A DNA stretch of 64,000 nucleotides from Azolla caroliniana (lineage: Eukaryota; Plantae; Polypodiophyta): the NCBI GenBank assembly GCA_043228905.1, contig JBHGNT010000002.1, positions 17,918,001 through 17,982,000 of the forward strand. Reading direction: 5' to 3'. Below are positions 1-64,000 of this stretch, piece by piece. Numbering within the stretch: position 1 is the stretch's first letter; the number at the start of each line of letters is the position of its first letter. The notes beneath the pieces were generated by a model. It saw only the letters and a program-made list of their open reading frames with translations, had not been told where the DNA came from and searched no databases. A program made the position numbers and the translations under genes.

Positions 1-49
1 ATTAGTTCCTCAGGATCAAAGTGATCCGCACCCCGGAAGGCATCCTGTG
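1..49 (+). mobile_element. Ty1/copia RT fragment (left part of the host of the DNA transposon)
   Basis: Reads *FLRIKVIRTPEGIL, matching HYFLGIEVILTPVGIM of the copia at about 18380-18420. Confidence 0.75.
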
Positions 50-53
50 TTGA

Positions 54-85
54 AACACCGGGTCATTTAGAATAGGTAATATGTC
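54..85 (+). repeat. Left terminal inverted repeat (32 bp)
   Basis: 27/32 identical to the reverse complement of 6751-6782. Confidence 0.88.
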
Positions 86-897
86 GCATTCCTTTATTGA
101 TAAATACATGAGATGTCAAGAATTACAATTTTTTAACAAACTTTCAAGAATGTATCACGCATGCGCACATGACTTTTAAAAACATCAATAAAAAACACAG
201 TTAATATTATCAAGATTTCAAATTTAACCTATATTTTCTCAATTCATACACATATTTAGCCAAACATTCGCTTGGATTATGAGAATGCTTTCAACTATCA
301 TTGTAATATGCTTCATTTTACATAATGTTGAATTTGAATCCAATTGAACAATTTTAGAAACACAATTTTAATTCTATATTTCTCTCTAACTCCTATAAAG
401 CTTGTTATATTAAATGAGCAAAGTGCATTTTTGGGTATAATTAGACACATATTCACAAGTGAATATCACATTATATACCTCACATGCCCAACAACTTCTA
501 CGGACATTATATCCCAATCATATATGAACAACCTAAATGTAAGATCAAGTGAGCAACAACGTTGACTTAATATTTTTCTGTACACTCGAAATTAAATAAC
601 TAAGATTAAAGAGCTAAAAAATGCTAGAATAAAACTAAATTCAATTATATTAATAAAGAAACAATTATAACCAACATTTGTCATACAATCGATAAGTTCA
701 TCACCATCTATTCAATAAAAATTACACTTAACAACCACATACTTTGTGAGTCAACCAATACAAATATATGATAGACACTTAAAGTTTGCAAACCAATCAG
801 ATAGTGTAAAGAAATGGTACTCAAACAAAATAATCTTATATTCCACAACAAGTTTAGTGTTACAATTTTATAGTTACAAATACAAACTAATATACAA

Positions 898-3800
898 TCA
901 CTCGATTAGGATGTTTGGAACAAGCTGCTCTCCAAGATCAGCTGATAGTGGTGCTGCATGAACATCTTTTGTCCCCTTAGCTGAATCTTGTATATGATCA
1001 GAACTTGATGCATCTTCAAGGTCGAGAAGGCGCCTCCTTTCTCGTCTATAGGTTCCATTGGCTCTCTAGAGGTCATCTGAAACATCTCTATTTCATTGAT
1101 ATGCTTTGCCCCAACCTCTTGGTCTTGGTCGAGACAATCCTAGATGCCTTGGATCCTCATCTTAATAAAATTTTCTTGGTCGGGGTCCTTTTTTAATGCG
1201 ACGTAGTTCCTGAACAGTTTAAGAGCACATGCAGTCATCGTTCCTAAATAAACAATCACACATATAAAAGTAAGAAAAGAAGACAAGAAATAATATTTCA
1301 TTTTAAAAAACATTGATGAAACTTAATAGATTACCTGTTCCAGAAAATAAGCCAAGAACCCAATCATCAAGGTTCGAGAACAACTCGACCAATCGATTAA
1401 TCAATCATTGGGGCTTTTGATAAGGGGTTACTAGACTCTTATCTCTAGGCACGTGGCGCAATTTCTTCGTTACAGTTGGGCACATGATATAGTTGACAAG
1501 GTTTCGCTCATTAACATGTGCCCAAGCCTTCTTCTCAGGAATTGCGTCGTAGTGGCCCACGCACATGTGCTCCACAATGCTCACCATTCGATCACCCAGG
1601 GTACGAGTTATGTTCGTTTTAACCCTATTCTATAATTGAATCGAAACAAGTTAATAAACATGTAGTAAGCAACAAGGAATCCATACATTAAATATATAGT
1701 AACATAATGCTTACCAATGCATATGTTCGGTGGCATGGTATCTCGACTTCAATGCAGTCGTGACCAATAACAACTGACCCATACTATGAAATATAACAAT
1801 AGGCCATAATGGTGCCAGGGTCAGCTCCGCAAAGTCCTTAACCATCTTCACTATTTGCGGATATTTGTATGGCACATCGTCGTATGTTGAGCTTGATATT
1901 CTGAAGCCATACGGTATATCCGCCACGAGCAATGTATAATGTCTCTTGGGTAATATGTCAAGCATATTACCCACATCACCATTATATACACTATAATACA
2001 ATTATCGGAAAGGATCACTCTTGTGCCAAAAGCTTTTTACGATATCCGAGTCCTCAGGCACCTCGAGCTCCTTTCCTTTTGTCATCCGTTTCTCGTATTT
2101 AGCTCGTTCCAAATGGGTGATGAAAGCGCTAGGTATACCTTCATTGTCGTCACTATTCTTCTTTGAACGAGGTGGTTTCTGTAATTATAAATTTTGTAAG
2201 AAGAAACCCATTATCCAAAAATCAAAAGAAACTAAAATTAGAATAAAGAACAAATCAACAAAGCAATCAAATCAAAATGATACATGCACATAGATGACTC
2301 ACTTTTGAAAATCTATGACCATTTCGTCAAGGCTAAACTCCTTGGCGGCCACGCTTGATTAATACAAATATCAATAATATGTCATCCTTAATTCCTTGCA
2401 GTGACCACCAAGGAAGTAGCTTCATATCTTCGGCTAACTCTTCAATTACTAAGTCACTTTTACTTGACTTAGATTTCATCTCCACCTGGGTCAAGCTTAG
2501 CCTTCTTTGATCTTTGTCCCTTTATTTCTTTATGCTCCCACATACTAAAAATGCGATCTTGGAGGTCCCATACCTCCCCTGTTCTAAAGGCAAGTTAAAA
2601 CCACGAGTCATATTTTCTCAAGCCTTCAAACTTGGTGCTTTCGTCAAATGCTATCCCCACTTCAAGTAGACATTGTCGTCACAATCCAGGATGCAGCCAA
2701 GGACCAAACTTTTGCAACGCATCAAGGTACTCGTGATGAAAGAACTTGATGTGCTCGATACATGACATCTTTTGTCTATAGCCGTTATTGTTGTTATGAT
2801 CCCAACTTAACAACTTGGCTTCGTCATGTGTAAGGCATGCATACACTTTACATTTTGCATACTTGAAGAAAGGGGTAAGAGGATACTCCTTGACCAGTTG
2901 ACGTCGGGTTTCAGTAGAGTGGGATCCTCCAATCACATAGTATGTGTAGTCATCTGCCGAAATGTACTTGAAGTCAACAATAGTAGGGCATTGATCTAGG
3001 TCAACCATTACTAAGAATGGCCTAACAGTCGCATGTGGATTAATCTTCATTTTGCTTTTTAAGTTCTGCACATGCAGTGAATGTGGCTCTCTAATTTCTT
3101 CTTCTTGTCTCCAGATCGATGGGTGGCCGTTGAATAGAGCAAATTGGTAAGTGAAATAATTGTCCTTTACGAACAAGCTTCGTCTTTACAATATTTTCTC
3201 TGATCTGGTTATGCTCTGAGGTGAGTATCCCCAATGAAATGTGGCCCCCTAGAGGAATAACTTCGATCTCGGCTTCTTCCTCCTCATCTTCTACGAACTC
3301 GAGGACCTTCGACTCGTCCTCTTCTAGTTGCTACCTTTTCTTGTACTTCTTATGTTCCGGTTTGGACTTCTTAGCAGACTTTGGTGGGGTTGTTGCTTGT
3401 GTGACCATCAGCTCTCCCTTAATGTACGGGTGCAAAGCAACAATCAAGTTGTTTTTTGTCTGAACATCCTTTTTTAGGGCTTTAGGGTGGCAGGAGTCGG
3501 TTATGAAATTACATTCATCGATCTTGACTCTGTGAACCCCCATCGAGCTATCAACATCGAAGAAGAGGTTCGATGAGTCGTTGTCTTCATATTTGATGTT
3601 CCTTACGTAGATGTAGGGGAATGTCTTTCCCACCTGCAACTTGCCTTCACCTTCAGACTTTGCAAGAATAAGGAGGTCCCCTTCTTCCTTGATGTAGATC
3701 AGTGTCCATTCAACTTGGGGGTAGCTGTTCAGGCGAGGCTCCCCACTCTTTTCGCCTAAAGTCTTCATCGTGTTATCGACAAAGGACTTTAAAGTGTCAT

Positions 3801-3916
3801 AACCTCTTGACTCGATAAATGTTTTGCGAGAATCAACTTTCATCATGGTGTCAGAAGGTCTTTTTGTTGGTGACGGAATTTTTAGTTTGAAGGATGGCAC
3901 CTTCTATTGTGGCTCA
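898..3916 (-). pseudogene. Intron-containing ParB/Srx-like + beta-class N6A/N4C DNA methyltransferase (disrupted by stops and frameshifts)
   Basis: Exons about 3916-2303, 2178-1715, 1624-1335 and 1243-~898 with GT-AG introns. Motifs in beta order: YNGDV..LLVADIPYG (motif IV), W|VKTN, PYQKP*LINRLVELFSNLDDWVLGLFSGT|GTMTACALKLFRNYVALKKDPDQENFIKMRI (motif I). Upstream ParB-like IREP..VQNLK..RPFLVMVD..YYVIGGSHS..EAKLLSWDHN (2679-3176). Confidence 0.85.
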
Positions 3917-4199
3917 CTGAAAACAACAAGTCATGACACAAGGATATAACAATAATCTTAATAATAAACAATATAGACCTCTAAACTAAGGTAAAAATTA
4001 GCGAGAATCATACGTTTTTGTATAGAATGTTACATAAAAAACTTGAAGAAATAGACCAAAAAACAACTGCAAAAAATTTGACCAAATCTGATCTATTGAT
4101 CATGAAAAGCCCATTTTTCAACGGGAACAATATAGCCCATCTAAACTAAGGTACCCTTTCCATGCACTGCATCGAGTTCTCATTGAAAGGGACACTCTT

Positions 4200-6487
4200 T
4201 CAACAAGAACTCGATGTAGTGCATTGAGTTTCTTTTGAAAAAGTGACGAACAAGATACATTCTTGATTGCCAATATGCAACTTGTTAAGGACCATCATGT
4301 GGAATATTACCTTTCACTTACTACGAAGAGTTATCAAGTTGCTTTTAAAATTGCTTATAGCATCGGGAACATGAGGCTACAGAGAATTCAACATCGATTA
4401 TTGAAGGGGTGGTGGGTGCCTTTCAACAATTCAGAATCTCCATGTAAGGGCCTGATTGGGTGACATGTTGTTAGATGGATGGAGATTTATTTCTCAAAGC
4501 AATGTGATGTTATGCCCACCACTAGAAGGTTGCATTTGTTAGATAACTTCGCTCGTCGTGAGGTATACCAAGCCTATAAGGATGACATGTTATTGGAAAG
4601 TGTACCTTATATACAATATCGACATTTTAATCGTTTATGAAGATCGTAGTTTAACAATGTGGTCATACCCCGCAAGGTCTGGATGGGTGTTTGTTCGATC
4701 TACGCAAGTTTAAAAAGCTTCGCAAAGAGTGGGACAACAGATGAAGAAATAACAAAATATAAGACTTTATTGAGAGAACATCGAGAAAGCCAAGCGTTGG
4801 AAATATCTAAACCTATGCACCATCGTCAAAAAGCGCTTCAATTGCCAAAAAGATACATGTGCTTGATTATAGATGGGATGGATCAGAAGGAAACTTGTTT
4901 GCCACATTTTGGAAGGTTGCCGAAGGATATTGGAGATGAATGCCTAGTGCAGATGCACTTAGTAGGATGTCTTTTGTATTGTCAGACCATAAGGCCTCAA
5001 GTGTTCTTAACTTATCCAAATATCCACAACGACCCTAATCTTATAGTTACAGTCATGCAAAGAGTTCTACAGAGTTGGCAAGTTTTACTCCCACCAGTAC
5101 GATACGTGCAACTTGACAACACGACGAAAGAAAACAAGAACACAATTGTGTTTGGTTAGCTGAGCATGTTAGTAGACAAGGGTATTTTCAAAAAGATTAA
5201 GGTCAACTTCTTGCTAGTTGGTCATACACATGATCACATAGATCAAATGTGTAGTAGGTTCTCCAAGAAATTAGCGAGGTGTGATGCTTTCACACTTCTT
5301 GTGCTATCAAGGTTGATCGTTAAGGCTTATACCGCCAAGCCAAATGTGCAACATTTAGATGAAGTATATGATTTCAAGCGCTTTTGTTTCGATGGTGATG
5401 GGACTAGCTGTAGGGTTCTTGCTCCGCTTAATAATATAAGTTTTAACCACGTCTTCCTCATCTAAAAAAGTATGGTCGATCACAACCAGACCATGTTATA
5501 TGCCAAACAATACTGATCTAGTTCACAATGGGAGCCACAAGAAGGATGTAGGCTCTTATTGCATTTCCCAAATGCAATAATCTATGGTGTTGAGCAAATG
5601 CCCTATGACGACCATAAAAGATTGGTTGTTGGTAGTTCAATTGAAGAGCAAAAGATATATTGGATGCGGTGCCTTGAGGAAAAACAAAAAAAAATTGAGC
5701 GAATCAAAAAGTACGTTGGTGATCAAGATGTGGATTGGTGGGATGTCTTCTTTAATCATCAACATGCAATATTATTAGATAACCACAAAATCAATTCGAA
5801 TGGGCGCTTGGTGGCCCATCAATGGCAAGCACGACTGCTTTACAATCACTAGATAATCTTGAATTGAATAATCTAGTTCGTCTACGACAAAGAGATATTT
5901 ACGTGGGACCAAGATTATCACAAGTTGCAGAGGCGAGGTGACAAGGCAATCTACATGAGCTACAAGTTGGTATGTTGGTTAAAACATTAGTTGGGGGTGA
6001 TAAGTTGGACCATCCCTTTAGGATTGCCAAAATCATTGAAATTATTAAGGATGATAAAGGCAATCAAGTAATGTCTATTATGGTTCATTGGTATCATACC
6101 TCTTCCAAAGACGCATTTATTGGGAAGTACTCTTTAGAGATGGTTAAGGATGTCGAAGGCACAAGTGGAAAGCGAAGAAGAAAGAATCTACCAAGCACGT
6201 CTACTCTAGCACTTGATAATGTCGACATACTCGTGTATGACTTCTCCTTGACCAAAACATGCCATCTAAGACAGACTACAATCAAGATAATAAAAGAGAA
6301 GATCCCATATGTGCCAATTGACGCAACACAAAGACGAACAAGGAGTGACGTTGGATTGCAATTGGATGAAGACAATGCATTGGTTGCTAGTGATGATAAG
6401 GACGAAACCTCACAAAGCTCTTCTAGTTCATCGGGTGGGTCTGAAGGGGAAGGCGTATATCTAGGAAGTGATGGATCTCATATATGA
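4200..6487 (+). pseudogene. Sola-like (DUF7869-type) DDD transposase with C-terminal BAH/SH3-barrel-like domain, fragmented by stops
   Basis: Collinear ORF pieces with CLIIDGMDQ, VQLDNTTKENKN and FLLVGHTHDHIDQMCSRFS (three acidic catalytic motifs) and an upstream Cys/His remnant. Tail reads HPFRIAKIIEI..IMVHWY. Start coordinate approximate. Confidence 0.78.
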
Positions 6488-6750
6488 AATGTAAATATTG
6501 TATGTTACATCAATATGGTGACTCACAAATATGTATAAATATACATGTTAGTCCTTTTGTAATTTTTGTACGTTCTCTTGTAAATTTCACGTGTCGATTA
6601 TTAGGGGCATTTTTTGAAAGCCCTATATTTTGGACATAGTATAAATCAATATATTTTGATTCAATTTCCAAAACCCTTTATGCATGCGATAGTCCTTTTT
6701 GTGAAATGACCTACTTTGTGCCTTTTTAGGATGAACTGTTCTTAAATTGT

Positions 6751-6782
6751 GACATATTACATGTTTCAAATGACCCTGTGTT
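6751..6782 (-). repeat. Right terminal inverted repeat (32 bp)
   Basis: Partner of 54-85; followed by the TTGA duplication. Confidence 0.88.
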
Positions 6783-8610
6783 TTGAGTATGCTCTTCATA
6801 TTCGGTATGACGGAATGCAAGTACGTCTCAACTCCTTTGGATAGGAATGTGAAGGTCTGCCCCAACTCCGAAACGACATGCGACCCTAAAAGGTTTCGAC
6901 AAATAGTCGAAAGCCTCATATATCTGACCATCACCCAGCCGAACCTCAGTTATCCGGTCGGACTTATTAGTTAATTTATTGCGCATCTAACCGTGTAGCA
7001 CCTTCAATGCGCGCACCGAATACTCAAGTATGTTAGCGGCACTAAGGACAGGGGGTTGCTATATCGAGCCAATACAATCGAAGAACGAGTCGGCTATACG
7101 AATATCAAGTGGGCCGGAAATGTCGACGACCGCAGCTCTATATCTAGATATGCATTCTCACTTGGAAGCGCCGTGGTCGCTTGGAGCAGTAAAAAGCAGC
7201 CGACATTAGCACTATCGAGCACCGAGGAGTGGTTGTCGCAACATGCGAAGCCATATGGCTAAAAAGGTAATCAAGGATCTACGTGTCGAGGTGTCCAATC
7301 CCGTTGTGATCTACTGAGACAACCTCAACAACATCCAGTTGGCGAAGAACCTCGTCTTTCACGCCCAAACAAAACACATTGAGGTGCACTACCATTTTGT
7401 TCGAGATGGTGTTCTCTCTGGTGAAGTGGAACTGCCGCATGTTTTGACGGATCGGTAGGTAGTCAATATCTTCACCAAACCATTTGGCTTAGACAAGTTG
7501 CGACAATTTTCCGGTGTACTAGGTGTGCAATACCTCGATATGTCGAACTTGAGGGGGAGGAATGAGGAAGATGACCGAGTCGGATATTGATTTCGACTTC
7601 GGGCCAACTAAAGAAGCCGGAGTGCACGGGTCGGCCGAGAAAGCTAAGACTAGATGCATGGGGAGCCACTGGAACGGAAAACCCAAACCGGAACCAACCA
7701 AAAATGGGGGAGGCAGAGCTAGAAAGACTGAGATATAGATATGGGCCGATGTCGTGAAAGTTCTGGGAGTTGAAGACGAATCGGAGACGACCGATTCAGA
7801 CGAGAGCAAAAATGAATCTGATGTACCCGATTCAATCGAAATGATCGATTCAGTTGAGCCGAATCTACGATGGGCCAAGCGGACAAAAGGGCAACCTAAG
7901 CCGACGCCGAGACGGAGGAACCAACGGGTCAAGGGATGCCAACAAGGGAGCTGATAAGGGCCAAGGGAACAAACAAGCCGACTGAGAAAGCCAAGATGCG
8001 CGGAACCAAACTTGTCGTGGTAAGCAGAACCGGACCGGACAAGGAGCGCGAGCCAGGTGGGAGAACGTTAGAGGGAGTCGGAGGAGAGGACCAACTACCA
8101 CAAACACTGACACTACAATCTAACGTCAAGTTGAGCTTGAGGGGGAGTCTTGAACGGATCTTACCTCAAGTTGACCTCAACCGGATCTGGATTGGCTGAA
8201 CAAGTCAGAGCCAGATCAGAGTCTAGAACGAAGAACCGGATCGGTATCTGGATGTTATCCGAAACCTAGAACCGGATCAGATTGTAACCTGTAGGCCGTT
8301 AGAGACCTACGAATCTAGCCTAGTACGTAGGCATGTTTTTAGGAGTTGGTGTCAGTTGCTCGTATGAGCGTTGAAGTACTTGTCAGTACTTCTGTCAGTC
8401 CTTTTAAGGACTTGTACAGAAGTGCTCATAGAGCACATTGTATGTACAGAGAGTTTTTAGTAGTTTGGAATATACACGATTTCTGTGTTCTGCTCTAACT
8501 TTGTCTCTCCCGTGTAAGGTTTCCATTAAACCTGTCTGTATTCTTTTGTTATCTAGACGAGCCGGTTTTGTCTTAGCTTCCGCAATCGTATTCTTTTATA
8601 CTTCCCAACT
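6783..8610 (+). mobile_element. Decayed Ty1/copia 3' end: RT/RNaseH, 3' spacer, PPT and 3' LTR (about 8148-8610)
   Basis: FGMTECK..LIYLTITQP, WSSKKQPTLALSSTE and KHIEVHYHFVR. PPT ttgagggggag at about 7548 and again at 8137. LTR limits approximate. Confidence 0.8.
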
Positions 8611-8796
8611 AAGAGAGAAGATGTAGGCAAACTCAACCCTAAGTCCTCTCGTAGGAAAACACAAAGCCCTAAAACGAAGAAGAAGAAAATGGGAAAGAAC
8701 TCCTTAACCCTAAACCCTAGAGGAAGTAGAAGAAAAGATAAGTAAGGAAACCGTAATGGTGCACCTCCAAACAAAGATGAGGGACCACAAACCATA

Positions 8797-8846
8797 GAAA
8801 AGAAGAAGAAGAAGAAGAAGAAGAAGAAGAAGAAGAAGAAGAAGAA
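8797..8846 (+). repeat. (AAG)n microsatellite
   Basis: Run of about 15 AAG units. Confidence 0.95.
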
Positions 8847-9244
8847 ACCCAAAAACCCTAACTGTCAACCCCCAAACACCAAAATGGCCAACCCGAAATA
8901 AGCCCTCTTCTCCCCTTTTTATAGAGGAAATAAGGCGTTTATATTTGACATTTAATGAATTTAATATTTCCTTGGCCCAAAAGCAAAGTGAATAAAATGG
9001 CCGACCTAAAATAAGCCATCTTCTCCCATTTTTATCTAGATGAAATGAGGCACCTATTCTTTTGTGCCAAGGGAATAAAATGCTCCTTGAATCACCCTTG
9101 GTTACTCTGCACCCCTCAGTCTACACTTAATGGCCCTAACCACTAGGCCACTGCCCCTTATTTATTATTTGTTTGTTTTAATATATACATGTATTTGGGA
9201 GATGTGTGTGTATTCCCCAGTTAATGGAGGAATAGGTTGAAAAT

Positions 9245-9740
9245 GTTAAGGCTCTAATCCTCATGTTAATGAAACTCAGTTGCTCGTCATCCTTTTCTCA
9301 TTCAATAATATTCCTATATAGCTTCAATGTAGATGTAGATGTAGTACCTATTAACAATTTAAAATGAAGATTGCGTTAGCTAAATATAAACTATATTGAT
9401 TTCTAAAGGCATAGCAAACAAAGCTATAATAATCTACCTGAGCCAGAGAACAAATACAATATCCAATCTCTTTCATTGGAGAACATTTCAAATGACAAAT
9501 ATCAATATTAGCTAGAATTCATTGATGGGTAAATCAAAATTCTCTATGTAAGATAAATATTCCTTACCAAACAAGGTTTTGTATCCCATGGCAACAAGAT
9601 CTCAAGGAGTGTGCTACAGGGTATCCTTGGTCCATCCTATGGAATACGATAATTCTCCATAAGGATACAGTCGTCAACTGTGCAAAATCTTTCACCATCT
9701 TCTCAAGTTGTTTGAACCTAAATGATTCATCATCATATGT
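9245..9740 (-). pseudogene. Second, divergent relic of the beta-class amino-methyltransferase
   Basis: TYDDESFRFKQLEKMVKDFAQLTTVSLWRIIVFH..NLVW|gtaag (9740-9568), EMFSNERDWILYLFSGS|G (~9490-9438), GTTSTSTLKLYRNII..EKDDEQLSFINMRI (9347 down). Same two intron positions as the 898-3916 copy. Confidence 0.85.
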
Positions 9741-9741
9741 T

Positions 9742-10548
9742 TGTTAGGGAATAAGTCCCTCCGGATGAGAGCCGAAGGAGCCAAAGGAATTAGACCAGAT
9801 GGAATCGGAGGGTGCCCGGAAATCGGATAAGATGGATCCCGAAGGAGTCTAGCCGGATCCGGTATGAACCAGGAAGTAGGAACATTTTGTAAATATTTTT
9901 AGACGTGACCATTGAGGTCATATTTGTAAATAGTCCATAAGTTATATGAGTATAAATATAACTAGGGCAAATAGTGTTTTACATAGAGGTTGTTATTCTT
10001 ATTGTTGTACAGACATAGAGAGAGAGATATAGTGTGTGAGACACAAAAAGTTTTTCTGTTGTAACCGCCGGTTGGCGAAGACATAGCTCGAGGTCGTTGC
10101 CTCCAAGTCTCCCATTGTATTTTTCTTCTCATAGTGATAGTTGGAGTTTGTGGGCTCCCGTGGTTTTTCCCTCTTAGGGTTTTCCACGTTAACATACTGT
10201 GTTGTCTCATTTTGTTTTCTGTATCTTCCATTGTGTCATTGAGACTCGGTTGTGGCCGAGCACTATTTCCGTACAATCTGGTATCAGATCGAACAACAAA
10301 TGGAAGAGTCATTTGTAAGCATGTTCAAGCCCACCGACTCCAACTACCCAATGTGGAAGTCGAAGATGAGGGACATGCTCGTGGCTAAAGATCTCTAGTT
10401 GTCGGTACAATTCGGGGACAAGAAACCAAACAAAATCGATGCCATGACCTGGGAAGTAATGCATATGAAGAAGACTGCATACATGCGATGCTTCATCGAC
10501 ATGAGCCTATACAACAACTTCAATGAAGAAAGTAAGGCTCATGTGTTA
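9742..10548 (+). mobile_element. Truncated Ty1/copia 5' end: LTR 9742-10275, PBS 10279, gag start 10300
   Basis: TG..CA LTR, tggtatcaga PBS (tRNA-iMet), MEESF..MFK gag start homologous to 54434. Confidence 0.85.
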
Positions 10549-11252
10549 CTAGAGTTATTTCTTGAGCTCCCTTGATATAACTCTAATAACCTACCTGACT
10601 AGGTACTGGTGCATCTTGTACTCTCAAGAATAGGTAATTGTGGACACATGAAAAATTTGAAAATCACGAAGGTGACATAGCACTTAACATCTTTCCAAAT
10701 GGTCAAGGCAAGTCGGACCGCCCATGTCGACACAAAGTATAAGACTGTGGACCGGAAGGTGAGGCTTCAACTACTCGTGGTGGCTCCTTGAGGGTCAACC
10801 ATGGTTAAATGACATCAATTTCTTGTTGTATAGATAATATTATGAAGAGATAAAAAATAAGAAATATTTTATTTTCTTGGTTTTTCTATGGTAATTAGTA
10901 ACAAAGGTAAGTTTAATTAATTCTCATATGGGAATTTTAAACTGATTTTATTTTCTTGTTTCTTACTATGGACAAGATCCAAAGCACAAGTTAAATTTGG
11001 CATATTTTAATTGCCAACGTTACACATCCGCAATAAGAATAGCTCTATGTAAACAAGTAAATGTAAAATCAAAGTGTAATGAACCCAACATGTTTTGATC
11101 TTGGGTTCAAACATTTTTCTTTTACTCTTAACAAATTACGCCTACTACTTAATTAGTGAAAGAGTAGAAATTGAAATACAACGAATAAGTTTCAAAATAC
11201 TGACAGAAACAAAACATTGGATTGTACACAATTCTCTACCCTCATAACATAA

Positions 11253-11334
11253 TGTTTCATTTCAAGGTAATCAATTATGTTTCATTTCAAGGCAATCAAT
11301 TAAGTTTCATTTCAAGGTAATCAATTAAGTTTCA
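11253..11334 (+). repeat. 25-bp tandem repeat, about 3 copies
   Basis: gtttcatttcaagg(t/c)aatcaatta repeated. Confidence 0.9.
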
Positions 11335-11671
11335 ATAACAATATTGCACATTTGTCTTTCACACTGTACTAATTAATTACCATTCCCCTAACTTAAATGT
11401 TGTTAGGGTTCTAGTTTTATCTACTCCATACGAAACATCCCTATCAAATTAGTGGAAAACATGGTATATACATGCTCATAGATTCTACTTTTAGCTGCTT
11501 GAGACGTAAACCAATTATCACATAATATATAGAGACTACAGGCAATGGAACTTGACATATAATACCAGTAGAAAATGCATTTTCATTAAGAGAAAAACAA
11601 TATCTAGAGATACAATTATGTGAAACATTCGAATTAACAACTTTGTACAAAGTAAGAACATACTAACTGTT

Positions 11672-14600
11672 TTAACATTTAGTATTATGTGCCTTTGACC
11701 TCTTTAGCCTATTTCTTGGTAAGCTTTCATGAGAATCTTGTAGAGGATTATACATCAAGTACTCCAAATCTTTCTCTATCTTTTCAATGATTTGCTTCTT
11801 TCGGTCCTTCAATATAACAAACGTTATACAAACTTCATCAATACATGAAAATGCTATAAATGTTCATAAGACTAGAAGAAATGAAATCTAAATACTATTC
11901 AAAACAAAGCAAGATAGAGAATACATATTGCATCCTTGCCTCATATTTCATATAGCAATAACTACAACAATTATTAATGTATCCAAAAGAGTGTCAAGGA
12001 TGATGCAGAAACACTAAGCACCACATCGCACTCAGAATCATTCAAGTAAATTATTAAATGTTGTAATTTTAGTCTCTCCTACCATAAATACAGGATATTG
12101 AAAAAAAAAATAGGTTAAAATAAGAGTTTCAACAGTTAACTAAGGCTTTTTAAATCTTTGACACTCCAATAAATCCAATGAGGTATATATTTTGGTTAAC
12201 AGAATACTCAAAAGTTTTCAATATTTAACCTAATATCCCAGCTCCATACTTATCAGTATACGAAACATTATTCTTGTCTGTTTTTGAAACTAAAAAGGTA
12301 TTCTTTGGTAAATATCCAACATGTTAAGAGCTGTTTTGGTGTTTTGACTCTCAAACAACATAATGTATTAATCTATGATTCTATATTTTATTTTTTTTAA
12401 AAACTAAAGGCAGAATTGAAACACAAGCATGAGAAAACTTACGATCTTTCTGCAACATCTTCGTATTTCTTCTTTGCAGATTTTGGCTTCCATTTCAAGA
12501 GAGTTTTTCCGGAACTGTGAATCTATTGGATGCTGCTCAACTAGTTGTTGCTGCATTGTGCACACCATTTGAGGTTGCCACATCCTTAAAGCTACAGAAG
12601 ACATCCTGAATAAAAACACACCAAAAACTGCATTAATTGGAAAGAACTTATACCTTCATTCCATCTTATCATTTCCAATGAATTGTCAAAGGTTTGAACG
12701 AATACAAGTTATGGCACCTGCTACATTCTCTTTATCATTTTTAGCTAGAAACATTAACATAGCATAAAAGGAAGGGGGAATCACTTAACTACGCTTAACT
12801 TGATGGTTTTTTTTATCAAAATAACCCTGAATTTACAAAATCTACAGTACAGATTTCACTATTACAAAGGGGTTTATTGGAAAATATTTAAAATCTTGGG
12901 GTGTTTAAGGAGTTTTTCTTATTGTTTGAATGAGATGACAATCAGTATAGTGAGGCAGAGGTATGAATGCTTGGGGGAATATAAAACGAGTGGAAGACCA
13001 GTAAACATCAGTTATCCTGTACGTTCGGTGTCAATATTTTCCAGGAAAGTCAACCTTGGGATAAAAGCCCGAGTTGCCTCTTATTTTGTGCCACCTATTC
13101 TGTCATAAATGTGTCCCTTATTCTGTCCCACCTATTCTGTAATAATGGTGACAGCCTACTGCCAACCTATTGTCTAATAAGGGAGGGAGCCCACTCAGCT
13201 GTCAACTCATTTTTATAGAAAAAGGGTATCCTGCCTCTCCAAAAGACTTGCATTACACCAAGAGAGCCTCTTCCTCCAAAGATGGCCTACTACAAAAATC
13301 ATTTCATAAATTTCTCAAAAGATGGATTCATAGACACCTTGGTGCTTGACCATCCACGTGGCCTATAATGCTCCCAAATCAACATGCCAACAAAGAGTTT
13401 CCTCCCATCGACTAGAGATCATAGTAAGATGAGCACTTCGCAAAACTAGAGCTGAAGCCCTTTGCAAATTACGTGAAGGAGAGATTGATTGCAAGGAGCA
13501 TGTTGTGTACATGCCCAACGTACAAGCAGATCAGAAAGATGCATGCCATCCTCTACATGAATTCCACCACCACTTGACAAATTATGGAGAAGGCTGACAT
13601 GACACATAGAGAAAATCTTGCTCAAGCTTTAAAACCATAGAGAATCAGCACTATACTAGCACACGGTATGCAACAGTAATCACCCATCACTAATTTCTTC
13701 CATAGCGCCAGACCTTCTTTGACAACATACAAAGGAGTCACTATAGAGCAAGCAGCGGATTGTTGACGACCCCAGAGACTGAGACTCCTAGGATATAAGG
13801 CGCATGGGGATCATTGCCTCCGTACATATTAGTTATGCACTTAATGCTTGTAAAAAATCTCCAAAATCATTCCACCAATGCATTAAAATCAAGATCGTGG
13901 AGCTTTAGGAAACCTAAATCTTTTATTTCTGTTTCAGTATGGATGACATGGATTCACCCATTTATAAAACCATGATTTGTGTCATAGTCCAGTTTTTTTC
14001 CATACTAGACATTAGTATATCTTTCTTTCTCTCTCTATTCCTTGTTAAACTTTGACATGGCCTTGTTCCACCACACCAACCAACCTCAAATATGTGCATT
14101 CTCAATTGTGACATTCATTAGTGAAATTCTTGAACATCAAGAATCACTACTCGTTTTCACACGAATTACATGAAAATGTTATCTTTTTGGTCTCATTGGC
14201 AATATTTGACCTCAGAAGACGATAATAAAATCTCTCTCTCACACACACACGCACATTGATGTTGCTTCTTTGGTTGCATTGGAATGGGTGCAAATTTTGT
14301 AAATGTATAACATTTTTATCCCTCTTGAGTCTCAACATTGTTTGAAGTAAGATATCCTTTCTTGAAGTTGTATTTTAGATGTGAATTTGAACTTTTGGTA
14401 GTGACGCATTTAGATCCCTCTCTTATTTCTTGTTTAAACAGTAGTAGAAGTACTTACCGAGCTTGCTCGATATTTTTCAGATCCTGCAAAATGTTTGAGA
14501 GCTTCAACTTCTCCCCTTGAATCTCTCTTTCGAGCTCCTTGCATTCATTCTCGTGAGCATCTCTTTCACTCTGAATCCTAAGAAGATGCCTTCTGTGTGC

Positions 14601-15187
14601 GGCAACTTTCGATGCCTTGATCTTCTCAAAGCTGGTTATGTACCATAACATCAGTTATAGTTATCAATATTTAATCTTAATGGACCAAAACGACATCCTT
14701 TTTATACAGTTATGCTTAGTGAATCACACATCATTCTGTTTGGAAGTATTTCGGTTAAGTAGGCCATAACATAACTCCTTGTAGTAAGGATTTAAGCTTC
14801 TTGAGAAATAAGTCCATTCTTTTCTGTAAGGATTTAGGCTTAATGAATCATGACACCATTTTTTGGGAACGATTAAAGCTTAAGCTATGCCCAAAAAGAA
14901 TCAAAGTAATTTGAAAAGACAAAGAAAGACATTCAAAGAGGAAAATAAACGAAGAAGATACTTCACCTTGATCGATATCTGGATTTGAAATCTGATGAGG
15001 ATGCGGAGTTATATTCTTGGGGGAAATCTCGTTGAAATAAAGGCTTCCAGAGAGAGGGGAGCACACAGAGTTTGTTCAAGGCATGGCTTGTAATGGAGAG
15101 GGAACAGAGATCTCTGTGATCTAAAACTCCTCTGTGTACCCCAGCACGAAGAGCTTCAATCCAGACTTCGTCGGGTAAACATGCCAT
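11672..15187 (-). CDS. SKIP24: F-box protein, SKIP24-like; 4 exons (15187-14967, 14631-14458, 12605-12443, 11806-11672), 230 aa
   Basis: N-terminal F-box MACLPDEVWIEAL..DLCSLS..LWKPLFQRDF, coiled coil, SVALRMWQPQ, LEMEAKICKEEI, LEYLMYNPL. All introns GT-AG with matching phases; 693 nt open frame. Confidence 0.88.
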
Positions 15188-15269
15188 GCTCGTTTCTTCC
15201 CATAATAACTAGACCAATATCATTCATTATCATCTCTTTCTTTTTACCCTACAAGTAGTACTACGCCCA

Positions 15270-15529
15270 ATTTTCTCACCTCTCTATTACTTGATACATA
15301 TCTTTTAATTCACTAGATGCCATTGTGCAATGTAACGCTTAAACCCATGACCTCCTTGTCTACATTGGGTAACCTTACCAATTAAGTTACATCCATCTAG
15401 GCTCTCTCTCTTTGCTTTTTTTTGTTGTTGGTAAAATCACACAATTATATTAATTGTATGTAAAATCCACTTAGTTACAACACTTCGTAGTCTCCTCTAC
15501 CTATCATATGCCTATGTAGGGAGAGGGAC

Positions 15530-15568
<39 letters not shown>

Positions 15569-15680
15569 TTAGCCCTAGTAGTAAGTCGTTTACTAGGAAA
15601 CTTTTTCTCACCTCTCTTACCATATATATCTCTTATTTCACTAGATGCCACTATGGAATGTAAGGGTTGAACCCATGACA
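15270..15680 (-). mobile_element. Two tRNA-derived SINE-like fragments (about 15270-15400 and 15600-15680) around a (CT)n tract, just upstream of the F-box gene
   Basis: Duplicated ttttctcacctctc..cactagatgcca..aacccatgac; the reverse complement contains a B-box-like gggttcaaccc. Confidence 0.5.
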
Positions 15681-17073
15681 GTAGTCATCTTCACGACCGG
15701 CGCGAACTTCTCATCGTAATCGATGTCGTGTTTCTATGCGTACTCCTTCCACTAATCAGGCCTTATATTGGTTAACCAAGCCTTCGTCGTTGTACTTGAC
15801 CTTGTACACCCACCTGCATCTGATGGGCTTCACACCCTTGGGGGCGCCAACCAGGTCCCAAGTCTCGTTCTCCGTTAGCGTGTGCATCTCTTCCTCCATA
15901 GCGGCACACCAATCCGCGTGCTTCGTTGCTTCTGCGTAGCTCTCCGGCTCACGCACATTTACCATCTTTGCCATATATGCATAATGATGTGCCATATACT
16001 CATTATACCCGTGCCGAATTACAGGATTCTTCTAGCGGGTGGATCGGCGTAACTTTTGGTTCGCCGATTTCGTGGCCCTTTCAGTCGACTTTGACCCCGT
16101 TTTCAGAGGTTCTTCATTGTTTTTGACCATGTTGGATTCACTTCAATCCGATGTTTCGGCCTCAGTGCCATATTCCGGCATATTCATCTTCCCCTTCTCC
16201 TTGTGCGTAAACCGTCTCCTCAATTTCTGGCACGGGGACTGCACTATCGAGTTTCCACTACTCGCCTGCTCTTCCTCCGACTGGTCCATTCGACTCCGTC
16301 ACTCATTCAGCCCACTTAGCCAAAATGAGATCGGACTCTCTTCTAGAGTTCCGGATTCCTCTTCCTCAAGGGGAATCTTGGCCTCACTAGCCTCATCCTC
16401 AAAATTCAGAATGGAGGATTTGGGAGTGGGAGGGAAAGGCAAATACCACAAAGTCGGCTCCTTGAAAATGACATATTGGCTTACTGGAACCTCTTTCGTT
16501 CGAAGTTTATAACACTTATAACCCTTCTACTCATTCGAGTAGCCGATCAAGATACATTTTTCGGCTTTTGCGTCTAACTTCCTCCATTTTTCCTTTGGCA
16601 CATGCACATATGCAATGCTACCAAATACCCTCAAGCATGCCAAATTCAACTTCTTCTCGAACTACAACTCGTGTGGCGACACTCCTCCATTTGCAGAAGT
16701 CCAATTCTGCAGGTATACCGTTGTCCTGACGACTCCGGCCTAGTAGAATTTCGGCATATGCTTCTCCTCAAGCATTGCCCTGACCACTTCTTCGATCATC
16801 CAATTCTTCCTCTCGGCCACGCCGTTCCACTGTGGAGTGTATCTGCAGGAGAATTCATGTCGAATTCCTTCCTTTTGCAAATAGCTAGAAAACTGGTTGG
16901 AAAGGTACTCTTTCCCCCCATCAAACCTTAGGCACTTGATCTTTTGGCATGTCTCTCGTTCAGCAAGGCTTTTCACCTTCAAGAAGTAGGAGAATACTTC
17001 GCTTTTCTTCTCAATCAAGCACGACCAAGTGTGCCGAGTGTAGTCATCGATGAGGGTTACAAAATAACGACTT

Positions 17074-17114
17074 TGTAAAGAAATGAGGAGCAACAGTGGC
17101 TAAGATGCAGCGAC

Positions 17115-17146
<32 letters not shown>

Positions 17147-20100
17147 ACGCAAGACAAAACAGAGAGAGAGAGACAGAGGCAGATATAAAAGACTATATAT
17201 TACATTAACATAAATACTTCCAACAGCAACTAAGTTACAAGGGGTTGGTTTAAATACCAACTAAACTAGGGCAAGTGCCCTTTCTACTATTTACAAAACT
17301 AGCCTGGTATGACCATGAGCTAGTGTAAAACCTATTACTATGGGAAGTTGAGTTCGACTCTCAACACGCCCCTTCGAACACAACTTCCATCTGTCGAAAA
17401 GTTGTTTCAGTTCGGTCTTCGGAATCCAGGTTCCGGCGTTCGTAATCCTCGAACTGGATTGTTCAGCTTTTCGGATTCGTGCTCGGTTCCATTAACTACG
17501 TGTTGCGTACTCACGTATCGTTGCATGTTGCGTACTCAAACAATTGCGTATAGTGCGCATGTCGCTCGCAGTACTCCCCCTCAAGCTTGGCAATGTGGAT
17601 GTCATGAGGCCAAGATCCAATGCAAATTACCCGAGCTTGTCGACTCCTAAGGCCTTCGTAAAAATATCAACAACTTGGAGGTTTGTATTAATATGTTGTA
17701 GATCGATTTCTCTGGCATGTACGCGCTCGCAAATAAAGCGGTAGGGCACTTCGATATGTTTAGTCCGGGCATGGAAAACGGGGTTCCGAGCGAGGTCTAG
17801 CTGCTCATATTGTTGTAGAAGAGACGAATGGGATCCATAAGGGGAACGGCTAGATCCTTCAGTATGCGCTTGAGCCATACGGCTTCACATGCGGCTCTGT
17901 ATTCGACTTCTGTGCTCGATAGTGTGACTATCAGTTGCTTCTTGTTGCTCTAGGAGATCACTCCGCTGCCGAGGGAGAAGACGAATCCGGATGTAGATCG
18001 TCTATCCGCTTTGTATCCTGCCCAATCCGCGTCTGTGTATCCTTCAAGTCGAATGGTCGTATTTGACTTATACATAATGTCGTAATCCACCGTAGTACTG
18101 ACATACCGGAGTATCCTCTTAGCGCAATCGAGATGAAGGTTTCGCCGATTCTGCATGAATTGGCTAAGTAGGCCAACCGAATAACTGAGATCAGGTCGCG
18201 TAATGGTGAGATAGATTAAGCTGCCGATCAATTGACGATACTGAGTTAACTCGCACACGACTGTGCCGGAATCGACATCCATCTTGAGATTACGATCGAG
18301 AGGAGTGGACACAGGTTTGCATTTGGTCATTCCGAACTTTTAGAGCAAGTTGAGAATGTAGTGTCGTTGAGAGATCATTATTCCGACTGGTGTCAAAATT
18401 ACTTCAATGCCTAGAAAGTAATGGAGCTCGTGCAGGTCTTTCATTTCAAATCTGCCGGAGAGAAGTGATTTGACTTTGTTAATCTCGGCGAGATCCTTTC
18501 TCCGATGACCAAATCATTCACGTAAAGGATGATGACAATCGGGTTATCCGAGTCGTTTTTGATGTACAGGGAACTATCAGATTTTGACATTCGAAATCGG
18601 ATCTGATGAAGATATTGCGTGATCTTCGAGTGTCACGCACATGGTGCTTGTTTGAGGCCGTAAAGTGGCCTCTTGAGTCGGCACACGACGTTCGGTGATT
18701 GCGCAATTCAAAACCGGGTGGTTGGATCATGTACACGTCCTCTTCTAATTCACCTTGAAGAAAGGCGTTCTTGACGTCCATCTGGTTGAGGTGCCACCCT
18801 TTTGCTGTTGCAAGAGCAATTACGGTCTACACGGTGGTCATCTTTGCCACCGGGGCAAAGCTCTCTTCGTAGTTTATGCCGTGCATTTGAGCGTATCCTT
18901 TCCCAACGAGCCGTGCTTTGAAGTGATTTACGGAGCTGTCGACATTGTGTTTCACTTTGTAAATCCATTGACAACCAATCTCTTTCTTGTGTAGTGTGTG
19001 AGGGACAAGATCCCATGTCTTGTTTTTGCATAACGCTTCCATTTCCTCATTCATCGCATCGACCCATCGTGGATCCTTACAGCTTCGGAAAGTGTCGCTA
19101 GGTCCCGCACTGAAGCCACCTTCATCATGAAGGCGTAATGGGACGCCATATAATCATTGTAGCCAAAATGGCTTACGAGGTTCTTTTCACGGGTCGATCG
19201 ACAGAGTTTCTCGTTTGCGGATCCTAAGGCTTTCTTCGCTTGATTTGTTCGGATGATTGGGATGTCTAGGCCTTCGAACTCACTGTCGAGGGAGTGATTC
19301 GACGCGTTGTCGATTGGATCTTCGTATACGGACATCTTGGCCTTCCCTTTGTCGAGTTTCGGACTCGGTCAAAATATGCTTTGGTCACTCAGGGGTTCCC
19401 ATGGTCCACTAAGTTGTGTCGTAATCGGGTTTTCTTCGAACATGTGCATGAGCCGATCTTCGTCTTCTAAATCCATTTTGGCGAATTCCTGGTCGAGCGG
19501 AGTCAAAGTCGAGGTTGTTTCTAGTGCGTACCAGGATGCAGACTCATCGAAGACTACGTCTTGACTTGTTCGAGCTTTGCGGGTAGATGGGTTGTAGCAT
19601 TTGTATCCCTTCTATTCAAGTGAGTATCCTACGAGGATACATTTCTCCGACTTCGGGTCAAGCTTTTGTCATGTATCATCCGGAATATGTACGTAGGCGA
19701 TAAAGCCGAAAATGCGGACATGTGATAAGTTAGGCTTCTTTCCAAAGAATTTCTCATATGGAGTTACGTCGTGTACTCCCAAGGTTGTGCACCTATTCAT
19801 GAGGTATATGGCCGTGTTCGCCGCTTCTGCCCAATACGATTTCAATAGGTTCTTCTCATTCATCATAGCCAATGCGACTTCTACTATGTGCCGGTTTTTA
19901 CGCTTAGCTACGCTATTCTGCTGAGGTGTGTGATGGCATGAGAATTTTCATCGGATTCCTTCCTTTCGGAGACATGCCGTAAACTCATCCGAAAAGTATT
20001 CTTTGCCTCCATCCGATTGAAGGCAGCATACGTGCCGACCCGTAGTTTTTTCGACTTCAGCCTTGAACCTCTAGAAGTGTCTGAACACTTCCCTCTTCTG

Positions 20101-22282
20101 TCTCATCGGGTAGATCCATGTGTGCCTAGAGAAGTCGTCGATGAAAGTGACATAATATCGGCATCCGTCGAGTGTGCTTATCTGGCCCAGTCCCCATACA
20201 TCTGAATGTACAACATCTAGGATCCCGCACATTCCGCTCTTTCGGGAATGGAGGTCGGCATTGCTTTCCGAACTGGCACGCTTCGCATACGACCATAATC
20301 TCCTTCATAGTAAAGTTCGGGAGTCCGATTATGACTCCTTTCGATTGCATGTTCTGAAGCTTCTGGAGATTGATGTGACCAATTCTCTTGTGCCACAAGT
20401 TTAGGTCGGTTTCGACTTTGAGGCCCTTTGCAAACATGGCCGATTTTACCTCATTTGATTCGAGGACAAACATATGGCCTTCACGACGGCTGTGCGCTAC
20501 GACTTAATCTCCTCTTTCTATAAAGCAACCATCATTGTTGAATCGTACCTACATTCCTTGTTCGACAATTTGGCCGACCGAGACCATTTTTTTCGTGATG
20601 GTAGGGACATGTAGTACGTTCTTGAGATAGGTTTGTTTGCCATTGTTTCCGAATGGGACGTTCCCGATATGCTGTATTGGATGAGTCGTGTCATCGCCTG
20701 TCTCGAAATATCTGAGTCGTTCGGGTTTTCGTAATTCCCGAAACCAATCTTCATGAGACGTCATGTGGTTGGATGCTCCCGAGTAAACAAACCATACGTT
20801 ATTTGAGGCGGAGGCGCTAGTTGAGGCCTGTGTTGACATCGAGTGTGCTTCGTGCCTCATTACGAACATTCCGCCACGGTGGCCGTAGTCGGAATTCGTG
20901 GCGTAATTTGTAAATGTTCCTCTACGATCGTCGTAGTCGTTAATTCGATGTGTAATTCATGAATGTTCCATTACAATTGTCGTAGTTGGAGTTTGATGTG
21001 TAGTTCGTGAGCTGTTGGCTATTTGAAGTCGAGTCTCGTACCTTTTTCTGGCACTTCTCTTCATAGTGGCCGTATTTTCCACAGTACCCACATTCGATCG
21101 GGTTGTTACGATTGCTCGGTCCGGCGTGATGACTCCCCCTTCTGTCGAACTCTCTAGGACGGTTCTTGTCCGCTTGCCATTGGTGGGGGTTACGCTCTTG
21201 AGTTTGCCGACCATTACGGCCTTGTTCAAATCAACCTCTATTTCCACGGTCGAAATTTCTTCTATCATCCGACTGGGAGTAGAGCATTTGACCCTCTGGT
21301 GCGTTGCTCCTTTGTTGGGCGTGATTTTCCTCAACCAACAATATTGATTGGAGATCGAAAGATGACGGAGGGTTCTCCCTTGCAAGGATGGCCGATCTAA
21401 TAGAGCCAAATCGGGGTGCTAAGCCGCCGAGGCATATTTGCACCATCTCGTCATCGTCGATTACGACATTAATTGAACTAAGGGCATCGCACAACTCCTT
21501 GATCTTTAAGGTATAGCTTGTGATCGACACGTCCCTCTATTGCATGTTGTTTAGCTCCTATCAAAGTTGGAGCTTTCGTGCAGCCGTGTTGGCCGCAAAA
21601 ATCTTCTTGAGATTTCCCCAAGCTTCTTTCAGTGTTTTTGAATCTCGAATATAGCCAAGCATATGATCATGAACGCATGATGCAAGGCAATACAACACAC
21701 GACTTGCAGCCTGCTCCCAAGCGGGATAGTTGGTGTGTGTTGGGTTGGGTTGAGTTTCGTGAGCTCCTTCAATGTAGCTCCAGTAACCTTGTCCGACAAG
21801 GTATTGATGCATCTTGTATTCCCAAGATGCAAAATTCGCCCTGTCAAGCTTCTTAGTAGGAAGAGCGCTTCCCATCTGAGTGTTCATTATGTTGATTTCT
21901 TCTCTGTTGATTAGCCAGTTCTGTTGATCGTCAGCGTGTACCACAACACAGTTGAATGGATTCGATTAAGCAACCACACGCTCTGATACCATGTAAAGAA
22001 ATGAGGAGCAAGAGTGGCTAAGATGCAGCGATAGGATTGTGTGTGTGTGTGTACGCAAGACAAAATAGAGAGAGAGAGAGAGAGAGAGCTTAAGAAAGAG
22101 ATAAAAGAATGTATATTACATTAACCAAAATACTTCCAACAGTAACTAAGTTACAATGGGTTAGTTTAAATACCAACTAAATTAGGGCAAGTGCCCTTTC
22201 TACTATTTACAAAACTAGCATGGTATGACCATGAGCTAGTGTGAAACCTATTACTATGGGAAGTTGAGTTCGACTCTCAACT
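17074..22282 (-). mobile_element. Full-length decayed Ty1/copia B; LTRs 17074-17366 and 21992-22282
   Basis: Direct LTRs tgtaaagaaatgaggagc..ctctcaac(a/t), PBS gctctgatacca at 21980-21991, TSD gactt/gattt, gag-PR-INT-RT-RH pieces with many stops. Confidence 0.9.
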
Positions 22283-22522
22283 GATTTCCACCGATACTCA
22301 CATTCTATGTCGGTCCCCATACATCCGAATGGATTAAATCGAGCTTGTTTCGACTCCGAGTTCTTTCATTTGGGAACAGATTTCTTTCATTTGGGAACGA
22401 AAGTCGGTGATGCTTCCCAAACTGGCAAGTGTCACAAACTTGACCCTTTCGGCCATTGAATTTTGACAAGCCGAAAATGATCTTTTTCGTCTTCATCTCC
22501 CAAAACCGCGGGAAGTTGACGT

Positions 22523-23038
22523 TGTCACGTTGTTACGCGCGTGCGTGTAGAAGGGGCGGGACCACGGGGGTCTCGAACTAGGGAGTAGAGGAGAAAGAAT
22601 AAGATATGATATGGAGGCTTAGCTCTAGAGGAGAAGAGGAAAGAATAAGACCATGACATAGAAGGAGAGACCGGCGGAGGTAAGATGCTCAACAAGATAT
22701 ATTAAAACAAACGAATGATTACAACAATGGTAGCCGCATGGGCCGCACCAAACGACTATGAGAAAACCCTAACCGAAACCCTAACCGAAACCCTAACCCT
22801 AAAACGGTAAGAACTCTAGGCTAAGTGGTATACCTTTCATACGCAAAATAGGCAACCCTTCATAAGTGACCCCTCCCTTCCTTTTATAGCCCAAGGAGGG
22901 AGGGACCTTACAATGTGGGATAAAATTTCCCCTCTTATTTCTATACACCATTTCCTAGTATACGTGTGCACATGTTGCACACCACCAACTTGCCCATTCC
23001 ACCCCGGTTTCACACTATAGTCGGAAATCTTCACGACA
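22523..23038 (-). mobile_element. Solo LTR (family with 4-bp TSD and telomere-like motif)
   Basis: tgtcacg..cacgaca ends, flanks acgt/acat, inverse homologue of 23590-24310, (aaaccctaaccg)n. Confidence 0.8.
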
Positions 23039-23589
23039 ACATGACCGAACACCTTTTGCCACAAGTCGATGTCTGATTCTACATTTTGCCCCTTGCCTTC
23101 TCAATGCCCTTGCACGATGATCTTGCCTTCTTCTTCGATGAAGCACCCGAGATGAGTAAATTGAACTTGCATGCCCTGGTCAACAATTTATCCAACCAAA
23201 ACCAAGTTCTTGGTGATTGTCGACACATGCAACATATAAGGTGCTTTCAGTTGGACTATTCTCAAACCCAAATGTAATCAAATAGGCATGTATCTTTTCA
23301 TACCAAGAATGTGGTGCTTGCTTCAAGCCATATAATGCCTTTCGCAACCTGCACACTTTGTGTCCCGCCGGTACGGGTGCGTGGGGAAGATCGTGGCTGA
23401 CGGGGGAGAGCTAGACGCGCAAGAGGCCGAAGAGTTGTTTGGCCGATTAGGGGTGAAACTCTCCCTCACGACGGTGTACAATCTAGAAGCGAACAGAAAG
23501 ATGGAGCGCGGAAACGGGCCAATCGTAAAGGAATTGGTACGAGCATGCGAAGGGCAAGTCAGGAATTGGCCACGTCTCCTACCTTACGT

Positions 23590-24310
23590 TGTCGTGAAGA
23601 TTTTCGTCCACAAGCGGAAACCCGAGCAAAGAGAGCCAAAGAGCGATGTGCAACATTGCACACATACATAATGTATTTGTAATAGTAATAAGGGTAAAGT
23701 GTATGGTGCTAGAAATGCCCCATAGGATCCCCAAGGTATAAAGGTGATGTGGTTTTGTGCGCACATCCACGCGCGAGAGAGAGAGAGGTACTATGCGGTA
23801 CATAGGTACCTAGTTGTTTGTGTGGAGGTGGGAGTAAAGGGGCCATCAATCTCACCCTCCCCAAATCAAGGCAAATATCCCCTTTGAATGAAAGGGGATA
23901 TTTGAGTCTCATTTTTGGTAAACGGTCTTCCCTCCTTGTGCTATAAAAGGAGAGGGAAGGCACCATTGTGGAGGTTGCCTATTTTGAGTGTGCAAGGTAT
24001 ACCACATAGGTCGAGCGTTAGGGTTAGGGTTAGGGTTTCTTTATCTTTATCTTCATCTTCGTCGGTTAGGGTTTTGAGTAGTCGTTTGGTGCGGCCTATG
24101 CGGCCACCATTTTGTAATCGTTCATTTCGTTTTAATACATCTTGTTGATCATCTTGTCTCCATCTTCCTCTTGTTCGATCTAATCTCTTGTTCATTCTTC
24201 TTCTTCTTGAGCAAAGCTTCCATTCCATGGCCGATTCCTTCTCCTCTACTCCTTAGTCCAAGACCCCCGTGGTCCCGCCCTTCTCCACGCACGCGCGTAG
24301 CAACGCGACA
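23590..24310 (+). mobile_element. Solo LTR with ACGT target duplication
   Basis: tgtcgtg..cgcgaca; ACGT at 23586-23589 and 24311-24314; host frame restored on removal; TATA ctataaaagg at 23941; (TTAGGG)3 at about 24018. Confidence 0.88.
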
Positions 24311-25376
24311 ACGTGTTATGGGCAGACCGAACTACGCATAGTTCGGTGACTGGATTCATGCCGACGGAGCTGATGTACGGGTAGAAGCCAATCATGCCGA
24401 TGGAAAGAACTATTTCCTCATGGGCAACTGTCAAGTCAAAGAGAGAGAGAGAGAGAGACATATATATAATTGAAAGAGAATTATTATATTGAAGAGTAAA
24501 ATGGATTACAAAGAGTAGGCTACAAAATGGCATTGAACCAATTTAGGTTTGGGATGAGTGGTAGATCCCTATTTATAAGTAATAGAGAACACTCTAGAAT
24601 ATTCTAGGTTATCCTAGAATGTAGAGTAATCTAGAAGATCTCTAGAGTATTCTAGAAGGTTCTAGTGGTATAGAACACTCTAGAATATTCTAGGTCATTC
24701 TAGAATGTAGAGTAATATAGAATATTCCTATGATATTAGATTTCATATTCTAAAAACTATACATATAAGAATATTAATACAATGGTTAAGGATTTGACAT
24801 GTGTACAACAAGGTCGTGAGTGTTACCCGTTCCTTTGGGTGAACACCTTCGATAGATCTGCGCCTATCGGTCTTCAAGGGCGTGGTACGTGAAGGCTCGT
24901 AACAGAGGCGTCGAGAGAGATACAGGGCTCAGAGAGAAAACACTAGCGAGGTTTTGATAGACGTGGCGGCGTGAAACTCATAGGTATGGATCAAAGCACA
25001 GACTCATGCAGCAAAATAGGCACAATTAAGATATATTACTATGGCAGAAAAGGATTACAGAACACGGCCTATGGCCGGTGACCTTACGAGTTTATCTAAT
25101 TACGAATGACTAAGCTAGTGCTTCCACATATAGTTTTCTTCTCCCCTTTTCTCTGAGGTACTGCTCCTCGTTTAAATAACTTTTCCCCTAACACACAGCC
25201 GAGCCATCGGTGGCCCGTGATACTCGGACTCGGCGTTTGCTAATTTCCTAATTTTACATTTCTGTCCTCTGGACAACACCTGGCATGCCCATGGGACAGG
25301 ACCTTGTCCGTCGGACCCACGACTTACAAAATACTAACAATATTACAAAAATTGCCTTTTAGGCGTGATCCTCATT

Positions 25377-28300
25377 TCATTCCTCCTTTAAGATGTTGAG
25401 GATGCTTTCGGGGTCCGGGGTGGTGGCAGGGTGGTCTAGTTGGACTGTCGGTGCGGGGGGTTGAGTTTGGTCCCGGGGTGGCATATCTTCTCGGGCGTCA
25501 GCCTCGGGTGTGGCCGATTCTTCTGGTGGGGGTGTGGGTTCGTGGGCGCTGACCTCTCCTTCGACAGGCTCTGGTACCATGTGGGCGTCCATGGGATGTC
25601 TGTTGGCCGGGGCAAGTTCCTCTTGTGCCGTGTCTGTGATCTCCTTGCTGGGAGGTTCTTCTTTCTGCTCTGTGGCCGTTGGAGGGCTGGTGGGGATGGC
25701 TGCGAGTCGTTCTCGTTCGAAGGCTTCTGCTTCCAGGCGAAACAACATCTGACCGTCATTGAAGTCCTCCATTATTTGCTCGATTGCCATGGTGTGAGAT
25801 TTTGCCAAGGACTGGTAATCCTCGGTTAAATCTGCACGCAAGTTTTGAATGCTGGCTTCGTCCATTTTGTAGAAGATGCGCCCTTCCTTCCGTCGGTTCT
25901 CGGCGTTGGCTCGTAAAATATGCAATTCGGCAGGTTGGGCTGCCCATTCGTCTCTTGCGCGACTTAATGTTTCCTCGACCTTTTTGGTAAGTTGTTGGCG
26001 CTATTTCTCGATCAGTATTCGGATGCGTGTCTCATCCATGCCGGGATGTGCTCGGATGGCTGCTAATTCCTGTTTTAAGCCGTCGACCTCGGCCTGAATC
26101 TTTTCTGTGTCCTTAGCTCATAGATGGCCTAACTGTTCTTTGCATCCGCGGTTACGAGATGGAGAGCCTGCTCGTAACTCTTGGTGAGTTCTTCGGTGTC
26201 CTGCTCCCGTTCTTTCTTACACGTGGCCCGGATTTGTTCCCGTTCGACGATTCTCTCTTCTTGAAGGGCGAAGAAGGAATCCCATAAGGCGTCTTTTTGC
26301 TCTGAAAGTAGCTTGCATTTGATGAAAAACTCGTCAACCATCTCTTTAAGGGTTGTACGCTGACTCTGCAGCTCGGCATTCTCCGCGTTCATCCTCTCCT
26401 CCCGTTGGCGATTTCTTTCCTCCTGCCGTTGGTTCCAGTCTTTTGCATTGTCGAGCGCGGCCTATAGGTCTAGAACCTCCTTCTCTTTCTTCACCACTGT
26501 GGCTGCGTATTCCTCTAGCTTGCTTTTGAGTTCGGCTTCCTTGGCCGCGGCTTGCGCTTGTACCCGGCCCAGTGCTTCGTTCTGCTCGTGTATCCTTTGG
26601 TCGGCCTGGGCTCTTATCTCGGCCATCTGCTTGGAAGCTTCTTCTTTTAGGCGAGCCATCGCCTCTTGATGCCGTTGTTCGTGTCTCTCGGTTTGCCGTT
26701 GTTCCTCTTTAAGCTCCGCACGGTAATCCCGGAGCGGGGGTTCTGTCTGGGTTGCCACCTCCTTGGGTGCACGAGGTGGGGGTAGTTCGGTCTGCTCCAT
26801 AGGCGTGGCCGCCTCGGTTGTTGTGCAAGCATCGACCATTTGTAACGAGTCTGTTTGTGTACTGGCTTGCACCTTCAGGATCGAGTCGGTGATGGTGCTT
26901 TCATCCATCATTGTTATGCGTGGAGGCGCTGGGAGGGCCTCGGTGGTCGTTACCGGAAGGCTCGGGAGTTGTTGTTCCGGCTGGTTTTGCTCCCAGGTTG
27001 CCAGCTTCTGGTTCGCAGCGTGCCATAGTTCTGTAGCCATCTTCGCCTGTTTTTGGGCTATTTTTATCTTTCGGGCCATGTCTTTGGCTACCCGCGTAGT
27101 GCGATCCAGGTCCCGATATGCCTCGATAAGGGTCGTGTTCAACTCGGGGACCTCCATGAGGAGAGCGGCATGTTTTGCCTGCTTCTTCCTCCCGATTTTT
27201 TGTAAATCCCTATCCTCCTGGGGCTCAATTTCACCTATTAGCGCGTGTTGAATCATTTTTGTTTCGGCGTGCTCTTCCGCCATTCGAGTGGCTGCCGCGA
27301 CTTGGGCTCTGGCGAGGAAGTCGACCAGCTCGAATGCCGTACCGAGGCGTAGGAGCGCACTAAATTCGTAAGCCTCCGCGGGGAGGTCCTTATACCCGAG
27401 GACTTCATCCTCCGAGATCTGTGTTGTCTGCCCATGCTCGATCGTTCCCTCGTTCAGCGATGCCTCCGCAGGGGTGATGGCCAGGTTGCTCTGTCTGACC
27501 ACTAAGGCTTGCTCCTAATGTGGCTCCTTCTGTTCTTCCGAGGACTCGCGGTTGAGTCGTCTTCTTTTGCTTGGCTGTGTTTGGGGTTCTGGGGCCGGTA
27601 GTGTCGTTTCCTCCGCCTGCTTCCTTTTCTGGGGTCGTGGTGGTGCAGCCTGTTGTGTGTTGGAGCTTGGGCTAGGTCCTGGGGACGTTACCGAGGGGCG
27701 CGACGTTGGCTGTCAAATGGTGACGTCATCGGTCGTGTTGTCTTCCGCGGCTACCTCCTTGTCCCATTCTTGGTAGGTCTCGGAAACTACCCTTTTTTGT
27801 TGGGGTTGGGCGGGTGGTGGTGCAGATGCGGTTTTTTGGTCGGCGGCAGGGGGTGAAGGTGATGTGGGCTCCTCCCATGCTTTGTGACTGATGGCCATGA
27901 ATTTCCCTCTCTGCCTTCGTGGTGGTGGTGGGTACGTGAGTGTGCGAGGGGAAGGAAGCGAAGAGGGTGGGTATAGAACCATCAAAAAGTGGGTAAGAAC
28001 AGACAACATCTTCTTACCGGACTGAAATGAAGCTAAGGCGGCGCGGAGTCCCTTGCCTGTGATGATTCCCCAATCGATTATGTTTCCTTCATAAGCATTG
28101 ATGATGATGGCTGCCTTGTTCTACGGCATGCTCGTTGGGTTAGTATGCACGAACGCATACTCCATCAATATACGAGCAATCTCCCTGAAAGCTTTGTTGG
28201 GCCCGCCATACGTGCGATATGCCTTCCCTGTGGCTGAGTACTCACCGAAGTACGCCTTCATCTTTGATGTCGGGGGTATGTCGACCTCATGGTCCCCTCC

Positions 28301-28480
28301 CTGTTGCAAGTCCAAAACAGCCCGAAGCACGTTGTTGGTGATGGCTTCGGGACTTATACGTTTAGCCACAGTTTGGGCATCTGGGTGCGCGATGGCATCG
28401 ATGATCTTCAGGTAACCGCCCATTCCTCGTTCCTAGAGCCAGGCGCGGGTTTCTGTTGAGGCGGTAAGAGGCATGGTGGA
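25377..28480 (-). pseudogene. Extra 3' ORF of gypsy E (about 1000 codons, Pro-rich and coiled-coil), unknown function, disrupted
   Basis: Consecutive same-strand ORF pieces 28423, 28009, 27502, 26392 and 25925 separated by isolated stops or shifts. Confidence 0.65.
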
Positions 28481-29016
28481 GATGGAGGCTGGGTTCGACT
28501 GTGTGGGAGCGTGAAGCAAAGTGATGAGGCGAGGGCGAGCCACAGGAGGAACAGCAGGAAGGGGAAGTCCAGCAGAGAGGTTATGAGAGCGAAAGAGGGC
28601 TTGAGAGCAAGAGTGCTTAGCGTGATGAGGGCGAGATGGGGTTTCTGATCTTGAGAGCAATGGAGATGGGGAGCGATAATGGTCTGTGCTGCGTTTTGGA
28701 AACGGTTTTAGTAACTTATTCCTAGGGTTTTGTGCCTGCAGCGAATCTTGAAAATTCTGAGTCGTGTGTGCCATAATAAGTGACTAGCACCACGTGTCCT
28801 GAAGGTGAGTGGGGTGCTTCTAGTGCTTTGCATGTGGTTTGCATGTGGTTTGCATGTGTGAACAACTTAAATAGGTACTAACTGAGTGGTGGCGAGGGGT
28901 GCTCCTAAAATTATGGGTACCTAGGTGGGTGGTGTAAGTGTAGCTAATTAGTGGCTAAACTATGGTTAATCCTACCTACTACTACTTTTATTAATTTCAA
29001 GAAGGTGGGTGAGTCC

Positions 29017-32000
29017 TTATTCAGGGGGACACGTGGCGTCCTCCATGGTGATCTCCCGAGTCTCGTTGGTGCCGGGTGGCTCGGTAAACGGGTTGGGTGG
29101 TGTAGTCCCTCGATATGGTCTAAGCCGAAAACCATTGGCCCAGCTTTTGACCGTGTCGCCGGCGAGTGTGCCAAGCTGGAACGTCCCGTTGAACTCGTCG
29201 ATAATCCAGAATGGACCGGTCCACCGAAATCTTAATTTTCCCGGCATTGACCCAAGTGGTGTTTGGAAAAGAAGAACTGGTTTGCCGATGGTGAGCTCCT
29301 TCTCCAGCCCAAGTCGATGTCGATCCACGAAAGCCTTACGTTGTCGTTGGCGTTGTTCGAGCTAGGCCATACTCTCTATCCTATCTTCCCCGAGTTCGAG
29401 GAGTTGTTCCAGCCGGTATTGCTCGGATTCGGCCTCGAGGAGTCGTGCTTTGACTTGAACTCGGAGGCTCGAGACTTGGAACTCGACGGGCATTACGACC
29501 TCTAACCCGAACGCCATTCGAAAGGGGGTCGATTGGATGCTTGTTTTGAAAGTCGTACGATACGCCCACAACGCGCTCTAGAGTTTGTCATCCCAATCGG
29601 TCCTGTTTTCATTGACGATCTTCTTTAGTATGGTTTGGAGGATTTTATTGGTCGATTCTGCCAAGCCCTTCGCCTGCGGGTAGTATGGTGTGCTTTTCTA
29701 GTGCACCACCACGTAGTGGTGTGTAAGCTCATGTATTATATGATTGATGAAGTGCCCACCTTGGTCACTAACGAGCTCGATTGGACATCCATAACGGCAC
29801 CAGAGGTGCTCGTACACAAATTTAGCCGTGGATGCCGCCGTGTTATCTCGGAGTGCCTTAGCCTCCACCCATTTGGTGCAGTAATCCGTGGCCACGATAA
29901 TATATCTATTCCCTGTTCGGGCCGCGGGTGGTTTGAAAGGACCTACAAAATCCAAACCCCATTTTTGAAATGGGTCTAACGGAAGAATCGGCTGTTGTGG
30001 CATCCGTGACTGTTCCATTGGTTGCCCCAAACGTTGGCACAAATCGCACTGCCAGCAAAACTCGTGAGCGTCTTTCTTCGTTGTTGGCCACCATAATCCA
30101 CTTTGCCAAACTTTCCTTGCTGTGGAATCCCCGGCATAGTGTCCCCCAGTTGCTCCCTGGTGGACTTCCTGAAGAACGGCGTTCTTCTCGAATTGCCGAA
30201 TCACTCGGCGCCATATGTCGTCCGAGCCTTTGTGGTAGAGAATGTCCGAGACGAGGCAAAAATTCCGGCTACGCACTGCTAGGCATTTTCTCGTGTCAAG
30301 GGTCATGTGCTCGGGAGGTACACCGGTAGTGAGAAAATGGGTCATCTTCGTGATCCATTCATCTCCATTATCGTCTGGTATCGTGGTCAGGTTAAATAGG
30401 CTAGCGTCCGGTAGCTCATTGTACGTTGTTTTCGCCGGTTCTCCTGACTCAAGACAACTCAAGTAGTCGGCGACGACATGTTGTACCCCGGGTCGATGCT
30501 GAATCTGAAAATCAAACTCTTGTAGTAGGAGCATCCACCGAGCCAACCGTCCGGTGAGGGCTTGTTTATTGACCAAATAAAGAAGGGCCGAGTGATCCAC
30601 GTGAAAGGTAAATTTTCGGCCCAAGAGGTAATGCCAAAATTTATTGATGCTATAAATCATACCGAGAGCCTCCCGCTCGGTGGTGGAGTAATTCTTTTCT
30701 GCGGTTGAGAGCCATCGGCTGGCGTAGTACACGGGCCTATACCAATTCGGGGGTGTGCATTGCATCAGAGCACTTCCGATGGCGATGTCCGAAGCATCTA
30801 CAAAGACATGAAATGGTTCGGACCAAACCGGAGACTGGACCACCGGGGCATGTGACAACATTCGTTTCAGGGTCTAATAGGCCGTGTCCTCAACTGACGT
30901 CCATTGGAAAGGAAGGCAATGGACTGCCGCGTGTAAGGGTGTCGCGAAATCGGCCAGGTGTCGTATCATTCGGCTATGCCACCGGATCTGTCCCAAAAAA
31001 CGGCTTAGTGCCTTAGCATTCGAGGGTGCGGTGGCATCCAGGATTGCCTTTACTTTATCCGGGTCCATAGCGATGCCTTCTTGACTGACAATGTGGCCGA
31101 GAAGGTTGCCGCTGGTGACTAAGAACGCGCATTTCGCCGGGTTTAAACTCAATCGAGCTTGGCGACATCGGTCCAGGCAGAGTCGTAACTGGGTCATGTG
31201 TTCCCGTCGATGGCCATACACGGCGAAATCGTCGAGAAAAACTTGCATGAACGCCGGGATGTAGTCATGAAAGATTTCGATGATGATGCGCTGGAACGTA
31301 GCCGACACCGTTTTTAGACCAAACATATTAACTTCTGCTACAAAAACACCCCATTCCGTGACGAAAGCGGTTTTCTCCTGATCCTCCGGGTGCATTCTTA
31401 TCTGGTTATAGCCGCTGAACCCGTCGAGGAAACTGTAGCATTCGTGGCCGGCTACCATGTCGAGGACGCTATCCGTGAATGGGAGAGGGAAATCGTCGGT
31501 GACTATTGCCGCGTTAAGCTTCCGATAGTCGACGCAGACGCGGATTTTTCCGTTCTTCTTTGGGACCACTACGATCGGGCTCAACCATGTAGCCCGTTTA
31601 ACAGGGCGAATGAAGCCCACTCGGAGTAACTTGTCAATTTCCTCTTTGACTTTAGCGGGATTGTTGGGGTTCATCCTGTAGCGCCTCTGCTGAACTGGCC
31701 GAGTGTCGGGTAAGATGTGAATTTGATGTTGGTAGTATTGAGGATCCAGCCCCTTCATATCGGTGTAAGACCAAGCGAAAACATCCTGGTACTCGGTGAG
31801 TAATTTTACGAGGCATGCCCGTTCGCCGGTTGGTAGATTATTAGCAATTTGTACCGTACGGGGATTCTTGTCCAAACCGAGGTTTATTGTTTCCAGGGTT
31901 GATGCTTTCACTCGTTCTGAAATGGCGAGTTCGCGTTCGAAAGCCTCCCGAGCATGACGTAGCTCGGCAACTGTGGTTGCATCGGGTTCATCCTGGGGTG

Positions 32001-34287
32001 GTGACTCCTCCGTGACTTCCTCGTCTTTAGATGGCTCGATGGTTGGTAAGGCATTGATTTCGAAGAGAGGAATGATCGTGGGATGATCATCTAGGAAGTC
32101 ATCGACCTCCTCATCGGCCAATCCATCGAGCATATGGACCCCTTCCGCGTATAACGGCGAAGTGTTGAGGGCGACGGGGACTCGTTCTTCAGTGATGATT
32201 CGGACTTTTGTCTTCCCTCTTCGGAACGAGATCATGTTGCGTTGCCAATGTTGCTTGATATTCGCTGTACACAACCATGGTCGACCTAGTAACATTGGGT
32301 AGGCGCCTTGTGTCTCCAGTCGTAGCACGACGGCCGAGATCGTGAACATGTGGCCTCCGAGTGTGAAGTCAAGATGGCGGATTAAACCAATGGGACGAAT
32401 AGAGCGGGAGTCGGCCATCCGAAGCCAAAAGGGGCATGGTTCCCATTGATTCAGGCCGAGGTTGAGACACGTTGATTCGCTAATAACATTTACGCCGGAT
32501 CCGCCGTCGATGATGCATCCGTGCAGGTATTGTCCCTTAATGATGATTCGCACGGCTGGGTTTTGAGAATCCATGAGTGGTGGACCGGTTCCTGCTTCGG
32601 TGAGGTGTACCGGTGGTGTCACAGCCTTAGTATTGGCCTGTAGTGCCGCCAGGGTGTCCCGAAATCTTGGCATGAGTGGTAGCAGTTTATGTAGGGCCAG
32701 CGAGATGCGGGAGTTGGTAAGAACATCCCATAGCTGGTTGTCCTTCGACGACGTGGATGGTGCCAGGGTTTGTGGTACTTCATTGGGCCCGTCCTTCATG
32801 TCAGTTTGCATGCGTGCGGCATTATTTTTATTAGCCGTGTCGACCCATTCTTTTGCTGCCTGTCGTACTTCATCCTGGATTTGCCACTGAGTAGTCTGCG
32901 CTTTACTCCGGGTAGTGACCGTTTGAACATCGGCCATGATACTGTTTACCGTGGGTGCCTTGCCACGGTTGGTTGTCGGACATTGCGTGGCGTAGTGGCC
33001 TGGTTGGTTACATTTAAAACATGTCACGTTGGCCGAGCTGCTGGTGTCCGCTCGGTCTGTGTGTGGAAGCTCCTGTTGTTGATCCTCGGTCTCGTTTGGT
33101 GGTGGGTTGTTCCGAGATGCGTTGGAGTTGTGCTTGTCATGTTGAGGAGCATCCCGTCGGCGGTTGTGATTAGGTCTTCTATTGTTGCGTGTGTTGCGAT
33201 TGCCGTTTCGCCGATCCATGCGTGAGTTCCTTCGGTCATACCGATCATCGCGATCGTCATCGTATCGAGCATAATCGTCGTGCCGGTCATCGCGATAATA
33301 ATCACGGAGATTATCACGTTGGTAGTCGTCGTTTCGGCGCCATCGATCTGGGGATCGCGGTTGGTCGTTATCCTGGTCTCGGTAGATATATCGCTCGTCC
33401 TGCCGAGAGTATGTATTTCGTGGCTCGATCTGGCGGACCGGTGTCGCCGTTGTGCGGTTCAGCATATTATATTCGCACTGCTCGACCGTGTGAGCTCGAG
33501 ACTGACAGATCAGACACTGTGGTCGATGGGGAGATTCGAGGGCCAGGTGCCCTGATCCTGAACACGCAATGCATTGGAGGGCTTGGCGAAAGCGATTGTC
33601 CTCTTGGGGAAGAGCGTTTTGCAAGGATGTCATCGAGAAGGCCGTGCCGTGCTGGTTCCGATCGAGGGCGAGAACACGCGCTATGACTTGTTCGATAGTA
33701 TGGTTGGCGAAATTTGTAAGTGCGAGAGTCGTTCGTAGAGGCTCTCTTAAACTGGATAGGAAAGTGTCCGGTATATGTTGTGCTGAGACATCATCGGCCA
33801 CTTGTCTGTAGAGATCCTGGAACCGGATCGTGAACTACGCGACCGTTTCGTGCGGTTCCTAGAATATAGAGAAGAATTGCCGGAGCAGTTCCCGTTTAGG
33901 CACCTCGCGATGAAAAAGTTCAAGGAACTTTGTGCGCACGATTTGGAAAGTGGTGGCCTCTCCTATTTCGAGGCGAGAGTACCATCGTGCGGCCGGTCCA
34001 TCGAGGGACAGTGTGAACTCGGCAATCTTCGAGGCATCGATTTCGCCCGGCGTGAGGCGGTGCGTGGAGTGGTTAGCCTGCCACGTGGATATGAAGGCAC
34101 AGACGTGTGACTCCGCGTCAGGTCCGTCGGCATATCGTGGGTATGGGTATGGCATGATGTCATACTGTGGTTCTTCTGGTAGCACCGGAAAAGGGTTTAG
34201 TTCCGGTTGATTGACCTCCGGAGGGCTCGACGGGGGTTCTGGTAGTGAATCAACCCGCGATCGATTGTCCGGTGGCGAGGATTGCAC
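29017..34287 (-). pseudogene. gag-pol polyprotein of gypsy E (a few stops)
   Basis: CFKCNQPGHYATQC knuckle, CIIDGGSG protease, FLDDFAVYG RT, VDASDIAIG RNaseH, KWGLDFVGP integrase, WTGPF. Confidence 0.92.
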
Positions 34288-36905
34288 TGGACAAGCCCCC
34301 GATTGATCGAGAAAGGATTGGTCAGTGACCGCCGAGTCGGAAGTTCCTTCGACTGGCTCAGGGCGTCGGATGGGTGGCCGAGACCTCGTGGTGCGAGAGG
34401 GCGTCGTAACGGCGGCTGGTGGTTACCTTCAACGAAGTTCGCTGTGCACTCACAGCTGTAACTGGGCGTGCCAAATTGTGTTACCCATTCCTTTGGGTGA
34501 ACACCTTCGATAGATCTGCGTCTATCAGTCTTCAAGGGCGTGGTACGTGAAGGCTCGTAACAGAGGTGTCGAGAGAGATACAGGGCTCAGAGAGAAAACA
34601 CTAGCGAGGTTTTGATAAACATGGCGGCGTGAAACTCATAGGTATGGATCAAAGCACAGACTCATGCAGCAAAATAGGCACAATTAAGATATATTACTAT
34701 GGCAGAAAAGGATTACAGAACACGGCCTATGGCCGGTGACCTTACGAGTTTATCTAATTACGAATGACTAAGCTAGTGCTTCCGCCTATAGTTTTCTTCT
34801 CCCCTTTTCTCTGAGGTACTACTCCTCGTTTAAATAACTTTTCCCCTAACACACAACCGAGCCATCGGTGGCCCGGGATACTTGGACTCGGCGTTTGCTA
34901 ATTTCCTAATTTTACATTTCTGTCCTCTGGACAACAGTGAGTTCAAATCCTTTCGAGTCATAATGTGAGTGTCATGATCCTTTCGAGGCATGATGTGAGT
35001 GTTATCATGACATTATCCCCCTTCTTCGACGACACATCTCACGGGTCGTAGGGTTTGTATTAGAACCTGGTTTACAAGGATATTGGCGATGAAATGCAGT
35101 GACGAGTTCTGCAACATTGGAAAGATTTGCAGCAGGTTCCCAAGTTCGATCATTGGGGGTATAGCCTAGCCAATCGACTAGGTAATACAGATTGTTGCAC
35201 ACGATTTTAGAATCGAGAACGGCAACAAATTCAAATTCGGGTCCGTCCAAGAACTCGACAGGTGGTGGGGGTGTCGTAAGACGGCCCAAAATTGAACTTG
35301 TAGTATAAGGTAGGTCAAGATGAAATGCAACATCACTTAGCTTACCAGTGATCATGTAAGGGCCAAAACGTTGGTAATCCAATTTACTGCAAGGTCAAGT
35401 GGTCTCGATGTTGTGTTGGAGAAGCCATACATGATCCCCAACGCGGAACTTTTTTGAGGAGTCTAGTTGATGACGATTGGCAAGCCTCTTGTGTGTAACT
35501 TGAGCATCGTGCAAATTATGGAGAATGGTAGCATGAATTTCTTGTAGGCGACTAAGACGATCCTCGGCAGTAGGGTTGGTAGGAACGTCTAGATGCGCAT
35601 TCATCGTCCACCGAGGATGACAACCCGTATTTGCGAAAAATGGGGAATATCTTGTAGAAGAATGGGCTGAGTTGTAAGTGAAATCCGCCAACTGCAAAAA
35701 ATCAACCCAATCATCTTGTTGATAGTTGATGAAATAACGAAGATATTGTTCCAACGTCTGGTTGGTACGCTCAGTTTGGCCATTTGTTTCGGGATGATAG
35801 CCTGAAGAAAGCTTAACCGAAATGTGGAGAAGTTTGAACATGTGTTAAGATAGGTGTCTTTGTAAATGCTCGTTTTAAGCTTTCGAATGCCTCGGCTGCA
35901 TCTGAACTCCATATAAATGGTTGATCTTTATGTGTGAGTTGAGTAAGCAGAAGCACAACCTTGGAATAATCTTTAATAAATTTTCGATAAAAATTTGCAA
36001 ACCCAAGAAAAAATTGCACATCACGCACTAAAAGGGGCGTTTGCCACTCTAAAGTTGCTTGTATCTTCATGGGGTCCATAGCAATACCATCTGATGATAC
36101 AACATACCCCAAAAATTCCACATGATTTTGGCCGAAACTACACTTTTCTAATTTTGTGTAGAGACCATATTCTCGGAGTCGTCGCAGTACCTAACGAACA
36201 TGTTCGTCATGCTCCTCTTGGGTCTTTGAGTAGATTAAAATATCATCTAGGTAAACTATAGTGAAGATATCAAGAAAATCTCGAAAAATATCGTTCGCCA
36301 TATGATGGAAAACAGCAGGTGCATTCGTGAGACCGAATAGCATCACAGTATACTCAAAATGTCCATAGCGAGTGCGAAAAGTTGTCTTCCATTCATCCAT
36401 CAGGCGAATCTGAACTAGATTATATGCTCCGCGAAGGTCCAACTTCGTGAAATATTTTGCACCACTAAGACATTCCAAAAGATTCGGGATTAATGGTAGA
36501 GCATATCTATTCCGGATAGTCACTTTGTTCAGCCCTCGATAATCCACGACCAACCGAAGAGTCCCATTCTTCTTCTTAACGAAGAAGATAGGTACACCAG
36601 CAAGGGATCTAGAATGCCGAATGAATCCGTTTGCTAGATTCTCATCAATATATTCCTGCAAAGTCTCTAGCTCTAAAGGGGTGAGATTATAAATTGGGCC
36701 CCATGGAGGTTCTTTCCCTGGTTGTAAGTCAATAGGGCAGTTGTATGGCTGATGCTCCGGCAATGTATTGGCCTTCACCTTATCAAAGACATCTGAAAAC
36801 TCCTTGTATTTCTCTGGTAGCTTAATGTCTGCTTCGCGTGAAGTGGATGATGGAGTTGCTACTATTGCGAAGACGAACATGACCTCGTTCCCCCCTTCCT
36901 CCTGT

Positions 36906-37770
36906 TGGAGTAGAAGTATGGGGTGGCACCATCTCTTTTAATGCATGGAACGAGATTGAGAAAATTCAAAAGATGTTTTTAAGGAGGCAATTAGGAGTTA
37001 AATGCACTACCTCTTACCAGGTTATGCTCTTGGAAATGGGTGTTCAACCCATAGAACTATTGGCACTCCAAAGAGTATATAAATACATTACAAAAGTCAA
37101 GAATATGCCGAAACATCGATTACCACATCTTTCTTGGAATGTAGGATGTAAGCTACAAAAGAATCATAAAAGTAAGATTCTCTCATCTGGTTGGGTTGTT
37201 GACATAAAGAAATGGGAGGATGAAGTGGGAGGATGCTAAGAGGACAAAGCTAGAATACTACATTGCAAATGTCAACCCTAAATGTTGGTCTCAATATAAA
37301 GCAAGAATGTCTATTGATCGTATCCAACCTTATCTCATTACCAATATGAGTAGCAATGCTCGTAGAGCCCTTACACTACTTCGCACTCGATCTCACAAGT
37401 TAGGTATTGAAGTTGCATCATGGTATCAAAATGTAACGAATTTGAAGACATGTAAAGTACGCAATGAAGGCATGGTAGAGGATGAATGTCACTTGCTCTT
37501 CACATGCTCAACATATAGTGCAATTCGTTCAAGATATGTTGACATACTAAGAGGGAGTGATAACTTAAGATCCATACTTAAGACACCACCCAGAAGGTTG
37601 AGCTCATATGTGTATGCTTTATTAACACATAGAGACTTTGTGCTTCAACATATGAATACCCCTTCTTAGGAAGGAGACATATATCAAGAACACATGTATA
37701 CTCTAGTCCCATAGGTCAAAATTGGCCTCTTTATGGACGATAAAAATTCTAATTCTAATTCTAATTCTAA
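36906..37770 (+). mobile_element. 5'-truncated LINE (RTE-like) inserted in gypsy D
   Basis: LLRTRSHKLGIE..C..VEDECHLLFTC C-terminal motif, (AATTCT)n tail at 37745-37770, ctgt duplication, host frame (ISLRQ|EEGGNEVMF) rejoins. Confidence 0.82.
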
Positions 37771-39512
37771 CTGTCGTAAAGAGATGGTTGATAACTCTGG
37801 GGATCTATTATCACATGTAGGAGAGAGGGATGCGGGGTTTGTGCTTTTTTCCCGGGTCTCCTCAATTGTTCTTTTCATCCAATCAATCTTCGGGTTATGG
37901 AGTTCAAACCAAGGGAGACCAAGAACTATTGGGTGTTCCGAACTACGAATAATGTTGAAAGAGATTATGTTTGCCAAATCGCCAATAACTATCCTAATTG
38001 GCTCGGACTCCTCGAGTATATCTCCTGATGCTATGGGACGTCCATCAATGACTCCTACGACTACTAGGTTGGGAAGCTTATTCAAGAGGATGTTTTGTGA
38101 CAAGGCAAATTCACAATCCATGAAACAAGAGTTGGCTCCAAAATCTAGGAGGGCAGAGGCTAGGACCCGGTGACATGTAGATGTGGTAAGCTCGACTTGT
38201 GCTGAAAAAACTCTACTCACTTGATTTGATGAAATGGAACCACGACTAGGAACTAACTCTACATAGCTAGGATGGTCCAGCCAAATGGCTCCTATTTTGG
38301 CCGGACCTACTCGTTTAACACATCCTCTAATTGACTCAAGACATCAAATCTATTCTCATGGCATGGACTATGAGGCTTACTTATGTTATTAGAAGTAACA
38401 ATAGAACTCGATGTAGGGTTTTCATGGCACATACTTGGTATACTTGAGACCTAGGTTTATGTGGACAATTTACAACTATATGTCCTAGACTGCCACAATA
38501 CAGGCAAAGGCGATGTGCTCGACATCGTTGCTTCTTAGCATCTGATAACGGCCCACAACGTTGTGTTGACTCTATTTCCATCGGAGTTGGGCCATCCCTT
38601 GGTATGGGTCTAGAAACTTGTGGAGGCGTTGCGACTACGGAAGCATAAGTTTGCTCAGGTTGGCGGCGTAACATTTGTTGACGCTCAGAATGTTGCTCAA
38701 ATAGGCGATTATCACATCGCACGGCTCGACTAATGGCTTTTGTAAGCGACTTCATATCTTCTGGGAAAGTAATAAGAAGATCTTTGACATCATTTCGCAA
38801 ACCTTGACGGAATTGATCCATTAAGGCCGCCTCATCCCAAGGGATATCGCATGCCAAGAGACGGAAATTGGCTGCGTAAGCCGACACGGGACGATGTCCT
38901 TATCGGAGCCTTCAAATCTTGTTTATCGTTGTCCTAGTGTTGTCGGTGTCTCCGAAACTAACTTAAAACTCTTTAACAAATGCCTCAAAATCCGGTGATT
39001 TCTTCTCGAGAAGTGGTGTGAACCATTCTAACGTCGTACCGCATAGCAAAGTTCCCACTAATCCCACACGAGCAACATCAGTTGGATACCGATTGGGATG
39101 TAGTTGAATAACCAGACGAACTTGATTCAAAAAGCCTCGAAATAAAGACCTCGTGCCATCAAACTTGGCGGGGAGGCTAATCTTTGGCTCTCTAGGGGAG
39201 TTCTGAGCCCCCGACGCTTGCTCTCGTAATGACAATATAGTCGCCTCGAGTTGATGAACCCGCTATGATAACTCTTCATATTGTTGAGCTTTTTTGGCGC
39301 TCACGTGTTGTAGGTCTCCAAGTAGCCTTTGATTCTCATGCTCTAATGCCACAAATTTATTCGTGAGCATGTCGAGCTCAGAAAGAACGCGCATGTATTC
39401 TTGTTTGCTCACAGACTCCATAGCTTACGAGGGGAGAGGAGAAGGAAGAAGAGAACTTGTTAGGGTTTGTGGAAGACGAAGATATGAAAGGACTAAATTG
39501 GTTCAAACTGTC

Positions 39513-39517
<5 letters not shown>

Positions 39518-39566
<49 letters not shown>
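39518..39566 (+). repeat. (GA)n microsatellite inside the gypsy D LTR
   Basis: Long GA run; shorter in the partner LTR at about 24440. Confidence 0.95.
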
Positions 39567-39569
<3 letters not shown>

Positions 39570-41078
39570 TTGAAAGAGAATTATTATATTGAAGAGTAAA
39601 ATGGATTACAAAGAGTAGGCTACAAAATGGCGTTGAACCAATTTAGGTTTGGGATGAGTGGTAGATCCCTATTTATAAGTAATAGAGAACACTCTAGAAT
39701 ATTCTAGGTTATCCTAGAATGTAGAGTAATTTAGAAGATCTCTAGAGTATTCTAGAAGGTTCTAGTGGTATAGAACACTCTAGAATATTCTAGGTCATTC
39801 TAGAATGTAGAGTAATATAGAATATTCCTATGATATTAGATTTCATATTCTAAAAACTATACATATAAGAATATTAATACAATGGTTAAGGATTTGACAT
39901 GTGTACAACAAGGTCGTGGGTTCAAATCCTTTCGAGTCATAATGTGAGTGTCATGATCCTTTCGATGCATGATGTGAGTGTTATCATGACAGCAACAATC
40001 GACTGAAGAGACGAGATGAGCCGAGAAGAGTTGTTGGCAGCGAGGATTCGACAGCTCGAGCGGAGACTGGATGACGTAGATCGGGCGAAGGTGAAGTTGC
40101 ACGCGGCAAGGATGAAGAACAAAGACCGATTCGACCGGACGCACCGGCTATGACCAAAGAAGATCGAGGAAGGCGACTAGGTATTGGTTTACGACAGCAG
40201 GCTCAACAATCAATACAACGCAACACGTAAATTCGCCAGAAGGTGGTCCGGCCCTACGTCGTAACGAGCACAAACAACAACTGCACCTACCATCTCGCAG
40301 AGCTTGATGAAACGCGGATAACAGTACCGGTGGCGGGAAAGAGGATCAAAGCATTCAAGAAGCGGCACCCGGATGAACTAGACCAGGGGAGCGCAGATGA
40401 TAGTGGCAACCGGACCGGAACGGACGACGAATCAGAGAGCGACGGTTGAGAATGGGCCGGTGTCGTACTGTATTTTGTACACTACATGAAAAACTTATAA
40501 AATAACATTTTAGTAAATATGAAGAAATAGAAGAAAATGTCAAAATAAATACATGCATAGGGCAAGATTCGAACCTTGCACCTCCATGTTAATAATGTTT
40601 TACCATTGCACTAACATTTCATTAGTGTTAAAAAGTAGATGTTCCACATAGAAAGGTTAGTTCGTCTAGGATAAACTTTAGTTAAAAGAAAACGCATGCT
40701 AAAAGAAAAGGCTACGCATGCACATCTAGCGTGCATGAACACTATAGTTGATAAAAAAACGCACAAGTTAGAAAAAGCATGATCACTTTAGATAAAGCAT
40801 ATAGTCTATCTATAGGAAAAGCATGGAGTCTATAGTTAGAGAAGAAAAAGCATAGATTGCTAAGACTCCCTCATCACTACATAAGGATGGGGAGCACAAT
40901 GTAAGGTGTGTGAAATATTTGGGAAATTGGATATATTTCCTAAAACACCAATTAATAAACTATACTCGTGGGATTCGCGAGATTTCTATATCTTTCTCTA
41001 TCAATCTAAATACATATTCTTACATAAATATTAATCAATAAAATACATTATACTTGTGGGATTCACAAGTTTCTAGTA

Positions 41079-41375
41079 GGGTGAAAGCATGGGAATGGGA
41101 ACAATTAGCTATCTCCTTGACATAGCTAATTAGCTATCTAAAAAGCTACATGTAATCTGTATATTTTGGCAAATTTAGGGATGATTAGAATTTGATCTCA
41201 GAAAAAGACTAGCTAAACGGTGGACCATAAATGGTAATATTTCCATCTCCATAATAAATGATACATATCTTTAAGATCTTCCTACTAAAAATTAGCTATA
41301 AAAAAAACTATTTAGCTGCGGTCATTTTAGCAGCTAAATAGCTATAATAGTGTTTCCATTCGCATGCTTTCACCC
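41079..41375. mobile_element. MITE / non-autonomous TIR element, 297 bp
   Basis: gggtgaaagcatgggaatgggaaca versus rc gggtgaaagcatgcgaatggaaaca; AGTA on both sides (41075-41078, 41376-41379). Confidence 0.88.
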
Positions 41376-41759
41376 AGTAATCTACTCATAATTAGAATCA
41401 TCTCAAATTCTTCTTCCTCCTAGTCCAAAACCCCAGTAGTTCCCACCCGACTCACGCAAACGATCCGGAGCCGAAAGGCACGACACCGGTTTTTCCCCAA
41501 GATCTGTCTCTTTCGGCGCATTCCAGTGCATGCACGGTTTGGTGGGGGTGGATGTGATGAAGAAAACTAGCCATAGGCGGAAACGGGGATTCGAGCGTGT
41601 GAACCATGACATGCGCGCGAAATTTTAAACAACTTTGTACATAGTCTAAGAATAGGTTGGCGTGATGTAAAAAAATTAAATATAAACATATTAATAGGTT
41701 AGGAAATCAAAGCATATCTCTGTCTGAAGGGACAGAGAATAATGATGATGTAACTAGGA

Positions 41760-42251
41760 TGTGACGGCTCTTCCTCACCGGCCTATAAAAGGGCGAGAGA
41801 AAGGACCACATGATATTGTGTCTTTGGGGAGGAGAGGAGAGTGTTGTCAGACTGGGAACCGAGCATTAGTTCCATCTCTCTCCAGGGTTTCTCTAGGCTA
41901 GTCGCCTCTATTCGCGTGCTCCTGGCAGAGGCTCCACGTTGTATTTTGGTCTGTGTGTGTGAGAGTTGTTTGGGGTAGTTGCCGGCGAGCCGGTTGTAAT
42001 CTTCTTGATCAGTTGTAACCTTCTTTAATCTATTGTAATCTTTCGTAATCGTTGAAGGGTCCCTTTTTCCCATCTATCCTTTCGCGTGTCGCCGTGTCCT
42101 TGTCTGATAGGGTCAAGCCCTGTGCTAGCCAGTACCCTACGCTTGCCGCCTCATTGTTCCTTTCTCTTTTCCTCTACCTTTGCACACTCCTCGGTTCAGG
42201 GCCCCCGCGGTCCCGCTTTAGTTTCCTACGCGCACACGTGATAACACGACA
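41760..42251 (+). mobile_element. LTR fragment related to the 23590 family
   Basis: TATA ctataaaagg; end ccccgcggtcccgc..cgcacacgtgataacacgaca resembles 24263-24310. Left limit uncertain. Confidence 0.6.
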
Positions 42252-43516
42252 ACGGCTAACCAAAATGCGTTTAGATTGTGGATGATACAAACAATAGCCT
42301 TTACTTTCAGAACTATATCCTACAAAAATACATTTCACTGATTTATCATCCAATTTTTTGCGTTGTTGTTTAAGCACTAATGCATATGCCAAACAACCAA
42401 AAATACGCAGATGAGCAATAGATGGCTTTTGGCCATGCCAAGCTTCATATGGAGTGATAGAGTGCAGTGCTTTAGTGGGACACATGTTAAGTACATATGC
42501 TGCACACATGACAGCTCAAGCCAGAAACTATGTGGTAAGGCTTGACTTTTGACCATACACCTTGCCATTTCCATGAGTGACATGTTCTTTCTTTCATCAA
42601 CTCCATTTTGTTGAGGTGTATATAGCACTGTACACTGATGTTTTATCCCACGTTCAACCAGAAATGCATTAAACTCAGAAGACATGTACTCCCCCCTTCG
42701 ATCAGAATGGAGGGTGCCCATTTTACATGATGACAATTTCTCAGCCAAAGCTAGAAATTGTTTGAAGCACAGAAACACTTCGGATTTTGCCTTCACTGGA
42801 TATACCCATGCATGCCTAGAAAAGTCATCAATGAAAGTCACAAAATAAAGATAATTCCCAAGAGAATGTGTCTACATAGGACCACAGACATTGCTATGAA
42901 CAAGCTGCAATTTCTGCGTAGCTTGAACTAAACCATCTTTTGGAAAGGATGAATGGTGCATTTTGCCCCAAATGCAGCCTTCACAAACATGCTTCCGAGG
43001 TGCCTCAAGTTTGGGCAAGGAGGACACCATTTCAGATTTCTACAAGCAAAGCAAACTTGCAAATTTCAGATGACCAAAGCGTGCATGCCAAATCTTTGCA
43101 TCTGAAATAGCCCGAGAAACTTGTATTGCACAAGCTGAATCATTTATAGATCTTTCATAATCGATGAGCTTATACAACCCACCACACAAAATTCCAAAAG
43201 CAATAATAACATCCCCATTGGACAGATCATGAACTGTAAACTTGCCATCAACCAATTTAACAACCAAGACAACCTTTGCTAATGCTGAAATTGACAACAG
43301 ATTTTTCTTAATCCCTGGCACAAACAAAGCATCTGACAAGATGAAAGGACTACCATTAGCAGTAGTCAAAATGATCTTACCAACACCCATAACTGGATAA
43401 GATGAGTTGTTGGCACATGTGACAGTATTCCCTGTAGGGGCAGGCTCCAATGAAGTGAAGAAATTGTGTTGCGAGGTAATATGTTTGGTTGCCCCACTAT
43501 CGAAGTACCAAACATC

Positions 43517-46500
43517 TGTTGAGTAATCGACGCTCCGATTAACCTTCACCACTCGGCCACAACCGAGTAAGCACGAATCAATGCAGCAGAAAATAGGAAC
43601 CACAGAGAAAGAACACGAATACACAGGGATTAACGTGGAAAACCCTAGACGGGAAAAACCACGGGAGTACAAGACTCCAAACGAACTATGCACAAAGAAA
43701 TATACAATGGCGAGCTGCAAGGCGACGACCTTGAGCTCGCTGTCCTCGCCACAAGCGGCGGAAATACACAGAGGCGTCGACCTCTTCCTCTCTCACGCTC
43801 TATCTCTCTCTCTCTCACGGCTGCTCTCTCTTCACTCCTCTTTTGTGGAAAAACAGAAAAAATGAGTAGCAACAGTAAAACTGTTTGCCCTAAGTCATAT
43901 TTATACACATATGACTTTAGGGCTATTTACAACTATAGCCTCAAGGGCCCTTGGCAAACATATTCACAGATATGTCCCCGCATCCGGATCTCTCTCCGGG
44001 TACATTCGTCGTCCGGCTCCGAAGTCGGGGTCTTCATCATCCGGTTCCGAAACCGCAACCGGGCTTGTCGGCATTCATCTCCGACATCCGACCATCCCAT
44101 CCGAAGGGACCGTAATCCCAACAAACTCCCCCTTCACTTCGGCATGGGATGTCTCTCCAATCCGATCCTCTTCCGGCATGCTTCCAGCTTGTCGGGTGTG
44201 AGCACCTTGGTCAGCATATCCGACCCGTTCTCGTCCGTGTGGACCTTCGTCAGCACGAACTCCTTGTCTTCTATCCTTTCCCGGATCCAATGATATCTTC
44301 GCTGGATGTGCTTCGTCCGGGAGTGATAGGCCGCGTTCTTCGCAAGGTGGATTGCACTCTGACTGTCGCAGTAGAGTCGGTACTCCTCCTGCCGGATACC
44401 GAGCTCTCTAATGAAGTCCTTCATCCATATTATTTCCTTGCCGGCTTCAACAGCCGCCATGTACTCCGCCTCCGTGGTTGACAACGCAACCGTCTTCTGC
44501 AGCCTCGACTGCCATGAAACAGCTCCCCCTGCATACGTCATCACATACCCTGATGTGGACCGGCTGGTATCTGCATCAGCCGACATATCCGAATCGGTAA
44601 AGCAGTCGAGTTCGGGCTTACCGGAGCCGAATCGGAGGCACACATTTGCCGTGCCCTTCAGGTATCGGAGTATCCACTTGGCTGCGTTCCAATGCTCTTT
44701 GCCGGGATTGCTCATGTACCGGCTCACCACTCCGACTGCGTATCCAATGTCCGGTCTTGTACACACCATTGCGTACATCAAGCTTCCGATGGCAGAGGCA
44801 TATGGCACTTTCATCATGTCCTCCTTCTCAGCCTTTGTCTTGGGGCTTTGCTTGCTGGACAGCTTGCAGTTTGCCTGAAGGGTCGATCCGACCGGTCTTG
44901 CTTCCGACATGTTGAACCGTTTAAGCACCTTTGTCACGTACTTCTCCTGTGACAGCCACAACTGCTTCTTGCTCCGGTCCCGGATGATGTGCATCCCTAG
45001 TATTTGTCTCGCCGGACCCAAGTCCTTCATTGAGAAGGTTCGGTGAAGAGCCTTCTTCAGCATCCGTATCTTGACCTGGTCCCGTCCGACGATCAACATG
45101 TCGTCCACGTACAGGAGGAGTATTAGAAAGTCTCCTCCTTCGAACTTCTTCACAAACACGCAGTGGTCGGACTGCGTTTTGAGGTACCCTTCGTCGGTCA
45201 TGAAAGAGTCGAACTTCCGGTACCATTGCCGGGGAGCCTGCTTCAGTCCGTAAAGGCTCTTCTTCAACCGGCATACCAGGTGCTCCTTCCCTTTCTTCTC
45301 GAATCCTTCCGGTTGCTGCATGTAGATCTCTTCTTCGAGGTCGCCGTGAAGGAATGCCGTCTTCACGTCCATCTGTTCTACCTCGAGGTCCATGCTTGCC
45401 GCTATGCTCAGCACCGTCCGGATGGAGGTCATCTTCACTACCGGGGCAAATATCTCGTCGAAGTCGACCCCCTTCTTCTGCTGAAACCCCTTCACCACGA
45501 TCCTGGCTTTGTATCTCGGGGGGTTTCCGGCATCTCCCGGTTTCAGCTTGAACACCCACTTGTTACGGAGTGCCCGTTTTCCTTTCGGCAACTCCACAAG
45601 TTCATATGTGTGGTTCTCATGCAGGGAATCCATCTCCTCTTGCATGGCACTTAACCACCTGCGGCTCTGGGTGTCATGCTTTGCTTCTTCAAAGCTCTCC
45701 GGCTCCCCCTCGTCGGTTAGCAGCACGTGCTCTGGTTCCGGAAATCTCCGGGGGGGCCTTCTCTCTCTTAGAGGATATCTCCGTTCCAGGGCTTCGGTAA
45801 CCGGTTCTTCCGATTCTTCTTCATCCGAATCCATTTCGGGATCGGGGCCGGTTCCGGTATCATTTTCATCTTCTTCGGCCGGTTCTGTTTCTTCACCGTC
45901 TTCGGCCGGATCCTCGAGTGCTACCCGGTCCCTTGCCGGTCGGGACTGCTCTTCGTAGAGTTGATCCTCACCGGTCGACTTGGAGCTCTTCATCTTCTTC
46001 TCCGACTCCCAGTCGGCGAGTGTCTTGTCCTCCATGAAGATGATATCACGACTCCGGAATATCTTCTTGTCGACCGGGTCCCATACTCGGTAGCCGAACT
46101 CGTCGTTGCCGTAACCGAGGAATATGCATGGCCGGGTCTTTGGATCTAACTTTCCTCTCCGGTCCTTTGCCACATGCACGTATGCGAGACACCCGAACAC
46201 CTTCAGATGCCGGTAGGATACTTCCCTACCGGTCCACACTCTCTGCGGCGTGTCTCCGTCCAAAGGTACTGAGGGTGATCTGTTTATCACGTATGTCGCC
46301 GTTGACATCGCCTCAGCCCAAAACCCCTTGGGTAATTCCGCATGCGCCAGCATACTCCGGACCCTCTCCATTATGGTCCGGTTCATCCTCTCGGCCAGCC
46401 CGTTCAGTTCCGGCGTCTTCGGCACAGTAAACTCGAGCCGGATTCCCTTCGAGCGACAGTACTCCGCGAACTGCCCCCGGTATTCCCCTCCGTTATCCGC

Positions 46501-48844
46501 TCGTATCGCTTTCAGCTTCTTGCCGGATTCCCTTTCCACTCTCGCATGGAGTTCTTTGAAGACGCACAACACTTGGTCCTTTGTCTTCAACGGTGCCGTC
46601 CACAGCTTCCGACTGTGATCATCAATGAATGTTACGAAGTACTGGGCTCCGCCATGTGACTTCGTTTCTACCTGACACACATCAGTGTGCACCAACTCCA
46701 ATGGTGCGCTACGTCTCGTCGGTGGCCTTGAATGGAAGGAGGTTCGGTTCTGCTTACCGGCCAGGCAATCGGTGCACTTCTCCAGGTGCACATGCTTCAC
46801 TGGAATAAGGTTGTCTTCTGCAAGCCTCTTCATCCCCTTCTCACTCATGTGGCACAGTCTCTTGTGCCACAGCTCACCGGCAGTGTCGGCTGCCACGTTC
46901 AACTCTTCCGGACACAGCCAGGCATTCATAAGGTACAGTGTGTTGACTTTCCGGGCCCGAGCCACTATCAGGCTCCCCTTGCTGAACTTCATTACGCCGT
47001 TCCGGATGCTACCTGTGTAGCCTTCATCGTCTAGCCTCCCGGCCGAAATCAGGTTCAATCGAACCTCCGGAACGTGTCGGACATCCTTCAGCAGCATTTT
47101 GCATCCGGTCGGGGTTGTCAACCACACATCTCCTATGCCGGCAATCCGGCACGTACCTTCATTTCCCATCCGAACACAGCCATGCTCACCGGCTGTGTAG
47201 GATGAGAAGTATCTTCTTTCCGGGGTCAGGTGGAACGACGCTCCGGAATCGACCACCCAGGTAGTCTCATCGCCGGCAATGTTTAGTTCACCTTCTTCGG
47301 TGATGAGCATGATCTCCTCTTCACTTGCCGCGAGTGCCGTCGTTCCTTTCCTGTCCTGCCCTCGCCGATCCGAACCATTCCGGTCCGCGGCTCCCCGGTA
47401 AGCACCGTTCCGTTCCGAAGACTTCTTCGAATCGGTGTCGTCGGCTCCGTTGTCTTTTCGGTAATGCCGACAATTCTTTCGGAAGTGCCCCGGCTTCCCA
47501 CAGTGGAAGCATGTGGGTCTTCCTCTTGACTGCGACCGGGTCCCCGACTTCTCCCGTCTTTGCGGACTCCGGTTCCATTGTCTTCCCCGTTCCGATTCGG
47601 TAAGCAGCGCCTTCGAGTCGGAGGCCGGTTCTTTATCTCTCCGACGCGCTTCTTCGTTCAAAATACTTGTCTTTACCGTTTGTAGGGACAAGTTATCTTC
47701 GGTGCAGGAGGTGCTGAGGGTCACCACCAAGTTCTCCCAGCTTTCCGGCAATGTACACATCAGAATGATGGCTTGCATTGCATCCTCCAGCGGGAACTTG
47801 ATCGCCGCAAGCTGGTTCACGAATCCCATGAACGTGCTTACGTGTTCCACCATACTCTCGCCGTCCCGGTACTTGAGGTTCACTATCTTCCTCATCAGGG
47901 AGGTCCGGTTCAACGCATTCTTCCTCTCATAGAGGCCCGACAGCTTCCGCCACATCTCATATGCGTTGGTGTCGTTCGCCACATGTTGTAGAACGCTCAC
48001 GTCTACGTATTGCCGAATGGTTGCAACGGCTTTCCGGTTCAGAAGCCTCCATTCCGACTCAAGTACCCCCTTCGGTATTTCCGACCTGTCAATCGGTTCG
48101 TACAGGTCCCGAACAATCAGAAGATCCTCCATCTTGATCTTCCAGTCGGCGTAATTCTGCGCATTCAGCACCATCATCCCCGGCTGCCCGCTGCCGCCGC
48201 CTTCCATTTTCTGCAGCAACTCGCTCTGATACCAGTTTGTTGAGTAATCGACGCTCCGATTAACCTTCACCACTCGGCCACAACCGAGTAAGCACGAATC
48301 AATGCAGCAGAAAATAGGAACCACAGAGAAAGAACACGAATACACAGGGATTAACGTGGAAAACCCTAGACGGGAAAAACCACGGGAGTACAAGACTCCA
48401 AACGAACTATGCACAGAGAAATATACAATGGCGAGCTGCAAGGCGACGACCTTGAGCTCGCAGTCCTCGCCACAGGCGGCGGAAATACACAGAGGCGTCG
48501 ACCTCTTCCTCTCTCACGCTCTATCTCTCTCTCTCTCACGGCTGCTCTCTCTTCACTCCTCTTTTGTGGAAAAACAGAAAAAATGAGTAGCAACAGTAAA
48601 ACTGTTTGCCCTAAGTCATATTTATACACATATGACTTTAGGGCTATTTACAACTATAGCCTCAAGGGCCCTTGGCAAACATATTCACAGATATGTCCCC
48701 GCATCCGAATCTCTCTCCGGGTACATTCGTCGTCCGGCTCCGAAGTCGGGGTCTTCATCATCCGGTTCCGAAACCGCAACCGGGCTTGTCGGCATTCATC
48801 TCCGACATCCGACCATCCCATCCGAAGGGACCGTAATCCCAACA
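43517..48844 (-). mobile_element. Intact young Ty1/copia G (Tnt1/Tork-like); 607-bp LTRs 43517-44123 and 48238-48844
   Basis: ACATC TSD, iMet PBS 48223-48234, PPT from 44124, four LTR differences seen by eye, uninterrupted ORF. Confidence 0.97.
44134..48207 (-). CDS. Gag-Pol polyprotein of copia G (1357 aa from MEGGGSG)
   Basis: CFHCGKPGHFRKNC, WVVDSGAS, HTDVC..FIDD, YVDDML, DSDMSAD. First ATG after the PBS is at 48207. Confidence 0.95.
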   Translation of the reverse strand: MEGGGSGQPGMMVLNAQNYADWKIKMEDLLIVRDLYEPIDRSEIPKGVLESEWRLLNRKAVATIRQYVDVSVLQHVANDTNAYEMWRKLSGLYERKNALNRTSLMRKIVNLKYRDGESMVEHVSTFMGFVNQLAAIKFPLEDAMQAIILMCTLPESWENLVVTLSTSCTEDNLSLQTVKTSILNEEARRRDKEPASDSKALLTESERGRQWNRSPQRREKSGTRSQSRGRPTCFHCGKPGHFRKNCRHYRKDNGADDTDSKKSSERNGAYRGAADRNGSDRRGQDRKGTTALAASEEEIMLITEEGELNIAGDETTWVVDSGASFHLTPERRYFSSYTAGEHGCVRMGNEGTCRIAGIGDVWLTTPTGCKMLLKDVRHVPEVRLNLISAGRLDDEGYTGSIRNGVMKFSKGSLIVARARKVNTLYLMNAWLCPEELNVAADTAGELWHKRLCHMSEKGMKRLAEDNLIPVKHVHLEKCTDCLAGKQNRTSFHSRPPTRRSAPLELVHTDVCQVETKSHGGAQYFVTFIDDHSRKLWTAPLKTKDQVLCVFKELHARVERESGKKLKAIRADNGGEYRGQFAEYCRSKGIRLEFTVPKTPELNGLAERMNRTIMERVRSMLAHAELPKGFWAEAMSTATYVINRSPSVPLDGDTPQRVWTGREVSYRHLKVFGCLAYVHVAKDRRGKLDPKTRPCIFLGYGNDEFGYRVWDPVDKKIFRSRDIIFMEDKTLADWESEKKMKSSKSTGEDQLYEEQSRPARDRVALEDPAEDGEETEPAEEDENDTGTGPDPEMDSDEEESEEPVTEALERRYPLRERRPPRRFPEPEHVLLTDEGEPESFEEAKHDTQSRRWLSAMQEEMDSLHENHTYELVELPKGKRALRNKWVFKLKPGDAGNPPRYKARIVVKGFQQKKGVDFDEIFAPVVKMTSIRTVLSIAASMDLEVEQMDVKTAFLHGDLEEEIYMQQPEGFEKKGKEHLVCRLKKSLYGLKQAPRQWYRKFDSFMTDEGYLKTQSDHCVFVKKFEGGDFLILLLYVDDMLIVGRDQVKIRMLKKALHRTFSMKDLGPARQILGMHIIRDRSKKQLWLSQEKYVTKVLKRFNMSEARPVGSTLQANCKLSSKQSPKTKAEKEDMMKVPYASAIGSLMYAMVCTRPDIGYAVGVVSRYMSNPGKEHWNAAKWILRYLKGTANVCLRFGSGKPELDCFTDSDMSADADTSRSTSGYVMTYAGGAVSWQSRLQKTVALSTTEAEYMAAVEAGKEIIWMKDFIRELGIRQEEYRLYCDSQSAIHLAKNAAYHSRTKHIQRRYHWIRERIEDKEFVLTKVHTDENGSDMLTKVLTPDKLEACRKRIGLERHPMPK

Positions 48845-50328
48845 ACATCTAATTGTACAACAGACATACATTGTTCAAGTGAAGATGGGTCAAAACTACA
48901 AACAATAGTAAATGCCCATTCTTCATTCTGCACAAGATTTGCAGACTCTGTTTTTGGTGCAGAAACTTCTGCAACAACGAGTCCTACCTCTTTTGCAGCC
49001 AATTTTGGATAGTTTTTTATAATATGATCAATTCCTTTATAATATTTGCAAAATAGTTTTTGTTTCTGCTCTTGTTTTTTTTCATTCACTTGTGAATTAT
49101 TAGCAAATCTTTGCTTGCTACCAGAAGAGTTCCATTTACCTTTGCCCTTCTGACTAGCTAGGAAAGCTTAATTTGCAACACGCATAATAGACTTGTTTTG
49201 CCCAGACTGATCTTCCTGTAACAAAACAGAGACTAGCTCCTCGAATGATAAGGCATTGGGACTGCCTTTCATCATTAAACGAAGAGTAGAAGCAAAACTC
49301 TGATATGAATCAGGAAGACCATTTAGAACGGTCTACACAAGTGAACTATCTGATATCATTTCATCAACAGAAATTAATTGTTCCTTTAAATCTTTGATTT
49401 TTGTAAGAAAATTGTCCATAGAATCACCTTCATTCATGTGCTTGCTCTCCAATTTTTTTCGGAGATAAGCAACACGAGCCTCATTTCTTGCTTGGTACAA
49501 AGTGGTAAGAGTATCCCAAGCATCCATTGTTGCCTTACAAGAGCGAATATGGGGAATAATGGCACGTTTCACAGACAAAGCTATCAAAGCATGTCCCTGA
49601 GCATCTCTGCCATCCCAACGAAGTTGCTCTGCAGTTGGTACAATAGAAATTGTAGCATGGGCATGAGCAGGATGATCCACATCCTCAACAGAATAAGTAC
49701 CATCAACATTTGTGTTCTCAACAGTAGGACATTTTTCAGCCCCTTGAACCACATTCCACAATCCCTTTGCTACTAATACATGGTGCATCATAGAAGCCCA
49801 AAGAGGGTAATTTGTTCCATCCAGTTTATCCTCAACAACAGGCATTCAAAATACATCGTTGTTCTCAGCCATGGCCGTGGACTGAACACGTTTTGATATA
49901 AAAAAATGGACTGTTGAATGAATAAAAGGGAATAACGTACCTCTTTGACTTGAAAGATGAACAAGCGAAGAGAAAAGGGAAGCAAATCTGATTTTTGAGG
50001 GTTGTAGGAATATCTTGGAAGACTCAAGGAGGCTTTTTCTAGGATTCAATCGACTTGGAAACTGAAAAAAAAACACAACTGAAACTGCGCAGAGAAAGAA
50101 AACACACAAAAATTTGTTTTTTCAACAGCAGAAAAACGCCACCACAGATGGTACAGACAGACTATGTATGAGAGTCGTTGTGTTGTTGCTCAAATGTCGC
50201 TTTGTAGCTCTCATACCACTGTTGGATTCTTATTTTGAATCCCAAAAACCTACACCACTTTAGGGTTGTAAGAGTATTTTTAGATAGGGGGAAAAAACCT
50301 CCTAAAGAGGGAAAAAATGCCCCTGTAG

Positions 50329-50460
50329 TCCTAAGTGTGTTCACACACATCATTGTCCTAAGTGTGTTTACACATTACTGTCCTAAATGTGTTCACACAT
50401 ATCACTATCCTAAGTGTGTTCACACATCACTATCCTAAGTGTGTTCACACACATCACTAC
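50329..50460 (+). repeat. 25-27-bp tandem repeat, about 5 copies, in the copia F LTR
   Basis: cctaagtgtgttcacacacatcact variants. Confidence 0.9.
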
Positions 50461-52052
50461 CAAAATATGTCAACATATACAAGAAGAAGTCGAGCTTCTC
50501 CAAACTCACCTTGATTTGGCAGCTATTAAATATGAAGATGAGGGAGTCAAAGTTGCCAACCTCCCATAAACTTCTAGTCGGGCGTCGACCTAACTCTCCT
50601 CACAAGGCCTGAATTTTGAAGAAGAAATCAAGGCACTTCCCGCCTTTCAAGCCTCCTGACAAGTTGGAAGTGTTATGCACCACCGTTGTTGTGTTAAACA
50701 AGTCTAGGGGAAAACGACAAAGAGTGGTGATTTCACGTTGTTGTGGGTGTCATTGAGGAATTGTTTCATGATATATATATATATATATATATATTCTAAG
50801 TGACATTTGAGAAACTTAAACCTACAACCTTATATACCAAGTAGAAAGTACATACCACTAGGCTCAGATGTTTTTTTCAAAATTATTTTTTCATCATTAT
50901 ACTTATCCCATGTAAATTTTCATACATGAGAGCTCAAATCAGCGAGATGGTTATCATGCATCACATGCATTCCATGCATTGTATGCATGTCTTGTACCCT
51001 CACATCCATCATATGTATGGGGGCGCCTACATAAGAAAGGAAGGAAAAACAAAAAAATGGAAAAAGGTGTTAGCTCATTGAAAACATATCCAATCTCTTA
51101 AAGTTGAAATCAAGGGTTGAAAGCCATAATAGTAATAATTTTTTTATTTTTTTTTATCGTTTTGAAAATCTTCTTCTTATCCCTCCTCTTCTCCACTATA
51201 CCAATTTTCGATCTTCTCCAAGTGTAGCCTTGTTTTCCTCCCATCTTCATCTTTTTGTTAGCATGGTGAATGTCCTTTCCGGTCCAGGACCCCAACAGTC
51301 CTGCTTCATTTCATGAACACACGAGGATTTTCCTCGACACTGTCACCAACGGCTTGATGAAGCTAACGCTCAATGAAGCAATCAGGGTGGTGATGTCTGA
51401 AGAGCTTCAAAGATAGTTTATGGGACTCACCATCGATGACAGTGCAGAAGCACACTTCTCTGGAGGAATGGCTCAAAGGACCGGCCACAATCAAAGCAGG
51501 TTGAGAAGGAGAAGTGACTGATGGTAGTCGAAGTCTAGAGGTGCACCTTCAAATGCTTACTTTACACAATGCAAGAAGGTCGACCACCACATTCCTGACT
51601 GCTAGTCGTTGAACAAAAATTGCAAAGGCCGAAGATTCGAGTGGAATGCAGCCTCTTCCTACTTGAATCAGCCATCAATTGACAAACCAGATTCATATTG
51701 CCGAATTGTCGACGGGAGAAGTCCTTTCATTAGAATGTCACAAATGAACAATTGGAAGATAGAGAAATGGGGAAGTTGATGAATGAGAATACTTATTCCA
51801 TGACTAGTGTTGATCTTCTCGATGTTAACAAAGGAGATCAACCCTTTTTATACATGAAGTGATGCATGCTAAGCATGCTCATACTTGCATACCAAATCAT
51901 ACATACTCAGTCTTACATACTGTAATACTAAGCATGCTAATACTTGCATGCCAAGTCATACATACCCAATCTCACCTAGTATAATACCAAGTTGCACATG
52001 CTAACTCATACTATTTATATACAAAGGTTAAAGTCTAAAGTTTGCCTAGGAG

Positions 52053-52538
52053 ATATATATATATATATATATATGTGGAGCGGTGAAATGCGTAGAGATC
52101 GGAAAGAATTGCAATTGAAGAAAGATTATTGGAATGGAAAGATAACATAGAGCGTGGATATTTTGCATTTCAAATCGATGAGTATAGGGATGTCGAGTCA
52201 AATGCGCATGGATGTACTCCCGTCCGGATATATTTGTCCTCTACCCCTGTTTCCTCCGTATACGAGGGTTTACCTACTCTGGTTACAGCATTTTTTCCCA
52301 TGCCGAACCCCTCTCTCTTGTTTCATTTTGAGAGACTAACGAGTTGAACATTCCATGGTATCCATCAGGCTGTTCGCAAGGGCCAGCCCGATTCTCTTCC
52401 CCGGGGATATGCATTGGATTGAGTAGCCCCGGGAGAGCCGCCGACTCCAACTATCGTCCGTGTCTCCCACAAAATTCTACTATGTGAAGATTCGCGCGCG
52501 AGAAGGCAAAACAAAAATTGAGAAACACGCACGAAAAG

Positions 52539-52587
<49 letters not shown>
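52053..52587. other. Organelle-DNA mosaic (plastid rrn16 piece, nad2-like piece, plastid trnA-intron-like piece) between two (TA)n tracts
   Basis: gtggagcggtgaaatgcgtagagatcggaaagaa (52075-52108), VYEGLPTLVTAFF (about 52258-52296), gagagccgccgactccaactatcgtcc (about 52433-52459). Recognised from memory. Confidence 0.6.
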
Positions 52588-52589
<2 letters not shown>

Positions 52590-52596
52590 AGGACCT

Positions 52597-53310
52597 AGGT
52601 TTGAATTCGAGTCGATGTTCATGACATTATCCTCCCCTTAAGCACCGACTTCAAGAAGGTACGGGTTCATGAGGATATCAGAGATGAAAATCATGAGCCA
52701 CTTCTAGGGCATTGAATAAATTTTTATTGGGCTCCCATGTGGCCTCAGAGACGGGATATCCTTTCCATAAGACTAGGTATTGGAGCTTTCGTTGGCTCCT
52801 ACAGGAGTCTAAAATGGTCTCGACTTCCTCCTCATCCTCGGTCACCAAGGCCACATGGAGGGGAGGGGGGGCGATGGCTTGATGCTTCTTTCTGGAATCG
52901 GGGATGGATGGTAGAGCTCAAGAAGTGATGCATGGAAGACATTGTGAATTCGGTAATGTGATGGAAGAGTAAGACTGAAAGGTATGGACCTGACTTTGTC
53001 AACGATGCAGAACAGACATAATTTTTTGTAATCAAGTTTGTTGCATGGGCGAGTTGTCGGAATATGTCGACTTAATAGCCATACCATGTTGCTAACTTTA
53101 AAACCAGGTGCAACTCGCCGATGTCGATTAACCTTCTCTTTGTGTCATTTCTGAGCAATGGATAGTTTGAGGGATAGATCATGGCGCACTTCTTACATTA
53201 GACAAGCTCATTCTTCAACAAATGGATTCACAAAACCAATAGGGATAGCTATGCTAAAGCGTGGGTGGAACCCGTAGTTTGTAAAGAACTGTGTTATGCT
53301 AGTTGATGTG
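52597..53310 (-). mobile_element. Fragment of a second Tcn1-like chromovirus (INT end, chromodomain, PPT, LTR start)
   Basis: VWLLSRHIPTTRPCNKLDYK..IHNVFHASLLE; catgaca|ttatcctcccct junction as in element D. Confidence 0.75.
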
Positions 53311-53922
53311 TCGAACACAACATCACGGCTGGCTCAAACTTGTTTGGTTCGGGGGTTATAGCACTTATAGCCCTTTTGTTCGTCCAAGTAGTTGACGAGA
53401 ATGCACTTCTCAATTTTGGCGTCCAACTTCCTCCGCTTCTCCTCCGGCACATGCACATATGATATGCTACCGAACACCCTCAAGTGTCCCAACGTTGGCT
53501 TGCGCCCGAAATAAAGCTCATTTGGTGACACTCCTCCATTTGTAGACGTCTAATTTTGTAGGTAAACAATCATTCTAACCACTTCGACCCACTAGAACTT
53601 GGCCATGCTTTTTTCTTCAAGCATTGCCCCCGCCGCTTCCTCAATCGTACGGTTCTTCCTTTTGCCCACGATGTTCTTCCTCAATCGTATCTGCAAGAGA
53701 ATTCGCGCCGAAGTCCCTCCTTCTATAGATAACGAGTGAACTGGTCAGAAAAGTATTCCTTTCTACCATTAGTTTGGAGGCACTTGATCTTCCGTCTTGT
53801 CTCTTGTTTGGCAAGGCATTTCACTTTTAGGAAGTAGGAGAAGACTTCGCTCTTCTTCTCAATCAAGCATGCTCATGTATGCCAAGTGAAGTCATCGATG
53901 AAGGTTACAAGGTAACGGTTAC
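53310..53922 (-). mobile_element. Copia integrase fragment of family A
   Basis: RYLVTFIDDFTWHT..HLRVFGSISYVHVPEEKRRKLD. Confidence 0.8.
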
Positions 53923-55962
53923 TGTTGGGAAATCGGTCCCTCCTGATGGGATCCGGTTTTGAATAAAGAGGACCCGGTGAGAACCGGAAGAGAAGACATA
54001 TTTGTAAATATGTTTTGAGTAAGCCTATTGAGGCTATATTTGTAAATAGCCCTAATTTCATATAAGTATAAATATGACTTAGGGCAATCACTTTGATAGT
54101 GTTGTTGTCATATTGTTGTTGATATAACTATTGTATAGCGAGAGAGGAGATATAGAGTGATACTCAGTTGTAACCGCCGCTTAGCGAAGATACAAAGCTC
54201 AAGGTCATTGTCTCCGGGTCTCTAATTGTATCTTTCTTATATATAGTGATAGCTTGGAGTCTATGGGCTCCCGTGGTTTTTCCCATTAGGGTTTTCCACG
54301 TAAGCATTTTGTGTACTCTCTACTTCCCATTTCTGTGTTTCATTCTCATTGAAGTGATTCAAGACTCGGTTGTAGCCAAGCAATATTCCGCACTATTTCC
54401 CTCAAACTGGTATCAGAGCGAACAACATAGGAAATGGAAGAATCGTTCGGCGGCATGTTCAAGCTCACCGGTTCCAACTACTCAGTGTGGAATTCAAAGA
54501 TGAGGGATATGTTGGTGGTTAAAGATCTTTGGTTGCTGGTTCAATTCAGGGACAAGAGACCAGATAAGATTGATGCCGCAATGTGCGAGGTGATGCACAT
54601 GAAGACGATGGCATACATTCGATGCTTCATCGACATGAGCCTATACAACAATTTCAATGAAAAGAGCAAGGCTCATGAACTCTGGGAGAACATCGACATC
54701 ATGTTCCAGAACAAGAATGTTGTTAATCGAGTTTCGGTATTCTGGACGCTAGTGAGGCTCCGGTACCAGGACGGCGCCAGTATGGCGGAGCACATGAATG
54801 CCTTCTAAGGGCTAATACACCAAGAAACCTCGTTGGAAGCACCTCTCGCCGATGAGGTACTCGCATTACTCCTGATCGGTTCCCTCTCGGATAGTTGGGA
54901 GACGCTAGTTGTCATGTTGGGAAACGTCAGGCCAAAAGGAAAGCAGTTGTCCCTAGCAAGGGTAAAATCAAGCTTGCTAGATGAAGAAGCTCGCCGAAAG
55001 GACCGGGAATCCAAAACCAATCCGAAGGCCTTGGTCACGGAAGATGACCACAACGGGGGAAGAGGCCGATATCGGAGTCCCCAAAACCGGGACAAATCGG
55101 GGACGAGGTCAAAATCAAGGGGGAGGCCTACTTGCTTCTATTGTGGGAAGCCGAGGCACTTCCAGAAGAACTGTTGGTATTTCCGGAAAGAGAAAGGAAC
55201 CGATAGTGCCAATTCGAAGACTGGTTCGGACCGGAAGGGAAAGTCTCCGATCGCGACAAGTGAAGAAGAACTGATGCTCATTACCGAGGAGAATGAGTTA
55301 AACCTTGTCGGCGGCGAGACAACGTGAGTTGTCGATTCCAGAGCGTCGTTCCACCTGACACCGGACCGGAGATGCTTCTCATCTTACACAATCGGTGATC
55401 ATGGTTGTGTCCGGATGGGGAATGAAGGAACATGCCAAATTGTCAGCATAGGAGATGTGTTGTTGACAACATCAATCGGATGCAAGTTGCTACTGAAGGA
55501 TGTCTGACACGTTTCGGAGGTTCGGTTGAACCCAATATCAGCATGTTGGCAAGATGATGAAAGCTACACGGGTAGCATCCAGAACAAAGTCAGGAAGTTT
55601 AGCAAAGGAAGCATGATCGTGGCTAGAGCCTGGAAGATCAACACATTGTATCTGATGCATGCCCGGATATGTCGGGAAGAAGTGAAATGTAGCATCTGAC
55701 ACTGCCGGTGAGTTGTGACACAAAAGACAGTGTCACATGAGTGAGAAGGGGATGAAGAGACTTGCCGAAGACAATCTCATTCCGTTGAAGGACATGCAAC
55801 TTGAGAAGTGCAATGATTGCTTGGCCGGCAAGCAAAACCGAGCCTCCTTCAGGTCAAGACCATTGATGAGACGGAATGCACCACTGGAGCCGGTGCATAC
55901 CGATGTGTATCAAGTGGACACGAAGTCACAAGCTGGATCGCAGTACTTCGTGACGTTCATAG

Positions 55963-56721
55963 TGACGGGAACTCAAGGCTCCTTATGTCCAACGCTCGGC
56001 CACAACCGAGCTTCTTTTCATACGCAGAAAACGGAAACAAATGCACGACACAGTGGAGAGGAAAAATAATAATACACATGAGGTTTACGTGGAAAACCCC
56101 AAACTAGGGGAAAAACCACGGCAGCCCACAGGCTGCAAACTGTCACTATGTGAGAATGTACAACTGTGAGTTCACTGAGGCAACGACCTCGTGCTCACAA
56201 ATCTTCGCCACACGTGGCGGTTACAACAGAGGCAACGACCTCTTTCTCTCTCTCTCTCTCTCTGTACACTATTACGTGCTCTCTCTTCTTCTTGCACCAA
56301 CAAAGAAAAAATGACAACAACTAAAAGTTTGCCCTAAGTCATATTTATACTAATATAACTTTTCGGCTATTTACAAATATAGCCTCGATGGGCTCTCAGA
56401 AACATATTTACGAATATGTCTCTTCCTCCGGTACTCACCGGTTCTGCACCATCCGGCTCTCCGTAGCCGGGTACTCCTCATCCGGTTCACACCGGGCCTG
56501 CACCATCCGGCTCTCCGTAGCCGGGTACTACTCATCCGGTTCACACCGGGCCTGTATCATCCGGCTCTCCGTAGCCGGGTACTCCTCATCCGGTTCACAC
56601 CGGGCCTGTATCATCCGGCTCTCCGTAGCCGGGTATTCCTCATACCGTTTCGGCCTCGGCCGAGTTTGTTCGTCGGCACTGTTCTTCTCCCTTCCCATCC
56701 GGAGGGACCTGTCTCCCAACA
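55963..56721 (-). mobile_element. Solo LTR (copia G/H type) with a 54-bp tandem array
   Basis: TG..CA ends, perfect CATAG TSD, host YFVTFI|DD restored, about 4 units at about 56430-56645. Confidence 0.92.
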
Positions 56722-57841
56722 CATAGATGACCACATCCGAAAGCTGTGGGTCTCATCGTTGAAGACGAAGGATCAGGTGTTATCTGTCTTCAAGGAACTC
56801 CACGCGAGAGTGGAAAGACAAACCGGTCGGAAGCTGAAGGCGGTTCGAGCAGACAACGGAGGAGAATACCGGGGGCAGTTCGAGGAGTACTGCCTGTCGA
56901 AGGGAATCTAGCTCAAATTCACCGTGTCGAAGACACCGGAATTGAACGGGCCAGCCGAACAGATGAACCGGACCGTGATGGAGAGAGTCCGGAGCATGCT
57001 AGCACATGCAAAGTTACTCAAGATGTTTTGGGCTGAGGCGCTGACGACGGCGACCTATGTGATAAACAGATCACCCTCAGTACCCTTGGATGGAGACACA
57101 TCACAAAGAGTGTGAACCGGTAAGGACATATCCTACCGGCATCTAAAGGAGTTCAGATGTCTCGCTTACGTGCATGTAGCGAAGGACAAGAGAGCAAAGC
57201 TGGATCCGAAGTCCCAGCCATGCATATTCCTTCGATACAGCGATGATGAGTTCAATTACCGGGTGTAGGATCTGGTCGACAAGAAGGTGTTCCGAAGTTG
57301 GGATATAGTCTTCATGGAAGACAGGACCATTGCTGTTGGGAGTCAGCGAAGAAGTTGATGAATTCCGGATCATCCAATGAAAACCGGTTAGGGACACAAG
57401 GACTTACCCGGTTGAAAACCAGATGACACTTGACGAACCGGCCGGATACGGACAAAAAACCGAACCGACCGAAGAAGAAGAAGAAGACACCGGAACCAGA
57501 CAAGATCCTGAATCGGATTTGGATGAGGAACAAACGGAGGAACTGGTAGTCAGAAACCAAGGCAAGATTCGGATGTTGAAGAAGGCTCTGAACTGGACCT
57601 TCTCAATAAAAGACTTGGGTTCGGCAAGACAGATATTGGGAATGCACATCATCTGGGACCGGTTGAAGAAGCTTTTGTGGTTGTCACAGGAGAAGTACAT
57701 GACAAAAGTGCTTCAACGGTTCAACATGTCGGAGGTGAAACCGGTCGGATCGACACTTCCGGCAAATTGCAACCTATCCGGAAAACAAAGCCCGAGGACA
57801 AAGGTGGAGAAGAACGATATGATGAAGATACCATATGCATC

Positions 57842-58009
57842 TGTCGAATACATGTGTATAATGGACGTATTCACACTATCCCTTTGGGCCATTTGTGTAA
57901 TTAGCATAAAGGGTAGTTGCCCTAAGTCGGTCACTATATATAGTGACCTTGTAACCTTTTTGTAAGGTTGGGTGATTGTATTATTGCTTTGTGGAATAGA
58001 AAGTCTTTT

Positions 58010-58047
<38 letters not shown>

Positions 58048-61000
58048 ATCTCTGTGCAACGACCTAGAAACTGTCATACGCAGGTACAGAGAAACAATCG
58101 AATGCTTCTTAATCTTCCGCATAGACGACCTTGTCTCCAACATCTGGTATCAGAGCCTGCACAGTAGTCGGTCCTTCAATCCGCTGTCGGCCGTCGTCTC
58201 AGCCTGCACAGCATTCGGTTTCCTGCGTCATTCGAAGAAGAGAGAAGAAGAAGAGAAACGAGGCTTGCATCTCATCGCGTTAGATCATCTTCGCTTGGAG
58301 TAAGCCAGCACGTTGTACTCTGTCCCTTGTGATCGTAACCGCTCGAGGTGAAATCCCCTTGTGCAACATTGACACGATCGTGCTCCATTCGGTTAAACGG
58401 CATCCGAAGAGGTCATCAAACGCTGCTCGCCGCTCATTGTAACCACTCGGTGCAGATCGGTCTCAAGACAACAACCCAAATTCGTGCTTCATCTGGCTGA
58501 TCGACATTCGGGAGGATCAGTTGGATCCGTCTCTCTCGTTGCTGCAGTCAACCGAAGCAGAATCGGTCCAGATAATCGGTTTCAATAATCGGTATTCGGC
58601 ATATATATCCGAAGCGAACCGGGCTCACTCCAACTCGGCAACATTCGGGAAGACCAGTCGGTTCTGTCCCTCAAGTTACCGGAGTCAATTCGAGCAAGTT
58701 CAACAATACATATATCCGAAGCCGAACCGACTCGGGTTCAAATCCAACTAGAACGATATCGGGTGAGCCAACCGGCTGCACTCCAACAAGGTTCGTAGTC
58801 AACTCCGAACCGAGCTTCGTTAACCGAAACCAAATTTGATGGCATCAACATCCGGCTCGTCAGAAATGAGTCTACGAAAGTTCGATGGATCGAACTTCAA
58901 CTTCTGGAAGGAGCAAATGCAGGACTATCTCATAGTCAAGGGGCAAATCGATCCCATCGAAAATGAAGAACCTCCAGAAGGATACAAACCAATTGAGTGG
59001 CAGAAGCTGGACAGAATCGTCCGCGCCACGATTCGGATGCACCTATCGGAAACGGTATACTTTACGGTGCAATCGTGTACGACAGCATTCGAACTGTGGA
59101 AAACACTGTCGGACACTTACGAAAAGAAGGTCGCCGCAACAAAGATGTTTCTGATCCGGCGCCTCTACAACTTGCGGATGAAAGAATCTGACTCGGTTCA
59201 AGCACACCTCAATGAGTACGAAAGCATAAGCTCCCAAATCTCGTCACAGGGGACGGCAATCGAGGATGAACTCAGAGCAATGATACTCGTGAGTAGCCTT
59301 CCCTCATCATGGGAAACTTTCGTCACAACTGTGTGCAACGCGTCAACCACGGCTGTTAAATACTCCGAAGTCACGAGCGCAATCCTGACCGAAGCAGCTC
59401 GGAGAAAGTCTTTCGCCAAAGACTCAACAGACGACGCTTATGTAGTACAAGGTTCGACAGACCGATCGAACATACGAGGAAGAGATTCCTCACGACCGCC
59501 GAACAATCAGCGAAGACGGAGCCAGTCACGGGATAACCGAATCTGCAACTATTGCAAGAAACCCGGACACATCAAAGCCGACTGCCGCGCACTCAAGAAC
59601 AAGAACAACAAGAAGAGTGGCCGGCATGAGGAGATCAATTACGTCAGCTTCTCAGCTGATGTGCTACCAGACGACCCGAATATACTATCAATCGAAAATC
59701 CAGTCGGATCAGAAGTCCTACTCACGACTGAAGAGTCGAGCACATGGCTCTTAGATTCGGGCGCGTCATTTCACGTGACTCCTCATCGATCCCAATTTCG
59801 GCAATATACGATCCGTCACTCCGACTCAGTTCGAGTCGGCAACTCACAACACTGTGACATCATCGGAATCGGCACAGTAGAGCTCAACCTTGCAGGTGGC
59901 TCTACACTTGTACTCCACAATGTCCGACATGTACCCGAGCTCTCAAGGCCATTGATCTCAGTCGGACAACTAGATGAAGACGGCATTCGTGCCGGCTTTT
60001 CTTCGGGAGGGTGGACACTCCACAGGGGGGACCTCCTGCTTGCTAGAGGACCCAAGATACACTCACTGTATCCGTTACATGTTACACTCAGAGAGGGTAA
60101 CCTGTTTTTGGTGGATATTCCTGTGTCATCACTATGGCACAGAAGATTAGGACACCTCAGCAAGGCCGGCATTACGCACCTATCTAGAGCCGGATACATC
60201 CCTAAACTCTCCTTCTCCGACCATCAATTCTGCGAGCATTGCCAGTATGGCAAACAAGCAGCCGCATCACACCCGACATCAGCACCAAGAGAAACGAGAC
60301 CTCTCGATTTGGTCCACTCGGACGTCTGTGGCCCAATGCCGCATCAGTCTCTCGGCGGTGCCTCTTACTTCGTCAGTTTTATTGACGATTCGACTCGAAA
60401 GGTGTGGGCTTATCCAATTCGCACCAAAGATCGTGTCTTCTCGATCTTCTCCGATTGGCTCGCTATGGTGGAAAATCAAACTGACCGAAAACTGAAATGC
60501 TTTCGGACCGACAATGGGGGAGAGTTCAAATCCGAAGAATTCGTCAAATTCTGCCGACAACGCGGCATCCGACGTGAATTTACGGCACCACACAGTCCGG
60601 AGCAAAACGGGATTGCAGAACGAATGAATCGGACAATCCAAGAAAGGATAGTTTCCATGCTCCAACACTCCGGACTGTCGGATGGCTTCTGGGCAGAGGC
60701 TCTACTCACGGCAGTACACATAATCAATATGTCGCCAAGTAGACCTCTAGGACTTCAAATTCCTCAGGAACTATGGATCGGCAGTAGGCCGAATTACGAC
60801 AAGCTGAGGATCTTCGGATGCGAGGCGTACGCCCTTATTCCGAAAGATGATCGCCGAAAACTTGCACCTCGGTCCAGGAAATGCATTTTCCTTGGATATG
60901 GATCAGACGGCGAAATGGGATACCGACTCTGGGACCCCGAACGCAGACAAATCGTTCGAAGTTCGGACGTTGTGTTCAACGAGTCGGCTATGAATCCATC

Positions 61001-63213
61001 AGTCGAAAAACCGATCGAAGTCCGAAGGGTAACATTTTCCGATGTGCCGACCCTTCAAGAAGGCCCCGCTCTTAACACACGGTCAGCTTCACGGGTAGCT
61101 GAACCTTACACTACCGACTCGGACAACTCCGACTCGGCACAGCCGAATGACTCGCTTTCGGACCATCCGACCTCGATACCCGATGCGACCAGTCTAATCA
61201 TACCTCGACGATCCGAGAGACTGTCGCAACCTCCAGAGAGGTATTCTCCTGGAATTTTCTTCACCGACGCCGGCGAACCGATGTCTTACGAAGAAGCATC
61301 GACATCTGTCGATTCCGCCACCTGGCATCTGGCGATGGAGTCGGAAATGCACTCCATTCGGGCAAACAAGACTTGGGATCTGGTCGAATTACCTAAGAAT
61401 CGACGTGCTCTCCCTTGCAAGTGGGTTTATCGACTTAAAGAGACGTCTGATTCGACCACCCCAAAGTACAAGGCCAGATTAGTTGCGAAGGGCTTCCGAC
61501 AAGAATATGGCGTCGACTTCGACGAGATTTTCTCACCAGTGGTGAAAATGACAACCCTTCGTTTTCTACTCGGCGTAGTGGCAGCCGACAACTTGGAGCT
61601 GATTCAGCTAGATGTCAAAACCGCCTTCCTCCATGGTGATCTTGAAGAGGAAATTTATATGGAGCAGCCAAAAGGCTTCGTGGCAACTGGCCAAGAACAT
61701 CTAGTCTACCGACTCAGGAAGAGTCTATACGGCCTCAAACAGGCACCACGACAATGGTACAAGAAGTTCGACGACTTCATCCAATCGATCGGCTTCTCAA
61801 AAAGCGATGAGGACCATTGTCTTTTTACCAACACAGCTCAAGATGGATCACCCATCTTCCTCATCATTTACGTGGACGACATGCTAATCTCTGGACGCCA
61901 CGCGGGCGAACTTGCCGATCTCATTCGGCAACTGCGGTTGAAGTTTGCCATGAAGGACCTCGGTCCAGCACGACACATACTCGGCATGAAGATTAGTCGG
62001 CATCGCGATAAACGACATCTTTTTTTGTCTCAGACCGACTATATCCGACGTGTCTTAGAACGCTTCAACATGCAATCAGCCAAATCTGCATCAACCCCGC
62101 TCCCCATGAATCTTCGGCTCTCTCAGCGAGACTGCCCGACATCCGGTCCGGAGGGGGAAGATATGAAGTCGGTACCGTATGCACCGGCAGTCGGCTCCCT
62201 TATGTACCTGATGGTCGCGACACGGCCTGATATTTCTCATGCCGTAGGAGTCGTTAGCAGATTTATGCACAATCCTGGCCGATCGCATTGGAACGCAGTC
62301 AAGCATGTGTTCAGATATCTGGCTGGCACAAAAGACCACGGCATTCTTTTCGGTCCGAACCGAACCTCAGGCGTAGTCGGTTACACCGACTCGGACTTCG
62401 CCGGCTGTATAGACAGTCGGAAATCAACAACCGGATACTGCTTCAAATTCGGCAATGGAGCAATTTCGTGGAAGTCGAAACTTCAGGAGTGCACAGCGAC
62501 CTCAACGACCGAAGCAGAATATGTAGCTGCGTCCGACGCTGCAAAAGAAGCTTTGTGGCTCGGCCGGCTGGCGCACACGTTTCGACAAGTCGACCATGAC
62601 TCGGCTCCAGTTGTCTATAGCGACAGTCAAGGTGCTGTTGCCTTGTCGAAAAATCCGGTTCACCACAACGCCTCCAAACATATCGACGTTCGATATCACT
62701 TCGTTCGGGACTGCGTCATTTCAGGGAAAATCGGTCTAGAGAAAATATCCACAACCGACAATGTCGCAGATGGAATGACCAAGTGTCTTTCGGCAGACCG
62801 TTTTCGGTCTCTTCGGCATCAGATGGGCGTAACGACAAACCAGTCCGGTTAGAGCCGGACACAGAGCAGGATGGTTCCCGACAACCGACATCAGTTCCTT
62901 AATGATCGGCTTCAACTGTTCCGACCCGACCAGTTCGGTCTTCTGCCTTCGGACCCTGCCGACTCGAACAAAGCTGATACGTCCGAGAACCTAAGTCTAT
63001 ACCTGTAATCTTAGATAACCCATGTATACGCCCATTACGGGGGAGTGTCGAATACATGTGTATAATGGACGTATTCACACTATCCCTTTGGGCCATTTGT
63101 GTAATTAGCATAAAGGGTAGTTGCCCTAAGTCGGTCACTATATATAGTGACCTTGTAACCTTTTTGTAAGGTTGGGTGATTGTATTATTGCTTTGTGGAA
63201 TAGAAACTCTTTT

Positions 63214-63247
<34 letters not shown>

Positions 63248-63342
63248 ATCTCTGTGCAACGACCTAGAAACTGTCATACGCAGGTACAGAGAAACAATCG
63301 AATGCTTCTTAATCTTCCGCATAGACGACCTTGTCTCCAACA
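57842..63342 (+). mobile_element. Intact young Ty1/copia I; LTRs 57842-58142 and 63046-63342
   Basis: GCATC TSD, iMet PBS 58145-58156, PPT gggggag. LTRs differ by one substitution and 4 bp of (CT)n as seen by eye. Confidence 0.97.
58839..62852 (+). CDS. Gag-Pol polyprotein of copia I (1337 aa)
   Basis: KFDGSNF, CNYCKKPGHIKADC, WLLDSGAS, HSDVCGP, YVDDML, YTDSDFAG; uninterrupted. Confidence 0.96.
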   Translation: MASTSGSSEMSLRKFDGSNFNFWKEQMQDYLIVKGQIDPIENEEPPEGYKPIEWQKLDRIVRATIRMHLSETVYFTVQSCTTAFELWKTLSDTYEKKVAATKMFLIRRLYNLRMKESDSVQAHLNEYESISSQISSQGTAIEDELRAMILVSSLPSSWETFVTTVCNASTTAVKYSEVTSAILTEAARRKSFAKDSTDDAYVVQGSTDRSNIRGRDSSRPPNNQRRRSQSRDNRICNYCKKPGHIKADCRALKNKNNKKSGRHEEINYVSFSADVLPDDPNILSIENPVGSEVLLTTEESSTWLLDSGASFHVTPHRSQFRQYTIRHSDSVRVGNSQHCDIIGIGTVELNLAGGSTLVLHNVRHVPELSRPLISVGQLDEDGIRAGFSSGGWTLHRGDLLLARGPKIHSLYPLHVTLREGNLFLVDIPVSSLWHRRLGHLSKAGITHLSRAGYIPKLSFSDHQFCEHCQYGKQAAASHPTSAPRETRPLDLVHSDVCGPMPHQSLGGASYFVSFIDDSTRKVWAYPIRTKDRVFSIFSDWLAMVENQTDRKLKCFRTDNGGEFKSEEFVKFCRQRGIRREFTAPHSPEQNGIAERMNRTIQERIVSMLQHSGLSDGFWAEALLTAVHIINMSPSRPLGLQIPQELWIGSRPNYDKLRIFGCEAYALIPKDDRRKLAPRSRKCIFLGYGSDGEMGYRLWDPERRQIVRSSDVVFNESAMNPSVEKPIEVRRVTFSDVPTLQEGPALNTRSASRVAEPYTTDSDNSDSAQPNDSLSDHPTSIPDATSLIIPRRSERLSQPPERYSPGIFFTDAGEPMSYEEASTSVDSATWHLAMESEMHSIRANKTWDLVELPKNRRALPCKWVYRLKETSDSTTPKYKARLVAKGFRQEYGVDFDEIFSPVVKMTTLRFLLGVVAADNLELIQLDVKTAFLHGDLEEEIYMEQPKGFVATGQEHLVYRLRKSLYGLKQAPRQWYKKFDDFIQSIGFSKSDEDHCLFTNTAQDGSPIFLIIYVDDMLISGRHAGELADLIRQLRLKFAMKDLGPARHILGMKISRHRDKRHLFLSQTDYIRRVLERFNMQSAKSASTPLPMNLRLSQRDCPTSGPEGEDMKSVPYAPAVGSLMYLMVATRPDISHAVGVVSRFMHNPGRSHWNAVKHVFRYLAGTKDHGILFGPNRTSGVVGYTDSDFAGCIDSRKSTTGYCFKFGNGAISWKSKLQECTATSTTEAEYVAASDAAKEALWLGRLAHTFRQVDHDSAPVVYSDSQGAVALSKNPVHHNASKHIDVRYHFVRDCVISGKIGLEKISTTDNVADGMTKCLSADRFRSLRHQMGVTTNQSG

Positions 63343-64000
63343 GCATCTGTCGTCAGAAGCTTGATGTATCCGATGGTATGTACCCGGCCGGATATCGAAT
63401 ATGCAGTCGGAGTGGTGAGCCGGTTCATGAGAAATCCCGGAAAAGAACATTGTAACGCGGTCAAGTGGATACTCCGGTATCCGAAAGGCACCTCGAGTAT
63501 GTGCCTCCGGTTCGTCTCTAGTAATCCCCAATTTGACAAATTCACGGATTCGGATATGTCGGCTGATGCGGATACTAGCCGGTCTACATTCGGATATATC
63601 ATGAATTATGCAGGGGGAGCTATTTCGTGGCAGTTGAGGTTGTAGAAGACGGTTGCGTTGTCAACCACAGAGGCGGAGTACATGGCAACTATGGAAGCCG
63701 GCAAGGAGATAATCTGGATGAAGGACTTCATCAGAGAGCTAGGGATCCAACAGGAAGAATACCAGCTCTATTATGACAGTCAAAGTGTCATCCACCTTGC
63801 GAAGAATGCGGCCTACCATTCCCGGACCAAGTACATCCAGAGGAGATATCAGTGGCTCTAGGAGAAAGTAGAAGATCAAGACTTTGTGCTGACGAAGATC
63901 CACACGAAGGAGAACGGGTCGGATATGCTGACCAAGGTGTTGACAACCGATAAGTTGGACATGTGCCGAAAGTGGATCGGGGTGGCGAGACATCCCATGC

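What the first reader, a model, noticed from the sequence alone, without database searches (positions are those of the whole stretch)
54..6782. Cut-and-paste DNA transposon carrying its own ParB-fused N6A/N4C DNA methyltransferase
Seen: 32-bp TIRs, a TTGA duplication and a clean insertion in a copia RT delimit one unit. It holds a DDD transposase (+) and a divergent spliced gene with ParB-like and beta-class amino-MTase motifs (-). Known: beta-class amino-MTases are typical of bacterial restriction-modification and phage systems. The eukaryotic cases I know are the bdelloid N4CMT, the Marchantia sperm 4mC MTases and Dam-like domains in DIRS retroelements. I know of no description in a Sola-like plant TIR element. 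Inference: a mobile epigenetic module that marks its own DNA or chromatin (self-recognition, anti-silencing or targeting), and a possible vehicle for 4mC/6mA writers in land plants. This copy is dead.
Basis: partly seen in the sequence, partly recalled or inferred. Interest (0 to 1): 0.95.

Follow-up and report, generated by a model that had tools for sequence, protein, structure and literature searches.

The report
Plant Sola1 transposon with ParB-methyltransferase cargo
This is a dead copy of an abundant cut-and-paste transposon, likely from a fern, whose second gene fuses a predicted ParB-like DNA-binding domain to a bacterial-type DNA methyltransferase that would mark the element's own DNA; the same design is already published for a brown-algal transposon, so what is new here is its presence in land plants.

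Summary
Window 54-6782 has 35-bp TIRs (29/35 match) and a TTGA duplication, and sits inside a copia RT gene. It holds a broken DUF7869 (Sola1-type) transposase (+) and a broken spliced gene (-). In models of relatives, that gene's domains fold like ParB and like beta-class N6-adenine methyltransferases (CcrM, BceJIV). It is not a one-off capture: one independent contig shows the same head-to-head layout, a phased palindrome array lies between the genes in five relatives, the cargo is under purifying selection, and homologues occur in Chara, Riccia, Adiantum, Diphasiastrum and Ginkgo. It is not new in kind: PMC12477816 describes Ectocarpus Sola1-1_Ec32 with an opposite-strand ParB-like + N4C/N6A methyltransferase gene, similar termini and a 4-bp TSD, and proposes self-marking; red-algal Plavaka elements pair a ParB-like gene with inverted-repeat arrays. 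My searches found no land-plant report. The DIPY motif points to 6mA, not a link to Marchantia or rotifer 4mC enzymes. Activity and expression are untested. This scan already noted the family at least eight times in this genome.

The parts
50..53 (.). Left target-site duplication TTGA
54..88 (+). Left TIR, 5'-AACAC terminus
   Evidence: 29/35 to the right TIR; 32/35 to the right end of L003
898..1243 (-). Cargo gene, last exon: end of MTase motif I region plus acidic tail; stop at 1142-1140 and frameshift near 1030
1335..1624 (-). Cargo exon with motif X (PYQKP) and motif I (LFSGTG at 1350); in-frame stop at 1407-1405
1715..2178 (-). Cargo exon with catalytic motif IV (DIPY at 1920); in-frame stop at 2004-2002
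2179..2302 (-). Collapsed intron: phase-2 donor, phase-0 acceptor; a conserved exon of about 45 aa is probably lost
2303..3846 (-). Cargo first large exon: N-terminal region of unknown fold, ParB/Srx-like domain (IGGSHS at 2933) and helical region; stops at 3333-3331, 2681-2679, 2597-2595; frameshifts near 3100-3120, 2487 and 2356
4159..4227 (.). Remnant of the palindrome array: two units with core GATGCA-N-TGCATC at 4161 and 4213, 52 bp apart; intact relatives have 4-5 units
4236..4243 (.). Junction of an internal deletion of about 800 bp that removed the later palindromes and the transposase N-terminus
4243..6487 (+). DUF7869 Sola1-type DDD transposase pseudogene (DGMD 4872, QLDN 5109, HTHD 5223); 7 in-frame stops and a 19-bp deletion near 5771-5781; intact relative L003:604-3369 is a 922-aa ORF
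6748..6782 (-). Right TIR
6783..6786 (.). Right target-site duplication TTGA
9247..9743 (-). Second, diverged remnant of the MTase gene (48% aa over 110 codons; last intron in the same position), cut at about 9746 by what appears to be an LTR element

Best explanation
This is a dead copy of a multi-copy Sola1-type cut-and-paste transposon family, likely of a fern, whose intact members carry a conserved second gene predicted to encode a ParB-like domain fused to a beta-class DNA amino-methyltransferase that likely binds the palindrome array between the two genes and would methylate the element's own DNA, most likely at adenine N6. Shown: boundaries, both genes, head-to-head layout, palindrome array, purifying selection, folds (from predicted models of relatives). 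Inferred: (1) the transposase excises and inserts the unit, giving 4-bp TSDs; (2) a ParB-like dimer recognises the two-fold symmetric sites, which are spaced 40-42 or 51-52 bp apart (about 4 or 5 helical turns) and so would lie on one face of the helix; (3) the tethered MTase marks nearby element DNA, including the shared promoter region; (4) the mark helps the element keep expression or be recognised in a host that silences transposons with 5mC. This is the model already proposed in print for Ectocarpus Sola1-1_Ec32 and, for a ParB-oxygenase gene, Bostrychia Plavaka.
For: Layout repeated in an independent contig: L012 has the cargo N-terminal exon on - (623-6), five palindromes (955-1139) and the transposase on +. 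All 5 loci (of 18 fetched) that reach 600 bp or more upstream of an intact transposase start carry 2-5 palindromes; 200 resampled elements give 0.27 on average, maximum 3. Cargo under purifying selection: window vs L012 pN 0.22 with pS saturated (0.97) over 199 codons; copy 1 vs copy 2 MTase exons pN 0.30, pS 0.86 over 110 codons; transposase control dN/dS 0.11-0.16. Motif IV is D-[ILVFA]-P-[YF] in 64 of 90 hits that cover it, SPPY in 0. The MTase model (P0100) matches CcrM (E 3e-13), M.BceJIV and M1.HpyAVI first, rotifer N4CMT lower; a profile search agrees (8e-16 vs 2e-6). The model of P0285 (84% identical to this copy) matches ParB/Noc (E 1e-5) and PadC (Z 10.0, rmsd 2.8 over 100 residues). 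Relatives of both genes are abundant in 4 of 4 DNA runs. Named cargo homologues (Chara, Riccia, Adiantum, Diphasiastrum, Ginkgo) overlap the plant taxa with transposase homologues (Chara, Riccia, Adiantum, Ceratopteris, Ginkgo). A Chara-like cargo and a Chara-like transposase both come from JGI contigs of 8,915 bp. Published precedent.
Against: No enzyme activity, binding, methylome or transcript is shown. Locus tags of annotated cargo and transposase genes in Chara, Riccia and Adiantum were not adjacent in any pair seen (closest: CBR_g34350 and CBR_g34382, both on a 1,482,100-bp contig). The ParB arginine patch (GxxR, recalled) reads GGSHS in most hits, so CTP clamping may be lost. This copy carries a 5mC-type decay signature (CHG sites 8 of 23 mutated, CHH 9 of 266, but CG only 1 of 24), so protection failed here. 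Streptophytes lack AMT1-type abundant 6mA (bioRxiv 10.64898/2026.05.21.726589, passages), so a host reader of the mark is unknown. In L012 the cargo is much more diverged from this copy than the transposase is (pS 0.97 vs 0.43), which suggests module swapping or a chimeric contig.
Confidence: 0.55

Rival explanations
1. The cargo is a sequence-specific DNA-binding accessory protein that acts like VANC of VANDAL: it binds the array and blocks or reverses host silencing, or steers integration. The MTase domain serves as a DNA-binding or base-flipping scaffold, and methyl transfer is incidental.
For: VANC anti-silencing proteins bind tandem motifs in their own element (PMC5735166, abstract and outline). 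The first proline of motif IV is replaced in every family member seen, and some homologues read DIPH, DLPR or NIPY. A passage on TE-borne DAMs discusses why a heterologous assay may have failed. ParB-like genes with repeat arrays also occur fused to an oxygenase rather than an MTase.
Against: Motifs IV, X and I and the whole Rossmann core are kept from Chara to ferns. Many of the variant motifs come from fragments that may be decayed copies.
Confidence: 0.2
2. The enzyme writes 4mC (or marks a non-self target such as host or competing elements) rather than 6mA on its own array.
For: PF01555 covers both chemistries; N4CMT and PvuII are among the fold hits; the Ectocarpus paper leaves 4mC vs 6mA open; 4mC exists in a land plant.
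Against: No serine in motif IV in 90 hits; the best structural and profile matches are N6A enzymes.
Confidence: 0.12
3. The palindromes are not sites for the cargo; they are bidirectional-promoter elements or transposase/host-factor sites, and the cargo acts elsewhere.
For: The array lies between two divergent genes, where a promoter must be. No binding was tested.
Against: Phased perfect palindromes beside a ParB-like gene recur in unrelated elements (Bostrychia Plavaka); they are far from the termini where a transposase would be expected to bind.
Confidence: 0.1
4. Neutral or one-off capture of a host or bacterial gene (Pack-MULE-like).
For: L002 shows a transposase fragment joined to host-gene exons, so chimeras occur.
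Against: Purifying selection, a second diverged copy in the window, 174 representative-level homologues at E<=0.001 and the same design in a brown alga.
Confidence: 0.03

Closest known systems
Sola1-1_Ec32 of Ectocarpus (PMC12477816; passages of the main text and one row of supplementary file 1 seen)
   Same: Sola1 DNA transposon; second gene on the strand opposite the transposase; ParB-like domain fused to an N4C/N6A MTase; AAC... termini (AACCG there, AACAC here); 4-bp TSD biased to end in A (TTGA here); self-marking proposed.
   Different: 21.5 kb with 282-bp TIRs and a 1104-aa cargo, against about 7-8 kb with 35-bp TIRs here. Brown alga against a land plant with 5mC silencing. No palindrome array is mentioned in the main text (0 hits for 'palindrom'). 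Sequence homology of the two cargo proteins was not tested.
Plavaka (EnSpm) elements of Bostrychia, PAG2/PAG3 (bioRxiv 10.1101/2025.02.11.637652; passages; supplements closed)
   Same: DNA transposon with a PF01555 methylase gene and a ParB-like gene (their best HHpred hit 7BNR is also my best Foldseek hit), with tandem inverted repeats beside the ParB-like gene and the same self-binding proposal.
   Different: Different superfamily; MTase is fused to SET, and ParB to a 2OG oxygenase, in separate genes.
Cibotium barometz Sola1 cluster_4009 (PMC12973397 Table S2 rows)
   Same: Fern; AACACC termini, 26-bp TIR, 4-bp TSD, 19 recently active copies; classed Sola1.
   Different: No cargo annotated; the stored sequence cell is cut at about 400 bases, and sequences of clusters 4008 and 4009 look swapped, so its cargo could not be checked.
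DAM-carrying DIRS/LTR retrotransposons (bioRxiv 10.64898/2026.05.21.726589; abstract, first third of Results, passages)
   Same: Transposon-borne prokaryote-type adenine MTase thought to favour the element's expression.
   Different: Retrotransposons; different MTase family as described; DAM-LTRs reported absent from Streptophyta; no ParB domain or array reported in what I read.
Phage ParB_N + N6_N4_Mtase fusions (ParB-Tls loci; PMC4738411 passages; Atlas clusters)
   Same: Same domain order; MTase domain hits 94 phage records at about 25-27% identity and phrog_67/498.
   Different: The ParB-like part had no tblastn hit in phages at E<=1; Atlas scores 0.86-0.87 are leads only; direct descent of the fusion is not shown.
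VANDAL/VANC of Arabidopsis (PMC5735166; abstract and outline)
   Same: Plant DNA transposon with an accessory protein that targets repeats in its own sequence.
   Different: VANC removes 5mC and is not described as an MTase; Mutator-like element (recalled).
MpDN4MT1 (Marchantia) and bdelloid N4CMT
   Same: Beta-class amino-MTases of prokaryotic origin in eukaryotes.
   Different: TSPPY motif in MpDN4MT1 and 4mC chemistry; host genes; no ParB term in the Marchantia preprint.

Membership tests
Sola (Sola1) DNA transposons | 4-bp TSD and TIRs (PMC10741241 passage) | tested here: met
   TTGA/TTGA, TIR 29/35
Sola (Sola1) DNA transposons | DDD transposase | tested here: met
   DUF7869 E=1e-43; DGMD, QLDN, HTHD motifs conserved in intact relatives. 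That these three aspartates form the triad is inferred.
Sola (Sola1) DNA transposons | Placement with reference Sola1 transposases (Repbase) | not testable with these tools
   No Repbase here. Indirect: elements with like termini are classed Sola1 in PMC12973397 and PMC12477816.
Sola1-1_Ec32-type elements with ParB-MTase cargo | Opposite-strand gene fusing ParB-like and N4C/N6A MTase domains inside a Sola1 element | tested here: met
Sola1-1_Ec32-type elements with ParB-MTase cargo | Common descent of the cargo protein with the Ectocarpus one | not tested
   None of the 29 distinct proteins looked up by name was from Ectocarpus; most hits are unnamed.
Beta-class DNA amino-methyltransferases (PF01555) | Circularly permuted order: motif IV first, motifs X and I near the C-terminus | tested here: met
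   DIPY at 1920 precedes LFSGTG at 1350 on the - strand
Beta-class DNA amino-methyltransferases (PF01555) | Fold | tested here: met
   Foldseek on a model of relative P0100: CcrM E 3e-13, HpyAVI TM(target) up to 0.84
Beta-class DNA amino-methyltransferases (PF01555) | [DNSH]PP[YFW] catalytic motif (PMC4738411) | tested here: inconclusive
   D-x-P-Y/F with a hydrophobic residue in place of the first proline in 64 of 90
Beta-class DNA amino-methyltransferases (PF01555) | SAM-dependent DNA methylation | not testable with these tools
   needs an assay
4mC writers MpDN4MT1 / N4CMT | Serine in motif IV (SPPY) | tested here: not met
   0 of 90; TSPPY in MpDN4MT1
ParB/Srx superfamily | ParB N-terminal fold | tested here: met
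   Foldseek ParB/Noc E 1e-5; VIA Z 10.0 to PadC, top 8 rows all ParB/Srx-type
ParB CTPase clamps | GxxR arginine patch (motif recalled) | tested here: not met
   IGGSHS in 37 of the motif matches, GGGH in Chara-type; no arginine at that place
ParB CTPase clamps | HTH domain that binds a palindromic site | tested here: inconclusive
   Helical region 207-373 aligns to KorB/ParB DNA-binding domains only at Z about 4
DAM-TEs (DIRS / DAM-LTR) | Retrotransposon with RT | tested here: not met
   TIR element with DDD transposase; the RT is the flanking target
Starship auxiliary DUF3723 | PF12520 match | tested here: inconclusive
   Atlas look-alike 0.96 on a part of P0285; no Pfam hit at E<=5

The most novel reading that the evidence does not exclude
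An ancient streptophyte lineage of Sola1 transposons, inherited from a Chara-like ancestor into liverworts, lycophytes, ferns and Ginkgo, runs a eukaryotic ParB/parS-like system: a ParB-fold dimer loads on a phased palindrome array and guides a fused methyltransferase to write 6mA on the element. This would be an element-encoded source of genuine, sequence-targeted 6mA in land plants that lack AMT1. Its ParB-like domain may be kin to the DUF3723 genes of fungal Starships, making 'ParB-like protein plus palindrome array' a general self-recognition module of eukaryotic transposons.
Probability: 0.3. Interest if true: 0.72.

Novelty: new member of a known kind. Interest (0 to 1): 0.42.

Why it matters
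The design is in print for algae but untested anywhere in what I read. A land-plant family with recently active relatives (19 near-identical copies of a like-ended Sola1 in Cibotium), a defined palindrome and a host with ordinary 5mC silencing makes two open questions testable: whether eukaryotic DNA transposons write their own DNA mark, and whether true enzymatic 6mA exists in land-plant genomes. A ParB-guided MTase with its own site could also serve as a targeted epigenome-editing part.

Tried and rejected
No whole genome is held and loci could not be extended, so no TIR-bounded copy census or consensus was possible. Word-indexed search of the MTase part among longer proteins found nothing; phmmer of it against PDB found nothing. 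Viral contigs gave no relative for P0003, the transposase or P0100; prokaryote genomes gave none for P0285 or the transposase. No RNA holder was listed. Two runs guessed to be RNA gave 3 and 0 contigs and no splice joint: no evidence on expression either way. The first structure model left the ParB region below pLDDT 50, so a second model with 66 sequences was made. Locus-tag adjacency in annotated genomes was inconclusive. Summed contig depth is not a copy number and is not used as one. BAH for the transposase C-terminus: no Pfam hit. The Cibotium sequence is cut in the supplement. Literature searches: (N6A, ParB, methyltransferase, transposon, eukaryotes), (N4-methylcytosine, Marchantia...), (Sola, transposon, fern, methyltransferase), (DNA transposon, N6_N4_Mtase, plant), (DUF3723, ParB), (Sola1, transposase, TSD, DDD), (DUF3723, Starship), (6mA, fern...), (ParB-like, DNA transposon, methyltransferase, Chara braunii), (Bostrychia...). 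None showed a land-plant description; led to the Ectocarpus paper. Iyer, Abhiman and Aravind 2011 (its ref. 50) and the original Sola paper were not read and may cover more. The two trees are a quick IQ-TREE (24 hand-picked of 113 hits plus the window) and a FastTree (16 rows), unrooted by test; no donor or order of events is claimed.
Full report
Observation. The element spans 54-6782. Its ends match as inverted repeats at 29 of 35 positions and are flanked by TTGA on both sides. Removing it restores a copia reverse-transcriptase frame, and contigs from 3 of 4 DNA runs join the two flanks. Two other loci end in the same terminus with different flanks. The boundaries are therefore real and exact.

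Transposase. The + strand 4243-6487 encodes a DUF7869 protein (E=1e-43) with seven in-frame stops and a frameshifting deletion. Metagenome contigs gave 18 related loci, including an intact 922-aa ORF in L003. Against these, the window copy lacks about 800 bp at 4240, including the start of the gene. The nearest named homologue is from Ceratopteris (57%), followed by Riccia, Adiantum, Chara and Ginkgo; a quick tree puts the window in a well-supported clade with Ceratopteris and unnamed ENA sequences. The host is therefore likely a fern, which is an inference. Sola is defined by a DDD transposase and 4-bp TSD (PMC10741241 passage), and a Cibotium element with like termini is classed Sola1 (PMC12973397 Table S2).

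Cargo gene. The - strand gene runs from about 3846 to 898 with GT-AG introns at 1714-1625 and 1334-1244 and a collapsed intron at 2302-2179 whose phases do not match, implying a lost exon. It has at least six stops and four frameshifts. A phmmer search found 174 representatives at E<=0.001. Of 20 scanned, 11 pass the PF01555 cut-off; named ones are from Chara, Ginkgo, Adiantum, Riccia and Diphasiastrum. A model of a full-length relative matches beta-class N6-adenine MTases best (CcrM E 3e-13), as does a profile search. A model of P0285, 84% identical to this copy, has pLDDT mostly above 85 over the domain and matches ParB/Noc by Foldseek (E 1e-5) and PadC, KorB and sulfiredoxin by VIA-align (Z 10.0, 8.2, 7.6). 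Motif IV reads D-hydrophobic-P-Y/F in 64 of 90 hits and never SPPY. The ParB signature reads GGSHS, without the arginine recalled for CTPase ParBs. The ESM Atlas lists fungal DUF3723 as the closest look-alike of the ParB-like part (0.96); DUF3723 is a conserved Starship cargo (bioRxiv 10.1101/2021.12.13.472469, passages). Pfam did not confirm this, so it is a lead.

Is the cargo a regular part of the family? L012 carries the cargo's first exon, five palindromes and the transposase in the same head-to-head order. Synonymous sites are saturated while replacement sites are not, both against L012 and against the second remnant at 9247-9743. Contig depth at 80% likeness is in the thousands over both genes in run X1, against 31-41 for near-identical single-locus pieces; the tool warns that this is no copy number. 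A Chara-like cargo and a Chara-like transposase both come from 8,915-bp JGI contigs, probably one contig. Against this: linkage was read directly on one contig only, annotated genes in three genomes were not adjacent, and L012's cargo is far more diverged than its transposase (pS 0.97 vs 0.43), which may mean module exchange or a chimeric assembly.

Palindromes. Earlier notes of this scan pointed me to an array, and I tested it. Units with core GATGCA-N-TGCATC occur 4, 5, 5, 2 and 2 times in L001, L003, L012, L006 and L007, i.e. in all five loci that extend far enough upstream of an intact transposase start; resampled sequence gives 0.27 per element. Spacings are mostly 40-42 or 51-52 bp, with one of 64 and one of 109. 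Symmetry extends about 11 bp each side. The window keeps two units.

Mechanism. The most likely reading is that a ParB-like dimer binds the phased palindromes and positions the MTase to mark the element, probably with 6mA, in the shared promoter region. Every functional step is inferred. This copy decayed with a CHG-biased C-to-T pattern (8 of 23 CHG, 9 of 266 CHH, 1 of 24 CG sites), as expected for a silenced copy. Rivals are a VANC-like binder with incidental catalysis, a 4mC or non-self target, and palindromes that serve a promoter.

What is known. [quoted passage not shown] Its supplement gives AACCG termini and a 4-bp TSD biased to end in A. The Bostrychia preprint describes Plavaka elements with a PF01555 gene and a ParB-like gene beside tandem inverted repeats, with the same proposal. 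The architecture, the array idea and the model are thus in print. In ten literature searches I found no land-plant case; I did not read Iyer et al. 2011 or the Bostrychia supplements, which may bear on this. A link to MpDN4MT1 or N4CMT is not supported by motif IV.

Verdict. Real, well delimited and a selected part of a plant Sola1 family; a new member, in a new host group, of a published but untested kind. This scan has noted the same family at least eight times in this genome. Interest 0.42.

Noticed in passing
window 9247-9743 (-): Second, diverged remnant of the MTase gene with the last intron in the same position; cut at about 9746 by a repeat that recurs at 53970-54677 and looks like an LTR. 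Its ParB part, transposase and TIRs were not found in the window.
   Followed up: partly
L002:140-540: A 5'-truncated transposase is joined to spliced host-gene exons that resemble a plant amidohydrolase (label recalled; no Pfam hit). Insertion in an intron, gene capture or chimeric assembly.
   Followed up: partly
window 54-88 vs L003:3624-3658: The left TIR is more like the right end of another subfamily (32/35) than like its own right TIR (29/35); with the cargo/transposase divergence mismatch in L012 this hints at chimeric elements.
   Followed up: partly
window 5780-6487 (+): The transposase has a conserved C-terminal domain of about 150 aa with no Pfam match, followed by an acidic tail; fold not predicted.
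   Followed up: no
window 3400-3846 (-): An N-terminal region ahead of the ParB-like domain is conserved in relatives (P0320, P0326, P0352, P0357) and has no family match.
   Followed up: no
window 11249-11334: Three tandem copies of a 25-bp unit.
   Followed up: no
PMC12973397 Table S2, rows 3204-3205: Representative sequences of cluster_4008 (moss) and cluster_4009 (Cibotium) appear swapped relative to their TIR columns; moss Sola clusters are 10.9-11.2 kb, leaving room for cargo.
   Followed up: no
P0023 (Chara), P0027 (Diphasiastrum): One Chara gene model holds two ParB-MTase units in tandem; a Diphasiastrum model joins an MTase exon to a cytochrome P450, probably an annotation fusion.
   Followed up: no
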